A stretch of 64,000 nt of DNA from Paraphysomonas bandaiensis (lineage: Eukaryota > Protista > Chrysophyceae): positions 310,001 through 374,000 of the forward strand of contig CBFFRP010000146.1 of NCBI GenBank assembly GCA_965644295.1. Direction: 5' to 3'. A model generated the notes under the pieces. That model worked only from the letters and a program-made list of their open reading frames with translations. It did no database searches and was not told the DNA's origin. Both the position numbers and the translations under genes were made by a program. Position 1 is the stretch's first letter, and the number at the start of each line of letters is the position of its first letter. Shown here in pieces: positions 1 through 64,000 of this stretch.

Positions 1-1842
1 AACGAAGTTGGTCATCCAGATTTCAATTTGTTTTTACGCAACGCTATGAAACAGACAGGACACACTTTATTTGTATGTTATCCCTGGTATAAGCCTATCA
101 GTATAACACGGGCATGGTGAGCATGTGTAATTCTCAACTTCATTTTATTTAACACTGTGTTTCGCAGGTGCCTGTACGAGGTGATGGAGTCTCTGAAGAC
201 GGAGAATGAAATGACATTCACCCCTATTTTGGATCCTATTGAGCAAGATATGTTTGCGAATGCGCTTTTAGACGACACAGCTGCCTTGCTTGAAGTATTC
301 ATCAATGTAGACGTTAGAAAAGCGAGTGCATTTTTGAAAACAGATCTGGATATGATAATGGATTGGATCAACAACAGTGTGGGCACAGATAGCATGAATA
401 GTATTCTTCATAAAGGATTGTGTTCATGGATTAGACAAGCAGGAAGACTAGAAGTAGGGCGCAGGGAGAGTGAGGCAAGACAAAAGTTAATATCATGTTA
501 TGTCCGGAAAGCAGCACGAGATGTTATTGCATCCACTTCACTACCTGCTACATCAGGTAGAATATTCCTTTAAACGATGACACAAAATAATATATTCTTA
601 CGACCATATTATACAGAGGAATGTGGAGTGCCTGAAACTGTACGTAGCAATGACACTCTGCTATCGGATCTTGAATGTGAGATTTCCCGCCTTTCACGAC
701 GAAGAGCAGTTCTTGAAGAAGATTTAAATAGATTTGAGAAAGTGAGACCACTAGAACTCGTAAATATTCTTGATGTGTCTACTATCAATGTCAGTGAAGA
801 GAATGGGGAAGATATCCCCACACATCAAATTCCTGTTCTCCTAGGAACAACAGGACATCATCATCTCTCTCGAGGTGGGGGTGTATGTGGAGGCGTACTA
901 CCTGCTTTTCTGCAATTGCTAGTTTCTAGACAAGACTTCAGGCGGGATGTGAAACTCGGAATGGACGCTGCAGTAAAATCAGAAACGTCAAAAACTCTCT
1001 TTCATAGCGAGTTGAGAAATGTTTGTGATTTATGGGAGAAGGCCCGTGATGGTATTATTAGTTTAGATCTTCTCATAGACAAACTTCCAAATAAATCCAG
1101 AGAAATGTCTTTAGAGCCATCCGATTTTTCAGAATATGTTTCTATAGTTATCAACGAAAACGATCCACTGAAGAGTTTTTGGCCAGAACTACGTACATAC
1201 AATCGCCTATGGCACGATGATGAGGAGGGCATTCGTCACAATATTAGAGTAAGCTCGGAGTGCGGGCTGTACTTATATGTTAGACCATTAGAGGAGAGTC
1301 GAAGCCTAAGAGACTGTATTTCAGAAACTCTAAAGATTGAGGAAATTGAGGGTTATCGTTGGCACCGGGATCCCAACTCGTCGGACTATGAGACAGTCAC
1401 AGTTCAGCGCGGTAGATATTGGACGAGAAGTTCAGCTTCACATGGCAGACTCACAGTGGTCATAGAGCGGTTTGATCTGGACTACAATACATTCATGAGG
1501 AAGTTTGTACCCACTGCTTGCCTTATTCCGAATGAGCTCTCTATGAGTAGCTTGGAGTACAAGGATCCTAATCGTAGTGATGAGAGTGGTGATTGTGACG
1601 AGAGTGATGATACATTATACCGTCCTAAAGGAATCCTAGCCTTCCGACGCGATGGTATAGTAAATGAATGCGACAGCACAATGACTGACGGTGTGTATGA
1701 GACATATATCGAAGTTAACGACCGATGGTGGTTGTGTTCGGAATATAGAAAGACTGTTCAGATGGTATCCTGGGAGATGGTTCAGCAGAACACATTGAGA
1801 ACAGCATATATGGTGCTATTTGAGTCGATATCAAGTAAATAG
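1..1842 (+). CDS. 5'-partial multi-exon gene: RxWCxxE (HET/TIR-like) domain fused to a C-terminal USP-fold domain that lacks the catalytic His
   Basis: GT-AG introns 117-167 and 557-616 join the frames and give ...HTLFVCYPWYKPISITRAW|CLYEV. The C-terminus has USP-like boxes (SLRDCI, LTVVIERFDLDY, IPNELSM, WWLCSE, AYMVLFE), but DGVYETY replaces GHY. Confidence 0.6.
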
Positions 1843-2262
1843 TGGTGAGTCAAGTTTGGTTGCATATATGACTTAAGTATGAATATTTGTGTTTTAATTT
1901 ATGATTCTCTTATTAGTAATATGTAATATTCTTAAAGTATCACATTTTCCTATATTGTGGGCTAATAATAGTACCACAACGTTTCACACACACAAGACGT
2001 GGTTATTTCGTCATCTTGTGTTTCAGTGTACATCGTCCTGTAGCCTGTAGTACTACAAGAAGATAAGCTATATGACAGACTGTAAGCATACTTAAGAAGT
2101 AGCCTCCCAAGATTATAATTTCGTACATTCAAATAGCGTTATTAATAATTATATATGTCGACAGCACGATAACATGGACACCTGATAGTACTTGCTCCAG
2201 GTTTTAAGATACAAACTGTTTCAACTATTTACAGCCATACTGAGCCCTCACTCGATAGTCCC

Positions 2263-2943
2263 TCACATGACCGTACATACGCTGTTAATAAAGCTTGTCT
2301 TGCGCCTTTTCTGCTTAAGAATTTCATTCTTTCCCATAATTGCGTACCGAATGGCATTGTCGAATACAGGTTTTACCCCATCTCCCGTCCTTGCGGAGCA
2401 TTCATAATACCCCCATGCACCTAATTCACCTGCCAAATTTTGCCCTTCAAAAGTACTCACTAGGTCTTTATCATTCCATTCATTTCGCAGATCAGACTTG
2501 GTGCCAACAATGATCCATGGAGTATCCGGACAATAGTGTCTTATTTCTGGGTACCATTTGTTTCGAACGTTCTCAAAAGCCAATCGATTATTTAAACTGA
2601 AGCACACTATAAACACGTCTGTTTTTGGATAGCTTAATGGGCGCAATCTGTCGACTTGTCATGTATATATATATATAGTCCATGACTAACACCCTCACCT
2701 GTCATAGTCCTCCTGTCCGGCAGTGTCCCATAAGCCCAAGCTCACAGGTCGATTATCAAGAAGAACATTGCATGAATAGGTATCAAAGATGGTTGGGATA
2801 TACTGCTATATATCAGGGCAGATCGTATCATAAGATGCATAGATACATACCGAGTCGTCATACTTATCTGATGTGTATGATATGAGCAGACAAGTTTTAC
2901 CAACAGTACCGTCACCAACTACAACCGATTTAATATCTTCCAT
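2263..2943 (-). CDS. Rac/Rho-family small GTPase, 3 exons
   Basis: [42 protein letters not shown]|[21 protein letters not shown], and a C-terminal CaaX (CTVM). Confidence 0.93.
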
Positions 2944-3204
2944 TGTATCACTTAATTATCTTGATCACTTAAATTGTGTGTATTGAGGTGTGTGTCTGGA
3001 TATACGCCATCAGATCGCTCACTGTCCATCTGTACATATAAGAGTGAAGTAAACTAGAGCACTTCCTCATACTTCCTAGATTATGTTTTATAAATCCAAC
3101 CTATCAATAGAGAGAAAATTATATTGATTCGCTGATATTTCATGATATTTTTGTACTTTTAGACTTTTTTATATATGTAAGTGTAGATATGTCGAGTATG
3201 GATA

Positions 3205-3397
3205 AGTCTGTATGTATGTAGGTAGGTACAGGTAGTAGGTAGGTACAGCAGGTATGTAGGTAGGTACAGCAGGTATGTAGGTAGGTACAGGCAGTAGGTA
3301 GGTACAGTAGGTAGGTACAGTAGGTAGGTACAGGCAGTAGGTAGGTAGGTACAGGCAGTAGGTAGGTACAGGCAGCAGGTAGGTATGTAGGTAGGTG
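3205..3397. repeat. (GGTA)n/GGTACAG degenerate microsatellite in the divergent Rac-JMJD4 intergenic region
   Basis: Directly visible tandem gtag/ggtacag units. They explain the spurious TYLP-repeat ORF at 3159-3443. Confidence 0.9.
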
Positions 3398-3443
3398 TAA
3401 TCACTGCAATGGTCTCATAAGAAAATGTGACTCTCTGTTCCAC

Positions 3444-4895
3444 ATGGACTCATATCCCTCTCATCTGTCCCGTATACTCTCCACAGATGATAAGGCTCAT
3501 TCATTATTCATATCTCATATGGTCCATAACACCCCTTGTCTCTTGACAGATATACACACACACACATGGCCTCTCCACCACTACTTTATATCCCCTCTAT
3601 CTCTATTCAATCCCTCTAAGTTCACATCCCTCTGTGGAGATCAGATCATATCAGTTCATAATATGAATAGGAATAACAAGGAAGATATGTGTATTAATGA
3701 GTTTATACAAAGAATACAACTAAACGAGAGCTTATATGCTAAAGATTGGCATATGTTTACTCTCTGTTCAACTGATTTGTATACTGTACCTCAATTATTT
3801 ATTGATGATTGGCTTAATTGGTACTGGAGTCGATGTCGTTCTGAGGAAGATGATTATCGATTCGTCTATATTGGTGGGAAAGATACTTTCACTGGGGTTC
3901 ATCATGATGTTCTGTGTTCTTACTCTTGGAGCGTTAATATATATGGTCGCAAACGATGGTATATGTGGCCTCCAGAGCAAGTTCCACTACTGTATAACCA
4001 TTCGCTGACTAGCCACGTGGTAGATGCCCGTGACGGCCATTATGATCCCGTTGAATTTCCATATGTATCTCAAACTTCTCCATTAATTATTGAACAAGAT
4101 GTTGGTGATGCTATATTTGTACCTTCAGGGTGGTACCATATGGTGGAGAACCTTGGCTCTGACCACTCTTCAAATGAGGAAATTACCGTTTCTCTCAATC
4201 ACAATTGGATGAATGGATTTAATATATACGAAGCTTGGAGATTTCTGTTGCGGGAGTTCAACAGCGTGCGAAGAGAGTTATGGGAGTTCCATCCATATAA
4301 CTCCAACACAGACCCTAGGATGCTCATGACATTACCGGAGTGGATACAACAGTGTGAGTTAGTGATGCAAGCCAACTCCAGTATGACCTCTGTAGAATTC
4401 GTGCGTATGATGTGTGTTCGCTGCTACTCACTCGTTCAGGCTGGGCATATTCATAACAGCGATAATATTAACTGGTCGCCACCAGCATTATTGTTACGTT
4501 TGGATACAGAAAACTGTCGCAATATCCGTGGAGTTGTACAAGACCTTGATACGCGTATCTATCACATTTTGTGTCAGCAAATAGTAGAGAGTCCGATACG
4601 TGATCAAAGTAACCTTTTGTCTTCAATACTGAACCAGCGTGCACTCGATACTGAGAAAGAGCACCCTTCGTCTGTACACCTCAACTACGATGCTGAATGT
4701 ATTGCATCAGGGTATGAGAAGTCGTTCCCAATGTCAGCGTTGCAATACAGTTTCACTCAAGTGCTGAAAGTACTGGAGGAATTAGTTCATTGTGATGAGG
4801 TCGTAACTCAGTTATCGCACGTGTTGTGCACTGATACTGATTTACTTAAATCTGAACTTTCAGAGTATGTTATGTGGATAGTAAGTAATATGTAA
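3444..4895 (+). CDS. JMJD4: JmjC 2-oxoglutarate/Fe(II) oxygenase, JMJD4-like
   Basis: Y.KDWH, DDWLN, DYRFVYIG..DTFTGVHHDV.CSYSWS.NI.GRKRW and PSGWYHMVEN (HxD...H iron triad) are typical of JMJD4. Confidence 0.85.
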   Translation: MDSYPSHLSRILSTDDKAHSLFISHMVHNTPCLLTDIHTHTWPLHHYFISPLSLFNPSKFTSLCGDQIISVHNMNRNNKEDMCINEFIQRIQLNESLYAKDWHMFTLCSTDLYTVPQLFIDDWLNWYWSRCRSEEDDYRFVYIGGKDTFTGVHHDVLCSYSWSVNIYGRKRWYMWPPEQVPLLYNHSLTSHVVDARDGHYDPVEFPYVSQTSPLIIEQDVGDAIFVPSGWYHMVENLGSDHSSNEEITVSLNHNWMNGFNIYEAWRFLLREFNSVRRELWEFHPYNSNTDPRMLMTLPEWIQQCELVMQANSSMTSVEFVRMMCVRCYSLVQAGHIHNSDNINWSPPALLLRLDTENCRNIRGVVQDLDTRIYHILCQQIVESPIRDQSNLLSSILNQRALDTEKEHPSSVHLNYDAECIASGYEKSFPMSALQYSFTQVLKVLEELVHCDEVVTQLSHVLCTDTDLLKSELSEYVMWIVSNM

Positions 4896-4980
4896 AGATC
4901 AGTCCGTATCATGTGCATTTACGAATAATCCACACAAGATATCAGGAGTTGAATGAATTATAGAAGTGTGTAGTGTCTGA

Positions 4981-5156
4981 TTATTAGCAATAGGCGTATA
5001 AGAGTCAGAACTAATTTAGCATTGCATTTTAACTATCTAGTGCTTACCTCTGATATCTTACTACTTAAAGCTACGACAGCTACTTCTGCGTCACCGCAAC
5101 TACTTTTGCTCTATCACTCAAAATATAGGCAGTGAGCAAGCAGAATGTTGATATAC
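4981..5156 (-). mobile_element. 3' part of the dispersed ~600-bp SINE-like repeat (here called repeat S)
   Basis: The reverse complement matches 12427-12615 and 62450-62632 (tatatcaacattctg...gagtgatagagcaaaag...cgcctattgctaataa). Confidence 0.8.
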
Positions 5157-5167
5157 TTATATTGAAA

Positions 5168-5353
5168 CGGAAGTGGTTGCACCTTGGTGCTTGCGGCGAC
5201 GCACAAGCAGCTTCTGTAGCGTTAAATAGTAGGATAATGGAATTTGTACGGATTAGTTATGGGTAGAGGTCTAACTAGTATCTAGCATTCAACTAGCCAC
5301 TATATTGGTACAGGTTTCTAACGCCTATTGCTAAATAAAAAGACTTTCAATAA
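5168..5353 (+). mobile_element. 5'-truncated copy (3' UTR only) of the SET/OTU LINE, with a 13-bp TSD
   Basis: Close match to 60403-60590. Flanked by ACTTATATTGAAA at 5155-5167 and 5354-5366. Confidence 0.88.
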
Positions 5354-5358
5354 ACTTA

Positions 5359-5434
5359 TATTGAAAGTCTTATTATTAACAATAGGCGTTAAATAGTAGT
5401 TAGATGAATGCTAGACAAGCTAGTTAGACCTCTA
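5359..5434 (-). mobile_element. Older reverse-oriented 3' tail of the same LINE family
   Basis: The reverse complement reads tagaggtctaactag...tttaacgcctattgttaataataagactttcaata, matching the LINE 3' end. Confidence 0.7.
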
Positions 5435-5456
5435 ACTGTAACAAACCAGTACACAC

Positions 5457-5730
5457 TCCCTTGAGGTGGGCCCATTCCCGGATGCCTGTTTATTCGTCAG
5501 GGCCCAAAGACGTCTACACAAGTGACACTTATTGGTGTCCCTTGTACCAGTGGGCAGAAGAATATCTGCTGACGTTAGTTTCCCAGAGAGAGTCTCTCCG
5601 ATACTTATCCCCCAGAACACCACGAAATGGTGCGATTCCGACTTTGTTGAGGGTGTTGATATACTAGACATCTACTGACTTTTGGGCTTTTAGTCCTTTA
5701 AAGGTGAACAGAGCCCAGATGCTTGACTTC
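5457..5730 (-). mobile_element. Repeat S fragments (5'/middle part)
   Basis: Matches the reverse complement of 20200-20430 and 20490-20555. Confidence 0.8.
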
Positions 5731-5984
5731 ATTTGTAGTGTAAGACATTACCAGGATATTGACAGCGTCATTTTTAATCCTACTAATTCTTTAATCAGTA
5801 GCTAAGTAGCTAAACTCTACCGACTCTCCCTCATCAACGTCGGAATCGCTTCTCTTCGTTGTGTTATGGAGGATAAGTCATGACCTAATAACCGTTAACT
5901 AATGGTAATGCCATTTTAATTGCCGGGGCATTTGTCATTAATGCCATTATAATTTCCGGGAGCCGGACTACCATTAATGGGAAC

Positions 5985-6192
5985 CGGAGATATTTCTCCG
6001 GGAAACTAACGTGAGCCTCATATAGTCAGCAGATATTGTTCTGCCCACTCATAGCCCAACGCTTGTGCGGTACAAGAGACAAGAGACACTAATATGAGTG
6101 TTACTTGTGTAGATGTGTTTGGGTCCTGACGAATAATCAGACACCCGGGAATGGGCCCACTTGAAAGGCATCCACGGTACTGGGCTGCCTGT
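5985..6192 (+). mobile_element. Repeat S fragment
   Basis: ggagatatttc...ctaacgtgag...ctgcccactcatagcc...cttgtgtaga...gggcccac, as at 20250-20480. Confidence 0.8.
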
Positions 6193-6432
6193 TTGTGTAC
6201 GGCGTAAACTAGTACTTCATTGCTATTGCAAAGTTTCCGGCCATTTCTGTAATTGGCGTTAGCTCTCCGTAATTTTTTAAGATGACCAATAGAGTCTAAA
6301 AGAGTGAGAAATTTTAATAGATAAAATACTGAGATATTAAAACAACATTACTTTACGGTGCCACTGTTCTACTAACCCAAATCAACATTTTCCCGGGCAA
6401 ATGTAGGACTCTAAGACTCCAAAAATACACCA

Positions 6433-8449
6433 TTATAATAAACGAGTCAGATTGTTAGTTTCTCCCAAAAACAAACACCCAAATACATCGTTCACGTATG
6501 ACGGATACTGTTTGCTAAAAAGTGGGTTAACGGCAGAGTTTGACGGCACGAAGGTGACTTCTAGCAGCTTCGGCTCAACTTTAGTCACGCTATTTCCTTC
6601 CCCTTCGACTGCCTCCAAGATAACATCACACCCATAGAGTGCTCGAGCACGCTTGCAAGCCATACCATTCGGTTGCTTGCTCGATACTCCATGGAATAAT
6701 TCCCTCAGCATCTTATGAATATCCATCAAAATATCACTCCAGTTTAACAACGGGTACAATTCCCGTATGCCAGCCACGACTTCTTCACAGTCAGGTAACT
6801 GACCGTCCTGCTCCACTCCGTCCAGTACCCACATAGCTGTCAGGGCCTTTTGATTATCTTCCCAGACGTTCTCATGTCCGTTACTGCAGTACGGTTTATT
6901 GGACACTCGAGTCCAGAAGGCATTATAGACATACAGCTCAACAGGGCTGCAGCTACGCACACAGACGATGAATCTCATATCGAACTTTTTAGATCCCTTC
7001 CATAGCAACGGGCGCTCAACAAACTTTTGGGCAACACGATTAGAGTCCACTTCCAATAAGCGGATCGCATGAATCAAAGAGTTAGTGATAACATGCCCTT
7101 GACTACGGGTCCCTATGGATGGCTTTAGTATCCACACGTTTGATGATGGGCTGGATTCGCTAGATGACTCCTGCTTCGCTCTTCGTTGTCGAAGGTATTC
7201 TCCAACATAGACAGGCAAGTGAGTCTGGAGGTCATATGACGACTTCCACCAATTAGGACGACCTACACACCTCGCCACTTCACGCGCCAAGTGCGCTTTG
7301 ATAAGAAATGCCCCCTCATATGGAAACTGATTAAGCAGTTGCATCGGACGCGCTAAAGACAGAGGAGCATTCTGGTCTTCTGTCCACGCTTCGGGAGTAG
7401 TTTTTAACGGCTCTGAGTACCACAAAATGTCCGCTTCTTCAGGAACAGATGTCATAACGAAGGCTGGATGTGTGAGACCACCAGTAGGATGAAGTAGGCG
7501 AAGAGAATCATCTTCGGGAGTGTATACTCTCAGCTTATCCACATACCCGTTTTCTGAGCTGGGTTCAATAAGAGGGGGAAGAGGTGGATGAGTCGGCGCA
7601 CTTGGAACCGAGAGAGATTCACTGATATCACCCAATACAGATTCGTGATGCTCAGCACCTGAAACTAGCTGCTGCACCAATTCGTCATCCATGACGTCCT
7701 CCCCAAGCCAATCAACAAGTCGAGCAACGCGTTCTATTGGCGTAGATACCCAACTGCAAAAATCTCGTTCTACAGAATCACCTGTGTTCAGCTGTGCTAT
7801 AGGCCACATGATAGTGTATGGAGTCATATCTCCCGTCAGTTGAAATTTCCCATCCACAAGATCTATATGCATATGTATGAATGGTACACAGACGACACCA
7901 CCCTCACTTGAGTGGTTGATAGAGCTTCCAACCTCATCATTTAGATACCAGATCCACTTCCCTCCGACGCTGTAACAACCTATGTAGCGCCATATTTCAC
8001 TGACCATATCGTCAACAATATCTTCCTTGGGACGTTGTATTACGTCTTCATCTTCATTCTCTGTATATGCAGGCACTGCCATTATACCAGCTAATCGCTG
8101 TAGGACCTCATCGGGTAGCATAGATAGATTAGCACGTAATCCACTAGCCTATACAACCAATCAAACATAGTATATACACGATATCACACACCTCTTCATT
8201 CGGAAATGAGAATGCATGATCAATAAGATAGATGCTCTCATAGGGTTTCACTCCTTCCTCTGCAGTAACAACACAGTTTCTTTTACCATCTTCATATTGT
8301 TCAATACCAAATTTATATGATGCATCAAAACAGTTTGATCTGATCTTATGGGCGAGTGTAGTGTATAGTGTGGGAGGGATAGCATTAGCCTTCAGTTGCA
8401 TCTCATGAGCCTTTATGAATACACTTTCATAGGTAGAAGAATCTTCCAT
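6433..8449 (-). CDS. TTLL12: Tubulin-tyrosine ligase-like 12, 2 exons (intron 8149-8191)
   Basis: IYLIDHAFSF and WYLNDEVGSSINHS (SET-like N-region of TTLL12), NQFPYE, WILKP, KFDMRFIV, LYGCDVIL, LLEVTF (TTL domain). Confidence 0.88.
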
Positions 8450-9058
8450 TGAATGAATTGATGTGTTGTGATTGAATAGCAGGGTTAGAGATAGTTATGT
8501 ATGTATGATTCTGATTACACTCAGCATATATATGTATGTATGTACAGCACAGCATAGAGACTGTAGATGTATGGTATGTATATACACTGCTGTGTACTCA
8601 ACTTGTAGTTGCACTTCTAGATGATATACAAAGTCTGCATGTTGTATGTATGTATGTGTGTTGTATATGGGGCTGTATGTATGGAAGTGTATGAAGTGTA
8701 AAATACCAAACTTCAAGAAAATAATATGATCGAATGAAAACTATGTAATGTATGCTGATTGGCTATACTGCCACTGTATATATACATATATATGTGTACA
8801 TGTATGCTATACTTGTCTACATGTACATGTACACTACTGCTGTATGTGTGCATACCTGACACTGACATGCATGTACATATAGAGTGGTAGCAATCACACC
8901 AACTCATCTAACCTCGCTGATAGGGATCACCCAGCATGAAGATATCTTAAATCTAGCAGGAGGTGTCTATAAACTAGTGGATGACTATATCGCTGCGTGT
9001 CTGTATATATATATATGTGTATATATGGAGAGGGGAGTAACACACAGATAGAGTGAAC

Positions 9059-11357
9059 ATGTGCTCTAATCGTCTCTTCATATTCAATCCTGTGATCATA
9101 TTCTTCATATGTACATGTTTGTCTTACACAACTGCATCTTTTTCTTCTGTTTCATATCATTTTGTGACTGCTTCATTGATCGGATGGGGTGATATTTGGG
9201 ATATACGAAGCGCTAACTTACTTTTAAAGTCTAGATTATTGTGGGGATCAGATATTGCTGAAATTCCTTGTACATGGGTAATATTTCTTGATAATGAGTT
9301 AAATGAGATATCAAAGCGAAGCCTCAAACATGCGTTTCAGATTTCATATGATTCAAATTGTCCAATTTTGTTGTCAGAAAGTACTAATCTAACGAGTGTT
9401 GAAGAGATAACAGCAGTTGCACTGGAAGATGTGTCATTTCAAATTCAGCAATCACACATTATTTTTATGTTGCCTCATGCAGTTATTTTATCAGACCCAT
9501 TGGAGTCATTGCCTTCTCATGATGGTAGTACTGTAATAATGCACCTGCAACATCCTAATGTGTACGATGGATGTGTTTTGTCATTTTTCGTAATACCTCT
9601 GTCCTTACTGCAAATTGGATTTCAAAGTACTCCTATGCGAAATATGTGTGATATCATTTCGAATATAATTCGATCGAATTCACATGCGCAGATATCAGAT
9701 TTGCCTCCTACTTCTCGTTTGGTCATGCATTCTGATAGCGTACTGGACAGGGATTTAATGAACTACAACACGAATAATTCGGTACCGATTGGTAAAGTTG
9801 TATTCGCAACTAGTGGGTATGGACTATTTTGGGATTTGTTTCCGTCTTATCTAAGTCAGTTTCCAGAGTCTGAACGACAGTATTTGTATACTCAGCCAGA
9901 CGGAACTTCCTTAGACTGCGAATTTGCTTTGCTTGTACATTGGGACACAAACTCGCCAACTCACGACATGTCACCCTCCCACAGTATATTAGCAACGTCG
10001 TTGAATGAACTTTTAGCATCAAAGTCTCTATCGGATATGTGCTACTCCCTAATGGGTACTGTACTGTATGATCCCCCTATATACAAACTAACTGGAACCC
10101 GTAATAACCAGCATGAATCTATTCGTGCCAGTTACCGTCCTCCTTATTGGACAAGAAACCCACTGGATTGTGCTGAGCTTGATGATATTTATAAGTGGAA
10201 TGGCACTCTTGATAATACCGAAAAAACTCAACACCTTTTGAAAAACACCGAGCCACAATCAGTGGTGTTAGGTTCGTTTCCATGGAGTGATATCAACCGC
10301 CTCAATGACAACGCCCATATTCAGTACGGGAACCCTTCTTCTTCTGTGAGATACAGTAACTGCTCCATTGCAATATTTGCTCAGGGTTATACGCACTTGC
10401 ATTTGGCATTTCAATCTGCCCTGCGAGCACGTAAGTTATTCAATAGGTCAGAATTCACAGAGGGATATGAACGTATTTGTGGGCAATCTCTTCCTCTGTT
10501 GCTACTGTATGTTGATAGCATTGTGACTATATTGAACTTGAGCACTACGTTTTATTCACATGGTTTTACCCTTGAAGAATTTTTTGGTATTTTTGACGGT
10601 ATATATGAAACATGCAACACAGAAAGTTGTATGCGATTCATTCCTTCAGAAAACATATTTTTCTCTTCCCTTTTGTCAGCTTCACAAGATCAATTTTATC
10701 ATTCCCCTATGTTGTGGTGGCGGCGAACCACAATGCTTCTTCACCCTCCAACTAGATATGTACTTTATTTGGATGCTGATGTGATGCCTTGTCATGATGA
10801 CTTTCACATTGAGTAAGTGCGGCAAGCGTAGTATATGTAATATGTTATTTGTAATACTCTCGTGTTGTAGGGCTTTCAGTTTATTAGATGGTAATTACGA
10901 TCTTGCGGCCGTAAATATAAATATGTTTGGAGATACTAATGACAATCATCGGTTCCCTTATCCAGAGAATAGCTTAGGGCCGGGGTGGATTGAATTTCCT
11001 GAGCGGAACAGAGCGTTTTTGCTATTAGATACCAGTGCCGACGCCGTACAGCAATTTGCGATTACAGCGGCAGTATCGTTTTTGAGACATATTCATTTAA
11101 TGATGCAGGGACGTACGGTAAGTGCTCGTTATGGTATAGATGGCAAGTCGAATAATATGGTATCTAATATGGTATCTCAGTTTGTTCGTGGTGACCAAAT
11201 GCTGCTGCGCCAAGGGTTGTTCTATGTACGTGAACAAATTCGAGAACGTAAACTTAACGGAGACAATATGGTCATATGTATTCGTGCATGGCGCTACAAA
11301 CCAGGATGTATGCTGTACCATGGAGGTGATGCTCTGAATGTATGTTCCTTAGAGTAG
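9059..11357 (+). CDS. Signal/anchor-bearing protein with a C-terminal GT-A-like glycosyltransferase domain (intron 10813-10870)
   Basis: Hydrophobic N-terminus, YVLYLDADV DxD motif, later DQ..LR motif. The intron joins the two ORFs in frame. Confidence 0.6.
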
Positions 11358-12349
11358 CTGTGGTTTCAAGCATTAGAATGGTAAATAGTTACAATAAAAT
11401 CCTACAACATCAATTTTTCTGTTCTACATAGAACTGTTACTAATTACAAATTACGAGTTGACAACGAATAGAAGACAACCCTAGATGTAGAGTGGACCTC
11501 AATTCCAATATTTGATGTAGTAGCACGACTTAAAATCCTTAGAGTTTGATGCTACGTACGTAGTGACAAAGTAGTAAGTCCTAAGGAATCTAAGTGTCAC
11601 TACTTACTGGTTCTATGATACATGCTGCCAATAAAAATATTCGACATGGTGGGGACCATACTACATATCAGGCTTGCGTAGCAATTGATTGCAATTCATT
11701 GGTGAGAGGTATCGAACAATAATAATTTCAAAATTTGAATTATTTACTAAGCATCAAATTATTGGCATTGGCTTCAGTTATCTATTACATTTTCGAATGA
11801 CTTCCTTCTCATTGCGAAGGTGCCGATTTGTACACAGAAATATTTGCTAGCTAAATCCAGTCATAATAATCTTAGCTCTCACAAACATTGGTAGAGTTAT
11901 ACAAAAAGAATGCTTCATACAGATATCATGTTGGCTGTTCGTTTTGTACTTTTGATGCTTTCGGTTGTCTTTGAGCAAACAAATGTCCTTTCTCTTAATC
12001 CTCTTTCTAATTGTTGAAGTCTCCTTCGTTTGCAGGTTCATCACTTATCAAAAAGCTCCACATCTGTGCTTTTTCTGTGTAGTTTAGTTTATCTTTTATA
12101 CCACGCTGAGTCTTGATTACTTTATCGAAATCTGTATTTTCTATTCGTGGCCTGCAAAACCAATTTATGGTACTAGGAACCCACATGACTGTCCACTTAA
12201 TCTAGCCATTATCGGGTTGCAAGCAGTTTTGTCATCAGAAATATAGTAAACTCAATTGAAGTTCACTGTAACCTCCGATTGATTCTGCTGCAAAATCAAT
12301 GTCGGAATCTTAATCATTTTGGACTAATCGAATAGTTTGGGTATTAGGA

Positions 12350-12615
12350 TGCCTGCTGAAGTCAAGCATTTGGCTATTCACTTTAAGGAATCAAAAATCC
12401 TGAAATTAGTAGATGTCAGATATCAGGTATATCAACATTCAACTTGCTCATTACGTTTGCTTTGAGTGATAGAGCAAAAGTGATGCACCTTGTGGTGCTT
12501 GCGGTGACGCACAAGTAGCTTTCGTAGCGTTAAATAGTAGGATATTAGAGTTAAGCACTAGGTAGTAAAATTGCAATGCTAAATTAGTTCTGACTCTTAA
12601 ACTCCAATTGCTAAG
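12350..12615 (+). mobile_element. Repeat S, 3' half
   Basis: gaagtcaagcat...tatatcaacattc...gcttgcggtgacgcacaag...gcgttaaatagtagg...attgctaa. Confidence 0.8.
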
Positions 12616-12975
12616 CTATAATAGATATTCGTTATTCACTACTATACTCGAGCCAGAAATTAATAGTAATAATTAATTGGCAACATTTACCAAGATTAAT
12701 TATTGTGTATTGTATATATCATTTTTTAAACCAATTTGTTTAATTTGCAACTCAATTAGTTGGTGCGCAAGCCTGCTACTTACTACGCACGCATTCGATG
12801 ACATTGCTAAGTAGCACTCTGATAAGAGAGACAGAAATACTAATGTGTTACACTACCAAATATAGTCTTTAAATTATCATAAGCTATTAAAAGGAATGAC
12901 ATCAGGGTGAAACACAGGAGCAGAAGTTAAACCAAATATATCTAATGTTACTTCTTCGCCTTGATCCAATGGGTC

Positions 12976-13528
12976 CTATTTACGTTCATTCGCTGAGAGA
13001 GTCACGCAAAACGGCTTTAGTGTTTCGCTAATCAAGGGAATGAACTCATCCATTATTCCAATATTTGCACTTTCTTCAAGAAGAACAGAAACAACAACCA
13101 ACTCCACCTTGAACTGAAGTACGATACTGCGATCGTTCCAGACAATCGTATACACCACGTTGCCCAATCTCAATCTGGAAGACTGTAGTTTGCATATAAA
13201 TATATCAAAACATATTTGATTATATCTAATCACCAACCTGTTCAGCAGAAACAGTGAAGCTTGGAACAAGATTATAGGATTCATCTTGCGTGCAGTCTTC
13301 GCGATTAACTAAAACACAAGTCATTACTCACATCTCAGGAGTGCATCCACTGAACTCACCACAACAAAGTTCTGTTCCCTCTGAACTACATAGTGATATT
13401 GACCTGATATCAGGGTACTTTGATATTGATTTTTGTAAGAATGTTTCCAATGCTGCTCCCTGATTGATGATACATTACATATATATATATAACTACACGG
13501 ATATTATATACATACACACCTTTGGCAT
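12976..13528 (-). CDS. LAMTOR3: Ragulator complex subunit LAMTOR3/MP1-like roadblock protein, 4 exons
   Basis: Spliced product MPK|GAALETFLQKSISKYPDIRSISLCSSEG...SFTVSAEQ|SSRLRLG...VLQFKVELVVVSVLLEESANIGIM parallels LAMTOR3 (F..A.DQGSKLGL...VVQFN..PLVVS......ANTGL). Confidence 0.75.
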
Positions 13529-14014
13529 GTTAGTTACGTTAATTAACGAATGCTGAGGTTATAAGTACTCTGAACTACGTCAGATGGATGGGGTGATATG
13601 CTATCTACCACGTTAGAGCTATAGATATCACGAGATTGTGTTGTTTAGTTATGAGTTGGTGATATATGCTGGACTGTCACAGGGCTCATACAGATGGATG
13701 TACTGTACTGTTCAGTGCCAAGACACTGTGTGTAATGTATAGAAATACACTGTACACATACTGTCACCATGTGCTGCTGTATACAGAGTATATGACTGTA
13801 TACCTTTGATGTACAGCAGCCTAAATACTACTGTGTATGTTGTACGCTGGTATACTGCTGCTGTCATACATGTACAACATATACCAGGTATACGTATACA
13901 CTATACATACATCCCCATCCTACCAAACTCTATACTGTCACACTATATATATATATATGCATATATATCTGTGGCAGCTGGAATTGATTAGCAAGTTCAG
14001 TCACAACTCCAAAC

Positions 14015-14553
14015 ATGGCAAAACATCATCCTGATTTGGTATTCTGCAGAAAACAACCTGGTATAGGTATGATAGATATCTGCTAAGTGCTCTCTGTATA
14101 TAACTGTTGTATGTATGTGCAGCTATTGGGAGACTGTGCGAGAAATGTAAAAATAAATACTATTGTGATTATCTTGTACTGATAAAGTGTTAGGTGATGG
14201 AAAATGCGTAATATGTGATTCCTATGTACGTCCTCATGTTTTAGTAAGAATTTGTGATGAATGCAACTACGGCTCGTTTGAGGTGAGTCAGTTATTATAT
14301 CATTGCACCTTTGTAGCGTATATAATCTTATATAGGGACGTTGCATTATTGATGGTGCCCCTGGAATATCGGATGCTTACTACTGCAGAGAATGTACTCT
14401 ACAAGAGAAAGATGTAAGTGCACATCATGTAATGTCATGCTTGCAGGCTCAATGTTTTTACAGCGGGATGGATGTCCAAAGATTATAAATTTAGGAATAT
14501 CTCGGACGGATCTATTTTATGAAAGAAAAAAGTATGGATTTAAGAAAAGGTGA
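14015..14553 (+). CDS. PHF5A: SF3b splicing factor PHF5A/Rds3, 5 exons
   Basis: [16 protein letters not shown]...[14 protein letters not shown]...[27 protein letters not shown]. Confidence 0.96.
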
Positions 14554-15105
14554 CGTCATGTCCATATAGTTAGAATGCAGTAATTGGATCTCGAACATTC
14601 TCCTGCGTTTGAGTTCAGGCTGTGTGTTTACATCAGCCAGGTACTTCCTACTTCAGTATATCTATATAATAATTATGCTGTAATTCACGCTTTTGTCGCT
14701 TTCAAATTTGAAGATAGTGTACAGTTAGACATGACTAGATGGCAGCTTTCAGATAGATAGTAGGAGAAATTATTTACTGAAGAGTAAGAGGAAATCGTGA
14801 TATTTTCATCCTGCTGATTGAATAAAATAAACAAATAAATTTCTATTATTGAAATTGCAATAAAATTCGCAACTGTAATCGACTACAAACTTAATTGTTT
14901 CGCAGGATCGCTTTTCATACATACTATAATTTATAATTGTATCGCTTTTCAAAGAATTACTGAACGATATCGCATAGTTTACTTATTTATTTTGAAACAG
15001 AAAGAGTTGTGTATACCGCTGTAATAAGATCTCACTTTCCAGGGTTAGGGAACAATTTTTTGAAAAATATATTGATTGGTGGACAGGTGAAAAATTCGAT
15101 CAATA

Positions 15106-15375
15106 TTGTTTATGTTAAACTGGTTTCTTAACTGTAAGGTCCCCAGTCGCGTAGTATGGACTTCCAATATATGTGAATGCCTGTTCAGCGCAGATAACCT
15201 TACTATATCAGCATTGCACAAACGTATTCATCCTAGTACATTGCTGTTGTTTCTGAAAGCTTATCGTGAGTTGTGGCCGGATGAAACCATATTTCAAATA
15301 ATTTTGAATGAATATGGTGATGTTGACGTCACCGATGACGACACAGAGTATGAGTATGAGGAAAATAGATATTAG
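15106..15375 (+). pseudogene. hAT transposase C-terminal dimerisation-domain remnant
   Basis: TSNICECLFSADNLTISALHKRIHPSTLLLFLK....LW resembles the hAT motif S..xERxFS...R.rl.p...llFLk. No upstream transposase body is visible. Confidence 0.55.
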
Positions 15376-15698
15376 CAAAGCACTAAGCAGCACTGGTAGT
15401 GCAGTGGGTTTGATTATCATGTGATCTTAGTGACGATTACTACTAATCTACTAATGGAGTCTATGAAGGGGTTTAGATACTGATAAATGATACTAATACA
15501 TAGCAATACACCGTGTGGAGAAGTAGAGAATACACCATATTTCAGCGAAATATAGTGCTAGAAATATATCAGTTATAGACTACGGTTATCCTGCTTACAC
15601 GCTAACAGCAACATCTACAACAGGGAGAAACGCATGCAATTGCAGAGCCATTCGAGGCGCGTATATGTGCTAATTCGTTATTATTATACCTACTCCAT

Positions 15699-16060
15699 TC
15701 AAAAAAAAATTGAAGACACGCCAAGACCATATTTCATTGGAGCGAAGATGTCAGACAACTGTTTTTGTGTGGTGGGTGCTTGGAAAGGGCTTGACATAGG
15801 AGTAGGGATTGAGTACTGCGCATGGATCGAACTGCGACACACTGGGGCTGCCTCATATCCTACAGAAGGAGTAGAAGGAACAATGGTATGGAATCCTTGT
15901 CTCTGAAAAAATTAAAAAGGATAAGGTATGATGGGATAAGACTCATTGTTATTACCTGCTTGTGTTTGACATTACTCTTGCAGTAGCAGTATAGTCGCTT
16001 CTTCCTCCTAACGAGGTAACAATCCTTGCATATTTTCTTAACAGAAGAACGGACTTTCAT
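15699..16060 (-). CDS. rpl36: Nuclear-encoded organellar (probably mitochondrial) ribosomal protein bL36 with a C-terminal extension, 2 exons
   Basis: [35 protein letters not shown]|RQG (CxxC..C..H zinc ribbon). Stop at 15699-15701. Confidence 0.9.
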
Positions 16061-16908
16061 TATTTAATATATATGAACTATACCACAATGATAGTGATAG
16101 TTTGCCCAGTGATGTATGTATGTGTGTATATTGTATATAGTGTGTGTGTGTTCACTATGTTTGCAACCACAACACGCACATTGTGATGGTGGCCGACACG
16201 ACAGCCGGCCCGGCCTGTATACCGGTATACTGCTGTAAACAGGCATCCATCAAAGGTTTATTTCATAAAAAAAACGATCTATGTAAACTAAAAGCAGGAT
16301 TTTCGAGAGTTGTGTAGAATAAATTCCACAAGGCACAAAGCGAGAAATTGATTAAAAAATGTGTTTTTTTTCAAAAAAAGTTGTCGCAAAAAAGACCATA
16401 GACGGGCTACATATACTCTACTATCCGTTTGCCTGTTTGTACACGACTATGCTGCCATATATTTAACATATGACGGTTTTATCATATAATGTACTCTGTA
16501 AATGTAAGGCTGGTAGTGCATACTGTATTCAGACTATAAAAACTCCAGTTTCATACAATGATTGCTGTAAAAGTGGAATTATTTTAAGGGTTTAGGGCTT
16601 AGGATTAGTAGAAACAAATCTTTTTTTCATTATAATCCCGAAATTCCCAGTTTCTAAACCCTAAACCCGTAATATAGGGATTTCCTAGAGCCTACAGTCG
16701 ACATGAACATAGAGGGGAGGTGGAGGGATGGTTTGACGCACATATAGCACTGGAACGTACTCACTGACTCATATATTCACCATATGGAATTAGTTTGCCA
16801 CACTGCTTGGTATCCTTATAATCCCATAGCCTATCAGCCTCTGCTTATGGTTTCAACGTATCTTCTTGGTGGATCTATCTGTGTATAGAGAGCGATATAT
16901 GCATATAC

Positions 16909-19412
16909 ATGAAGAGAATGACCAGTCGAATGAATATGAAGTCCCTCATTAGCACCTACCCACGCGAGATATTTCTTTTTGCCACAATCATATCAAGCAT
17001 AGCTGCTTTCTTACCTATTATGAGTGGGTTCCACATCGGTCATGTGCCGATGTTCGGGTCAGGCTCTGATAAGTACTGGTTTTATTACCAGCTGTGTCTT
17101 GTGATTGCTCTTTCATCTGCTCTGCCCATGACTTTCGACACACTACTAGATTTCCGGCTCCCAGTAAGTACTTTACTGCCAAGATGGTGTGTAGTGCTAT
17201 CTCTGACAGTTCCCAATATTATTGCCTGCATTGTTTTGGAGAATATTACGAAGGAAACGGTATCTATTGCATGTTGTTGCGTAATTATGCGCGAGACGTT
17301 GATTCGTGGCACATTATTGAGCTTTCTTCTTCATAGCGATTGTTCCTTGAAAACTGCAGTAGTTGTGGTTGGAGGTGGCACTTTCAATTTATTTTCTCTT
17401 CAAGTGTGGCTCTGGGGAAGTATTGACGGATTAAGTATCAATCCTTGTTGGATTCTGATCGCACGAGTACTGAACTTTTTTACTTTAGTAGTTATTAGTG
17501 TTATGCTCATGTTACAGTACCAGGAGTCAAAGCGAACACAAGTGTCACGCTTATATATGACAATTTACGGTACACTCTATGTTATGAACTGCATTTTAAA
17601 AACGGTCGTGGTTGTATTCTTTGGGGATCTGCGATATGTGGTTGTTGGAGATGTCCTCATAGGTATATTTGCAACTACAATACCAGGTCGTCAAGCACGG
17701 CATGAAAGGTCTATTGCAGAAGTGAGTATTATTTTTATATATTCAGTTCATACTTACCTACGATATTTGCAGCATATTGTTAGCACGAAGCGAGATTTTA
17801 TGAGCTATATGTCTCATGAGATTCGCACCCCTCTCAATACCGTATACATGGGTGTTCAACTGCTTGCAAAAGAGTGTGCTGGAAGCACCTTTAACTCTGA
17901 TGTAATGGGAATCATTAAAGATATTGACTCGTCGTGTCAGGTTGCGATCAGCATTTTGAATGAGTTTCTGATGGCTAATAAGATTGAATCGGGGAACCTT
18001 ACACTCGATTTTGACGTAGTCGAAGTCACGGAACTGTTATCCTCGGCGACAGTTCCATTCAACGTACAGGTGAAGAGCATTAGTGGTCGTATTTGCGTGT
18101 GATGTGAGTGTCAACATATAGGCCCGTCAGAAGGGTGTGCGGTACTCGTGTAACGGTGATACGAACATAGATCCGGTTTTCTTGACGAAGAGTATTTACA
18201 TGGAGGTGGATATTCGGAAGATTAGCCAAGTTATAAGAAATCTAATATCGAACGCCCTGAAGTTTACTCCAGCCGGAGGACGGGTCGATGTATATGCATT
18301 TCTAACTCCGAAGCACAAGCAGAGACGAAATAACGGGTCGTTTTCTGTCCATCCCTTCATATCACAAGAGGATGCGATGATTGGTTTTCCCCAGCACGGT
18401 GAAGTGGATATCACGACAGCGGAATTGTCGAACTACTACCTTAGGGTTGAGGTTCATGACAGTGGAGTTGGTATCTCGAAGGTATGCACATACTATTGAT
18501 GCTTTCAGTATTGTTCAGGCTGCTTTGATATCAGGAAAACCAAGAAAAACTGTTCAAAGGTGTCGTTCAATTTAATGCGGCTCAGTTACAAAATGGCGGA
18601 GGGTCTGGATTAGGACTCTGGAGTAAGTACTTTTTTTTTATTTTCTGTACCCTGATGGGTCGATGTGTAGTTTCCAAGAATATAGTAGACATGCACGGTG
18701 GAACCATAGGGGTTACATCGAACCCAGGGACTGGATCCGTTTTTTACTTTCAGCTCGATTGCTTCAAGCAGTTTTCTTCAGCCAACGATGGAAGGACCTC
18801 AACGGCGAATTTCGATGTATATAAGTTCAAAGAATTTGAGGACTCTTCGAACTTGGAGCGAAAGAGTCAAAGTAGTGCAAGCGAACCCAAGCCTACCCGT
18901 TTCGGAAATGTGTTAATCGTGGATGACTCTGCAGTTAATCGGAAAATGGTCAGTCGGATGCTTTCTTCCAGGTCGACACAGATTTCACAAGCCGAGAATG
19001 GTCGAGATGCATTATTGATAGTGAGAGAGTCAATGGAGGGAAATATTAGCCACTTTAATGTTATTATTATGGATGCAATGATGCCTGAAATGGGTGGTCC
19101 TGAAGCCACGAGACGCATACGTGACCTCGGCTATACAGGAGTGATAGTATTTTTGACAGGTAACGTTAGACCTGAAGAACGCGCGGAGTATTTACATGCC
19201 GGGGCGGATGATGTGGTTAGGAAACCATGCACACTGGATGGTCTGGAGGAAGCGATTAATATGGGTACTTTTCTTTATTGTTGCGCTATTTTCTAACATA
19301 GTTTACAGCCAGTAGGAAACGGGTAGAGTCGACCAGAACAGTAACGAGTTACGGATCCACAAATATTTCTCGACGAGATTTTCCCGAAACTGCGGAAGTC
19401 AGTGTTGTCTAG
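16909..19412 (+). CDS. Membrane-bound hybrid sensor histidine kinase (multi-TM + HisKA + HATPase + receiver), multi-exon
   Basis: Several TM helices, SHEIRTPL H-box, NLISNALKFT N-box, VHDSGVGI G1, GSGLGL G2, receiver IVDD...IMDAMMP...RKP. GT-AG introns join the ORFs. Confidence 0.92.
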
Positions 19413-20196
19413 ATACTGCATTTCCTATCTAGTTTCTTATTATTATCTGCCAATACGTTATATTATACATGTTGTCGTACATTATGTCTTGTGAAAACAT
19501 TACTATTTTTATATATCGAAATATAGTGTAAGCTGTCAGCGACCTTACCACAATTTATATTGCAATATATTTCATTTGATCACAGTTATAGCTAATCAAA
19601 GGTTAATAAATCATTATAAATCATAATGACGTAAGTCATAAGATACATCAGATTACAACAATAGCACCCTTCAAGAACATATTCAATTTCGTACTCAGAA
19701 GCTAGGTTCCCCATGTATATAATAGTACAAGTAGTAGTAGTAGTGTTACGAAACGATGAAGAACAGTTACCTGTCTTTAATATATCGACAAGTGGAAATA
19801 GATCAAAACCGTGAAATACAGTTTTAAAGTTTTAACGAATGTGTTAGAAAATGACATAAATGAGAAATACTTTCATCTTTCACTTTATGCTCAATAATCA
19901 ATACAATTAGTCATTCATTGCGAATCCCCATAGTCATTTTATCGCAACTACCAATAATAATTCTTATAGCTATATGTTGCATGTTGCTATGTTAGATGTT
20001 ATATATATATATATCACGATCTTATACACGGTCAATATATTTCAGTTTCACTATTAATACTCTATCACCTCAATAGTTCATTTGATACTGTTAATCACTA
20101 CTGCATTCCTCATTTAACGGTCATAATTCAAAATACCTTAGAACTAAAAGATTTAATTGCTCTCAAACAGCAACAAACGTCATGCTATTAAATAGT

Positions 20197-20590
20197 AAAA
20201 TACCCTCAACAAAGTCGGACTCGCACTTTTTCGTGGTGGGAAATAAGTACTGGAGATATTTCCCCGGGAACCTAACGTGAGCAGCATATAGTCAGCAGAT
20301 GTTGTTCTGCCCACTCATAGCCAAATAAATGCTTGTGTGGTACAAGGGAGACTATAATAAGTGTTACTTGTGTAGACATCTTTGGGCCCTGACGAATAAA
20401 CAGGCATCCGGGAGTGGGCCCACCTCAAGGGAATCCGGGACAGGGCCCACCAGAAGGGTATCCGGGGTATTGGGCTGCCTGCAGAAGTTAAGCATCCGGG
20501 ATGTTCACCTTAAGAACTCAAAAGAATTGAAGTCAGCAGATGTCAGGTATATCAACATTCTGCTTGCTCCCTGCGTTTGCTTTGAGTGAT
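20197..20590 (+). mobile_element. Repeat S, longest contiguous 5'/middle copy
   Basis: ccctcaacaaagtcggac...ttgctttgagtgat, shared with 5457-5655, 60946-61094 and 62648-62735. Confidence 0.82.
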
Positions 20591-21236
20591 TGATGCTGAG
20601 TATGAGTTCACATTATTCGATATCTGTGTGGCCAATGACCTAGGTAATGCGTCAAACTTTCCTCATGATGGATGAATGGCAAATGGCAATAATGTGATTA
20701 GACCTGTCATCATGTCTCTCACACACGTCTACTGCCTAGCCTTGGTTTCTCCTGACCCAGGTCATTGAGATTATATATATCAAGGTTCTGGCACTGTTCT
20801 CCAAGAGCAGTGCCAGAGGTACATTTGTGGTGCTTTTATGTTATTCCTGCTTTTAGTAGGTTTTCATCCGAGCGGGGAAGGTGCACGGTTTCCTACTAGT
20901 GTAAGTCACTCGGGAGAAGAGTGCAAGGTGGATACATGTGCTGGACGAGTGCACACAATGGAGGGAAGATACTGGAGTCAGCTTGAATTTTTAACAGATT
21001 TTGGTAGTTTGTGTTAGGATAAGTAGATTGGGAAGGAGCGCATGATCCGGCTTAAACACGCAACTCGTCGTATGCCCATCATGTAGCTAACTAAATCGTG
21101 CTGTATAGTTGAGCACTTGTCGGTGCATGCAATAGTAACTAGATGAGAGTCATGTTATGCATAGTGTCGCGCGAGTTGTAGGTTGGTCGCGGCAACGCAC
21201 AAGCTCTTGCGCTTCTTAATAATCAGATATTCAATA
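20591..21236 (+). mobile_element. Degenerate 3' fragment of a related LINE that abuts repeat S
   Basis: WIHVLDEC (H-x4-C knuckle end) at 20929-20952, a gcgGCAAcgcacaagc hairpin at ~21188-21205, and a tail taataatcagatattcaata like the LINE end. Confidence 0.5.
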
Positions 21237-21254
21237 AATATAGTAGAATATTCA

Positions 21255-21500
21255 CGAGGTGCAGCCATTTTCGCTCTATTACTCAAAAAGCAAACGCAAT
21301 GAGCACGCAGAATGTTGATACACCTGACATCTATACTTCAGCAGCAGGCAGAAGGCATCCCAATACCCCGGATGTCTGTATATTCGTCAACAAGGCCCAA
21401 AGACGTCTACACAAGAGACACTTATATTAGTGTCCGTCTTGTACCACACAAGTATTTGGCTATGAGTATAGGCAGAAAATTATCATCTGCTGACTTTATA
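21255..21500 (-). mobile_element. Repeat S copy
   Basis: tttcgctctattactcaaa...cagaatgttgata...aaagacgtctacacaag...tttggctatgagt. Confidence 0.8.
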
Positions 21501-22562
21501 TCCCGGAGTACTTTTATACAAAGTACAGGATAACGTTTTACTAGCGATCCAGCAAGAAACATCAACAAGCAACAAGCACTTACATATATATAGGAGTAGG
21601 TTGTAGTTCACTTTTTCACTCTAGAAACATCAGAGCATATATATACTACAACAAAAACTGTGTACGTATGCTTATGATGAAGTCTCTCTGGTAGAGTTCT
21701 AGTCATTGCGTCTGTTGTCTTCTCCGCTTTGGCACAACCTTGTTTAGCGTTAAAATTGAAGTACGATTTCCCATCTCCCGTTTGCTTTTTCGAACCTAAT
21801 GGTACTTGATTCAGTGATATGCTTGGAGCGTTTATGATTTACCGGGTTCTGAGATAGCATTTTTTGTTGGTATTCTATTTTCCATGGCCTTGATGTTAGT
21901 TAAGAATGAGCAATTTCCAATACACCAATACCAACATTCTGTTCTACAAATCATATCTTTAACAGCTACTATATTTTCAGTTTCTTTGTATACTTTTAAT
22001 AGCTAATGTATATTCTGTATTTCATTGCCACATAGTATACAGGGCAGCTACTAGCGATAGGCTTCAACAAGTTTCAAGTACGCACGTAAGAGTTGGTTGT
22101 AGTTCAATACATATGGATGACTTATGTGTATATCAATTACTTCAACTACTCCTCGTCTAGTAGACTCGGTCAGTGGTCAGTTCATCATAGCCTAAGAAAT
22201 ATCTATAAAATATACAATATCTATCTACAAGCTTCATGGCCTTAGGAGTAGGTAGTAGTTAATATTTTATGACAAGATTTGTCATCTACATTACGAGGAC
22301 AGAACTCAACCAAAAATATGAACTTGTCATACATCACGAATTTGACTCCTCCACATGTGATTCTTTTGACTTCAAGGAACAGAGATCTCTTGAATAGTAG
22401 CACGTAAGAAAGATATAAAACGTGTTCAACATGAAACACAAATGCTAATCTTTGCATATCCTCTTATAATTTGTCAGCTTTCTTATCGCTTACTATATCA
22501 CGACACCATGCTCTCACCATGCTCGATCGCACGCTACACTCAAGTGAGTTAAAGCTAATACT

Positions 22563-24067
22563 TCATTTCTGAAATCGGTTGCGATCATGAGGAAGTTGCA
22601 TGTCTTCCAACACACCTGGGCCAGCCGGAATTATACTATATAGAGATGATTAGCATTTCAGCATGTAATTCAGTACGGGACACCTGTAGCAGTTGAGATT
22701 GGTGTGCGAAGTAAAGTAATGCCCCTTAATATGGTCCATGCGGATAACCGAACCAATCACAGGATGTTGATAGAGCTCTCGCATATAATTAGTTGTATTC
22801 ACATACGAGGAAATTGGTCGTTTATTACACTAACCATTATATCACTATAGACAAGTGAAGCAGACGGGCACGAAACGCACCTTGAAATATACGACATACA
22901 CTTCATCATATCGAATGAGAGTCATAAATAGCCTCAAATCCATTCCAGTCAATTGGCTTCCGCAGATATACCTAAACATATGTTTAACGTAAAAACAAAA
23001 CGATGCGTTTCCGAAACCTATTGGTGGCCAAAATCTGTTCCACTCTATCAAGGGCATCGTAGAGTTCAGCCACAGCAGAGTTATAAGCCCCCTGAGTCTT
23101 CGCGAATCCGCAACGATACACTCCTATATTTCGTGCTAATTAAATATACATTACAAACAGCATACACAAGTGAACCATTATTAATTTTATCGTATATCCA
23201 CTCATTTGCAGCGTCAATATCGGCAACGAGGTGTGCAGGATAAAGATCTAATTCCCTTTCTTTACTTCCTTCAGGGAGCAGATGATTGAAGGATGAGTTG
23301 AACATACGCAGAATTTCCTGGCTCTCGTTGTTCACAATACAGTTAGTTTTTTTGTCCCATAGAACAGGAACTGTGTATTTTCCATTTCTGCGAAGTGTGA
23401 ATAATAAATATAGAGACATGATCAAATCTTACGTGTCATTCGAGAGGTCATACAAATCCCTTATAGACGCCGCGTTATTCAACGGATCAGGAATACATCC
23501 ATCGCATGGCATAGAACCTTGCCCAGACATCGGAACGATGGGAGCATCAGTTGGACTAGAATATTATAAGTGTACGAATTGAGAGAGAACACCTTTCACC
23601 TTCTGAATACCCATCCGGCATGTGTGTCATTCGGATCATCTGGTCTTGTCCGCTGCCAGCTATAGTGCGTAATAGATACTCCAATAAATTTTTCTAAACC
23701 TTTGAGGCGAAGCATACAGAGTGTACCATTAGCCCATGGGCTGATACACACACCACTCTATTAGTGCCAGTTATCAGATGGGACATGCCGTTACCATGCA
23801 TATGAGATGTACAGATGATATCTGTTTGCATCAGGAGTAAATTCAGGATGATCAACTGATATAAACTCCCTAAATTTCGACTCTGTCTGTATAAACATAC
23901 ATGAATACGTGCCTCTCATGTCTCATATATATATATACCCTCTTAAAGGCTCCGCTGTCGTCTATATCTTCAAGAGCTGATCGAATCTTCTTTGTGGGTC
24001 TATCAGATGACATTCTTGCAATATATTGTCTTCTATATTTAATTAATGCCCTTCCTCTTGACAGCAT
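22563..24067 (-). CDS. Glutathione S-transferase, omega-like / glutathionyl-hydroquinone reductase (ECM4/YqjG family), multi-exon
   Basis: GAFKR, RYHLYISYAC|PWA, YTVPVLWDKK, IVNNES.EI.RMFN, DLYP, INNG|VYRCGFA, DLRLFMTLIRYDEVY, HIKGHYF.SH. Confidence 0.92.
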
Positions 24068-24875
24068 TATGATTATGATGCATGTATGTATGTATGTATG
24101 GATGCATATGCATAAACGTCATATATCTAGAGCAGTATCTGCGTATCTGTACGTAGTATCTGTACACACCTGATACTCTACGAGGAATACCATACCATAA
24201 AGAGATCTGTATAGACGGTATTTTGGCTGTGGAGTTCTAAATTCAATGGAGAATTTTCAAGGAATATGTAGTAAATATATAGTCCTGTAGTCAGTGCACG
24301 GTGTACGGATCACCTACCCGTACACGGAGGGTTGCTCAAGTATCTTATATCGCATCCATACATGTGTATATGTATATGGACAGCCAGACCAATCCGGGAT
24401 ATAGAAGTCTGTGTAATAACTCCAGTAAAAAGACTCACCTTACTGCCGGAGCCCGTCTGCCACTCGGAGATAGTGACTGTATCACCTCAGCTCGAGCGAC
24501 AGTTGCGTTGCTTCAAAATTCAGGACATACGCGTTCCCATCCAGTAGAGATCTCGTCCATTAACGCAGCAGTGTGCGCAGCAGCGGACTTGTTACTACAT
24601 CAGAAATGCGAAGGGGGCAGCGCATTGAAGAGGGCTTTCTACCCACTAGAGTCAGCAACATATTTCATAGACACATTTAACCCTCCCGACTGTGAAGAGA
24701 CCTGTGTATCGACAGCTGGTTTCGTCGTCTTTTCAGAACTCCTAGTGTTCAGGGTTGCTGACCCTGGACACCCCCGTGTGGGGCTGGATACTGTTATACC
24801 TCGATATCCCGGGGGGTCGAAGAAATACACCGAAAATAAATACTGGTAACATCATGACACATGCATGCTAATATT

Positions 24876-25095
24876 GGGTGACTACCTAAATTGCACAAAC
24901 ACATAAATGCATAAAAAATAGGCTGCATAAACTCATGAATTTATGCAGATTTATGTTTTTTTAGGAGACCCCTCCGGACCCCTCGTGCAAACTATCCTAT
25001 ATGCATAAACATATGCAGAAACTGGGTCTGAATAGATTTCTATAATCCCAGATTTTTTATGCATTTATGTATTTATGCAATTTAGGTAGTCACCC
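24876..25095. mobile_element. MITE, 220 bp, ~45-bp TIRs, 3-bp TSD (ATT)
   Basis: GGGTGACTACCTAAATTGCA...ATGCATAAAAAA is inverted at the other end (...TGCAATTTAGGTAGTCACCC). ATT lies at 24873-24875 and 25096-25098. Confidence 0.88.
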
Positions 25096-25943
25096 ATTAT
25101 GTAGAATTTATTTATGTTAACACAGTTGCTACTGTTACACTGACCATATACATCAGATCATATTCCGAATATAAGTGGGGCTAAACGAAAGGTTGATACG
25201 GCATTCACTTCATGTAGGAATTTATGTCATCACGATATATATATAGTCTCCGTGATTACTCACACTCACCGGTAGTCATATCTGTGCTCTATATCTGACA
25301 CAATGTAGCTCATGCTCGTGTGTTAGTTTCAATTAGCTATTGTACCTCACCTATTCTTCGTCGAATATAAAAGCAATTTAGCTGTAACCAAACATTAGGC
25401 TTGCGTAAAAACAACTAATTGATTTTCAGTTATTTCGATTGCCAGTTAAATTAATAGGCTATTCTTTAAAAAATATTTTTGGCCTGATTTGAGCTCAACA
25501 GATCGCTCATATTAGCACCGGGCAAATATAGACATTCAACTTCAATATTCGGATCAACAGAAACTCACTTACTTTAATCAAACACTCCAAGTTCTATTCT
25601 ATCCTTCGTCTCCTGTATAAGCTCATAATGATGTCAGTGCATGTGATCTATCTTCATAACCTGAATTTCGAAACAACTTCAGTAATATTACAGCAGGAGA
25701 GTTTAAGTGACATATGTTATTATGCTGAAAAGGTGGTTGTGTCACATCGTGCTTATCAGGATGTGTACCTCATGTCATTCATATCAGTTGCACAAGCAGA
25801 GGTTAAGCGTATTGTATATAAATGTGATGATGATGCTAATTAAGGCAATAAGAATTTCAACACCTCGCAGTTGCTATTCTTCCCTCAGTATCTTTCTGTG
25901 GTAGGAGTGCAATTGTTGTCACTATTATATATATTATAGAAAT

Positions 25944-26617
25944 CAGGGCTGCGTAACAATTAATTGCAATTTAACTATTGTCTAATAAACTTAGTTACTC
26001 ATTACAAGCATGTATAGCATCTTCAACCGTGCTTGCATTCCACATAAATCTATTAAAACGCAAGAACATAAGGGTCTCTAATCGATGAGGTGCCATAAAT
26101 TTGCGCTGATCACTCTACTGGAAAGCATTTTACAATAATTACATAGTAGTGGAGTAAATATGCTTCAAGCAGTGGTACTTAGTTGGTTTGGTCGTGTGTA
26201 TATATAGTCGCTTCTGCTCTTGGTGCGTTTGGTGTCTTCTTGTCAGTGAAGCGACACCATCATCTTCTTTTTCCTCTTCTTCATCAGTTCTGTCCAACAG
26301 GAAACGTTTGAGCTGCTCATTCTCAGGTGCAACCATCGTGACCCTTAGGCCATATGAATTAGGCAACATTTCTTTCACTTTTTCAACTTGCTGAGTGAAA
26401 GCATCCAGATATTTATTGTGCTGCTTGATATTGGCTTCAGATTGGTATTCTTTATCGTAAACGCTTTCTTATATTATGTGCTTATACTATAGAGTTAATA
26501 ATTGCCAATTAATTGCAATTTAATAGCAACCTTCCAGAGAACAATTATAATTGCAATTATTACGTATATCCCATGCAATTGATTAATTGCAATTCAATTA
26601 ATTGTTACGCAGCCCTA
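25944..26617. mobile_element. Non-autonomous hAT element, 674 bp, 8-bp TSD
   Basis: TIRs CAGGGCTGCGTAACAATTAA / TTAATTGTTACGCAGCCCTA, ATAGAAAT at 25936-25943 and 26618-26625, subterminal AATTGCAATT repeats. Confidence 0.92.
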
Positions 26618-27976
26618 ATAGAAATTCATCTATAGTGCAATTGATATTCCCTAATAAGTATATACAGCATATACATACCATTGATTTGAAACAATACGAG
26701 TTCTCATTTGCTTTTTTATTTTAATCAGAGAACGCCTATTTCTTCTTACCTCAAGCTACGAATAGCTATACAATCTAATATTTAATTTACAACATCATGA
26801 GCATATATATAAGCTGCAATTTAAATTTTGCGCGCAAAACGATATAGCCTCCTTATTGCCCGTGGTTAAATAATATATATATAACTATTTTAAAATAATA
26901 ATTTCAATCTATTTATTATTTGTTAATATTGCCGGAAAGTATATCACTGGTGCAACTGGGTGGTTATTGGGTGGTTATTGATGAGCTACCTTTCTTCTTT
27001 TTTGTTGACAGAGCACAAGCAGCTTTCGTAGCGTTAAATGTAGTTCTGAATCTTAAATGCCTATATTGTTAATAATAAGACATCTCTACTACTATCAAAT
27101 GGAGTTCACTGCATGGTATAATCTAGAGTCCAGAGGTAATCGGAATTGACCGCTCATCTTCGTGGGTGTGATTTTGATATAATATCAATTTGATGCTTGG
27201 GATGAATCTCAAGCGAAGTTGATCATTCCAGGAGGATAGGGATACTTTGTCTCATGTACAAGGCTTAAAAGTTGTACGTTCGCTTTTGCAGTCAGATGGA
27301 GAAGAGCAGATTGATCTGTATCATGTCCACAATAAAATTTGATAATTGAAGCGACGCGTAATAATGCAGCTTCTGATAAAGCAGTAGTGAAGAATAAGCG
27401 TGATAGGGAAGGAAAACGGAATCGTGCTGAAAAGACACAGGTGAGACGCTCTTCGATAAATAATGTACCTGCAGACGATGAATTCGATGACAAAAGGAGA
27501 GGAAGTCGAGACCATTCTTTTACTTAATCGCAGCTGAAAGCATCCACCAAACTGTCAACACGATATCGTTGCGTGAGGTTTATGTATATGGTGTATAACA
27601 CTACCAGTAATTGTTAAATGCATTGTTTTTTAGCAGAGCTAAGACTGCAATAACTATTTTTCGAAAGCGAACGACATGTTGAAATATTGGTGTTTCTGGG
27701 TAAAAGTCGGCATTAGAGTTCAGAAAACACCAATAGATTAGAGTTCAGAAAACTAGCAAAAGAATTGAAGGTAATTAATCGGAAATAATTTCCAATAATT
27801 ATTAATGTTGGATATCGTTTACCAATTGTTTGCCCATCATTTAAACATTCAAAAAATTACTACAGTAGTTTAAACAATTCAATTGGTTGAGTATATCTTA
27901 TCTTAATCAGGTACAGCATGTAGGATTACGTGATGTCGAGTTTGACCACAGTGTCTCCATCCACATAATATGCTCT

Positions 27977-29959
27977 CTATTTAGTGCATTTTTCGAAAGA
28001 AATTAAAAGGCGCTTCATTGCAGAGAAACATATTCCCACCAGTCGTGTTAGTTGATACCCTAAAAAATAAGTTACAGCGTTATTCACTGTAACGCCATCC
28101 ACATGAATAGATTTCAGAACAGTGTTCATTGTTGGGAAATTAACTCCAGTAATAAATACAAAAGCTATATTCTCAATTTTTGAAACTTTTCCAATGATAG
28201 ATATCCCAGCCAACACGAACAGACTTCCAAAAAACACTCCAAATATTTGGAATTCATAAAAACCCTGAAGACAACGCAAACATCCATCATCTACACAGCA
28301 GTTCATACGTGAAAACAAACATTTCCCAGTTATATAGACGAATAAAAGTCCAAAACAAACTAACCACACAATACCCATCCCTTTGGATGTGCTATCATCG
28401 AGCAGTCCATCCCATATAGAAAAACAACCAAAGTCTCTTTCTCTTGAATTATACGGACCGAGAATACCAATGGGATACATCACTGCATATTGCAAAAAAC
28501 CAAGCACAGTACTTACGTAGCCTTTATATCCTTCCTCCCCATAGCAACAACCACACCAGCATTTACAACAGCATTTCCACAAAACGACATCTTGCATCGT
28601 TGATTCAATTCGATCTTCTAAATCGGATTCGTCGTACTTGATATTTTGATACTCAATTATCGACGATAACACCAAGCAAAAAAGTGCCATCAACCAACAA
28701 AGAATAAGAAACATAGAAGAACTTGTATGATGTTTCTCCAGCGAAGGATCAATCATGTTTTTTTCCTCGTATGGATCATCAGAGCACCCCATTTTAAAAG
28801 GAATGTGTTGAACACTACTATTGTATATATCGGTATATAAATATGCATCAGGATAATACCCGTACGGAGTTAGCAAGTTATCATTGTAAACAAACTCGCT
28901 AGTAGTTATATGTGCCTGAAATTTCATATAATTGATGGCAGCCACATCCGACATTTCATTGCATCCATCTTCATCAGATGGAAAGTAAGATGCATTTCCA
29001 ATTGACCCGATTATTCCACTCAGTGTGGAATTCGAATAAAACGTTGCGGATGAACAATTTTGATAGTTTTCACAGGTATTCGAATCAACACCCCAATGAA
29101 AATAGCGTTTAGTAGTTCCGTCATCGAAGTAACCCGAAAAACCAACAAGAGCATTAGATGGATGACAACAAGATGTACAAGATTGCTGAACAGTAGTAAT
29201 TGAAGTAATCGGACCATAATCATTGTAGTAACCTCCTCCAGCTGGATACCCACCGGAGTATATATTATATGTAGAAATAGTCGACTCATCATAACCATTC
29301 TTCGTCTGTAGAAAACGCTCACCCCCATCTTCATTATGATTAAACCATCCAATTCCAACTAATATACTAGTATTATATTGCTGGGAAGGCACATAATACA
29401 GAGATATGTGGTCGAAGTAATCATTGTATTTAACATCAAATAGAAATGGCAACGTCGCCTCACCATTGTAGTCCGAAATTGTAATGTTTTCAATTTGATC
29501 CGTCTGTGAATCAACAACAGGGTACTCGGATACAAGGGGAGTGCTGTCTGTTACAAGATAAGCATTACATCCAGGAAAATGTTCTGCGTTGACATAATCC
29601 GTATATCCATATGAAGCACGCCATTCATCAATCTCTTTAATTTGTTTGGCTTCGTTTGTATAAGAAAGTAGCGTACAAGATGCACTACTTGGAGTTGCTG
29701 CAATATAAGAAGACTGTATAACCAATTAAACTAAGCATCGACACAGAGGGGATACTGTACGTACCGTAGAGCTGGATATTGCACTAACAACAAGTATTGC
29801 AAATATAAGATTGATTATTTTGTCCATAGTGTCTAATGCATACAATGACATCCTTAGAGTGCGTAAGATACCACTGCTATGCCGTCGTTTGATAAGAGAA
29901 GTAGATTCACCCTTACGGGAATCTGTTTTATCTTCTTTTGAGGTATCTAATGATTCCAT
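27977..29959 (-). CDS. Uncharacterised multi-pass membrane protein with a large N-glycosylatable extracellular domain (intron 29714-29764)
   Basis: A 51-bp GT-AG intron removes the stop between two same-frame ORFs. N-terminal TM, many NxS/T sites, about 5 C-terminal TMs, Cys cluster. Confidence 0.7.
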
Positions 29960-30148
29960 ATGATTGTTATGTGATGTTATGAGTTACTCTTAATGGGTAG
30001 AGTTTAAATGCACTCATGGCATATGCATACATATGCATGTCCTCATCTCGGGATCTTGAAGCCATGCAACAAGATGCTGTCTACGTGTAGGACATTCTGT
30101 TGGAATGAAGAAACTCATATCTCAAAACGACAAACTGAAGATACAATG

Positions 30149-33100
30149 TCCAGTCGCCGTCAAAAGTCCGAACAAGTCAAAAGTCCGAACAACCGTTTTT
30201 TGATCAAAAGTCCAAAAATGTCGTTCGAAACTCTCATATTTCTCTCACTTCAGTGACATTGAAATCCAATTAACACAACACTTTAACTGACCTGACACTG
30301 GAGACTTATCATTCTATGGCAATCATGGACCACTGGACACGAATATGCAACCAGATTTTCATTTCATACACTGCTTCTCTCAATATCACAAGGTTTCTTA
30401 TATCGTTCCAATTCATCGAGTACCCCTCACATCCGGCACCATTTCTCAAAATCCCTACATTGAATTTTCAACATGACGATCTTGAAAGGTTTGTATACAG
30501 ATGGACTCTCACATATATGAGTGCTGTGCAATTCCTACGACTTGTTTTTGAATAATGTCTGATTTGTGTTCTTTCAGTGACTCGTCTATGCGACTACAAG
30601 AATCTTCGCAAAAAGAACCGACAAGACGCCATAGACAAGCTCCGGGCAGCTAAATTTGCAAAAGCACAGTCGAAAGACAGCTATGGATCTGATGTTGACC
30701 TCAATAATGACTTTAGTTGGTCAAGGTTGCGCAGTTAAGCAGTGTGAACCAGTACTGCTGAGAGCAAAATATTTCTCGAAGAGTGCTCCTCAGGTAGCTG
30801 TTTTTGTCTATCTATGCGTTTATACATATTTATGAGGAACAATCTATCTTATAGGACGTAGACAAATGGTAATTGTAGCTATTCGGGTCTAGAATTGGAA
30901 GAATGAAGCGCGTGTGTTCGTTCCGGCTGGCCAGGCGTATGAGGAAGCTGTTACTGTGATCTTGTCCACTTCTGTGCCCTACGGGGATTACATAGAGACA
31001 CGAAGGAGTGTAAAGAGTGTCAACATTCAAGGGAGCAAGTTTTTTAAGCAGTTCATGATAACCTCTTGGATAATATCACTCTACCTAAAGACCAAATTAG
31101 ACAATGCAAACAAGAACTAGATAGTACTATCTACATATTCGTTGCTGAATTCTTATTAACAACTGGAGTGGTAATCCGATTAATTCGTAAGTTTTATTTC
31201 TTCATGCTCCACTCTCTTGAATTTGTAGACATAGCTAGCTAGGTTGTGGTATCATGATAGGTGATAACAGACAGTGGCTACATAAAATCGTTTGATTGTA
31301 CTACCAGCTATGCGACACATATCATGCAGCAGCACAAAATTAACTTTATTATAGTAATATACAATAACGATTGCTAATATATTTAGTGACGATAGCTATT
31401 AGTGTACCACTACAAGAAGAAAATAATCATACAAGAGAAAAGAAATTCTCTATACTCGAGTAATTCACATCGAGTTTCTTCAATGTTCTCTCTTTTCGGT
31501 CTCTGTTTTTAACAACTACAGGGAGAATGTGTTCATCAATAATAAACATTCCGAAAGTTGCCTCTGCACTGAGTGGTTTCTTTTGTGTAGCATGTGCCTC
31601 TTCCAGCTTATCACATTCACGGTCGTCATGCTGCTCCCGAAGGGCTCGCATTTGATCCCGTGTGTCCAAGTCAGGACCGGAGCAATAATCATCCCCATTT
31701 CCGCTTGGGTTTAGTCCTTTATCATCGTTACTTTTACATTTTGAACCTTTATCATCTTGAGCAATTTCTTCCTTCTCATCACTACCCTCAACTTCCTTCA
31801 AACCCGGCATAGCTTCATCACTCTCCTCCATATCAACGTCCTCCCAGACTGTTTCAGCGTCATCTGTAGTTTTGCTCTCAGTGCACTGTTTGATCCTGTG
31901 TGCAGGACGAAAAATAATGCTCTGTACCCATCCATTCATGTTGAACTTGAAACACTTCAACTCCTTGCATTTTCGTTCCCGGATGACAACAATATGGCTG
32001 AGTAGAGCAGGCTCTGCACTCATAGTAGCCGTGCACTCAACGGATCGTATCTTCTTCTTCTTGTTGGTAATGGCGACAGAAAGGCGGTTAAGTTTCATCA
32101 GTTTTTTCATATTCTATGTCAAAATTTTGTAAATAAAGTAACCACGAATCGCCAACTATACATACCTGTGGACAACGTGCCCGCCTCTGCTTACTATATC
32201 CTAGCATGATGTTGTGAGTATCCGAATTGGTCTTGTTCCACGGATGAAATCGGTTGCCTTGAGGATTTTCTGGTGATACCCCTAAGATGGCACCTACTAT
32301 GGCTACGCTGGATAAGGGATTGAATGCATCATTGATGGCCTCCTGCCTTCGCGCATTGACTGTGGACGGAGCATCCACACTTTCAGGTGACACCTTTTTC
32401 AAATACCTGCCTATGGTGGAATTTGAGGGTGCCTTACGATTCTTAAGGAAGTTCCCCCCTTGCTTGTTGACAGTCCCTGCACTGGTCAGTGCTTTAACAA
32501 AATCCCCATCGGATGCAGAAGTGAATGAGTTCCCAGTTGCAGTGGCCTCATGGCTCATGTCGGACAACATTGCCACACCGTCTTCGTCCGTCCAGGTCGG
32601 GCGCCCAAGATAGCTACGATTGGGATCTAGCCCTCTTTCTCGTTTATCTTTGGCCCTACAAAGCAGATATTCCATCAGAAATACGTATGTTATGACAATA
32701 AAGAGTTACCTGAAGAACACTCCACGAGTGATGTTGTGATTGCGACAAAACTCACTAACATTACTAGGTTTATCCTTTTCATATTCATCGAGAATAGCAT
32801 TGAGGTCAACATCAGATCCATAGCTGTCTTTCGACTGTGCTTTTGCAAATTTAGCTGCCCGGAGCTTGTCTATGGCGTCTTGTCGGTTCTTTTTGCGAAG
32901 ATTCTTGTAGTCGCATAGACGAGTCACTGAAAGAACACAAATCAGACATTATTCAAAAACAAGTCGTAGGAATTGCACAGCACTCATATATGTGAGAGTC
33001 CATCTGTATACAAACCTTTCAAGATCGTCATGTTGAAAATTCAATGTAGGGATTTTGAGAAATGGTGCCGGATGTGAGGGGTACTCGATGAATTGGAACG

Positions 33101-33355
33101 ATATAAGAAACCTTGTGATATTGAGAGAAGCAGTGTATGAAATGAAAATCTGGTTGCATATTCGTGTCCAGTGGTCCATGATTGCCATAGAATGATAAGT
33201 CTCCAGTGTCAGGTCAGTTAAAGTGTTGTGTTAATTGGATTTCAATGTCACTGAAGTGAGAGAAATATGAGAGTTTCGAACGACATTTTTGGACTTTTGA
33301 TCAAAAAACGGTTGTTCGGACTTTTGACTTGTTCGGACTTTTGACGGCGACTGGA
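30149..33355 (-). mobile_element. Tc1/mariner-superfamily (Tc1/pogo-like) DNA transposon derivative bounded by 557-bp inverted repeats
   Basis: 30149-30705 is the reverse complement of 32799-33355. The ends read CAGTCGCCGTCAAAAGT with repeated TCAAAAGTCCGAACAA motifs. Confidence 0.8.
31427..33031 (-). pseudogene. Intron-containing transposase, probably C-terminally truncated
   Basis: Spliced MTILK|VTRLC...VSEFCRNHNITRGVFFR (HTH)...GRP...PSNSTIGRYLKK (second HTH)...PWNKTNSD (candidate first D). Later DDE/D residues were not recognised. Confidence 0.6.
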
Positions 33356-33418
33356 TGTGGCCCTTACAAGGTGCGTCCTTGGAGGGGCCAGCCACTGTAC
33401 TGCTGTACAGTGTACAGA

Positions 33419-33419
<1 letters not shown>

Positions 33420-33449
<30 letters not shown>

Positions 33450-34192
33450 TGTATGTATGTATGTATGTATGTATGTATGTATGTATGTATGTATGTATGT
33501 ATGTATGTATGTATGTATGTATGTATGCATGTATGTATGTATGTATGTATGTATGTATGTATGTATGTATGTATGTATGTATGTATGTATGTATGTATGT
33601 ATGTATGTATGTATGTATGTATGTATGTATGTATGTATGTATGTATGTATGTATGTATGTATGTATGTATGTATGTATGTATGTAGGTATGTAAGTAAGT
33701 ATGTTTGTATGTATGTATGTTTGTATGTATGTATGTATGTATGTATGTATGTATGTATGTATGTATGTGTATGTATGTATGTATGTATGTATGTATGTAT
33801 GTATGTATGTATGTATGTATGTATGTATGTATGCATGTATGTATGTATGTATGTATGCATGTATGTATGTATGTATGTATGTATGTATGTATGTATGTAT
33901 GTATGTATGTATGTATGTATGTATGTATGTATGTATGTATGTATGTATGTATGCATGTATGTATGTATGTATGTATGTATGTATGTATGTATGTATGTGT
34001 ATGTATGTATGTATGTATGTATGTATGTATGTATGTATGTATGTATGTATGTATGTATGTATGTATGTATGTATGTATGTATGTATGCATGTATGTATGT
34101 ATGTATGTATGCATGTATGTATGTATGTATGTATGTATGTATGTATGTATGTATGTATGTATGTATGTATGTATGTATGTATGTATGTATGT
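33420..34192. repeat. (TATG)n microsatellite, ~770 bp
   Basis: Directly visible. It produces the spurious HTYI/MYVC ORFs. Confidence 0.99.
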
Positions 34193-34207
34193 CGGTATGT
34201 ACCAGTT

Positions 34208-37200
34208 GCTCCGTTTTCCGGTGCCGCTGTTTTTTGAGGTGCCATTCTTTGGTGTGTTTTTTATCATCAGAATTGCAATCGGATCTTCATATAGATATAC
34301 ATGTATGTATATTCCTTTAAAATCATCATATTTGTACACTCCTGTCATAATAAATACACCAATACATAAGAATGGATAGTTCCTGTGGTTAGTCACATCA
34401 ACACTGATATCTGGTTGAAATATCAGATGATGGGGAGTGAGAGGGATGTATTCCTCGTCCTCTGAACCTGGTGATGTACTCAGCGTTGTTGCCGCTTCCT
34501 GTAAGCTCATTGTTTGTATTTTTAGGGGAGATAATCATTCAGCTGCTATGTAGACAATAGGGAGTCTTCCATGCGCAGACCTCACTTCATTATTAGTCTC
34601 ATTTGTAGTGTATTTGCGGATATATATCGGATCTATGCGATATATGGCTTCATTGTGTTTGTGTCATCTGCATTGAAGTGTAGGTATTTGAGTGGAAGAG
34701 TATATAAGTGTGTTATATTGTCTCTTGTTGCATTCTGCAGCTTGTTTACATGATTATAGATGCTAGTGCTACACATAACCTTGTTATTATTACGTATTCT
34801 CGTTACAATATTTTAAGACTGTGTTTTCACGAATATTGAAGTCATCATCTTATGGTATATCAGCATAGATTACCTATTCACCAGCTATACATGTATGCAC
34901 TCAGTGTGTTCATGTTCATGCAACAGTTCAAGATCTAGATATGTGGTATATGTTCTGTGTCTTCGCTCTGTGTGCTTCATACAACATATATAGACCATGT
35001 ATGTGGTATATGTTCTCTGTATGTGCTTCATACAACACATTGAGACCATATATGTGGTATATGATCTGTATGTTCGCTGTGTGTGCTTTACACAGCACAC
35101 AGAGACTGTATATGTTAAATGTGCTCTGTATATTCACTCTGCGTGCTTCATACAACATATATAGACCATGTATGTGGTATATGTTCTCTGTATGTGCTTC
35201 ATACAACACATTGAGACCATATATGTGGTATATGATCTGTATGTTCGCTGTGTGTGCTTTACACAGCACACAGAGACTGTATATGTTAAATGTGCTCTGT
35301 ATATTCACTCTGTGTGCTTCATACAACACGCAAGAACCATATATGTGGAATATGTTGTGAATATATTACTCTGTGCTCTTCATGCAACATACAGGGACTA
35401 TGTATGTGTTATATGGTGCGTAGTATCACACTTTGCCCCTCATACAACACGCAAAGACTATATATGTGGTATATGATATATGCGTTCACTCTGTGCGCAC
35501 CATGCGACACGCAGGGACTATATAAGTATTGTATGATGTATGTATTATGTATTCACTATGTGCTCTTCATGCAATACACAAAGCTATTTAAGTGCTATAT
35601 GATGTGCATTTTTGAACTCTGTGCTACATATAACACAGAGAGACTATTGAAGTGTTTTTAGTGATCTGTATGTTTACTATGTGCGCTTCGTACAGTACAC
35701 AAGCACTCAATGTATGGTATATGACGTGTAGTTTCGCTCTCTATGCTTCGTATAGTAGCCGGGGATTATATCAGTGTTATATGATGTATGTGTTTACTCA
35801 CTATGCTTCGTATATAGTATATAGTACATAGGGATATAGCTTGGATAGGCCGACAGCCAAGGCTGAGGCCAGAGAAAAGGGAGACGAAGAAAAAGTATTG
35901 TTACGAGGAATATGTATCGCCGAGAGGCGTCAGTACAGACTTCATAAAGCAATCGAGGCACTAAGAACACTTGACGACAATGGGGCGATGGAAGTAGCGT
36001 AGCATATGGTTGTAGCTAGCACAGTGTATGGTTAAGTTTGATGTTGCTGATTTTTTAATTTGAACACTGTAATCCACAGTGCACGCTTGTTTTTAGTTTT
36101 TAATAGATAACGTATTTTTTGCTTTAAAGGTTTACTATTTACATAAGTACTTTATTATTCTACTATTCTGGCTTCCTATCCCATCGTGTACAGTTGGCAG
36201 TAGCACTCTAAGTACTAATACTACACAATAAAATATGACAATTTAATGTCATTTTCCACTGTTATTAAAATTCTACTCGACGGAGTTTACAGAGTAAACA
36301 TATAAACCCAGTGCTATATATAACTGCAAAGTGCTGCGCCTACTACCTACATAGTCCCTATGTGCTATATACTATATACGAAGCATAGAGAGTAAACACA
36401 TACATCATATAACACTGATATAATCACTGGCTACTATACGAAGCATAGATAGCGAAACTACACGTCATATACCATACATTGAGTGCTTGTGTACTGTACG
36501 AAGCGCACATAGTAAACATACAGATCACTAAAAACACTTCAATAGTCTCTCTGTGTTATATGTAGCACAGAGTTCAAAAATGCACATCATATAGCACTTA
36601 AATAGTCCTTGTGTATTGCATGAAGAGCACATAGTGAATACATAATACATACATCATACAATACTTATATAGTCCCTGCGTGTCGCATGGTGCGCACAGA
36701 GTGAACGCATATATCATATACCACATATATAGTCTTTGCGTGTTGTATGAGGGGCAAAGTGTGATACTACGCACCATATAACACATACATAGTCCCTGTA
36801 TGTTGCATGAAGAGCACAGAGTAATATATTCACAACATATTCCACATATATGGTTCTTGCGTGTTGTATGAAGCACACAGAGTGAATATACAGAGCACAT
36901 TTAACATATACAGTCTCTGTGTGCTGTGTAAAGCACACACAGCGAACATACAGATCATATACCACATATATGGTCTCAATGTGTTGTATGAAGCACATAC
37001 AGAGAACATATACCACATACATGGTCTATATATGTTGTATGAAGCACGCAGAGTGAATATACAGAGCACATTTCACATATACAGTCTCTGTGTGCTGTGT
37101 AAAGCACACACAGCGAACATACAGATCATATACCACATATATGGTCTCAATGTGTTGTATGAAGCACATACAGAGAACATATACCACATACTTGGTCTAT

Positions 37201-37982
37201 ATATGTTGTATGAAGCACACAGAGCGAAGACACAGAACATATACCACATATCTAGATCTTGAACTGTTGCATGAACATGAACACACTGAGTGCATACATG
37301 TATAGCTGGTGAATAGGTAATCTATGCTGATATACCATAAGATGATGACTTCAATATTCGTGAAAACACAGTCTTAAAATATTGTAACGAGAATACGTAA
37401 TAATAACAAGGTTATGTGTAGCACTAGCATCTATAATCATGTAAACAAGCTGCAGAATGCAACAAGAGACAATATAACACACTTATATACTCTTCCACTC
37501 AAATACCTACACTTCAATGCAGATGACACAAACACAATGAAGCCATATATCGCATAGATCCGATATATATCCGCAAATACACTACAAATGAGACTAATAA
37601 TGAAGTGAGGTCTGCGCATGGAAGACTCCCTATTGTCTACATAGCAGCTGAATGATTATCTCCCCTAAAAATACAAACAATGAGCTTACAGGAAGCGGCA
37701 ACAACGCTGAGTACATCACCAGGTTCAGAGGACGAGGAATACATCCCTCTCACTCCCCATCATCTGATATTTCAACCAGATATCAGTGTTGATGTGACTA
37801 ACCACAGGAACTATCCATTCTTATGTATTGGTGTATTTATTATGACAGGAGTGTACAAATATGATGATTTTAAAGGAATATACATACATGTATATCTATA
37901 TGAAGATCCGATTGCAATTCTGATGATAAAAAACACACCAAAGAATGGCACCTCAAAAAACAGCGGCACCGGAAAACGGAGC
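34208..37982. repeat. Foldback palindrome: 1.63-kb inverted arms (34208-35834 / 36355-37982) around a 520-bp spacer
   Basis: The arms are reverse complements with few substitutions, and the ORF track shows mirrored ORFs. The inner arms are tandem ~60-bp units with a 171-bp (51+60+60) higher-order repeat. Confidence 0.95.
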
Positions 37983-38145
37983 GAGTGGTGTATGTATGTA
38001 TGTATGTATGTACATAGTGTGTAGTGTTGTGGTGTATGTACTTTCTGTATGTGGTGTGGTATAGTGTGGGGTTTATATTGGCTCTCGTGGTGCTTACTGG
38101 CCGCACAATTAACCTTTAGCAACAGAGCATTCCAAGTCAAACAAA

Positions 38146-39690
38146 ATGTCAGCTAAGGATGGAGATGATGATCAGGACAGGCAGGTGGAGATGTGGAAAG
38201 TGAAGAAGCTCATTAAGAGCTTGCAAGCAGCACGGGGGTATGTATATATGCTCATAGTGGTGTATGTATACGTATATATATAGTATGAGTATGCTTCGAT
38301 GTGATGAATGTGTATATATGTATATATATATATGTATGTATGTACATGTACCTTACTGCGGATATTCATCAGGAACGGAACGAGTATGATATCTCTCATC
38401 ATCCCTCCAAGAGATCAGGTATCACGCATCAGCACTATGCTTGCCAATGAGTATGGAACTGCATCGAACATTAAATCGAGAGTTAACAGGTTATCTGTCC
38501 TGGGAGCTATCACGTCAACTCAGCAGAAGCTAAAGTTGTACACACGGGTTCCTCCTAATGGCCTGGTGCTGTACTGTGGTACTATTTTGACTGATGATGG
38601 TAAGGAAAAGAGAGTAAACATCGACTTTGAGCCCTTCAGACCTATCAACACGTCACTGTACTTGTGTGACAATAAATTTCACACAGAGGTAATTTCCCTG
38701 TGCCATGAAGTTACATATGTAATTTTCCTTTAGGCTCTGAACGAACTTCTCGAGGATGATGATAAGTTTGGCTTTATCGTTATGGACGGAAACGGCTGTT
38801 TGTTCGGAACTCTTCAAGGAAACACCCGTGATGTACTGCACAAGTTTACGGTGGAGCTTCCTAAGAAACACGGGCGTGGAGGTCAGTCAGCGCTACGTTT
38901 TGCACGTCTTCGTATGGAGAAGAGGCATAACTATGTTCGCAAATGTGCTGAACTGGCTGTACAACACTTCCTCTCAGACAACAAGGTCAATGTGACAGGA
39001 TTGGTTTTGGCCGGATCAGCTGATTTTAAGACAGAACTGCTCAATTCAGACCACTTCGACCCTAGACTAGTTCGGGCGGTGATAAAAACAGTGGACGTAT
39101 CTTATGGCATGGACCCAGGATTCAATCAGGCCATTGAGTTGTCCGCTGAATCCCTTGCTAATGTCAAGCTTGTCCAGGAAAAAAAGCTGCTTCAGAAGTA
39201 CTTTGACGAAATTAATCAGGACACTGGAAAGTATTGTTTCATGGTGTCTGATACTTTGCAAGCACTTGAAATGAGTGCGGTCGAGACCCTCATTGTGTGG
39301 GAGAACTTAGCTGTGAATCGATTGACGGTTCGTAATACCAGCACTCAGGAGGAGAAGGTCCTGCACTTGACCCCCGAACAAGAGCAAAATGACGTACATT
39401 TCCATGATCCTATCACCGGTGTGGAGCTAGAGATAATTGACAAGCTCTCTCTAGTGGAATGGCTTGCCAATGAGTACAAGAAGTTTGGCGCTAATCTCGA
39501 GTTTGTGACTGACCGGTCTCAGGAGGGCTCACAGTTTTGCAAGGGATTTGGAGGTATTGGTGGCTTGTTGCGCTGGAGAGTGGACTTTACAGAGATGGAA
39601 ATTGCTGCAGAGATGGATAATGCAATGATGGACGATGACGACGATGATGATGCAGAAGACTATGATAACTACGAGGATAGTTTCATCTAG
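38146..39690 (+). CDS. eRF1: Eukaryotic peptide chain release factor 1 (introns ~38238-38372 and 38689-38733)
   Basis: [40 protein letters not shown]. Confidence 0.98.
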
Positions 39691-40514
39691 AATTAGTATC
39701 CCCTGGAGTCAGGGAAGGCGAGAACCCGGATGACATTTGGTAATGCATGACAATCATGCAAGTGTGCCATGGTCATAAGGGCACATTACTTGCATTTTTC
39801 CCTGTCTGAATATCGAAATTATATTCGATGTTGGCTGTACTGGGTTTGGCTAGCGGGCCATACTGGTGGCTGACCAAATATGCTACTGATTGTGATGCCT
39901 AATAATGCAGCTATTGCGCCTTTGACAACTTTTAATGTATCACAACGGCATTTCAAGCATGTATACCTATTGAATAATGAAATTGGCGATGATGCTCACA
40001 GCTTTATGGTAGTCAGTAGTCAGCCTCTGCACGCTTTGCTAGGACGTTACAGTAGAAACACCAACATATTACCAAAACGTAGTAGATATTTTGTAGAATA
40101 TATTGAAAGCATTGCGTAACAAATTATAGACTTTTAACTAGTTGGCTATTAATTGGTCAATTTGGTGTAGTTTTTAATAATTCATAATTCAGTTAACAAT
40201 GACTAGTAGGTTGACTAGGTGTTTATGGTTTATCCCTATTTTTTCTAACAAAATATTTGACCTGGTTTGGGCGCAAATATAGACATTATAATTTACCTTC
40301 TAACTAATATGAAGTATATCTCCCCCTGAATATTACAACCAGCGATAAATCTTAATAGTATAAAACGCACCGATTCACTATATTATACGTTACACATCAT
40401 AAATCACTACTTTCAATCCCATTCGCTGGGAATTCACTAAACCATAACAAAATACCACAACACCAAAGAAAGCAGTATATATACACGCAACTCTATCACA
40501 AATTTAAATCTATA

Positions 40515-43035
40515 CTAATCCATATAAATCGTAGTATCAACAATTTTTAATTTTACAAGAAGCTGTCCTTTATCTTCGCCTCTCTCGTCCAGACGTACGT
40601 CGTGTTCCACTTCATCTCCAATACCTTTCTTCATTGCTGCAAATACAATATTAAGATAAAAATCTAACACAAAAATTAAACTCACCATCAAAATTAAAAT
40701 TCGTCGCTCCAAGTCTAACATCTTTTCTACCTCTAACTTCTTCATACACAGATACCTGTCTCCAATTTTCATACATGCAAACAGTAACAGAGCGCCACAA
40801 CGGATTACCTCGATAGACCCTAAGTCTAGGGTCTCCGCTGTGATGTCTATAACCACAGCACTCAGATCCTTTCCTTCCCATACATAAGTTCGCTGTTCCT
40901 CATCTTCCAGGGGAAGAACGCTGGTTGACCGCTGCTGATCATCCCCTGAAAACCCCATAGAGAACCCCAGATACGCAGGAATAGACTGAAATGTTACAAT
41001 CATCATTATAAAGAGCTAAAAATATTATCGATTTGAAACCTGGAAAAGTGGGATATCTTCTTCGTCATCACCTTCAGGTGCATTAAACTGTACATATGCA
41101 CTGGTAATAACAAGTTTTCCCTGAATCTACACGTTATAAAAGCAACCACTCAATTTTTCCTCTCACCGTTTCAAACCCTTGTTCGACAATGTCTGCATTC
41201 CTATTGGTCTTAAACCTAGAGTCTATCCGTGACACAGTGCGTAAAGCCTTTTTCTGTATGGGGGACTGAGACATTGTTTTGCTTAGTTTCCATATGCTGT
41301 CCTTGCGTGAGAGTGAGATCTGTGAAGTTACAGTTTTAGCGGGCTTTCTCTCTGCCACAAGCGTTTTCTGCTGCCTTTCCGATCGCAGTGCCTCCATCTA
41401 TATTCGATTAGTTTGAGCTCAAGGAGCGTATATTATAGTAGTAGCACCCGTACCTCTGCACCAGCCGTGTCCCATTTTTTATCTTCCTCAGCGAGACGCG
41501 CAACACGTGCTTCCTCCTCCTCTCGTTTTTGCCGTGCTTTCTGGAAATGTAGATATATCAATATATTACAATACAAATTCGTTAGAAATAACCTCCTGCT
41601 GTTTTTCAGCTGCTTCCGCAAGAATTCTAGCTTGCTCTTCTTCGATTAATTTCTGTCGCTCCTCAGCCTCCTCAGCACGCTTAGCAGCAACAGCTGCATT
41701 CCACTATCCGACAGTCAAGTTAGACTCTGCTGGCGGTAAACTATGTCCCCAATCTACCTGTTGTCGCTTTTTCTCGACTAGCATCTCTCGTTCCTTCTCA
41801 ATCAATGAAACACCAATACCCATTTCTTGGGATTCAAACACATTCTCATCATATTTTGAGGTAGGTTTGGCAGCTGCTGGGATATAGGGTGCGTGCCATG
41901 CCTTCATCTCTCCTGTTGCCCGACCACCAGCAAACCCAAGTGCCGGTCGACCTTTCGTACGATAAGTATCCGCCCAGTAGTCATACCGTATTTCATGGTC
42001 CATCGGAATTGAGAAGTGAGCGAGGTCGTATATCAAAGGCAGGTGCCGCATAACTTTAAAAGATGCCAGAGACGAAAAGTCAATCTAATAAACAAAAGTC
42101 AGAAAAGGGCAAAACAATAAATATTTCATTGACAAGTATGACGGCCTAGTCCCTTACATTTCGTTCCCGTGGATGGATTTCATCGTGACATCGACATCGA
42201 TATGTCCATTTCTCAATATGCCATAAAATAGTCACCTTTGGTCGATCTGAGTTCCCAATACGCAGTGTTTTATCATGGAGCTCAACTTGTACGCCATCGT
42301 GCAAGTCTACAAATGTTTTACTAAACTACAGCACATAGGAAGTACACTTTACCTTTCTTATGACAAACGACATGATTATTTCGCATTAGGACTTCCACTG
42401 GGTCTGATCCCCGAACCAATTCTCCATCCTCATTTCGCACAGGGTATGTAATATGGCCAACGCCATACATCTTACCTCTCTTGAATTCCCCTTCCCTATA
42501 GCCAAATGAATTATAATTAATAATAACAGTATACTCAAATGGAAATTACGCACCAAACAGTTTTGTCGTCAAATACAAATACACCCGTTCCGTGCATGAC
42601 CCCCATGTCGTAGTGGCCACTGTATACAACAGTGTCCTCGAAACGAAGTTCACCATGACCGTGTGGTGTCCACGTCCCACAGACTTTGATATTGTCTCCG
42701 TAATACATTGGACACCCTGGTGGTTCGATCTTTCTAAACTGTCTATCAAAATCAAAATAATGATTCGTTTTGTATGCCTTTTCGGCTGCAGCGGCTGCCA
42801 TTTCTCTAGCTCGACGCTCTTCATTTTCTTTATCAATTTGCTTTTGTCGCTCCGCTTCTCTAGCTTCATCCTATATAAACAAATAATCTTTATTCAATTT
42901 CAATTAAAAACTAATAACCTCAAGTTGTTTTCTTTTGGCAAGTTTAGCACGTGTTGCAGCGATCTCTTTAATGTGTGTCATGTCTTTTTTTTTTCTATTA
43001 GATTGTTTGTTTCGAAGTATTTCAGCTAATGACAT
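40515..43035 (-). CDS. MORN-repeat and coiled-coil protein, multi-exon
   Basis: MSLAEILRNK..., PHGHGELRF..VYSGHYDMGVMHGTGVF, GEFKRGKMYGVG, and several ~50-bp GT-AG introns. Exon boundaries are approximate. Confidence 0.7.
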
Positions 43036-43791
43036 GAGACTCTATTAATATAATAATGAGAGTTATGTATTGATTACTACTCGATTATTTGTATTGTTAT
43101 TGCTACTGATTGATATGTATGTATGTATGTACGTGTGTGTGTATGGTATTAATGGAGGGGGATGATGTGTATAGCATTGTTAGTTATCTTATATAAGCAT
43201 AGTAATGGTAGAATAAACGGGTTGTAAAATGCTTCGTAGATGATGAGCTTAAGGATGCAGTGTGATTCTGAAGATGTGTTGCTTAGTAGAGTGCGTGTAC
43301 AGAGAACTTCAGTGACTGTTACGCTCATATGCTCATAGCTATGTATAGTGTACTTCTCTGTACAGATACATGTATGTACTGCTGTACATGCTAGTGCTGT
43401 GCATATATATAGTACCTTCTTTTGCTGTATATTATCAGCATTTATTATTATAAAAATAAATGGTTTTTAGTTTTAGGGGTTTATTAGAGGGAAAAATGTA
43501 AAGAGAAACTCGAAAATTGCCTATTTTCTAAACTACTACATGATGTATTCTATGTATTCCTAGACCTGTCTGGTGTGGCCGAAGTGGTCATGTAACTTAC
43601 AACACATACACTCCATATATGACTGTATATATACATATGATTGAGTATTAAACACACATACTCTGCGTTAATATAATTGTCACAGTACTCTGACGAATGT
43701 ACACCATCACGTCATTTGTATTTCACCACTATTCCGTTAAGGCATTGTCGTATTAGTCTTGTGAGGTCACACAACCCATACAACGACTGAA

Positions 43792-44277
43792 ATGTTCAGA
43801 GCAAAGGTTGCTAATCACTCTTCTTCTGGTACAGATTCTACGGACTCTCCAATAGTCATCAGCTCACTTGTTTACAATGCTCCTGTGTCGCCAACACTGA
43901 CATTTCGTAAACAACACGAGAAAACGTACCATACAATCAAACAAGACTTGAAAAAAGTCGTCTCTCCCTGCCAGAAAGTGTCATCTGATAACATGAAAGT
44001 AATATCTAAGAAGCACCCTCGTAGAAAGGTTGTTTCGGACGAGTATTCTGGCGTCAGTTTTGAGCATACTCTGTACACTCCTCCGGTAAGTCAAGAGTTT
44101 TCCCTCTCACCCAACCGTACAAAAATTAGTCCGTCCGAGTTAATATTATTGCGAGAGAAACATGCGACTCGGACGCGCCAAGTTGAATTACATGCCTCCG
44201 CTGTTAGTTTGCCCTCTGGGGAGTACTCGAACAATGCACAGAGGCGGAAGCCGTTTAGACCGGTGTTGCCGCATTAG
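43792..44277 (+). CDS. Hypothetical S/P-rich protein
   Basis: 161-aa ATG ORF in divergent orientation to the MORN gene. No recognisable domain. Confidence 0.45.
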   Translation: MFRAKVANHSSSGTDSTDSPIVISSLVYNAPVSPTLTFRKQHEKTYHTIKQDLKKVVSPCQKVSSDNMKVISKKHPRRKVVSDEYSGVSFEHTLYTPPVSQEFSLSPNRTKISPSELILLREKHATRTRQVELHASAVSLPSGEYSNNAQRRKPFRPVLPH

Positions 44278-44921
44278 TCCAGCGTAAGATATCAATGTTG
44301 GTGAATATATATTGTGAATAATTGATATCGAATGCTGTTTATAGCATGAATAGTGCGTAGACTTACTTAAATGCAGGTTGTCGTATAGTTGCTTGTTACA
44401 TTGTACTGTATAAGGCTCGTTAATATACATTGTATCTTCCAATCCTGGGGTGCTATCCCCACGTGAGATTGTTATTAGGCTTTCTTCTTAAGAATACAGT
44501 TTTGGTAAGAGTAATTATTCCACGAAGCCTTTAGATTGCGAAATAAAATATAAACTGATTGTCAAGGATACAATACCAAGCTACTTTTAGTCAAAAATAT
44601 TTTGGTTAGTCACTGCACTCCATGTGCTTCCCGAAGTCTTGAAAGAAATTGACATATTCGTTTTCTCGATTCGTAACTTTTGCGCTTCTATCCTACCTTT
44701 ACACCACATTGACGCAATAAGAAAATCGCTAGGATTACTGTATATAATTGAATAGCCAATCGTGGCAAGGGTAGTCATGACCGATTATTATAATCTGCAT
44801 GTGGCGGTATATACACACTGAAACACTCATTCTAGACGTCACTATAATAACATAAAATGAAACGATATTAAATGCTCCCTAATATCCTAACTCGTTAAAA
44901 TTGGCTCACAAGAGAACAATA

Positions 44922-45776
44922 TTATGTCGTAGATCCCACCATCGAGGCAAGTTTTGTTTCATTTTTGCGGAAAGTCGATATCACTTGCTCGGTATCTTTG
45001 CCGAACTTTTTGGAAAAGTACAAGGGTTCTAAAACACAGACATTAACAAACGTTTCACTGTACGCTCTATACAATGCTGCACTCAGTAACGAAAACACGG
45101 ATATGTATACATGTATCATACATTCACGTAACTCTTTCATGAATTCATGAATGCGTACCTTTTGGTTTGGGAACTTTACATTCTGAATGCTGTTTGCTGG
45201 ATTTCCTAGATAGTGACCTAAAACCACATACCATGAATGTAAATAGTAGAATGTATATCATCATAGGGCGGAACTTACTTTTTGGGGCTTGGGTGAACTA
45301 TGTGGTCGATGCTACAACGGACGGTTATGATTACTAGAGCAGTAGAATTACAATGTTACCTTGCTCTATTTCTAGGGCGCACAGTAGTGGAGACAGTTGA
45401 TTGAACAATGGGCTCTTGATTGCCATATGTGGTGGATTTGTATGCGTTCTCGATGTGCTTGTTCAAATTAGGATTTTTTTCTCCAGTTGCGTAGAAAAAT
45501 CGCGAGTCCTGCGAATCACCTCTACATAGTATACGACAGTCAATAACAGGGATATATATATATATACATATCATACCTGGCCGGATCGACATGCACATGA
45601 ACCATCTCTGGCAAATGTACAGGCTCTAGAAGAAGTGATGATTTCCCATCTGTAGGATGAATACATTTTATATTATTCTAACTTTTAATCAGTTCATGCT
45701 GTGAACCTTTAATTAGTTTCGATGAGCCATTAGATGAACGAATCGTCATCACATCCAGATATCTATGCTGTGACAT
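44922..45776 (-). CDS. Hypothetical multi-exon gene
   Basis: Coding-like exons separated by GT-AG introns (MSQHRYLD...|DGKSSLLLEP...|GDSQDSRFFYATGEKNP). One internal exon has a TAG unless spliced differently. The 3' end is uncertain. Confidence 0.45.
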
Positions 45777-46313
45777 TTCAGGATGAAGTAAAATTCACAA
45801 GATATGATGTCAATATAAATACAGAAGTAGCAGGTTTAGTTAATATGCCTACTCTGTCCATATATATATATATGTATATGTATATGTATCGTGTGTGAGT
45901 AATCATAGAGAGAAACTGCCTACCGGTAGGCCCGTACACGGTGCTATGATATCTGGTGATGATGATGTATTACTACACCTCAAGGGTTTATACAGCAGTA
46001 TATACAGCAGTATACTGGTGCGTGAGGATTTGGGGATAAGTACGTGGTAAAAGATATCCTACGATCTCAAGCTTAGAAAACCTCAGATTTTAATGTAGAA
46101 TAGTAGGGGTTTCTAGATCTAGTTTGGGTGTATGGGAATAGAATATATGGCTAGAGCAAGAACTACTAGTGCACCATGTGTATATCTCCCAGTTTCCCTT
46201 GTAATCCTTAGATCTAATAAGAAACTCTACTAGATCATTGAGTAGAGAATATATCATCCTCTCCTGAGAATTCATTCTCTTAGAAGATCATATCTCTTCT
46301 TATATCACACAAG

Positions 46314-47360
46314 ATGCCATCATATAATAACTGGAATACATATCATAACAGTTTATGGAATATTCATAAACAATCAACTGAAAGTGTCGACATGTGTGAT
46401 GTCGGGACCTTCTCACCAGAATCTCAAGAGATTCCTAACTGTAAAAGGCTCCAGTTTAATGGTGAAGACCCTTTCATGGGTTCTATAGATGATTATATGG
46501 CATCTATGACTGACAAGTGTGATAAGGTTAATATGATAGATGATATGAATACATATGCCTCCACCCCATCTCATTATTCGCCTACTAAGAAGGCTCGCAC
46601 CGACTCCAATCACATAACTCCTCTGACACGAACTAGCTTTGATTTTATACCCTCGGAAACAGTCGGATTCTGTTCCGATGTGAGAGATTTCCAACTAAAG
46701 CATGTCTACAAGACTATTTCTGGGACATATCGTGTACAAATCAGCCGCGGCTGCAAATCCAACCCCAATAAGAAGTTTAGTCGTAATGCTCGAGTTGAAG
46801 AGGATGCGCTATGGCTTTGCGAGTGTGCGCTGATTCTCATCGACCAACCGGGGACGTTCAAAGACTTGCTTCGGAACAGCAACTACTATTACCTTGTTGA
46901 CAAACAAATTGTTATGTCTGCTGAGGACTTTATCCAGAAACTTGTAGAAAATATGAGAGATCTTTCTGCACGTGGCCTGCTGTCCATGGTCGAGGCGGAA
47001 AGACTCGCGCCCCTTCTCCAAACGCTAGTTTCTGGTGCTAGCATAGGGGCGTCGAATTCTCTCAGGCGATTGGACCGACCAAATTTTTCCCTTACCACTT
47101 TATATTATGATGATGACATCAAAGAAACTTCTGGACAACAGTATTTTCACTCATTTACTCGCGGTAGAAGCCCTACATCTGGTTCGGACTTCCCACGCTC
47201 TCCGTGCCAGGAATGGCAAGATGTGGTGCAGACTACCACTTTTGCCATACGTCCGAAAAGCCCTGAATTATCAAAGAAAGCCGAAAATGTCGAGTCGATG
47301 AGCCTCACTTCTACTACTCATCAGACTTGTGTCCAGCAGGCGGCTATGTCGATTCTCTGA
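46314..47360 (+). CDS. Putative transcription factor with a divergent AP2-like DNA-binding domain
   Basis: HVYKTISGTYRVQI...KFSRNARVEEDALWLCECAL has the three-strand + helix AP2 pattern, plus an NLS-like PTKKAR. Confidence 0.55.
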   Translation: MPSYNNWNTYHNSLWNIHKQSTESVDMCDVGTFSPESQEIPNCKRLQFNGEDPFMGSIDDYMASMTDKCDKVNMIDDMNTYASTPSHYSPTKKARTDSNHITPLTRTSFDFIPSETVGFCSDVRDFQLKHVYKTISGTYRVQISRGCKSNPNKKFSRNARVEEDALWLCECALILIDQPGTFKDLLRNSNYYYLVDKQIVMSAEDFIQKLVENMRDLSARGLLSMVEAERLAPLLQTLVSGASIGASNSLRRLDRPNFSLTTLYYDDDIKETSGQQYFHSFTRGRSPTSGSDFPRSPCQEWQDVVQTTTFAIRPKSPELSKKAENVESMSLTSTTHQTCVQQAAMSIL

Positions 47361-47889
47361 TACATTACGCAGACTAATGTAGCTGAGTAGGATATCTGAT
47401 ATGTCAAACGCGTGGCTTCGAAAATATGTTCTTCTTTCTCTGGTGGTTTGCGCCACCTGGGATGTTTTTTACCTTCCTTGTTTTATATACAATTCATAAA
47501 GTCAAATAGACGGGGGAAAGGCTATGTGACCCTGTTACTTATATTATTATCGTGAGTGCTGTTTTACATCCGAGAGGTTGTCCTGTGCAACCTCAATGCT
47601 TTCATATTTTTGGTGTTTTTTTTAGTTTTATGAACATTACATTGTATAACTATCATGCGTGTCTGTTATACTTTTTATGGTATATGTGTGCTACACTTTC
47701 TGTGGGGTTTTATATGTCTAAATTGAATTCTTCATGGGTATAAGAAAATGTGCGAAATGTTTTTCAATATTATATTCATATATATCTACATAGTAACTTA
47801 AAACGTTTTTTACATAAGAGAAACTGGAGGAGCTTTCTACTGTTTGTTTGGTGCTTGACTACAGCAGTGAATGTATTATTATTAGGAAT

Positions 47890-48252
47890 AGACGTCTAAG
47901 AGTCAGTCCTTTTCTCTGATATCCTATTATTTCGCGCTACGAAAGCTGCTTTTACATCGAAAGCACCACTAGGTGCAACCACTTTCGCTCTATTACTCAA
48001 AGCAAACGCAGTGAACAAGCAGAATGTTGATTAAGGTGAACAGCCCGGATGCTTGACTTCAGTAGGCAGTGTCAAGTTTTGACACAATTGACACAATTGG
48101 ATGATTTACTAAGTTAACTGGACGTTTATTTACTCAACAGGCAGCCCGATATCCCGGATGCCCTTGACGTGGGTTCATTTCCGGATGCCTGTTATTAGTG
48201 TCAAGACTCAAAGACGTCTACACAAGTGACACTTACTACTTACTAGTGTCCC
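47890..48252 (-). mobile_element. Repeat S copy interrupted by the LINE (continues at 60602-60680)
   Basis: Continuous with 60614 onward once the TSD is removed. An uninterrupted version sits inverted at 61110-61460. Confidence 0.9.
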
Positions 48253-48321
48253 ATCTCTCTCTCTTCGGGTAAAAACACAGTTCAACAAAAAGTTATACCT
48301 TTTTAGCTCGCTCCAAGCTCA

Positions 48322-50805
48322 ATGTCTTTATTGAGACCGTGGTTGTGTCCCATCAGCGGGTCCGGGCTCAGACTGTTCCCTTCTCTCCAAGCAGGGCAAC
48401 ATTTTGAAACACACCACACTGCCGACAAACATCTTGTCTTACCATGTTGTACATGCTCCCCGTTAGATAACGTGGCTTTGCAACCTTTCCCTTCACTAAC
48501 GCCATCAGTTAAACTAAGTGCCTGCACCACTACAGCGCTGTCAGTCCCTATTGGACATTTCCCTTGTAGATGTATCTGCACCACACTCCGTTCTCTACGG
48601 TTACAACCACTCATCGCATGGCTCGTGCGGGTAGGCACTAGGAAAAGGTGCACTTGTTCATTCCCTAACACCTTTGTTCTCCATCGACCCCGCTACCTTG
48701 TAAGACAGGACCATTTCTTGGCGACCGCACAAACCCACTCCACATGGACAATCTATGGTGCACTCACCAAGCAATCCTCCACCTCTCACGGCTTACCTAT
48801 CATTCCTATAGTCTACACATCTCATTGGATGACTACTATACTTTCTACGTGGTATGCGCGAATACAGTCGCTCTACACAGTATACAGCGTATCAAGCTGT
48901 ACTCTCCCAGTCAACCTCGTCGACTACACAACACGCTATCACCACCGCATTTACCACTTATATGTGCACCTCTTATATAACCACCCTTTGGAAGCATATT
49001 TAATCAATACGTACTCCTTACAAAAACCACCTGATACAATGCAACGTGGAGCCACTCCCTCTACCAAACGAACTTACACCTCGAAGTTTGTTCTCCCTCC
49101 CTCCCATCAACTGATGGACAATGATGCGCATGTTAAGAACGCCCTATCGGATTTCAAGAAATCCAAAGCCGACGTGCCCAGACTTCAGCTTCCATCTACT
49201 CGCACGTTCTTGGAATGGAGCAGCTTCGAACCAGCCATGGAATACCGAACTCTAGTGGTCAGCAACCTGAAAATGACAGACGATACGGCGTTCTTTGGAA
49301 TCATACATTATCTAATCAATGAATTGGGGTTTCCAATTTCACTCCCTACCCCGCAAGACCTCGCTACTTTCAGGGCAGCCGAGGATGCGCGAACTTGCTC
49401 AGATTTACCGGCTCCTACGGCGAGCAGAGTAATACGAGCATTCGCCCTTGGCAGACCTGGGTACGAGGTCAGGCCGGGTATGGGACAGAATGTCGCTGCT
49501 GATTCATGCATGCTCTCAGCGCCTCTCTGTTTTGATCTACATATTGAAACTGGCACCTCAGTTGACGACAAAGGGCGTCAACGGACAGAAAGTCGACACG
49601 TTCAGTTGTCACTGTTTCAAACCCCAAGAGAACAATTCGTCGATCGCTCCATAGAGGAACCAACTCTGGTACCCGTTGCTGCGATATATGGTATGACTGC
49701 TGATTCGGCCAGCACCAGGCCTGCACACGCCTACAGATTGCGGAATATACTGGACATGTTACTTCGCGCAGGAGGCTTTGCCACACTCCCCCCGTACGAA
49801 GTATTTTGGACTTTAACTCATTACAAAGGCAAAACTAGGGCTACAGACAAAACCTATCGCTATTACCAAATTCTCCTACTTCACCACCCTGTTCGAGACC
49901 AAGACTTAAGAACGAAATTTTACAAAGCACTATTCAACAATGAAGTTGGTGGACATGTAGAACTCAGCCTAGGCTCACTGTGTTGCCGAATGACAAGCAG
50001 AGAATCACCCTCGCTTAAGCAATCCAACTGGGCACCGACCCTCTCACTATTTCACATCGCCCTTAAGTCGGAAACACTCCTGCATCCCGTGCAAGTATGG
50101 AAGGCATGTGATGCAATAGGGATCCCTGCTGCGGATATACAAGACATCATATGGTCTGCGCGTAACCCGATCACTACCAACCGCAGGGAAAAAGAACGAT
50201 TAATGGAACAAACTTACATCTGTCTTGACAATAACAATGACAAGATCAAACTCACCTGGGAACTCTCTCGCCCTAGTATTAACACTTGCCTAAAAAGCGC
50301 CCTTGGGGACGAAAACTTACACCTTCTCTATCATACCATACCGATTCCTCCAGATCTTCACTCCCAACGTTTTCTGTATGCTCTGAACGAGGCAATTGAT
50401 ACTGAGGACCACAGTTCCCACCACATATCGCCTCCCATATCCTTCCAGCCCTTTGGTCCAACCACTGTACCACAACAGAGGTCAGCAGCTACTCGTTCCT
50501 CCACACCCAAACGGCAAAGACAGGTAGACATTTCCCCCCCTACCACACCGGCACCGACTCCCACCTGCCCGGAGCTATGCGAAATTGCACTCCACGCGTC
50601 CTCAAATCTAGTTCCACTAACCACGGTACACACCATTCTGTCCCGATTGGAAAACGCGGTAACGGACCTTTACAAGATCGACATAGAGACCACACTCGTA
50701 GTGCTTGATTACTATAAACAAAAAGTCGGCCAATGCCTACCGAAGAGGAATCAGGAAGACTACGAGCGCGATGACTCCGACATATTCGGGTCTGATTCCA
50801 ACTGA
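48322..50805 (+). CDS. LINE ORF1 (gag-like by position, no recognised domain; alternative start ATG 49039)
   Basis: 827-codon open frame starting 69 nt inside the element. Ends at a TGA in frame with ORF2. Confidence 0.75.
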   Translation: MSLLRPWLCPISGSGLRLFPSLQAGQHFETHHTADKHLVLPCCTCSPLDNVALQPFPSLTPSVKLSACTTTALSVPIGHFPCRCICTTLRSLRLQPLIAWLVRVGTRKRCTCSFPNTFVLHRPRYLVRQDHFLATAQTHSTWTIYGALTKQSSTSHGLPIIPIVYTSHWMTTILSTWYARIQSLYTVYSVSSCTLPVNLVDYTTRYHHRIYHLYVHLLYNHPLEAYLINTYSLQKPPDTMQRGATPSTKRTYTSKFVLPPSHQLMDNDAHVKNALSDFKKSKADVPRLQLPSTRTFLEWSSFEPAMEYRTLVVSNLKMTDDTAFFGIIHYLINELGFPISLPTPQDLATFRAAEDARTCSDLPAPTASRVIRAFALGRPGYEVRPGMGQNVAADSCMLSAPLCFDLHIETGTSVDDKGRQRTESRHVQLSLFQTPREQFVDRSIEEPTLVPVAAIYGMTADSASTRPAHAYRLRNILDMLLRAGGFATLPPYEVFWTLTHYKGKTRATDKTYRYYQILLLHHPVRDQDLRTKFYKALFNNEVGGHVELSLGSLCCRMTSRESPSLKQSNWAPTLSLFHIALKSETLLHPVQVWKACDAIGIPAADIQDIIWSARNPITTNRREKERLMEQTYICLDNNNDKIKLTWELSRPSINTCLKSALGDENLHLLYHTIPIPPDLHSQRFLYALNEAIDTEDHSSHHISPPISFQPFGPTTVPQQRSAATRSSTPKRQRQVDISPPTTPAPTPTCPELCEIALHASSNLVPLTTVHTILSRLENAVTDLYKIDIETTLVVLDYYKQKVGQCLPKRNQEDYERDDSDIFGSDSN

Positions 50806-53800
50806 CTTCTACTGGACTGGGACACTTTGGAGGCGAACAGCACTACACAGATATTTAGTTTGCAAGAGGCCCCCAAGTGGTCACCCCCCAGTCCACACCT
50901 ACTAAATCCTCAACACGTACTCACATTCGACATGAAACACACGCCCTTAGACTATCACCTCCGACCACCGCGCAAACCGCCAGACAAATTCCTACGCTCA
51001 TCGAGCAGTGTACATACAACAAGATGGCATCATGGACCAGAATATTCAAGCGACAGTAGTGGGGATGGACCGAGAAAGAGACCTGCCTCTGCTCAGTATA
51101 AGAGAAACAAACTCCGACGACAGAGCTGCACACGAAAACTACAGCAGTATCGTGATGGCACCATCCCATGCCTCCCGCCACATATCCAACGCAGACAGAC
51201 ACGCAGTGCGCTTCGCATGAGTCAATTCAATAAACTCATCTGGAAGGAGCACCTTCGACATAAATCGCAGAAAAGTGAGGCCCCTCCACACCAGCCTGAT
51301 ACCACTCGACCGGCCAGGGATGACATGACTACGAACCAAAGGCCGTCCCCCCATGACATAGTCCCACCGCAATCTACATCCCTCGAAAAGTCCACTCCAC
51401 AAGCCTGCGCAGTGATGTCCTCAACAGATCACAGTGACAGCCCTCTATGCTCACACGAGATTGCAACATCGTATAACCCATCCACCAGCACTTCTACTCC
51501 TCAGGATGGTTCTGGGATAACACAACAAATGTACTCCGCAGAACCGATTGAGACCCCACCAGTGTTCATACCGCATCCAGTACCAGCTGCTTTCCTAGAC
51601 TCCACCCTCCAGGAATGGACGTTCTATTCGCCCAGTGGATTGCTTGCCATTGCTTTGCAGGAAGAGATGGTCAGCAGTGTGACACAACTACTACAGTTGG
51701 GACACGACACTCCCGCTATCCACAGCCACGTGCGTCGCTCACTGGAAGAGGGAAAAATGATTGTAGCACGCCATTATGCGTATTCAGAGTACAACAACAC
51801 TCCTATGGCGGGGTTCTGCGGGCTGGCGGCAATTGCTTCCATTCACTACAAGAGCTCAAATGATAAGCTATACCCGTACCTGGACCCTGATGTTCCAGAC
51901 TCGAAAGATAAACTGCTCCAAGTCATACAGACGAGCAGAGAAGTACTCAACTCATACACAACAGAGGAAGCCAAAAAGCTCAACATTGTGGCCATTTGCA
52001 AGGAGCTCAAACAACTACTCACCACATATCACAGAGCACTTCGTAGGAAGAAACCTACTGCCATCGGAATACCCACAGAGAAATGGGGACATACTGATAC
52101 CATTGCCTTCTTAGCAGAAACCCTGAACATACGGCTCAGAGTATGGCAGGAAGAACCAGAAGTCCTAGGGCACAACTGGGCGTACTGGTCTACCTTTCAC
52201 TCAGCCTTCATTCCCAAGACGCAAGAACGGCCATTTCATGAGGTGTTCTGTTCGGAAGATCATTTCTTCCTAGATACAAAGCTACCAGTAAAACTGGAAC
52301 TCCACACGCTGTTGGACCGACTACCTGAACTTGTATGCGGACGGATACTCCAGGCACTACCACAACAATCTAATGAAGCTCAATGGCATCACCAGAATCA
52401 GGTAGGTACCCATCCTTCGCATAACTGCCAAGGGAAGGCATATTCCTCTGACAATAGTGGTGACGGACCGATACACCACCCCAAGAATAAGGTACCCAAA
52501 CACGCTAAGGAAATTGTACCACCGCGTGCACTCCTCACTGACTATTTCCCTGTCAAATGGAGATCACTTGCTCCCACATCCCCCTCGTTGAATTCTGGCG
52601 ACCCACCAGCACCGGACATAGCAGACTCAGCTCACACGAGTTCTCCCCCAGGCCCCATCCTACACGCTATGGGACAGGATTTCATGCCATTCCACTCTAC
52701 GGTTCTGAACAACTGGGTGGAATACGATGACTTCCACACCATAGCAGTCGCTCCACAGCCAGAACTAGTACAGGAGATACACTCGCAAATGCTGACCCCA
52801 ACTAGGATCGCAAATTGGGATAGCTTCATTGACAAATTCTCCAGGGCAGACAACTACATCTTTATGACCACATTTCCAAAATGTGAACATACGAAGGGTT
52901 CCACGTGCAGCGCACTCCAAATAGCACAGCAGTTGCAGACTTCCATCAAATCCAATGTGGAGTCCCCGCACGACATTTCCAAGCATATCAGAGCACTCTG
53001 CCTGACAAGAGGGGCACCACTTTCCTCCACAAAATCACTTCGGATGAGGTTGCAACAATTTGAACACTCTCAAAGAAATCAACCAGACAGCGAACTGGAT
53101 ATGGACGTGCAGGATTTTCAAATAATACTAGACCTACTATCTATACCATACAGGTTATGGGAAGCTGATCAACCACATCTAGTGTCGGGCTGGGCGCAGC
53201 TAACGCCTTTCTTCCGGCACTCCCTTACAAGGAACCTCACCACGGAAGATGTTACAACCCACGACATCGTCCAAAGCCAACACGGGTTTCACGTTCTTGC
53301 TACGACAGGCACTACTAGCATACCTGGTATCCAGTACCGACTCAACACTGCTCTCGCACGAACCAAACAACGCATTTCCAACTTACTGCAGCACCTGCGT
53401 ACCAGACAAGAAGGCGTCAGGATTGAGGATCCCCCAGATCCACGGCACCTTCAGATAGACACCATCTCGACACAGGCCGAGATACTTGATGTTTCTCTCT
53501 CCGCGAGAGTCCGACGCCACCTTGCACAAAGGTCCCCCAAGGATCATAACCACCTCAGGCAACTCATGTGCGCCATGGGCAGGGTGTATTGTCTAACCCT
53601 AAGACCCTCGGCGGTTAGAACACTACAACAAATACCAAGCGACGGGTACTGTGCATATAGCACCCTTCATTACATCCATGTCCTTGCAGCCAAAGAGAGG
53701 CAAACTCGCTCTTGCTCGAAACTTGACCTCAGGCACCATAGAGACCGTCTTACCCTTGCATCCTTCCTTACGAACCTAAGACACACTGCCTTACATGCGC

Positions 53801-54345
53801 TGTATCGGGATCACCAAGATACGAATTCCATACAAACAATACGGAACAAGCTCGTGCATGCCCAAACGGCTCTTGGTATCCCGAACAAGACAACATACAC
53901 TACGGCAGAGGATATCACCCATTGGCTTTCAGTACGTGAGGTCCATATGCTTGCCGCCACTATCCTACCATGTACGACATGGGCACAAAATGGTAATACT
54001 CTAAGCATAGTGGGACTACCTACAGACGCACACACATACAATATCACATGGAAGATGGAGGAACTAAGAGACGCTGTCACAGACTCTTATCCACATGTTA
54101 TACTGGAGGATGCGCATTACTTTCTACTGGACCCCACAGGACTTGCCACGGCCCTTGACAACGCACTGCTCGCTCTTGAAAGTAGACTCGCAACCAGTCT
54201 CCTACCGACGGACAGCACCATATATAATAATGTACCCGCCACAAACAAAGCTGTCAAGGTACGGCAAAGGACAACACAGAACCTCCTTGTCAGTAGACCT
54301 AGAAAAAGAGAACAACGAACAGCGGAGCCCCCGGACCCCACATAG
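50806..54345 (+). CDS. LINE ORF2 with three OTU-like cysteine-protease modules (first ATG 50932)
   Basis: PMAGFCGLAAI..KWG..EDHFF, KGSTCSAL (degenerate), and IPSDGYCAYSTL..HWL..DAHYF match the OTU pattern D-x-x-C...W...H-[YF]. Confidence 0.8.
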   Translation, partial: LLLDWDTLEANSTTQIFSLQEAPKWSPPSPHLLNPQHVLTFDMKHTPLDYHLRPPRKPPDKFLRSSSSVHTTRWHHGPEYSSDSSGDGPRKRPASAQYKRNKLRRQSCTRKLQQYRDGTIPCLPPHIQRRQTRSALRMSQFNKLIWKEHLRHKSQKSEAPPHQPDTTRPARDDMTTNQRPSPHDIVPPQSTSLEKSTPQACAVMSSTDHSDSPLCSHEIATSYNPSTSTSTPQDGSGITQQMYSAEPIETPPVFIPHPVPAAFLDSTLQEWTFYSPSGLLAIALQEEMVSSVTQLLQLGHDTPAIHSHVRRSLEEGKMIVARHYAYSEYNNTPMAGFCGLAAIASIHYKSSNDKLYPYLDPDVPDSKDKLLQVIQTSREVLNSYTTEEAKKLNIVAICKELKQLLTTYHRALRRKKPTAIGIPTEKWGHTDTIAFLAETLNIRLRVWQEEPEVLGHNWAYWSTFHSAFIPKTQERPFHEVFCSEDHFFLDTKLPVKLELHTLLDRLPELVCGRILQALPQQSNEAQWHHQNQVGTHPSHNCQGKAYSSDNSGDGPIHHPKNKVPKHAKEIVPPRALLTDYFPVKWRSLAPTSPSLNSGDPPAPDIADSAHTSSPPGPILHAMGQDFMPFHSTVLNNWVEYDDFHTIAVAPQPELVQEIHSQMLTPTRIANWDSFIDKFSRADNYIFMTTFPKCEHTKGSTCSALQIAQQLQTSIKSNVESPHDISKHIRALCLTRGAPLSSTKSLRMRLQQFEHSQRNQPDSELDMDVQDFQIILDLLSIPYRLWEADQPHLVSGWAQLTPFFRHSLTRNLTTEDVTTHDIVQSQHGFHVLATTGTTSIPGIQYRLNTALARTKQRISNLLQHLRTRQEGVRIEDPPDPRHLQIDTISTQAEILDVSLSARVRRHLAQRSPKDHNHLRQLMCAMGRVYCLTLRPSAVRTLQQIPSDGYCAYSTLHYIHVLAAKERQTRSCSKLDLRHHRDRLTLASFLTNLRHTALHALYRDHQDTNSIQTIRNKLVHAQTALGIPNKTTYTTAEDITHWLSVREVHMLAATILPCTTWAQNGNTLSIVGLPTDAHTYNITWKMEELRDAVTDSYPHVILEDAHYFLLDPTGLATALDNALLALESRLATSLLPTDSTIYNNVPATNKAVKVRQRTTQNLLVSRPRKREQRTAEPPDPT

Positions 54346-57300
54346 TCACTAAGAAGAACCAAGGGAGACCACAAACTTGTCAAGCATCAGCCAGCCGATG
54401 CCAGCCAGCCCGCAAGGCAAAAAAGGACGTCAATTACAGTGACAGTGATCCACAGACGGAACATCCCACTGACCAAAGTACCATCAACACCCCGTCCACC
54501 AGACCACTTCCACAACTCCAAACTGCTGATTGGGACAGGGACTGGCGAAATAAATTTTACATCGCGTACTCCGAAAAAGAAGTCAAAGGCCTATCCCTAT
54601 ATGCGAAGAAAAATTTAGAAGCTGACACCATTATAGCTGAGTACAAAGGTGACCGCATTCCGACTGTCGAGACGCGCACGCTCACACGCCGCTCAGACTT
54701 TATAGTACAAGACAGCACGGGCTCCTTTGCCATTGACGGATACAACCATGACCGTCAGCAAGTAACATGTGCAGCGGGGTACATCAATGATCCTCTTGAC
54801 ACAGATATGGCGAATGTAAAGTTCCTCACGAAAAACAAACGCATATATATATGTACGTTACGTCCCATTAGTAAGGACGAAGAAATCCTCATTAACTATG
54901 GACATGAGTACTGGTGTCATCCACGTTGGCCACTAGAGATCCTTATTCAAGCCAGAGAGGGCTATGCGAGAGACATCCGAGGACTATCCAACGATGCATG
55001 GGATAGGATTATCGCTGACAAAAGAGGTTCAACCAACGAACAGCAGGGCAACACACCTACAGACACAGGACTCCGACTCTCCACTTGGAACACCAATGGA
55101 AACCCAGCATCGTTCAGAAGCAAACTAAAGGCCATTATCCGACATTTCAACAAGCAACAGTTAGACATACTACTGCTGCAGGATGTGAGACTAACATGTA
55201 CTCAAGCCCGCTTCTTCGCGCAGACCGTTGAGGACGCCATTCAAGGATCTAGGGTATGCTTATTTCTCAACAAGACCTACAAGGTCACTAACCGTGACCC
55301 ACTCATGGGGGGGACCGCAGCCATTGTGAGTGAGAGATGGAAACGCCGCCTAGCTTCTACCAAAGCGGACTTCACTGGCCTTGGTCTAGTCGGGAGACTG
55401 GAATTCAAAACCTCCCCTACACAAACCCTGGTGATAATAAGCGTTTACTTACCACCTAAACCATCCACCCCTGGTTCGTGTACCTTATGGAGCAAACTGA
55501 CCACGATAGGGAAAGCGACCCGCAACACTAAACCGGTTGCCCCATATGATCTCCTCTGCAACATCATCACTAAATGGGTTACCAAGGCCCGGGCCAGAGG
55601 TCACACGGTAATCATTGCAGGCGACTTTAACGGATCCATGGAAACGCACACCACGAATAGAGATATACGCCCACTAGCCGGTAAACTCCAGCTGTCGGCG
55701 CCACTAATCACACAATTACTCCAACGGCAAGCTTTTCACACATTCCACAGATTGGACAAGGGAATCTCGCGTATCGATCACATACTACATACGCCACTTC
55801 CACAGCATATGCGAATCACTGACACCGGATGCCTCAATTCCCCCACCTTAATTGCAGCAGCGTTTGACCATAGGCCGGTTTGGGTTGGATTCAATATTAC
55901 TGTAACACAAGATATCTCTTCCCCAGAGTCACACTTAAAAATACCTCCTCGCCTAAACATCAACCCAAGGGATCCTGAGGAGGTAAAAGCGTACACTGCC
56001 AAACTTCTCATGCTACACGCCCAACTGCCCCCTATAGACACGAACCTCAGCCCAACACTAGACCCAGAGACTGCAGCCACCCGACTAGCGGCGATACATC
56101 ACATCACCTTGCAGGCAACGCTTACAGCAAAGGGTCCCCGCTACAGCCGTCGCACGAGGCTCCATGACCGGTGTCAGCGAATTCGTTCACATTTTAAAGA
56201 TGGTTTCTCCCCGGAAATGAGGGTAATTCAAGAAGGGATGGTTATGGTAATAAAGATAGTTCAGAAAATGTTTAACTCAGCTGGATATAAAAGACACGGA
56301 TGGCGTGGATCCCCATTACGCAATCCGATCCACGCGCTCATCACCGCCTGGCAGGAGCGCGGGAACTCGTACCTCCAAAACTCCACGGGACCTGCGAAAG
56401 GAATAGCCGACATCAACTTCAGGAATGATTACCGATCAGCAGACCCCAGAGCCATTCTGAGCTGGACTGCCAAACAAGTCACCAAGAAGAACCTTCTACA
56501 CATTGTGATTCGAATGCGAGGACTCTTGCACGGACGAGACAGGACGGAGATGCGCAAGAGGCTCACAGACCGTACAAACCAAATGGAAGCACTACTAGAA
56601 CAGAGAAGACTACAAGCAGTACTGCAGAAGATAGGACTTAAAATCAAAACGCCACTTCGACTAACGACAGTGAGAACTACTGACGGGACACTTCTCACTA
56701 CCCCGCAAGACATCCACGAAGGAATCAACAAACACTTTCGAGACCACCACGCGGAACCTGCAGGACTGGACCCAGTCGCACAAAGACTACAGGACGACCC
56801 CAACTGGTGGAAAACCCTCCTTGACCCTCAATCGGTGACTTCCCAGGAGCCCCTCCATCCGTGCTCGAACATACCCCTTACCCTACAACACGGACTACGA
56901 CGTGCACTATGCACTAAAGTTAAACCAGAAATGGCGGACCTACTCGGAAAGGCTTTAGAGAAGGACATCACGCACGAAGAATTCTACTCCACCCTACATT
57001 CCATATCCTTCAACCGGGCTCCCGGACCCTCCATGGTCTCATCCAACATGGTCAAATCCTGGCCTCCAGCCATACAACAGGAAGCATTCACCCTTATCAA
57101 GTCGCTCTGGAAGCACAAACACGTGCCTACTTGGTGGAGAGACAGAGTAATGACCCCCATACTCAAGAAACCAGGAGAACCCTCTTTTTCCAACCTTCGA
57201 CCGATCGGTCTGCTCGAAATATCACGGAAAATTCTGACAAGAATAATCTCCCACAGGATACTCACAGTCTGGGAGGAACAGCAGATCCTACACCCGTCCC

Positions 57301-60300
57301 AACATGGATATCGCTGGAGAAATGGCACAGACACGGCCATTTTAAGGGTTCTAGCGGCCTCAGAGGCAGCCAGACGTCACAATGCCCAACACATCTGCAC
57401 GCTCTGGGACTTCAAAAAAGCATTCGACTCCATAACACCTAATCTAATGAAACTAGCATGGGCTCGGCTAGGTGTCCCCGATGCTGTGGTTGAATGGTTT
57501 GGAGAATTAGACGCTGGGGGTCTCACATTCCCATGGACGCCGTTCATGGCGAACAACATGGAGCCACGCTCGTTGGCAGAACTTCTAGCTACCGACGGAC
57601 ACTTCCTTGCACAGTTCGTACTCGGATTTGAGGCCGTGAGAGGAATCACACAGGGGGGAACCGAATCCACTTGTGCCTGGGTGGCGCTACACGATATCCT
57701 TCTTACATGGTTAGACCTAGATCTTAGAGCAATCTGTCTTACACCATCACCACTCCTACTGACCCCGAACTCAAAGAAAAAAGTCTCCTTCGCGGATGAC
57801 ATCACCACCATAGATGTGTCTATCACTCAAGCCCAGGAAACGGCGATACGAATGTCGGCGTTCTGCAGCTTCTCGGGAATGGAACTCTCGGTACCTAAGG
57901 TTATCTGCACTTTTTTCCCTCACCTACGGGAAAATCTAGCCCAGGTCAAACAAACCGGACACATTACCTTATATGACTGGTATTGGAGACCCCAACCTGT
58001 ACCAATACAAACGACTCATGAATCGATACACTATTTGGGGGCTGACCTACCACTAACACCTACAGACACGGACTCATACAATTGGTGTACAAACTACCTA
58101 AAGGCAGCGGGCACACACCTTGGGATCAGGCACGCCTCAGCGGGTTGCAAAGTCATGGTTATAGAGACCCAAATCATACCCACTCTACTTTACAAGGCCA
58201 CCAAGGCTTCTTGGCCCCTGCAATATTACAAGAACATCGATTCAACTTGCGCAAACCTTTACAGGAAAGCACTAAGCCTGAGTCCTGGTTACCCCACGGA
58301 AATGATCTACCTCTCTCTCAGGCATAATGGACTTGGAATGAAACGCTTCTCAGACTCCGCTCAAGAACAAAAATGGGGCTCCCTACAGCGCGCCATAATC
58401 CTAGGCGGTGATGCCGGTGACGCAGCGCACTTTCTCCTAACACAGACTATCGCGCCGTACCCAAACTACCACCACTTTGCCTTAAGTCTGCGGGAATGGG
58501 GTACGGAGGTTGGCCTTACTCTCCAACAACCCGACAGTCCGGAACCTCAAGATACCAACACCCTGACCAACATTATCCGCACATTAGAACTGGATGATGT
58601 AACCGCGGATACATATCAGGCAATCTTCACCGACGGCTCATACACGCCTACAGCCCTATCCCCGCGCCGCATTACGCATGTAAACCCACGTACAAGATGG
58701 GCACATTATGGAGGAGCGGCGGCAGTCTGGCTCCCCCCGGAGGATGAATGGAAGAACGGTACAACAAAAATACTGCGATTAGAGACACCCTTCAGCGACG
58801 TGCCTGGACTTGGCCCGTATGCATACGAGCTCATGGGAGCAGCAATGGCGCTTATACTGTCTGCGCGACTCCCATCACACATACCGATAAATACGGACTG
58901 TAAGGCCGTCTGCATACGCACACACGAAGCACTCTCCGCCAGACGTCGGGCACTGGGGCATCGTGCCAAAGGTGTACTGCTCGAAAGCATCGCAGCAAAT
59001 AACGATTGCACAAGGACAGTAGCCTGGGTCCGATCACACCCCGAACGACGCACCTCTGATGAGTCTGAATGGACATATGAAGACAAAGGAATTTACATTG
59101 CCGACGCAGTAGCAGGAGGGGACTGGCTTGAGGTAGATCGACTACTCGGACGACAAAATTACACTGTCTGTAACATGGAAGTGGACCAAGCCATCGAGAG
59201 AATACTCACCGAGGGTTTATGGCACTGGCGCCTAACTGGGGAACGACGGCCGTATCGCACTAGCCCCCTGCTCACGGATTTCCAATCCCTCCGTAATCAA
59301 CGGACGCTGGAGGCATATACAGCTCTCCGAGACCAACGCTACGGTCACAATCCCGACCGGGCTCCTGGATACTGGAAAGACAGCGGAGCACTACTTCCGC
59401 GCAAACTGGCGCAAGCAGATGGTGGACCATCAAAGGACAAAGTGAGCTCCCACCTGCGCCAAAGAGTACTAAATGCAGCACTGACATGGGACAAATCCTT
59501 CAGCATAGGAAGAAACCGGGCGAAAACCAAACACGGACTCGACATGGCTAAAGCCGTATGCTCTGACTGCGGATTTAGACTAGACTCACTCAAGCATATG
59601 TGTCTAGACTGCACAAACGACACCATAACGCAGATAAGGGAGTCTGCATTTCACAGCCACAAAAACGCGCTCCTAGAAGAAATGAGTAATCCGGAATTAC
59701 CCCAATGGACCACCCCTGTACTCCAGCGACTCTCCAGCAGGGCCTGGAACCCTTCCGTGCCACAGGTGGAGAGATTCTGGACGGGTACCATCACAATGAC
59801 ACAACTTGAAATGGTTTTTGGAGATCACATCCATGAATCACTGACATCCCAAGGACTGCGCAGCATCGAATCAGCGATCATCAAATTACTGCTACCGCTG
59901 TTCGCTGCAGCAAAGCTCATGATCCAAGATCGCGGAAGAAGATACGTGACCCTACGGAAAGGCCCCCCAAGGCTACTACCGCGGCCGAGTCCAAACCACA
60001 GACAGAAACGGAAACGCCCAAGGGTGCTAAGATTACTAGGAATCCACAGACGAACCGAGACTGGAACACCGCCCACCGTACCTCTGAACCCTACCAACCA
60101 CACACAGAGGACCATAGCAGCGGACCGTATGAAACCAACAGACCCTAGACAAAGGCGACGACGTCTCCGGCAACTCCACCTATGCCCAACGCCCAAACGG
60201 TGCATGGCGACACCGCCACATTCCACCACACCAACAACCTCTCAGTCCACACATCTAGTGCTCGGTACACTCAGGACCTTAATACAGAACCCGGTACCTC

Positions 60301-60356
60301 AGAGTCAGGCGGAACCGTATCCCAAGGGGAGACCCCCGGACAACACGCGCCAGTGA
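54303..60356 (+). CDS. LINE ORF3 (pol): SET domain + APE endonuclease + reverse transcriptase + RNase H + CCHC knuckle
   Basis: The frame is open from 54303. SET: KGLSLYAKKNL..DTIIAEYKGD..IDG..AGYINDP..N..I.KDEEILINYG.EYW. APE: TWNTNG, LLQD, AGDFN, RIDH, DH. RT: LRPIGL, DFKKAFDS, GITQG, FADD. RNH: TDGS, YEL, TDC, WVRSH, AD. Knuckle: CSDC-x8-H-x4-C. Confidence 0.95.
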   Translation, partial: KKRTTNSGAPGPHIVTKKNQGRPQTCQASASRCQPARKAKKDVNYSDSDPQTEHPTDQSTINTPSTRPLPQLQTADWDRDWRNKFYIAYSEKEVKGLSLYAKKNLEADTIIAEYKGDRIPTVETRTLTRRSDFIVQDSTGSFAIDGYNHDRQQVTCAAGYINDPLDTDMANVKFLTKNKRIYICTLRPISKDEEILINYGHEYWCHPRWPLEILIQAREGYARDIRGLSNDAWDRIIADKRGSTNEQQGNTPTDTGLRLSTWNTNGNPASFRSKLKAIIRHFNKQQLDILLLQDVRLTCTQARFFAQTVEDAIQGSRVCLFLNKTYKVTNRDPLMGGTAAIVSERWKRRLASTKADFTGLGLVGRLEFKTSPTQTLVIISVYLPPKPSTPGSCTLWSKLTTIGKATRNTKPVAPYDLLCNIITKWVTKARARGHTVIIAGDFNGSMETHTTNRDIRPLAGKLQLSAPLITQLLQRQAFHTFHRLDKGISRIDHILHTPLPQHMRITDTGCLNSPTLIAAAFDHRPVWVGFNITVTQDISSPESHLKIPPRLNINPRDPEEVKAYTAKLLMLHAQLPPIDTNLSPTLDPETAATRLAAIHHITLQATLTAKGPRYSRRTRLHDRCQRIRSHFKDGFSPEMRVIQEGMVMVIKIVQKMFNSAGYKRHGWRGSPLRNPIHALITAWQERGNSYLQNSTGPAKGIADINFRNDYRSADPRAILSWTAKQVTKKNLLHIVIRMRGLLHGRDRTEMRKRLTDRTNQMEALLEQRRLQAVLQKIGLKIKTPLRLTTVRTTDGTLLTTPQDIHEGINKHFRDHHAEPAGLDPVAQRLQDDPNWWKTLLDPQSVTSQEPLHPCSNIPLTLQHGLRRALCTKVKPEMADLLGKALEKDITHEEFYSTLHSISFNRAPGPSMVSSNMVKSWPPAIQQEAFTLIKSLWKHKHVPTWWRDRVMTPILKKPGEPSFSNLRPIGLLEISRKILTRIISHRILTVWEEQQILHPSQHGYRWRNGTDTAILRVLAASEAARRHNAQHICTLWDFKKAFDSITPNLMKLAWARLGVPDAVVEWFGELDAGGLTFPWTPFMANNMEPRSLAELLATDGHFLAQFVLGFEAVRGITQGGTESTCAWVALHDILLTWLDLDLRAICLTPSPLLLTPNSKKKVSFADDITTIDVSITQAQETAIRMSAFCSFSGMELSVPKVICTFFPHLRENLAQVKQTGHITLYDWYWRPQPVPIQTTHESIHYLGADLPLTPTDTDSYNWCTNYLKAAGTHLGIRHASAGCKVMVIETQIIPTLLYKATKASWPLQYYKNIDSTCANLYRKALSLSPGYPTEMIYLSLRHNGLGMKRFSDSAQEQKWGSLQRAIILGGDAGDAAHFLLTQTIAPYPNYHHFALSLREWGTEVGLTLQQPDSPEPQDTNTLTNIIRTLELDDVTADTYQAIFTDGSYTPTALSPRRITHVNPRTRWAHYGGAAAVWLPPEDEWKNGTTKILRLETPFSDVPGLGPYAYELMGAAMALILSARLPSHIPINTDCKAVCIRTHEALSARRRALGHRAKGVLLESIAANNDCTRTVAWVRSHPERRTSDESEWTYEDKGIYIADAVAGGDWLEVDRLLGRQNYTVCNMEVDQAIERILTEGLWHWRLTGERRPYRTSPLLTDFQSLRNQRTLEAYTALRDQRYGHNPDRAPGYWKDSGALLPRKLAQADGGPSKDKVSSHLRQRVLNAALTWDKSFSIGRNRAKTKHGLDMAKAVCSDCGFRLDSLKHMCLDCTNDTITQIRESAFHSHKNALLEEMSNPELPQWTTPVLQRLSSRAWNPSVPQVERFWTGTITMTQLEMVFGDHIHESLTSQGLRSIESAIIKLLLPLFAAAKLMIQDRGRRYVTLRKGPPRLLPRPSPNHRQKRKRPRVLRLLGIHRRTETGTPPTVPLNPTNHTQRTIAADRMKPTDPRQRRRRLRQLHLCPTPKRCMATPPHSTTPTTSQSTHLVLGTLRTLIQNPVPQSQAEPYPKGRPPDNTRQ

Positions 60357-60945
60357 GTCCTCAGACACACGAGCAGGGCGAACTCACACACAACATCAAG
60401 AACGGAAGTGGTTGCACCTTGGTGCTTGCGGCGACGCACAAGCAGCTTCTGTAGCGTTAAATAGTAGGATAATAGAATTTGCGCTGATTAGTTATGGGTA
60501 GAGGTCTAACTAGTAGACTAGTATTCAACTAGCCGCTAAATCGGAACGGGTTTTTAACGCCTATTGCTAAATAAAAAAAGACATTCAATATACATTCAAT
60601 ATACTAGTGTCCCTTGTACGACACAAGCATTTGGCTATGAGTGGGCAATACAGTATCTGTCGACTGTATACTATATATAGTATGTAATCATGTGTTGTAT
60701 GTGTATAATATATAGTTACGTTGATGTGAGATTTTCATAAGTATTATTACAGTAGATTTATATAAAAAGTAACTATATAATTCAATATTTTAGTAAAATA
60801 TTTTTAATATAAATAGAATTGAAAGTACACAACAACTAAATTGTAATTAATTAACCCTAGTCTTCAAGTAAGTACGTATATGACACTTTTCCATATATGA
60901 AACCTGGTGAAATCACTTTACCAGGCTTCACGATCACACCGACTT

Positions 60946-61094
60946 CAAGCATTTGGCTATGAGTGGGCAAAAAAGTATCTGTTGACTATATATAATATAT
61001 ATATATGACTCACGTTAGTTTCCCGGACAAATATCTCCGGTACTTATCCCCATGAACATCACAAAAAGGTACGAGTCCAACTTTGTTGAGGGTG
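60946..61094 (-). mobile_element. Repeat S 5' fragment
   Basis: atttggctatgagtgggc...cacgttagtttccc...ctttgttgagggtg. Confidence 0.8.
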
Positions 61095-61109
61095 AAGTAA
61101 ACCGCATAT

Positions 61110-61460
61110 ATATATATAGTATATAGTCAACAGATACTGTTTTGCCCACTCATAGCCAAATGCTTGTGTCGTACAAGGGACACTAGTAAGTAGTAAGTGT
61201 CACTTGTGTAGACGTCTTTGAGTCTTGACACTAATAACAGGCATCCGGAAATGAACCCACGTCAAGGGCATCCGGGATATCGGGCTGCCTGTTGAGTAAA
61301 TAAACGTCCAGTTAACTTAGTAAATCATCCAATTGTGTCAATTGTGTCAAAACTTGACACTGCCTACTGAAGTCAAGCATCCGGGCTGTTCACCTTAATC
61401 AACATTCTGCTTGTTCACTGCGTTTGCTTTGAGTAATAGAGCGAAAGTGGTTGCACCTAG
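61110..61460 (+). repeat. Inverted, uninterrupted copy of the LINE's target locus (repeat S)
   Basis: 61177-61460 is the exact reverse complement of 47969-48252. 61110-61188 matches 60602-60680 with a few mismatches. Confidence 0.92.
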
Positions 61461-62323
61461 CGGCTCTCCAGTAGGGCCTGGAACCCTTCCGTGCCACAGG
61501 TGGAGAGATTCTGGACGGGTACCATCACAACTACACAGCTTGAAATGGTTTTTGGAGATCACATCCATGAGTCACTGACATCCCAAGGACTGCGCAGCAT
61601 CGAATCAGCGATCATCAGATTACTTCTACCGCTTTTCGCTGCAGCAAAGCTAATGATCCAAGATCGAAGTAGAAGATACGTTATCCTACAGAAAGGTCCC
61701 CCAAGGCTACTACCGCGGCCGCGTCCAAAACACAGACAGAAATGGAAACGCCCAAGGGTGCTAAGATTACTAGGAATCCACAGATGAACCGAGACTGGAA
61801 CACCGCCCACCGCACATATGAACCCTACCAATCATACGCAAAGGACCATAGCACCGGACCGTATGAAACCAACAGGCCCTAGACAACGACGACGACGTCT
61901 CCGGCAACTCCACCTATGCCCAACGCCCAGACGGTGCACGGCGACACCGCCACATTCCACCACACCATTAACCTCTCAGCACACACATCTAGTACTCGGT
62001 ACACTCAGGACCTTAATACAGAACCCTGTACCTCAGAGCCAGGCGGAACCTTATCCTAAGGGGAGACCCCCGGACAACACGCGCCAGTGAGTCCTCAGAC
62101 ACACGAGCAGGGTGAACTCACACACAACATCAAGAACGGAAGTGGTTGCACCTTGGTGCTTGCGGCGACGCACAAGCAGCTTCTGTAGCGCTAAATAGTA
62201 GGATAATAGAATTTGTGCTGACTAGTTATGGGTAGAGGACTAACTAGTAGATCTAGCATTCAACTAGCCACTGTATCGGAACGAGTTTTTAACGCCTATT
62301 GCTAAATAAAAAGACCTTCAATA
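61461..62323 (+). mobile_element. 5'-truncated, diverged copy of the LINE (last ~860 bp)
   Basis: Aligns to 59727-60590 with scattered substitutions, including CGA>TGA at 61785. Ends in ...gaccttcaata. Confidence 0.95.
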
Positions 62324-62735
62324 TAAGTGTCACTTGTGTAGACGTAGACGTCTTTGAGTCTTGACACTAATAACAGGTATCTGGGAATGAACCCACGTCG
62401 AGGGAATCCGGGGTATCGGGCTTTGAAGTAAGCAGATGTCATGTATATTATATATCAACATTCTGAGTGTAAATTGTTTTTGCTTTGAGTGATAGAGCAA
62501 AAGTAGTTGCAGCTTGCTGAAGCACAAGCAGCTTTCGTAGCGCGAAAATAGTAGTATATCAGAGATAAGCACTAGTTAGTTAAATTCTTTTGTTACATTA
62601 GTTCTTACTCTTACACACCTATTGCTAGTAATCAGAATTTCACTACAGGCTCACGTTAGTTTTTAAGAGAAAAATCTCCAGTACTTATCCCCAGAACACA
62701 ACGAAAAGGTGTGAGTCCGACTTTGTTGAGGGTGC
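62324..62735. mobile_element. Repeat S 3' half (+, 62324-62632) and 5' fragment (-, 62648-62735)
   Basis: taagtgtcacttgtgtagac...gcagctttcgtagcg...cctattgctagtaa, then ctcacgttag...ctttgttgagggtg. Confidence 0.8.
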
Positions 62736-63519
62736 TTGACTATAGATTTTGTAGTTTGATTACCCACCAACTGTTTAGACTTCGTTATCTTCATACTTAA
62801 GTCGTAGGAATACGTTCCACAGTGTACAACTACCAATGGTTCCATAGGTCCATAGGACACAATGCATTATCAAAACTGTTAAGAAACTGAAGTATCACTT
62901 CAGAAAGTAACTCACTCTTGTGCTAGGCAACAGTACGTATTTAAGTATATCATTTTTCTGCTATTGACTGGTTAATACATACAAAGCATGCACATGTTCA
63001 CAGCTTCCAAAAAAACACTAATTCTGGTTCAGATTAATGTATACTGTATAATTTACAAGGGCTTCTTAAGCTGTATGCTTAAACTGGTAAAATAACAACA
63101 TTGTCGTATCTGGTATCCATAGTTTCGAAAACATGCTTTATTTGATTAGAGCATAAGACAACGTATAAGCTGAAAAAAAATATTACTGTACTTATATTCC
63201 ACATACGCTCCGATTGGAACACTACCAGTCAAAAAAGAAGCAGCCCATATGGCGAAGGTGCAAAGGTGCGCGCTAGAATATTAAATATAGCTAAATGGGT
63301 TTGTGTGGGAAGGATAATGCCAAAGATTCATGACTGCAATGTCCCTGTCTCTAATATTCCGAACAGCATTTCGGTAATCTGTACTGCAGGAAACAATAAA
63401 TAGTCAAATCTCTCGGGTATGAATTTACATTGTGCTTAATAGTTAGTTTATTAATCTCTTGACACAGTGCAGTATGCTTGTGGTATCTACAAGCACGGCT
63501 AGCCTTAGTCTGCATATGG

Positions 63520-63830
63520 TTGGAGAATGGTCGAAGAGAAATCCTTCGCTTATTAGGGTCTATCTGCAGAGCCTGTTGTAATAACTCCTTCATGCTATAA
63601 TCAGTATTGAAGACGCTGTTGCAATATGAGGCTATGGACAGTGTATCTCTGTGTCTACCATATCAACCAGTATGTACAAATCTTCTTATAGTGACTATCG
63701 TATGTATGAGAAGAGATCTTATATTACCACATTCAGATTGCAGATATCTATCATATTATTGAGGGTTAGATGTTAGATGTATGATATACTGGAGTAGCTC
63801 TTAAGGGGCGGCATGCATAGTCCTCTACTC
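63520..63830 (-). pseudogene. Possible degenerate protein-kinase fragment
   Basis: The minus strand gives DICNLNVVI*DLF (subdomain IX-like) and ELLQQALQIDPNKR (subdomain XI-like), with stops. Confidence 0.35.
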
Positions 63831-64000
63831 GACAGTGCCGTGATCTTGTTTTCAGATATTAAGTATGGAAAATTCCGTATTTCATTACAGATTATTGTCA
63901 TAAAAGCAAATAAAATAGACATTTTTCATTCACATTCTATAATAATATGGATTTTTAGAGACAGTATATTATATACACTGCTGTACATGGAAATCTGATC

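Follow-up and report, generated by a model that had tools for sequence, protein, structure and literature searches.

A LINE with unusual accessory domains

A 12.35-kb locus in the genome of Paraphysomonas bandaiensis, a marine protist, raises the question of whether a retrotransposon can carry a SET domain and OTU-type protease modules as regular parts of its own polyprotein, and what they might do there. The window analysed is a stretch of 64,000 nucleotides (contig CBFFRP010000146.1, positions 310,001 to 374,000), and all coordinates below refer to it.

Positions 48253-60601 (plus strand, 12,349 bp) are a recently inserted, young, almost intact non-LTR retrotransposon (LINE), a full-length copy of family A. 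It is bounded by a 12-bp target-site duplication (TSD), tactagtgtccc, which was read directly at 48241-48252 and again at 60602-60613. The 200-bp left flank matches 61177-61376 on the minus strand at 100%, and the first 78 bp of the right flank match 61111-61188, also on the minus strand, at 96%. These two matches abut and overlap by exactly 12 bp; the opposite arm of an inverted repeat therefore contains an uninterrupted empty site (61111-61376, minus strand) in which the target occurs a single time. The preliminary description of a full-length, TSD-bounded element is borne out by the duplication and the empty site.

A search for LTRs or TIRs of at least 25 bp at 48253-60601 found none. The genome contains at least 49 DNA matches to the LINE, a number of matches and not of copies. 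Most have a common 3' end and variable 5' truncation points, and their identity is mostly 93-100%. The flanks of the copies are all different, the 5' half is present in many copies, and independent sequencing runs contain the same LINE sequence. The 3' UTR (60357-60601) ends in ...aaagacattcaata without poly(A); the unit acattcaata occurs twice in the window copy, and the last ~190 bp are also found in short dispersed repeats. With an apurinic/apyrimidinic-type endonuclease (APE) N-terminal to the reverse transcriptase (RT) in one protein, a TSD, a common 3' end with variable 5' truncation and neither LTR nor TIR, the locus is an APE-type non-LTR element.

Expression of the LINE is hinted at by three short marine metatranscriptome contigs on 50727-51383 and by a 5.1-kb contig from a run guessed to be RNA; a full-length transcript is not demonstrable from contigs, and DNA carry-over is possible.

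Coding layout and reading frame

The order of domains is ORF1, three Cys/His modules, SET, APE, RT, RNase H and a CCHC zinc knuckle. This order had been proposed from the sequence alone and was confirmed by Pfam (SET, APE, RT) and by structure (module 1); motifs and a language-model search support RNase H and CCHC. In the window copy the coding region consists of three ORFs: 48322-50805, 50827-54345 (ORF2) and 54807-60356. ORF1 (827 aa) ends at an in-frame TGA (50803-50805). It had no credible Pfam match, no RRM or coiled-coil domain is recognisable in it, and it showed no similarity to the upstream ORF on the contig of P0008, a metagenome element of another organism. The TGA is common to five of six copies, the remaining one having CGA, and none of the public-run contigs differs at 50803. 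ORF2 (1172 aa), in the same frame as ORF1, is the protease-module part of the polyprotein. The sequence relatives of its product among 1.84 billion representative proteins were only five short fragments.

The frame between the modules and SET is broken in the window copy by an A-run at 54303-54307 with two extra A's, which are private to this copy. Six other copies, one of them 85-87% identical at the DNA level, have three A's at this place, and the contigs of public runs X9, X13 and X1 all omit two letters at 54303. Copy L001 is a single 2703-aa ORF across the site (SET 782-886, APE 947-1184, RT 1641-1933), and in copy L002 the frame stays open for 2162 aa, starting at the ORF1 ATG and running as far as the contig reaches. 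A programmed -1 ribosomal frameshift joining ORF2 to the SET-pol frame could be read from the window copy, where no ATG precedes the domain in the SET frame and this frame overlaps ORF2 by 43 nt in the -1 frame. However, the six copies, the contigs of the three runs and L001 all read straight through, which contradicts such a frameshift and makes it very unlikely.

Intact family members encode ORF1 and then, after the in-frame TGA, a polyprotein of ~3,180 aa with modules 1-3, SET, APE, RT, the probable RNase H and CCHC. The single in-frame coding region previously proposed for 48322-60356 holds in part: modules, SET, APE and RT share one frame in intact copies such as L001, but the window copy is split by the TGA and the private 2-bp insertion.

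Integration enzymes

APE (55083-55796; Pfam PF03372, 38.6 bits) and RT (57165-58043; PF00078, 55.4 bits) were detected by profile, the latter with an SFADD active-site motif at 57786-57800. Among solved chains, the RT is closest to an unnamed RNA-directed DNA polymerase and to human LINE-1 ORF2p (E 3-5e-7). Positions 58626-59114 are probably an RNase H, judging by a D-E-D-H-D series of residues (FTDGS, AYELMG, INTDCK, WVRSHP, IADAVA) that is invariant in seven lineages. In a language-model search with this region, RNase_H made up 22 of the 30 nearest named Atlas clusters (score 0.93); Pfam and PDB profile searches with it were negative. The C-terminal zinc knuckle (C-x2-C-x8-H-x4-C) was read directly at 59559-59612 and is conserved in P0007, P0008, P0009, P0010 and P0015; in P0015 the stretch has a weak Pfam zf-RVT match.

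The SET domain

The SET domain (54588-54902) is minimal and has no post-SET Cys cluster. It matches the full Pfam profile PF00856 (1-105/105) with 38.1 bits against a cut-off of 22.4, and the threshold is also passed in L001, L038, L042, L041 and P0008. The domain is a genuine SET, as first described, and in intact copies it shares a frame with APE-RT. Among solved sequences it is nearest to KMT2D and KMT2C (E 1e-7); its closest solved relatives also include Set1, PBCV-1 vSET and EZH2, and all of these are histone methyltransferases. The domain is conserved across seven lineages, and in every lineage it is fused directly to the endonuclease. In the element it sits ~60 residues upstream of APE.

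The catalytic Tyr is kept in six of the seven lineages (Phe in P0009). The NH(S/C) motif reads N-D-P in most: Asn is kept in six of seven, and Asp takes the place of His (Glu in P0015). In the GxG motif the second Gly is Ser or Ala. The histidine at the NH(S/C) position is required in SUV39H1. Because this motif reads N-D-P, it is uncertain whether the LINE SET would act as a methyltransferase.

The OTU-type modules

Alignment of the three upstream modules revealed a common Cys ... W ... W ... His layout. Module 1 (51724-52326; Cys 51817-51819, His 52261-52263) has an OTU fold according to its structure model (pLDDT 74.6), which in three structure libraries matched almost only OTU deubiquitinases. 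In the model, helix 32-41 begins with the Cys (residue 32) and strand 180-183 with the His (residue 180). The best structural matches include nairovirus vOTU, at 10-16% sequence identity. Module 2 (52819-53367) is a degenerate OTU-type module: its Cys (52906-52908) has no G-x-C context, HGFH replaces H-[YF]-[FY], and in family D the Cys is lost, with Asp in its column. An HMM of type-2 modules matches module 1 with 47.6 bits. Module 3 (53572-54180; Cys 53650-53652, His 54115-54117) carries P-S-D-G-Y-C-A-Y and A-H-Y-F. Its homology to modules 1 and 2 is weak (leave-out HMM scores of 4-10 bits, plus shared motifs), and an AF2 model of it alone had a pLDDT of 39.5 and no usable fold. Modules 1 and 3 keep their Cys and His columns in every family; in module 3 the Cys is kept in all three spanning rows and the His in 5/5 (families A, C and D and two fragments).

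With E values up to 10 allowed, Pfam OTU (PF02338) matched none of the modules, and its six-frame search of the genome found 10 host loci, none of them a LINE copy. A profile search of PDB sequences with the modules did not reach OTU at significance, the top match being a viral OTU (E 0.91). Of the three OTU-like modules originally described, the common layout and the predicted OTU fold of module 1 stand; profiles recover no OTU, module 2 is degenerate and the link to module 3 is weak.

Relatives and selection

At least four families in the genome have the module-SET-APE-RT layout, with protein identities of 41-68% among those compared. As in L001, SET, APE and RT lie in one ORF in L038, L042 and L041, which belong to other families. 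P0008 has two modules, SET, APE and RT and is 35-37% identical to any family here. P0009 has the same domain order with a degenerate SET. The RT tree unites all SET carriers in a single clade (support 100/99), separate from other APE LINE hits. The SET/OTU layout is ancestral to a deep LINE clade.

Comparison of family D with subfamily D2 gave dN/dS values of 0.16 for module 3, 0.14 for the N-terminal half of SET, 0.16 for APE, 0.05 for RT and 0.65 for a linker. At ~0.15, module 3 and the N-terminal half of SET are constrained as the endonuclease is. Families C and D share 75% identity in SET, comparable to APE (77%). SET and module 3 are kept by purifying selection.

The preliminary description had allowed that other copies might lack SET and OTU, leaving a one-off capture or a chimera. 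Nothing was found in favour of an assembly chimera, a captured host exon or a LINE lying inside a host gene. The entire 12.35 kb lies within the limits set by the TSD and the empty site, the same 5' half recurs in many copies, independent sequencing runs contain the same sequence, and the domain order is repeated in at least four divergent families and in an element of another organism. These observations contradict all three variants, to which practically no credence is given.

Comparison with known elements

No paper describing a non-LTR element with a SET domain was found in the literature, nor one on a non-LTR lineage with an in-frame SET and tandem OTUs, in line with the preliminary description, which knew of no such lineage. 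For LINEs, no publication was found that describes this conserved combination of SET with up to three OTU-fold modules in one polyprotein.

The element resembles L1-group LINEs (human LINE-1 ORF2p, plant L1 with RNase H) in its APE N-terminal to RT, FADD motif, C-terminal CCHC, upstream ORF1, TSD, 5' truncation and common 3' end. Its protein, however, is 3-4 times longer, with OTU-fold modules and SET ahead of APE; neither an RRM nor a coiled-coil is recognisable in its ORF1, it lacks a poly(A) tail, and ORF1 and pol are in one frame with a TGA between them. The only pointers on L1 membership are human L1 ORF2p as the closest named solved RT and the RT-tree clade, which is separate from other APE LINE hits.

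Accessory cysteine proteases of the deubiquitinase/deSUMOylase type are shared with other non-LTR elements, namely Dualen/RandI of green algae and NeSL/Utopia. A Josephin-related protease is among the domains of active Chlamydomonas elements, including Dualen (PMC9977147), and the NeSL and Utopia LINEs of nematodes have a Ulp1-like protease (PMC4640811). In the present element, by contrast, the protease is of the OTU fold, in up to three tandem modules. SET has not been reported from Dualen/RandI or NeSL/Utopia, and the additional restriction-like endonuclease of Dualen has no counterpart here.

The same two domain types are known from Helentron-type elements: a Phytophthora proto-Helentron carries SET and Helentrons carry OTU proteases (PMC4067079). 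SET is also found in Helitrons, HarbingerS and Plavaka PAG2 (bioRxiv 10.1101/2025.02.11.637652), and OTU proteases have been discussed for Ginger elements, including Ginger1 (PMC2836005). Helentrons, the proto-Helentron, HarbingerS, Plavaka PAG2 and Ginger1 are DNA transposons with SET or OTU in a separate accessory ORF, whereas here a retrotransposon has both fused into its RT polyprotein, and they are conserved throughout an entire RT clade.

Like viral OTU proteases (nairovirus vOTU), module 1 would be an OTU-fold protease inside a giant replicase polyprotein. Arterivirus PLP2 and tymovirus PRO are further viral OTU proteases in replicase polyproteins. The LINE differs from the viral cases in its low sequence identity to them (the 10-16% given above) and in that no ubiquitin-like cleavage motif was identified in it. 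The SET domain resembles PBCV-1 vSET in being minimal, without pre- or post-SET zinc clusters, and KMT2/SET1-type SETs (KMT2D, KMT2C, Set1) in being closest to them among solved sequences and in keeping the catalytic Tyr. Unlike the KMT2/SET1 type, it has N-D-P for N-H-S/C, lacks WRAD-binding and other KMT2 regions and is fused to an endonuclease.

Possible role of SET and the OTU-type modules

The most probable overall explanation, in our judgement a likely one, is an APE-type LINE with OTU-type modules and SET, in which SET would methylate a chromatin lysine and at least one OTU protease would be active; the functional part is inferred. The preliminary description had put forward anti-silencing, deubiquitination and polyprotein processing as candidate functions.

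SET, the OTU modules or both could instead have been kept as catalytically dead domains that bind lysine or histone tails, or ubiquitin, and so tether the RNP to chromatin or shield it. The N-D-P in SET, its missing post-SET zinc cluster, the Phe of P0009, the degenerate module 2 of family A and its Asp in family D are all consistent with this, and purifying selection cannot tell catalysis from binding. However, the catalytic Tyr survives in all lineages but one, module 3 keeps its Cys and His wherever they could be compared, and module 1 retains both, with the Cys modelled at a helix N-terminus and the His at a strand start as in active OTUs. Loss of catalysis is considered unlikely.

An active SET might also have a substrate outside chromatin, either proteins encoded by the element itself or a factor of the host, e.g. 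a restriction or repair protein. Many SET enzymes act on non-histone substrates, and the specificity of a minimal domain with weak similarity to KMT2D is unreadable from sequence. This is nevertheless rather doubtful, since its closest solved relatives all methylate histones and since in every lineage it is fused directly to the domain that nicks DNA.

Under the preferred explanation, that of a chromatin-directed SET and an active OTU protease, integration would proceed by target-primed reverse transcription: APE would nick the target, RT copy the RNA and RNase H remove the template. Of the OTU modules, at least one whose Cys and His are invariant would be an active cysteine protease that cuts the giant polyprotein into working parts, strips ubiquitin-like tags, or both. 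OTU-like proteases of some RNA viruses likewise process polyproteins and/or remove ubiquitin-like tags; no polyprotein cleavage sites were identified in the LINE. SET, lying so close upstream of the endonuclease, would travel with the integration machinery. Given its similarity to KMT2/SET1 enzymes, it would most likely methylate a chromatin lysine, perhaps of histone H3, at the target or the new copy or close by, and such methylation could favour access or later expression of the LINE.

The LINE and its insertion site

Window positions 48253-60601 hold a genuine, sharply delimited and conserved APE-type LINE (APE, apurinic/apyrimidinic-type endonuclease) that also has a SET domain and OTU-fold modules fused into its protein. 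A direct repeat of 12 bp, tactagtgtccc, brackets it (48241-48252 and 60602-60613), and the ORF listing gives three plus-strand frames: ORF1 (48322-50805), ORF2 (50827-54345) and ORF3 (54807-60356). Its GC content is about 0.50 compared with 0.40 in the flanks, with a strong C-over-G skew. The 200 bp of left flank are 100% identical to the minus strand of window 61177-61376, and the first 78 bp of right flank are 96% identical to 61111-61188, also on the minus strand. These two matches, which mark an empty site within the window, have exactly 12 bp in common; the LINE was therefore inserted in one arm of an inverted repeat, the other arm of which has the target once. The ends of the element showed no repeats of at least 25 bp, either direct or inverted, and an Rfam search of it detected no ribozyme and no other RNA family.

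In the genome (62.5 Mb, 669 contigs) there are at least 49 DNA matches to the element, which are not to be equated with copy numbers. The majority are anchored at the 3' end and truncated at varying points on the 5' side, and the majority are 93-100% identical. Copies terminate in ...aaagacattcaata, followed by unrelated flanks. Several 5' halves of copies end at contig ends, as is usual for young repeats, at which assemblies tend to break. The preliminary description of a full-length LINE bounded by a target-site duplication (TSD) is thus borne out by the 12-bp TSD, the empty site, the genomic matches and the Pfam detection of AP endonuclease and reverse transcriptase (RT).

The inverted-repeat surroundings of the LINE extend over 48053-48252 and 60602-61376, the opposite arm being the empty site. 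The centre of the inverted repeat (about 60975-61137) folds, and its miRNA-precursor match is far below threshold on both strands. Another LINE copy, L027, adjoins a dispersed repeat related to this inverted repeat, and such a repeat may therefore be a favoured LINE target. A 348-aa ORF is located just upstream of the insertion site (46314-47360, plus strand). The last ~190 bp of the 3' UTR (60400-60601) are 76-89% identical to short dispersed repeats on contigs C263, C407, C42 and C338 of this genome (G000), which suggests non-autonomous partners borrowing the LINE tail.

Reading frame and expression

In the preliminary description SET shared a frame with APE-RT and with the three upstream modules (51724-52326, 52819-53367 and 53572-54180). 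This is true of intact copies, such as L001, but not of the window copy, the frame of which is broken by two extra A's. The first ATG of ORF3 lies inside SET, and Pfam finds the C-terminal end of the domain at the very start of ORF3; the ORF3 frame is open upstream of this ATG and overlaps the ORF2 end in the -1 frame. A programmed -1 frameshift from ORF2 into SET-pol was considered and rejected. The A-run at 54303-54307 has five A's in the window copy compared with three in six other copies, one of them only 85-87% identical to the window copy at the DNA level, and in these six the module region is continuous with SET-APE-RT. Contigs of three public runs (two coded organism labels) also omit two letters at 54303. 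L001 is a single 2703-aa ORF with SET at residues 782-886, APE at 947-1184 and RT at 1641-1933. Coding capacity was read from such natural intact copies; neither a consensus nor a repaired frame was used. At roughly 4,000 codons it is very large for a LINE.

ORF1 and ORF2 are in the same frame, ORF1 being ended by a TGA at 50803-50805 (context AAC TGA CTT CTA). This TGA is common to five of six copies and differs in none of the public-run contigs covering the site. In copy L002 the codon is CGA, and the frame that starts at the ORF1 ATG runs on for 2162 aa until the contig stops. Readthrough of the TGA, or reinitiation, might set the ratio of ORF1 to pol. Match tables of a second family in this genome (family B) contain a single TGA within the equivalent region.

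A 4.35-kb test stretch of the element is present in runs of 15 studies, including marine and seawater metagenomes. Three short contigs from a marine metatranscriptome fall on 50727-51383, spanning the TGA, and a 5.1-kb contig of the element comes from a run guessed to be RNA. The element family is probably transcribed; this RNA evidence consists of contigs, from which a full-length transcript is not provable.

SET and pol domains

The SET domain claimed for the element was confirmed by a full-length Pfam match in the stretch 54306-55199 (38.1 bits against a cut-off of 22.4, profile 1-105 of 105). Six of seven lineages keep the catalytic Tyr in the motif E-L-x-x-[DN]-Y-G. Among solved sequences KMT2D and KMT2C come closest (E 1e-7 to 1e-5), followed by Set1, PBCV-1 vSET, MLL1 and EZH2. 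The domain is minimal, lacking the post-SET Cys cluster, and the N-H-S/C motif is N-D-P or N-D-A in most of the seven lineages. A search for small SET proteins with the SET profile gave one uninformative match.

Pfam detects AP endonuclease and RT in ORF3. The RT has an SFADD motif, and its closest named solved counterpart is human LINE-1 ORF2p. An RNase H is probable: it was not recovered by Pfam, phmmer or a seven-lineage profile against PDB, but the D-E-D-H-D residues of the region are invariant in the seven lineages, and 22 of the 30 nearest named clusters in a language-model search are RNase_H (score 0.93). The CCHC knuckle (C-x2-C-x8-H-x4-C) is conserved among relatives, with a weak zf-RVT match on the equivalent stretch of one of them. 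ORF1 contains no credible Pfam family, nor is it similar to the ORF that precedes P0008, a related protein from a JGI metagenome contig.

Related families and RT phylogeny

The genome contains at least four divergent families of equal layout, the window copy belonging to family A. Family B, known from match tables only, is 54-57% identical to A in the module region. Families C and D share 62-68% identity, and their identity to A is 41-44%. SET, APE and RT share one open frame in copies L038, L042 (family D) and L041. Protein P0001, considered as an independent metagenome relative, is 100% identical to a copy of this genome and was left out of the independent count.

P0008, an independent relative, is only 35-37% identical to any family of this genome. 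Two Cys/His modules, which score 36.6 and 17.2 bits with the module HMM, accompany its SET (25.4 bits), APE and RT. In another relative, P0009, a module and a degenerate SET-like stretch are combined with APE, RT, RNase H and CCHC. In P0015, with an RT ~24% identical, the SET match is full-length but sub-threshold and lies ahead of APE and RT. In the RT tree (32 sequences) a single clade with support of 100/99 takes in all SET carriers, and an inner clade of eight is supported at 98/92. Where a row of these clades lacks SET, it is a truncated fragment or one of the most distant members. The SET/OTU layout is not a one-off: a single capture or an assembly chimera would leave other copies without SET and OTU, and at least four families and P0008 carry the layout.

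OTU fold of the modules upstream of SET

Sequence searches were largely silent on the three modules. Pfam gave no OTU match for any of them at E up to 10, and the Pfam OTU model, run on the whole genome in six frames, hit ten host loci and no LINE copy. ORF2 had no phmmer match among PDB sequences, and its exhaustive comparison with 1.84 billion representative proteins returned only five short fragments of related elements. A module 3 profile matched PDB sequences only by chance (a lectin), the best PDB match of an all-module profile was a viral OTU at a non-significant E of 0.91, and a language-model Atlas search with module 3 gave only a weak OTU lead.

The three family A modules can nevertheless be aligned with the modules of families C and D on a Cys column, which is typically P-x-[DN]-G-[YF]-C, a pair of invariant Trp and an H-[YF]-[FY] column. 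A leave-out HMM built from type-2 modules (the module 2 kind across families) detects module 1 at 47.6 bits. Leave-out HMMs of type-2 against type-3 modules are weak both ways (4-10 bits), and hhalign of module 3 with module 2 was not significant.

The AlphaFold2 model of module 1, from a joint alignment, has a pLDDT of 74.6 and a pTM of 0.76, with the Cys at a helix N-terminus and the His at a strand start. The best 50 Foldseek matches in PDB are OTU proteases only, among them nairovirus vOTUs, DUBA, otubains, OTUD1, OTUD3 and Ceg23 (best E 3.5e-3, probability 1.00, TM 0.36-0.50). In the ESM Atlas, otubain and OTU clusters head the list (TM 0.57), with nairovirus L fragments at TM 0.51 and 0.65, and three structure libraries agree on the fold. 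Despite middling scores, an OTU fold was taken for module 1, since the match lists contain almost nothing but OTUs and the matches extend over the full domain. This assignment is supported by the predicted structure and, through strong homology to module 1, so is that of the type-2 modules. For module 3 the AlphaFold2 model (5 sequences) has a pLDDT of 39.5, too low for use; its Cys is found in all three rows spanning the column and its His in five of five, and an OTU fold is probable. Thus, of the three OTU-like modules originally described, module 1 stands by its structure model and type-2 by homology, but Pfam matches none and module 3 is only probable.

Module 2 is degenerate in family A. 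In family D (L042:1-540) the catalytic Cys column of module 2 has Asp (ARGLDALAA) and the His motif KHYFLL is kept; by its residues it looks like a pseudo-protease module beside an intact module 3. Family C (L039:1-1100, contig C32) is without module 1, and upstream of its two modules an open frame contains ~70-aa tandem repeats that are Cys/His-rich (CTERTVEMLCMHQVCLFTAHGTAHLHQNTHIHLPS...). The motif G-P-x-Y-S-S-D-x-S-G-D-G-P, followed by basic residues, precedes modules 1 and 2 in family A (window 51034-51072 and 52432-52470; ORF2 aa 70-82 and 536-548) and occurs twice in family C (residues ~376-388 and ~543-555 of the L039 protein). This short motif, which differs from the canonical 2A (NPGP), could serve for cleavage or docking. 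P0014, a distant member of the same RT clade, has an OTU-like module near its N-terminus and a weak second one at the polyprotein C-terminus (residues 2497-2643; Cys ... W ... W ... His). One contig of public run X1, at very high word depth, is missing 225 bp within module 1 (window 51938-52164); an internally deleted variant of the element is circulating in the sample of that run.

Selection on SET and the modules

Purifying selection on SET and module 3 is as strong as on the endonuclease. By the Nei-Gojobori method, family D (L042) compared with subfamily D2 (L044) gives dN/dS of 0.16 for module 3 (215 codons) and 0.14 for the first half of SET, before L044's own frameshift (47 codons), on par with 0.16 for APE (237 codons). 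The values are 0.10 for the APE-RT spacer (445 codons), 0.05 for RT (partial, 90 codons) and 0.65 for the linker between module 3 and SET (176 codons). Between families C and D, protein identity is 75% in SET, 77% in APE, 84% in RT, 53% in module 3 and 38-49% in linkers.

Possible function and significance

LINEs are usually regarded as minimal machines of nucleic-acid chaperone, endonuclease and reverse transcriptase that passively undergo chromatin silencing by the host. In the present case an entire LINE clade retains a histone-methyltransferase-type domain fused beside the endonuclease, together with deubiquitinase-fold proteases. Integration probably proceeds through target-primed reverse transcription. 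SET, situated beside the endonuclease, would methylate a lysine at or near target chromatin, and at least one OTU module would be a protease that cuts the giant polyprotein, removes ubiquitin-like tags, or does both, as OTU-like proteases in the replicases of some RNA viruses do. Two rivals to methylation at target chromatin are live: the SET substrate may be a non-histone protein, or SET and/or the OTU modules may have a non-catalytic role.

A joint reading, which we consider rather improbable as a whole, is that SET is an active histone methyltransferase, carried by the LINE integration machinery to its own target, where it would write a mark that opens the target or keeps heterochromatic silencing away from the new copy; the role of one OTU module would be to process the polyprotein or to remove ubiquitin from chromatin or the ribonucleoprotein. 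The mark would possibly be H3K4 methylation, since the SET domain is kin to KMT2/SET1.

SET genes are found in DNA transposons, namely Phytophthora proto-Helentron (PMC4067079), and also in Helitrons, HarbingerS and Plavaka PAG2 (bioRxiv 10.1101/2025.02.11.637652). OTU genes occur in Helentrons (PMC4067079) and have been discussed for Ginger elements (PMC2836005). Active Chlamydomonas elements including Dualen encode a Josephin-related protease (PMC9977147), and the LINEs NeSL and Utopia encode Ulp1-like proteases (PMC4640811). The cysteine proteases of the LINEs Dualen, NeSL and Utopia, however, belong to families other than the OTU fold of this element. Full-text literature searches turned up no SET domain in any non-LTR element. 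As SET and OTU types are also accessory genes in Helentron-type DNA transposons, their presence here points to unrelated mobile elements having convergently recruited one toolkit for host manipulation.

Being young, multi-copy and probably transcribed, the family, which belongs to a marine flagellate, could be studied directly if that organism can be grown. Should SET prove active, the element would offer a natural example of protein or chromatin marks being written in cis by a retrotransposon. If the joint reading of SET and OTU is true, this would be a retrotransposon with its own chromatin-writing anti-silencing system.
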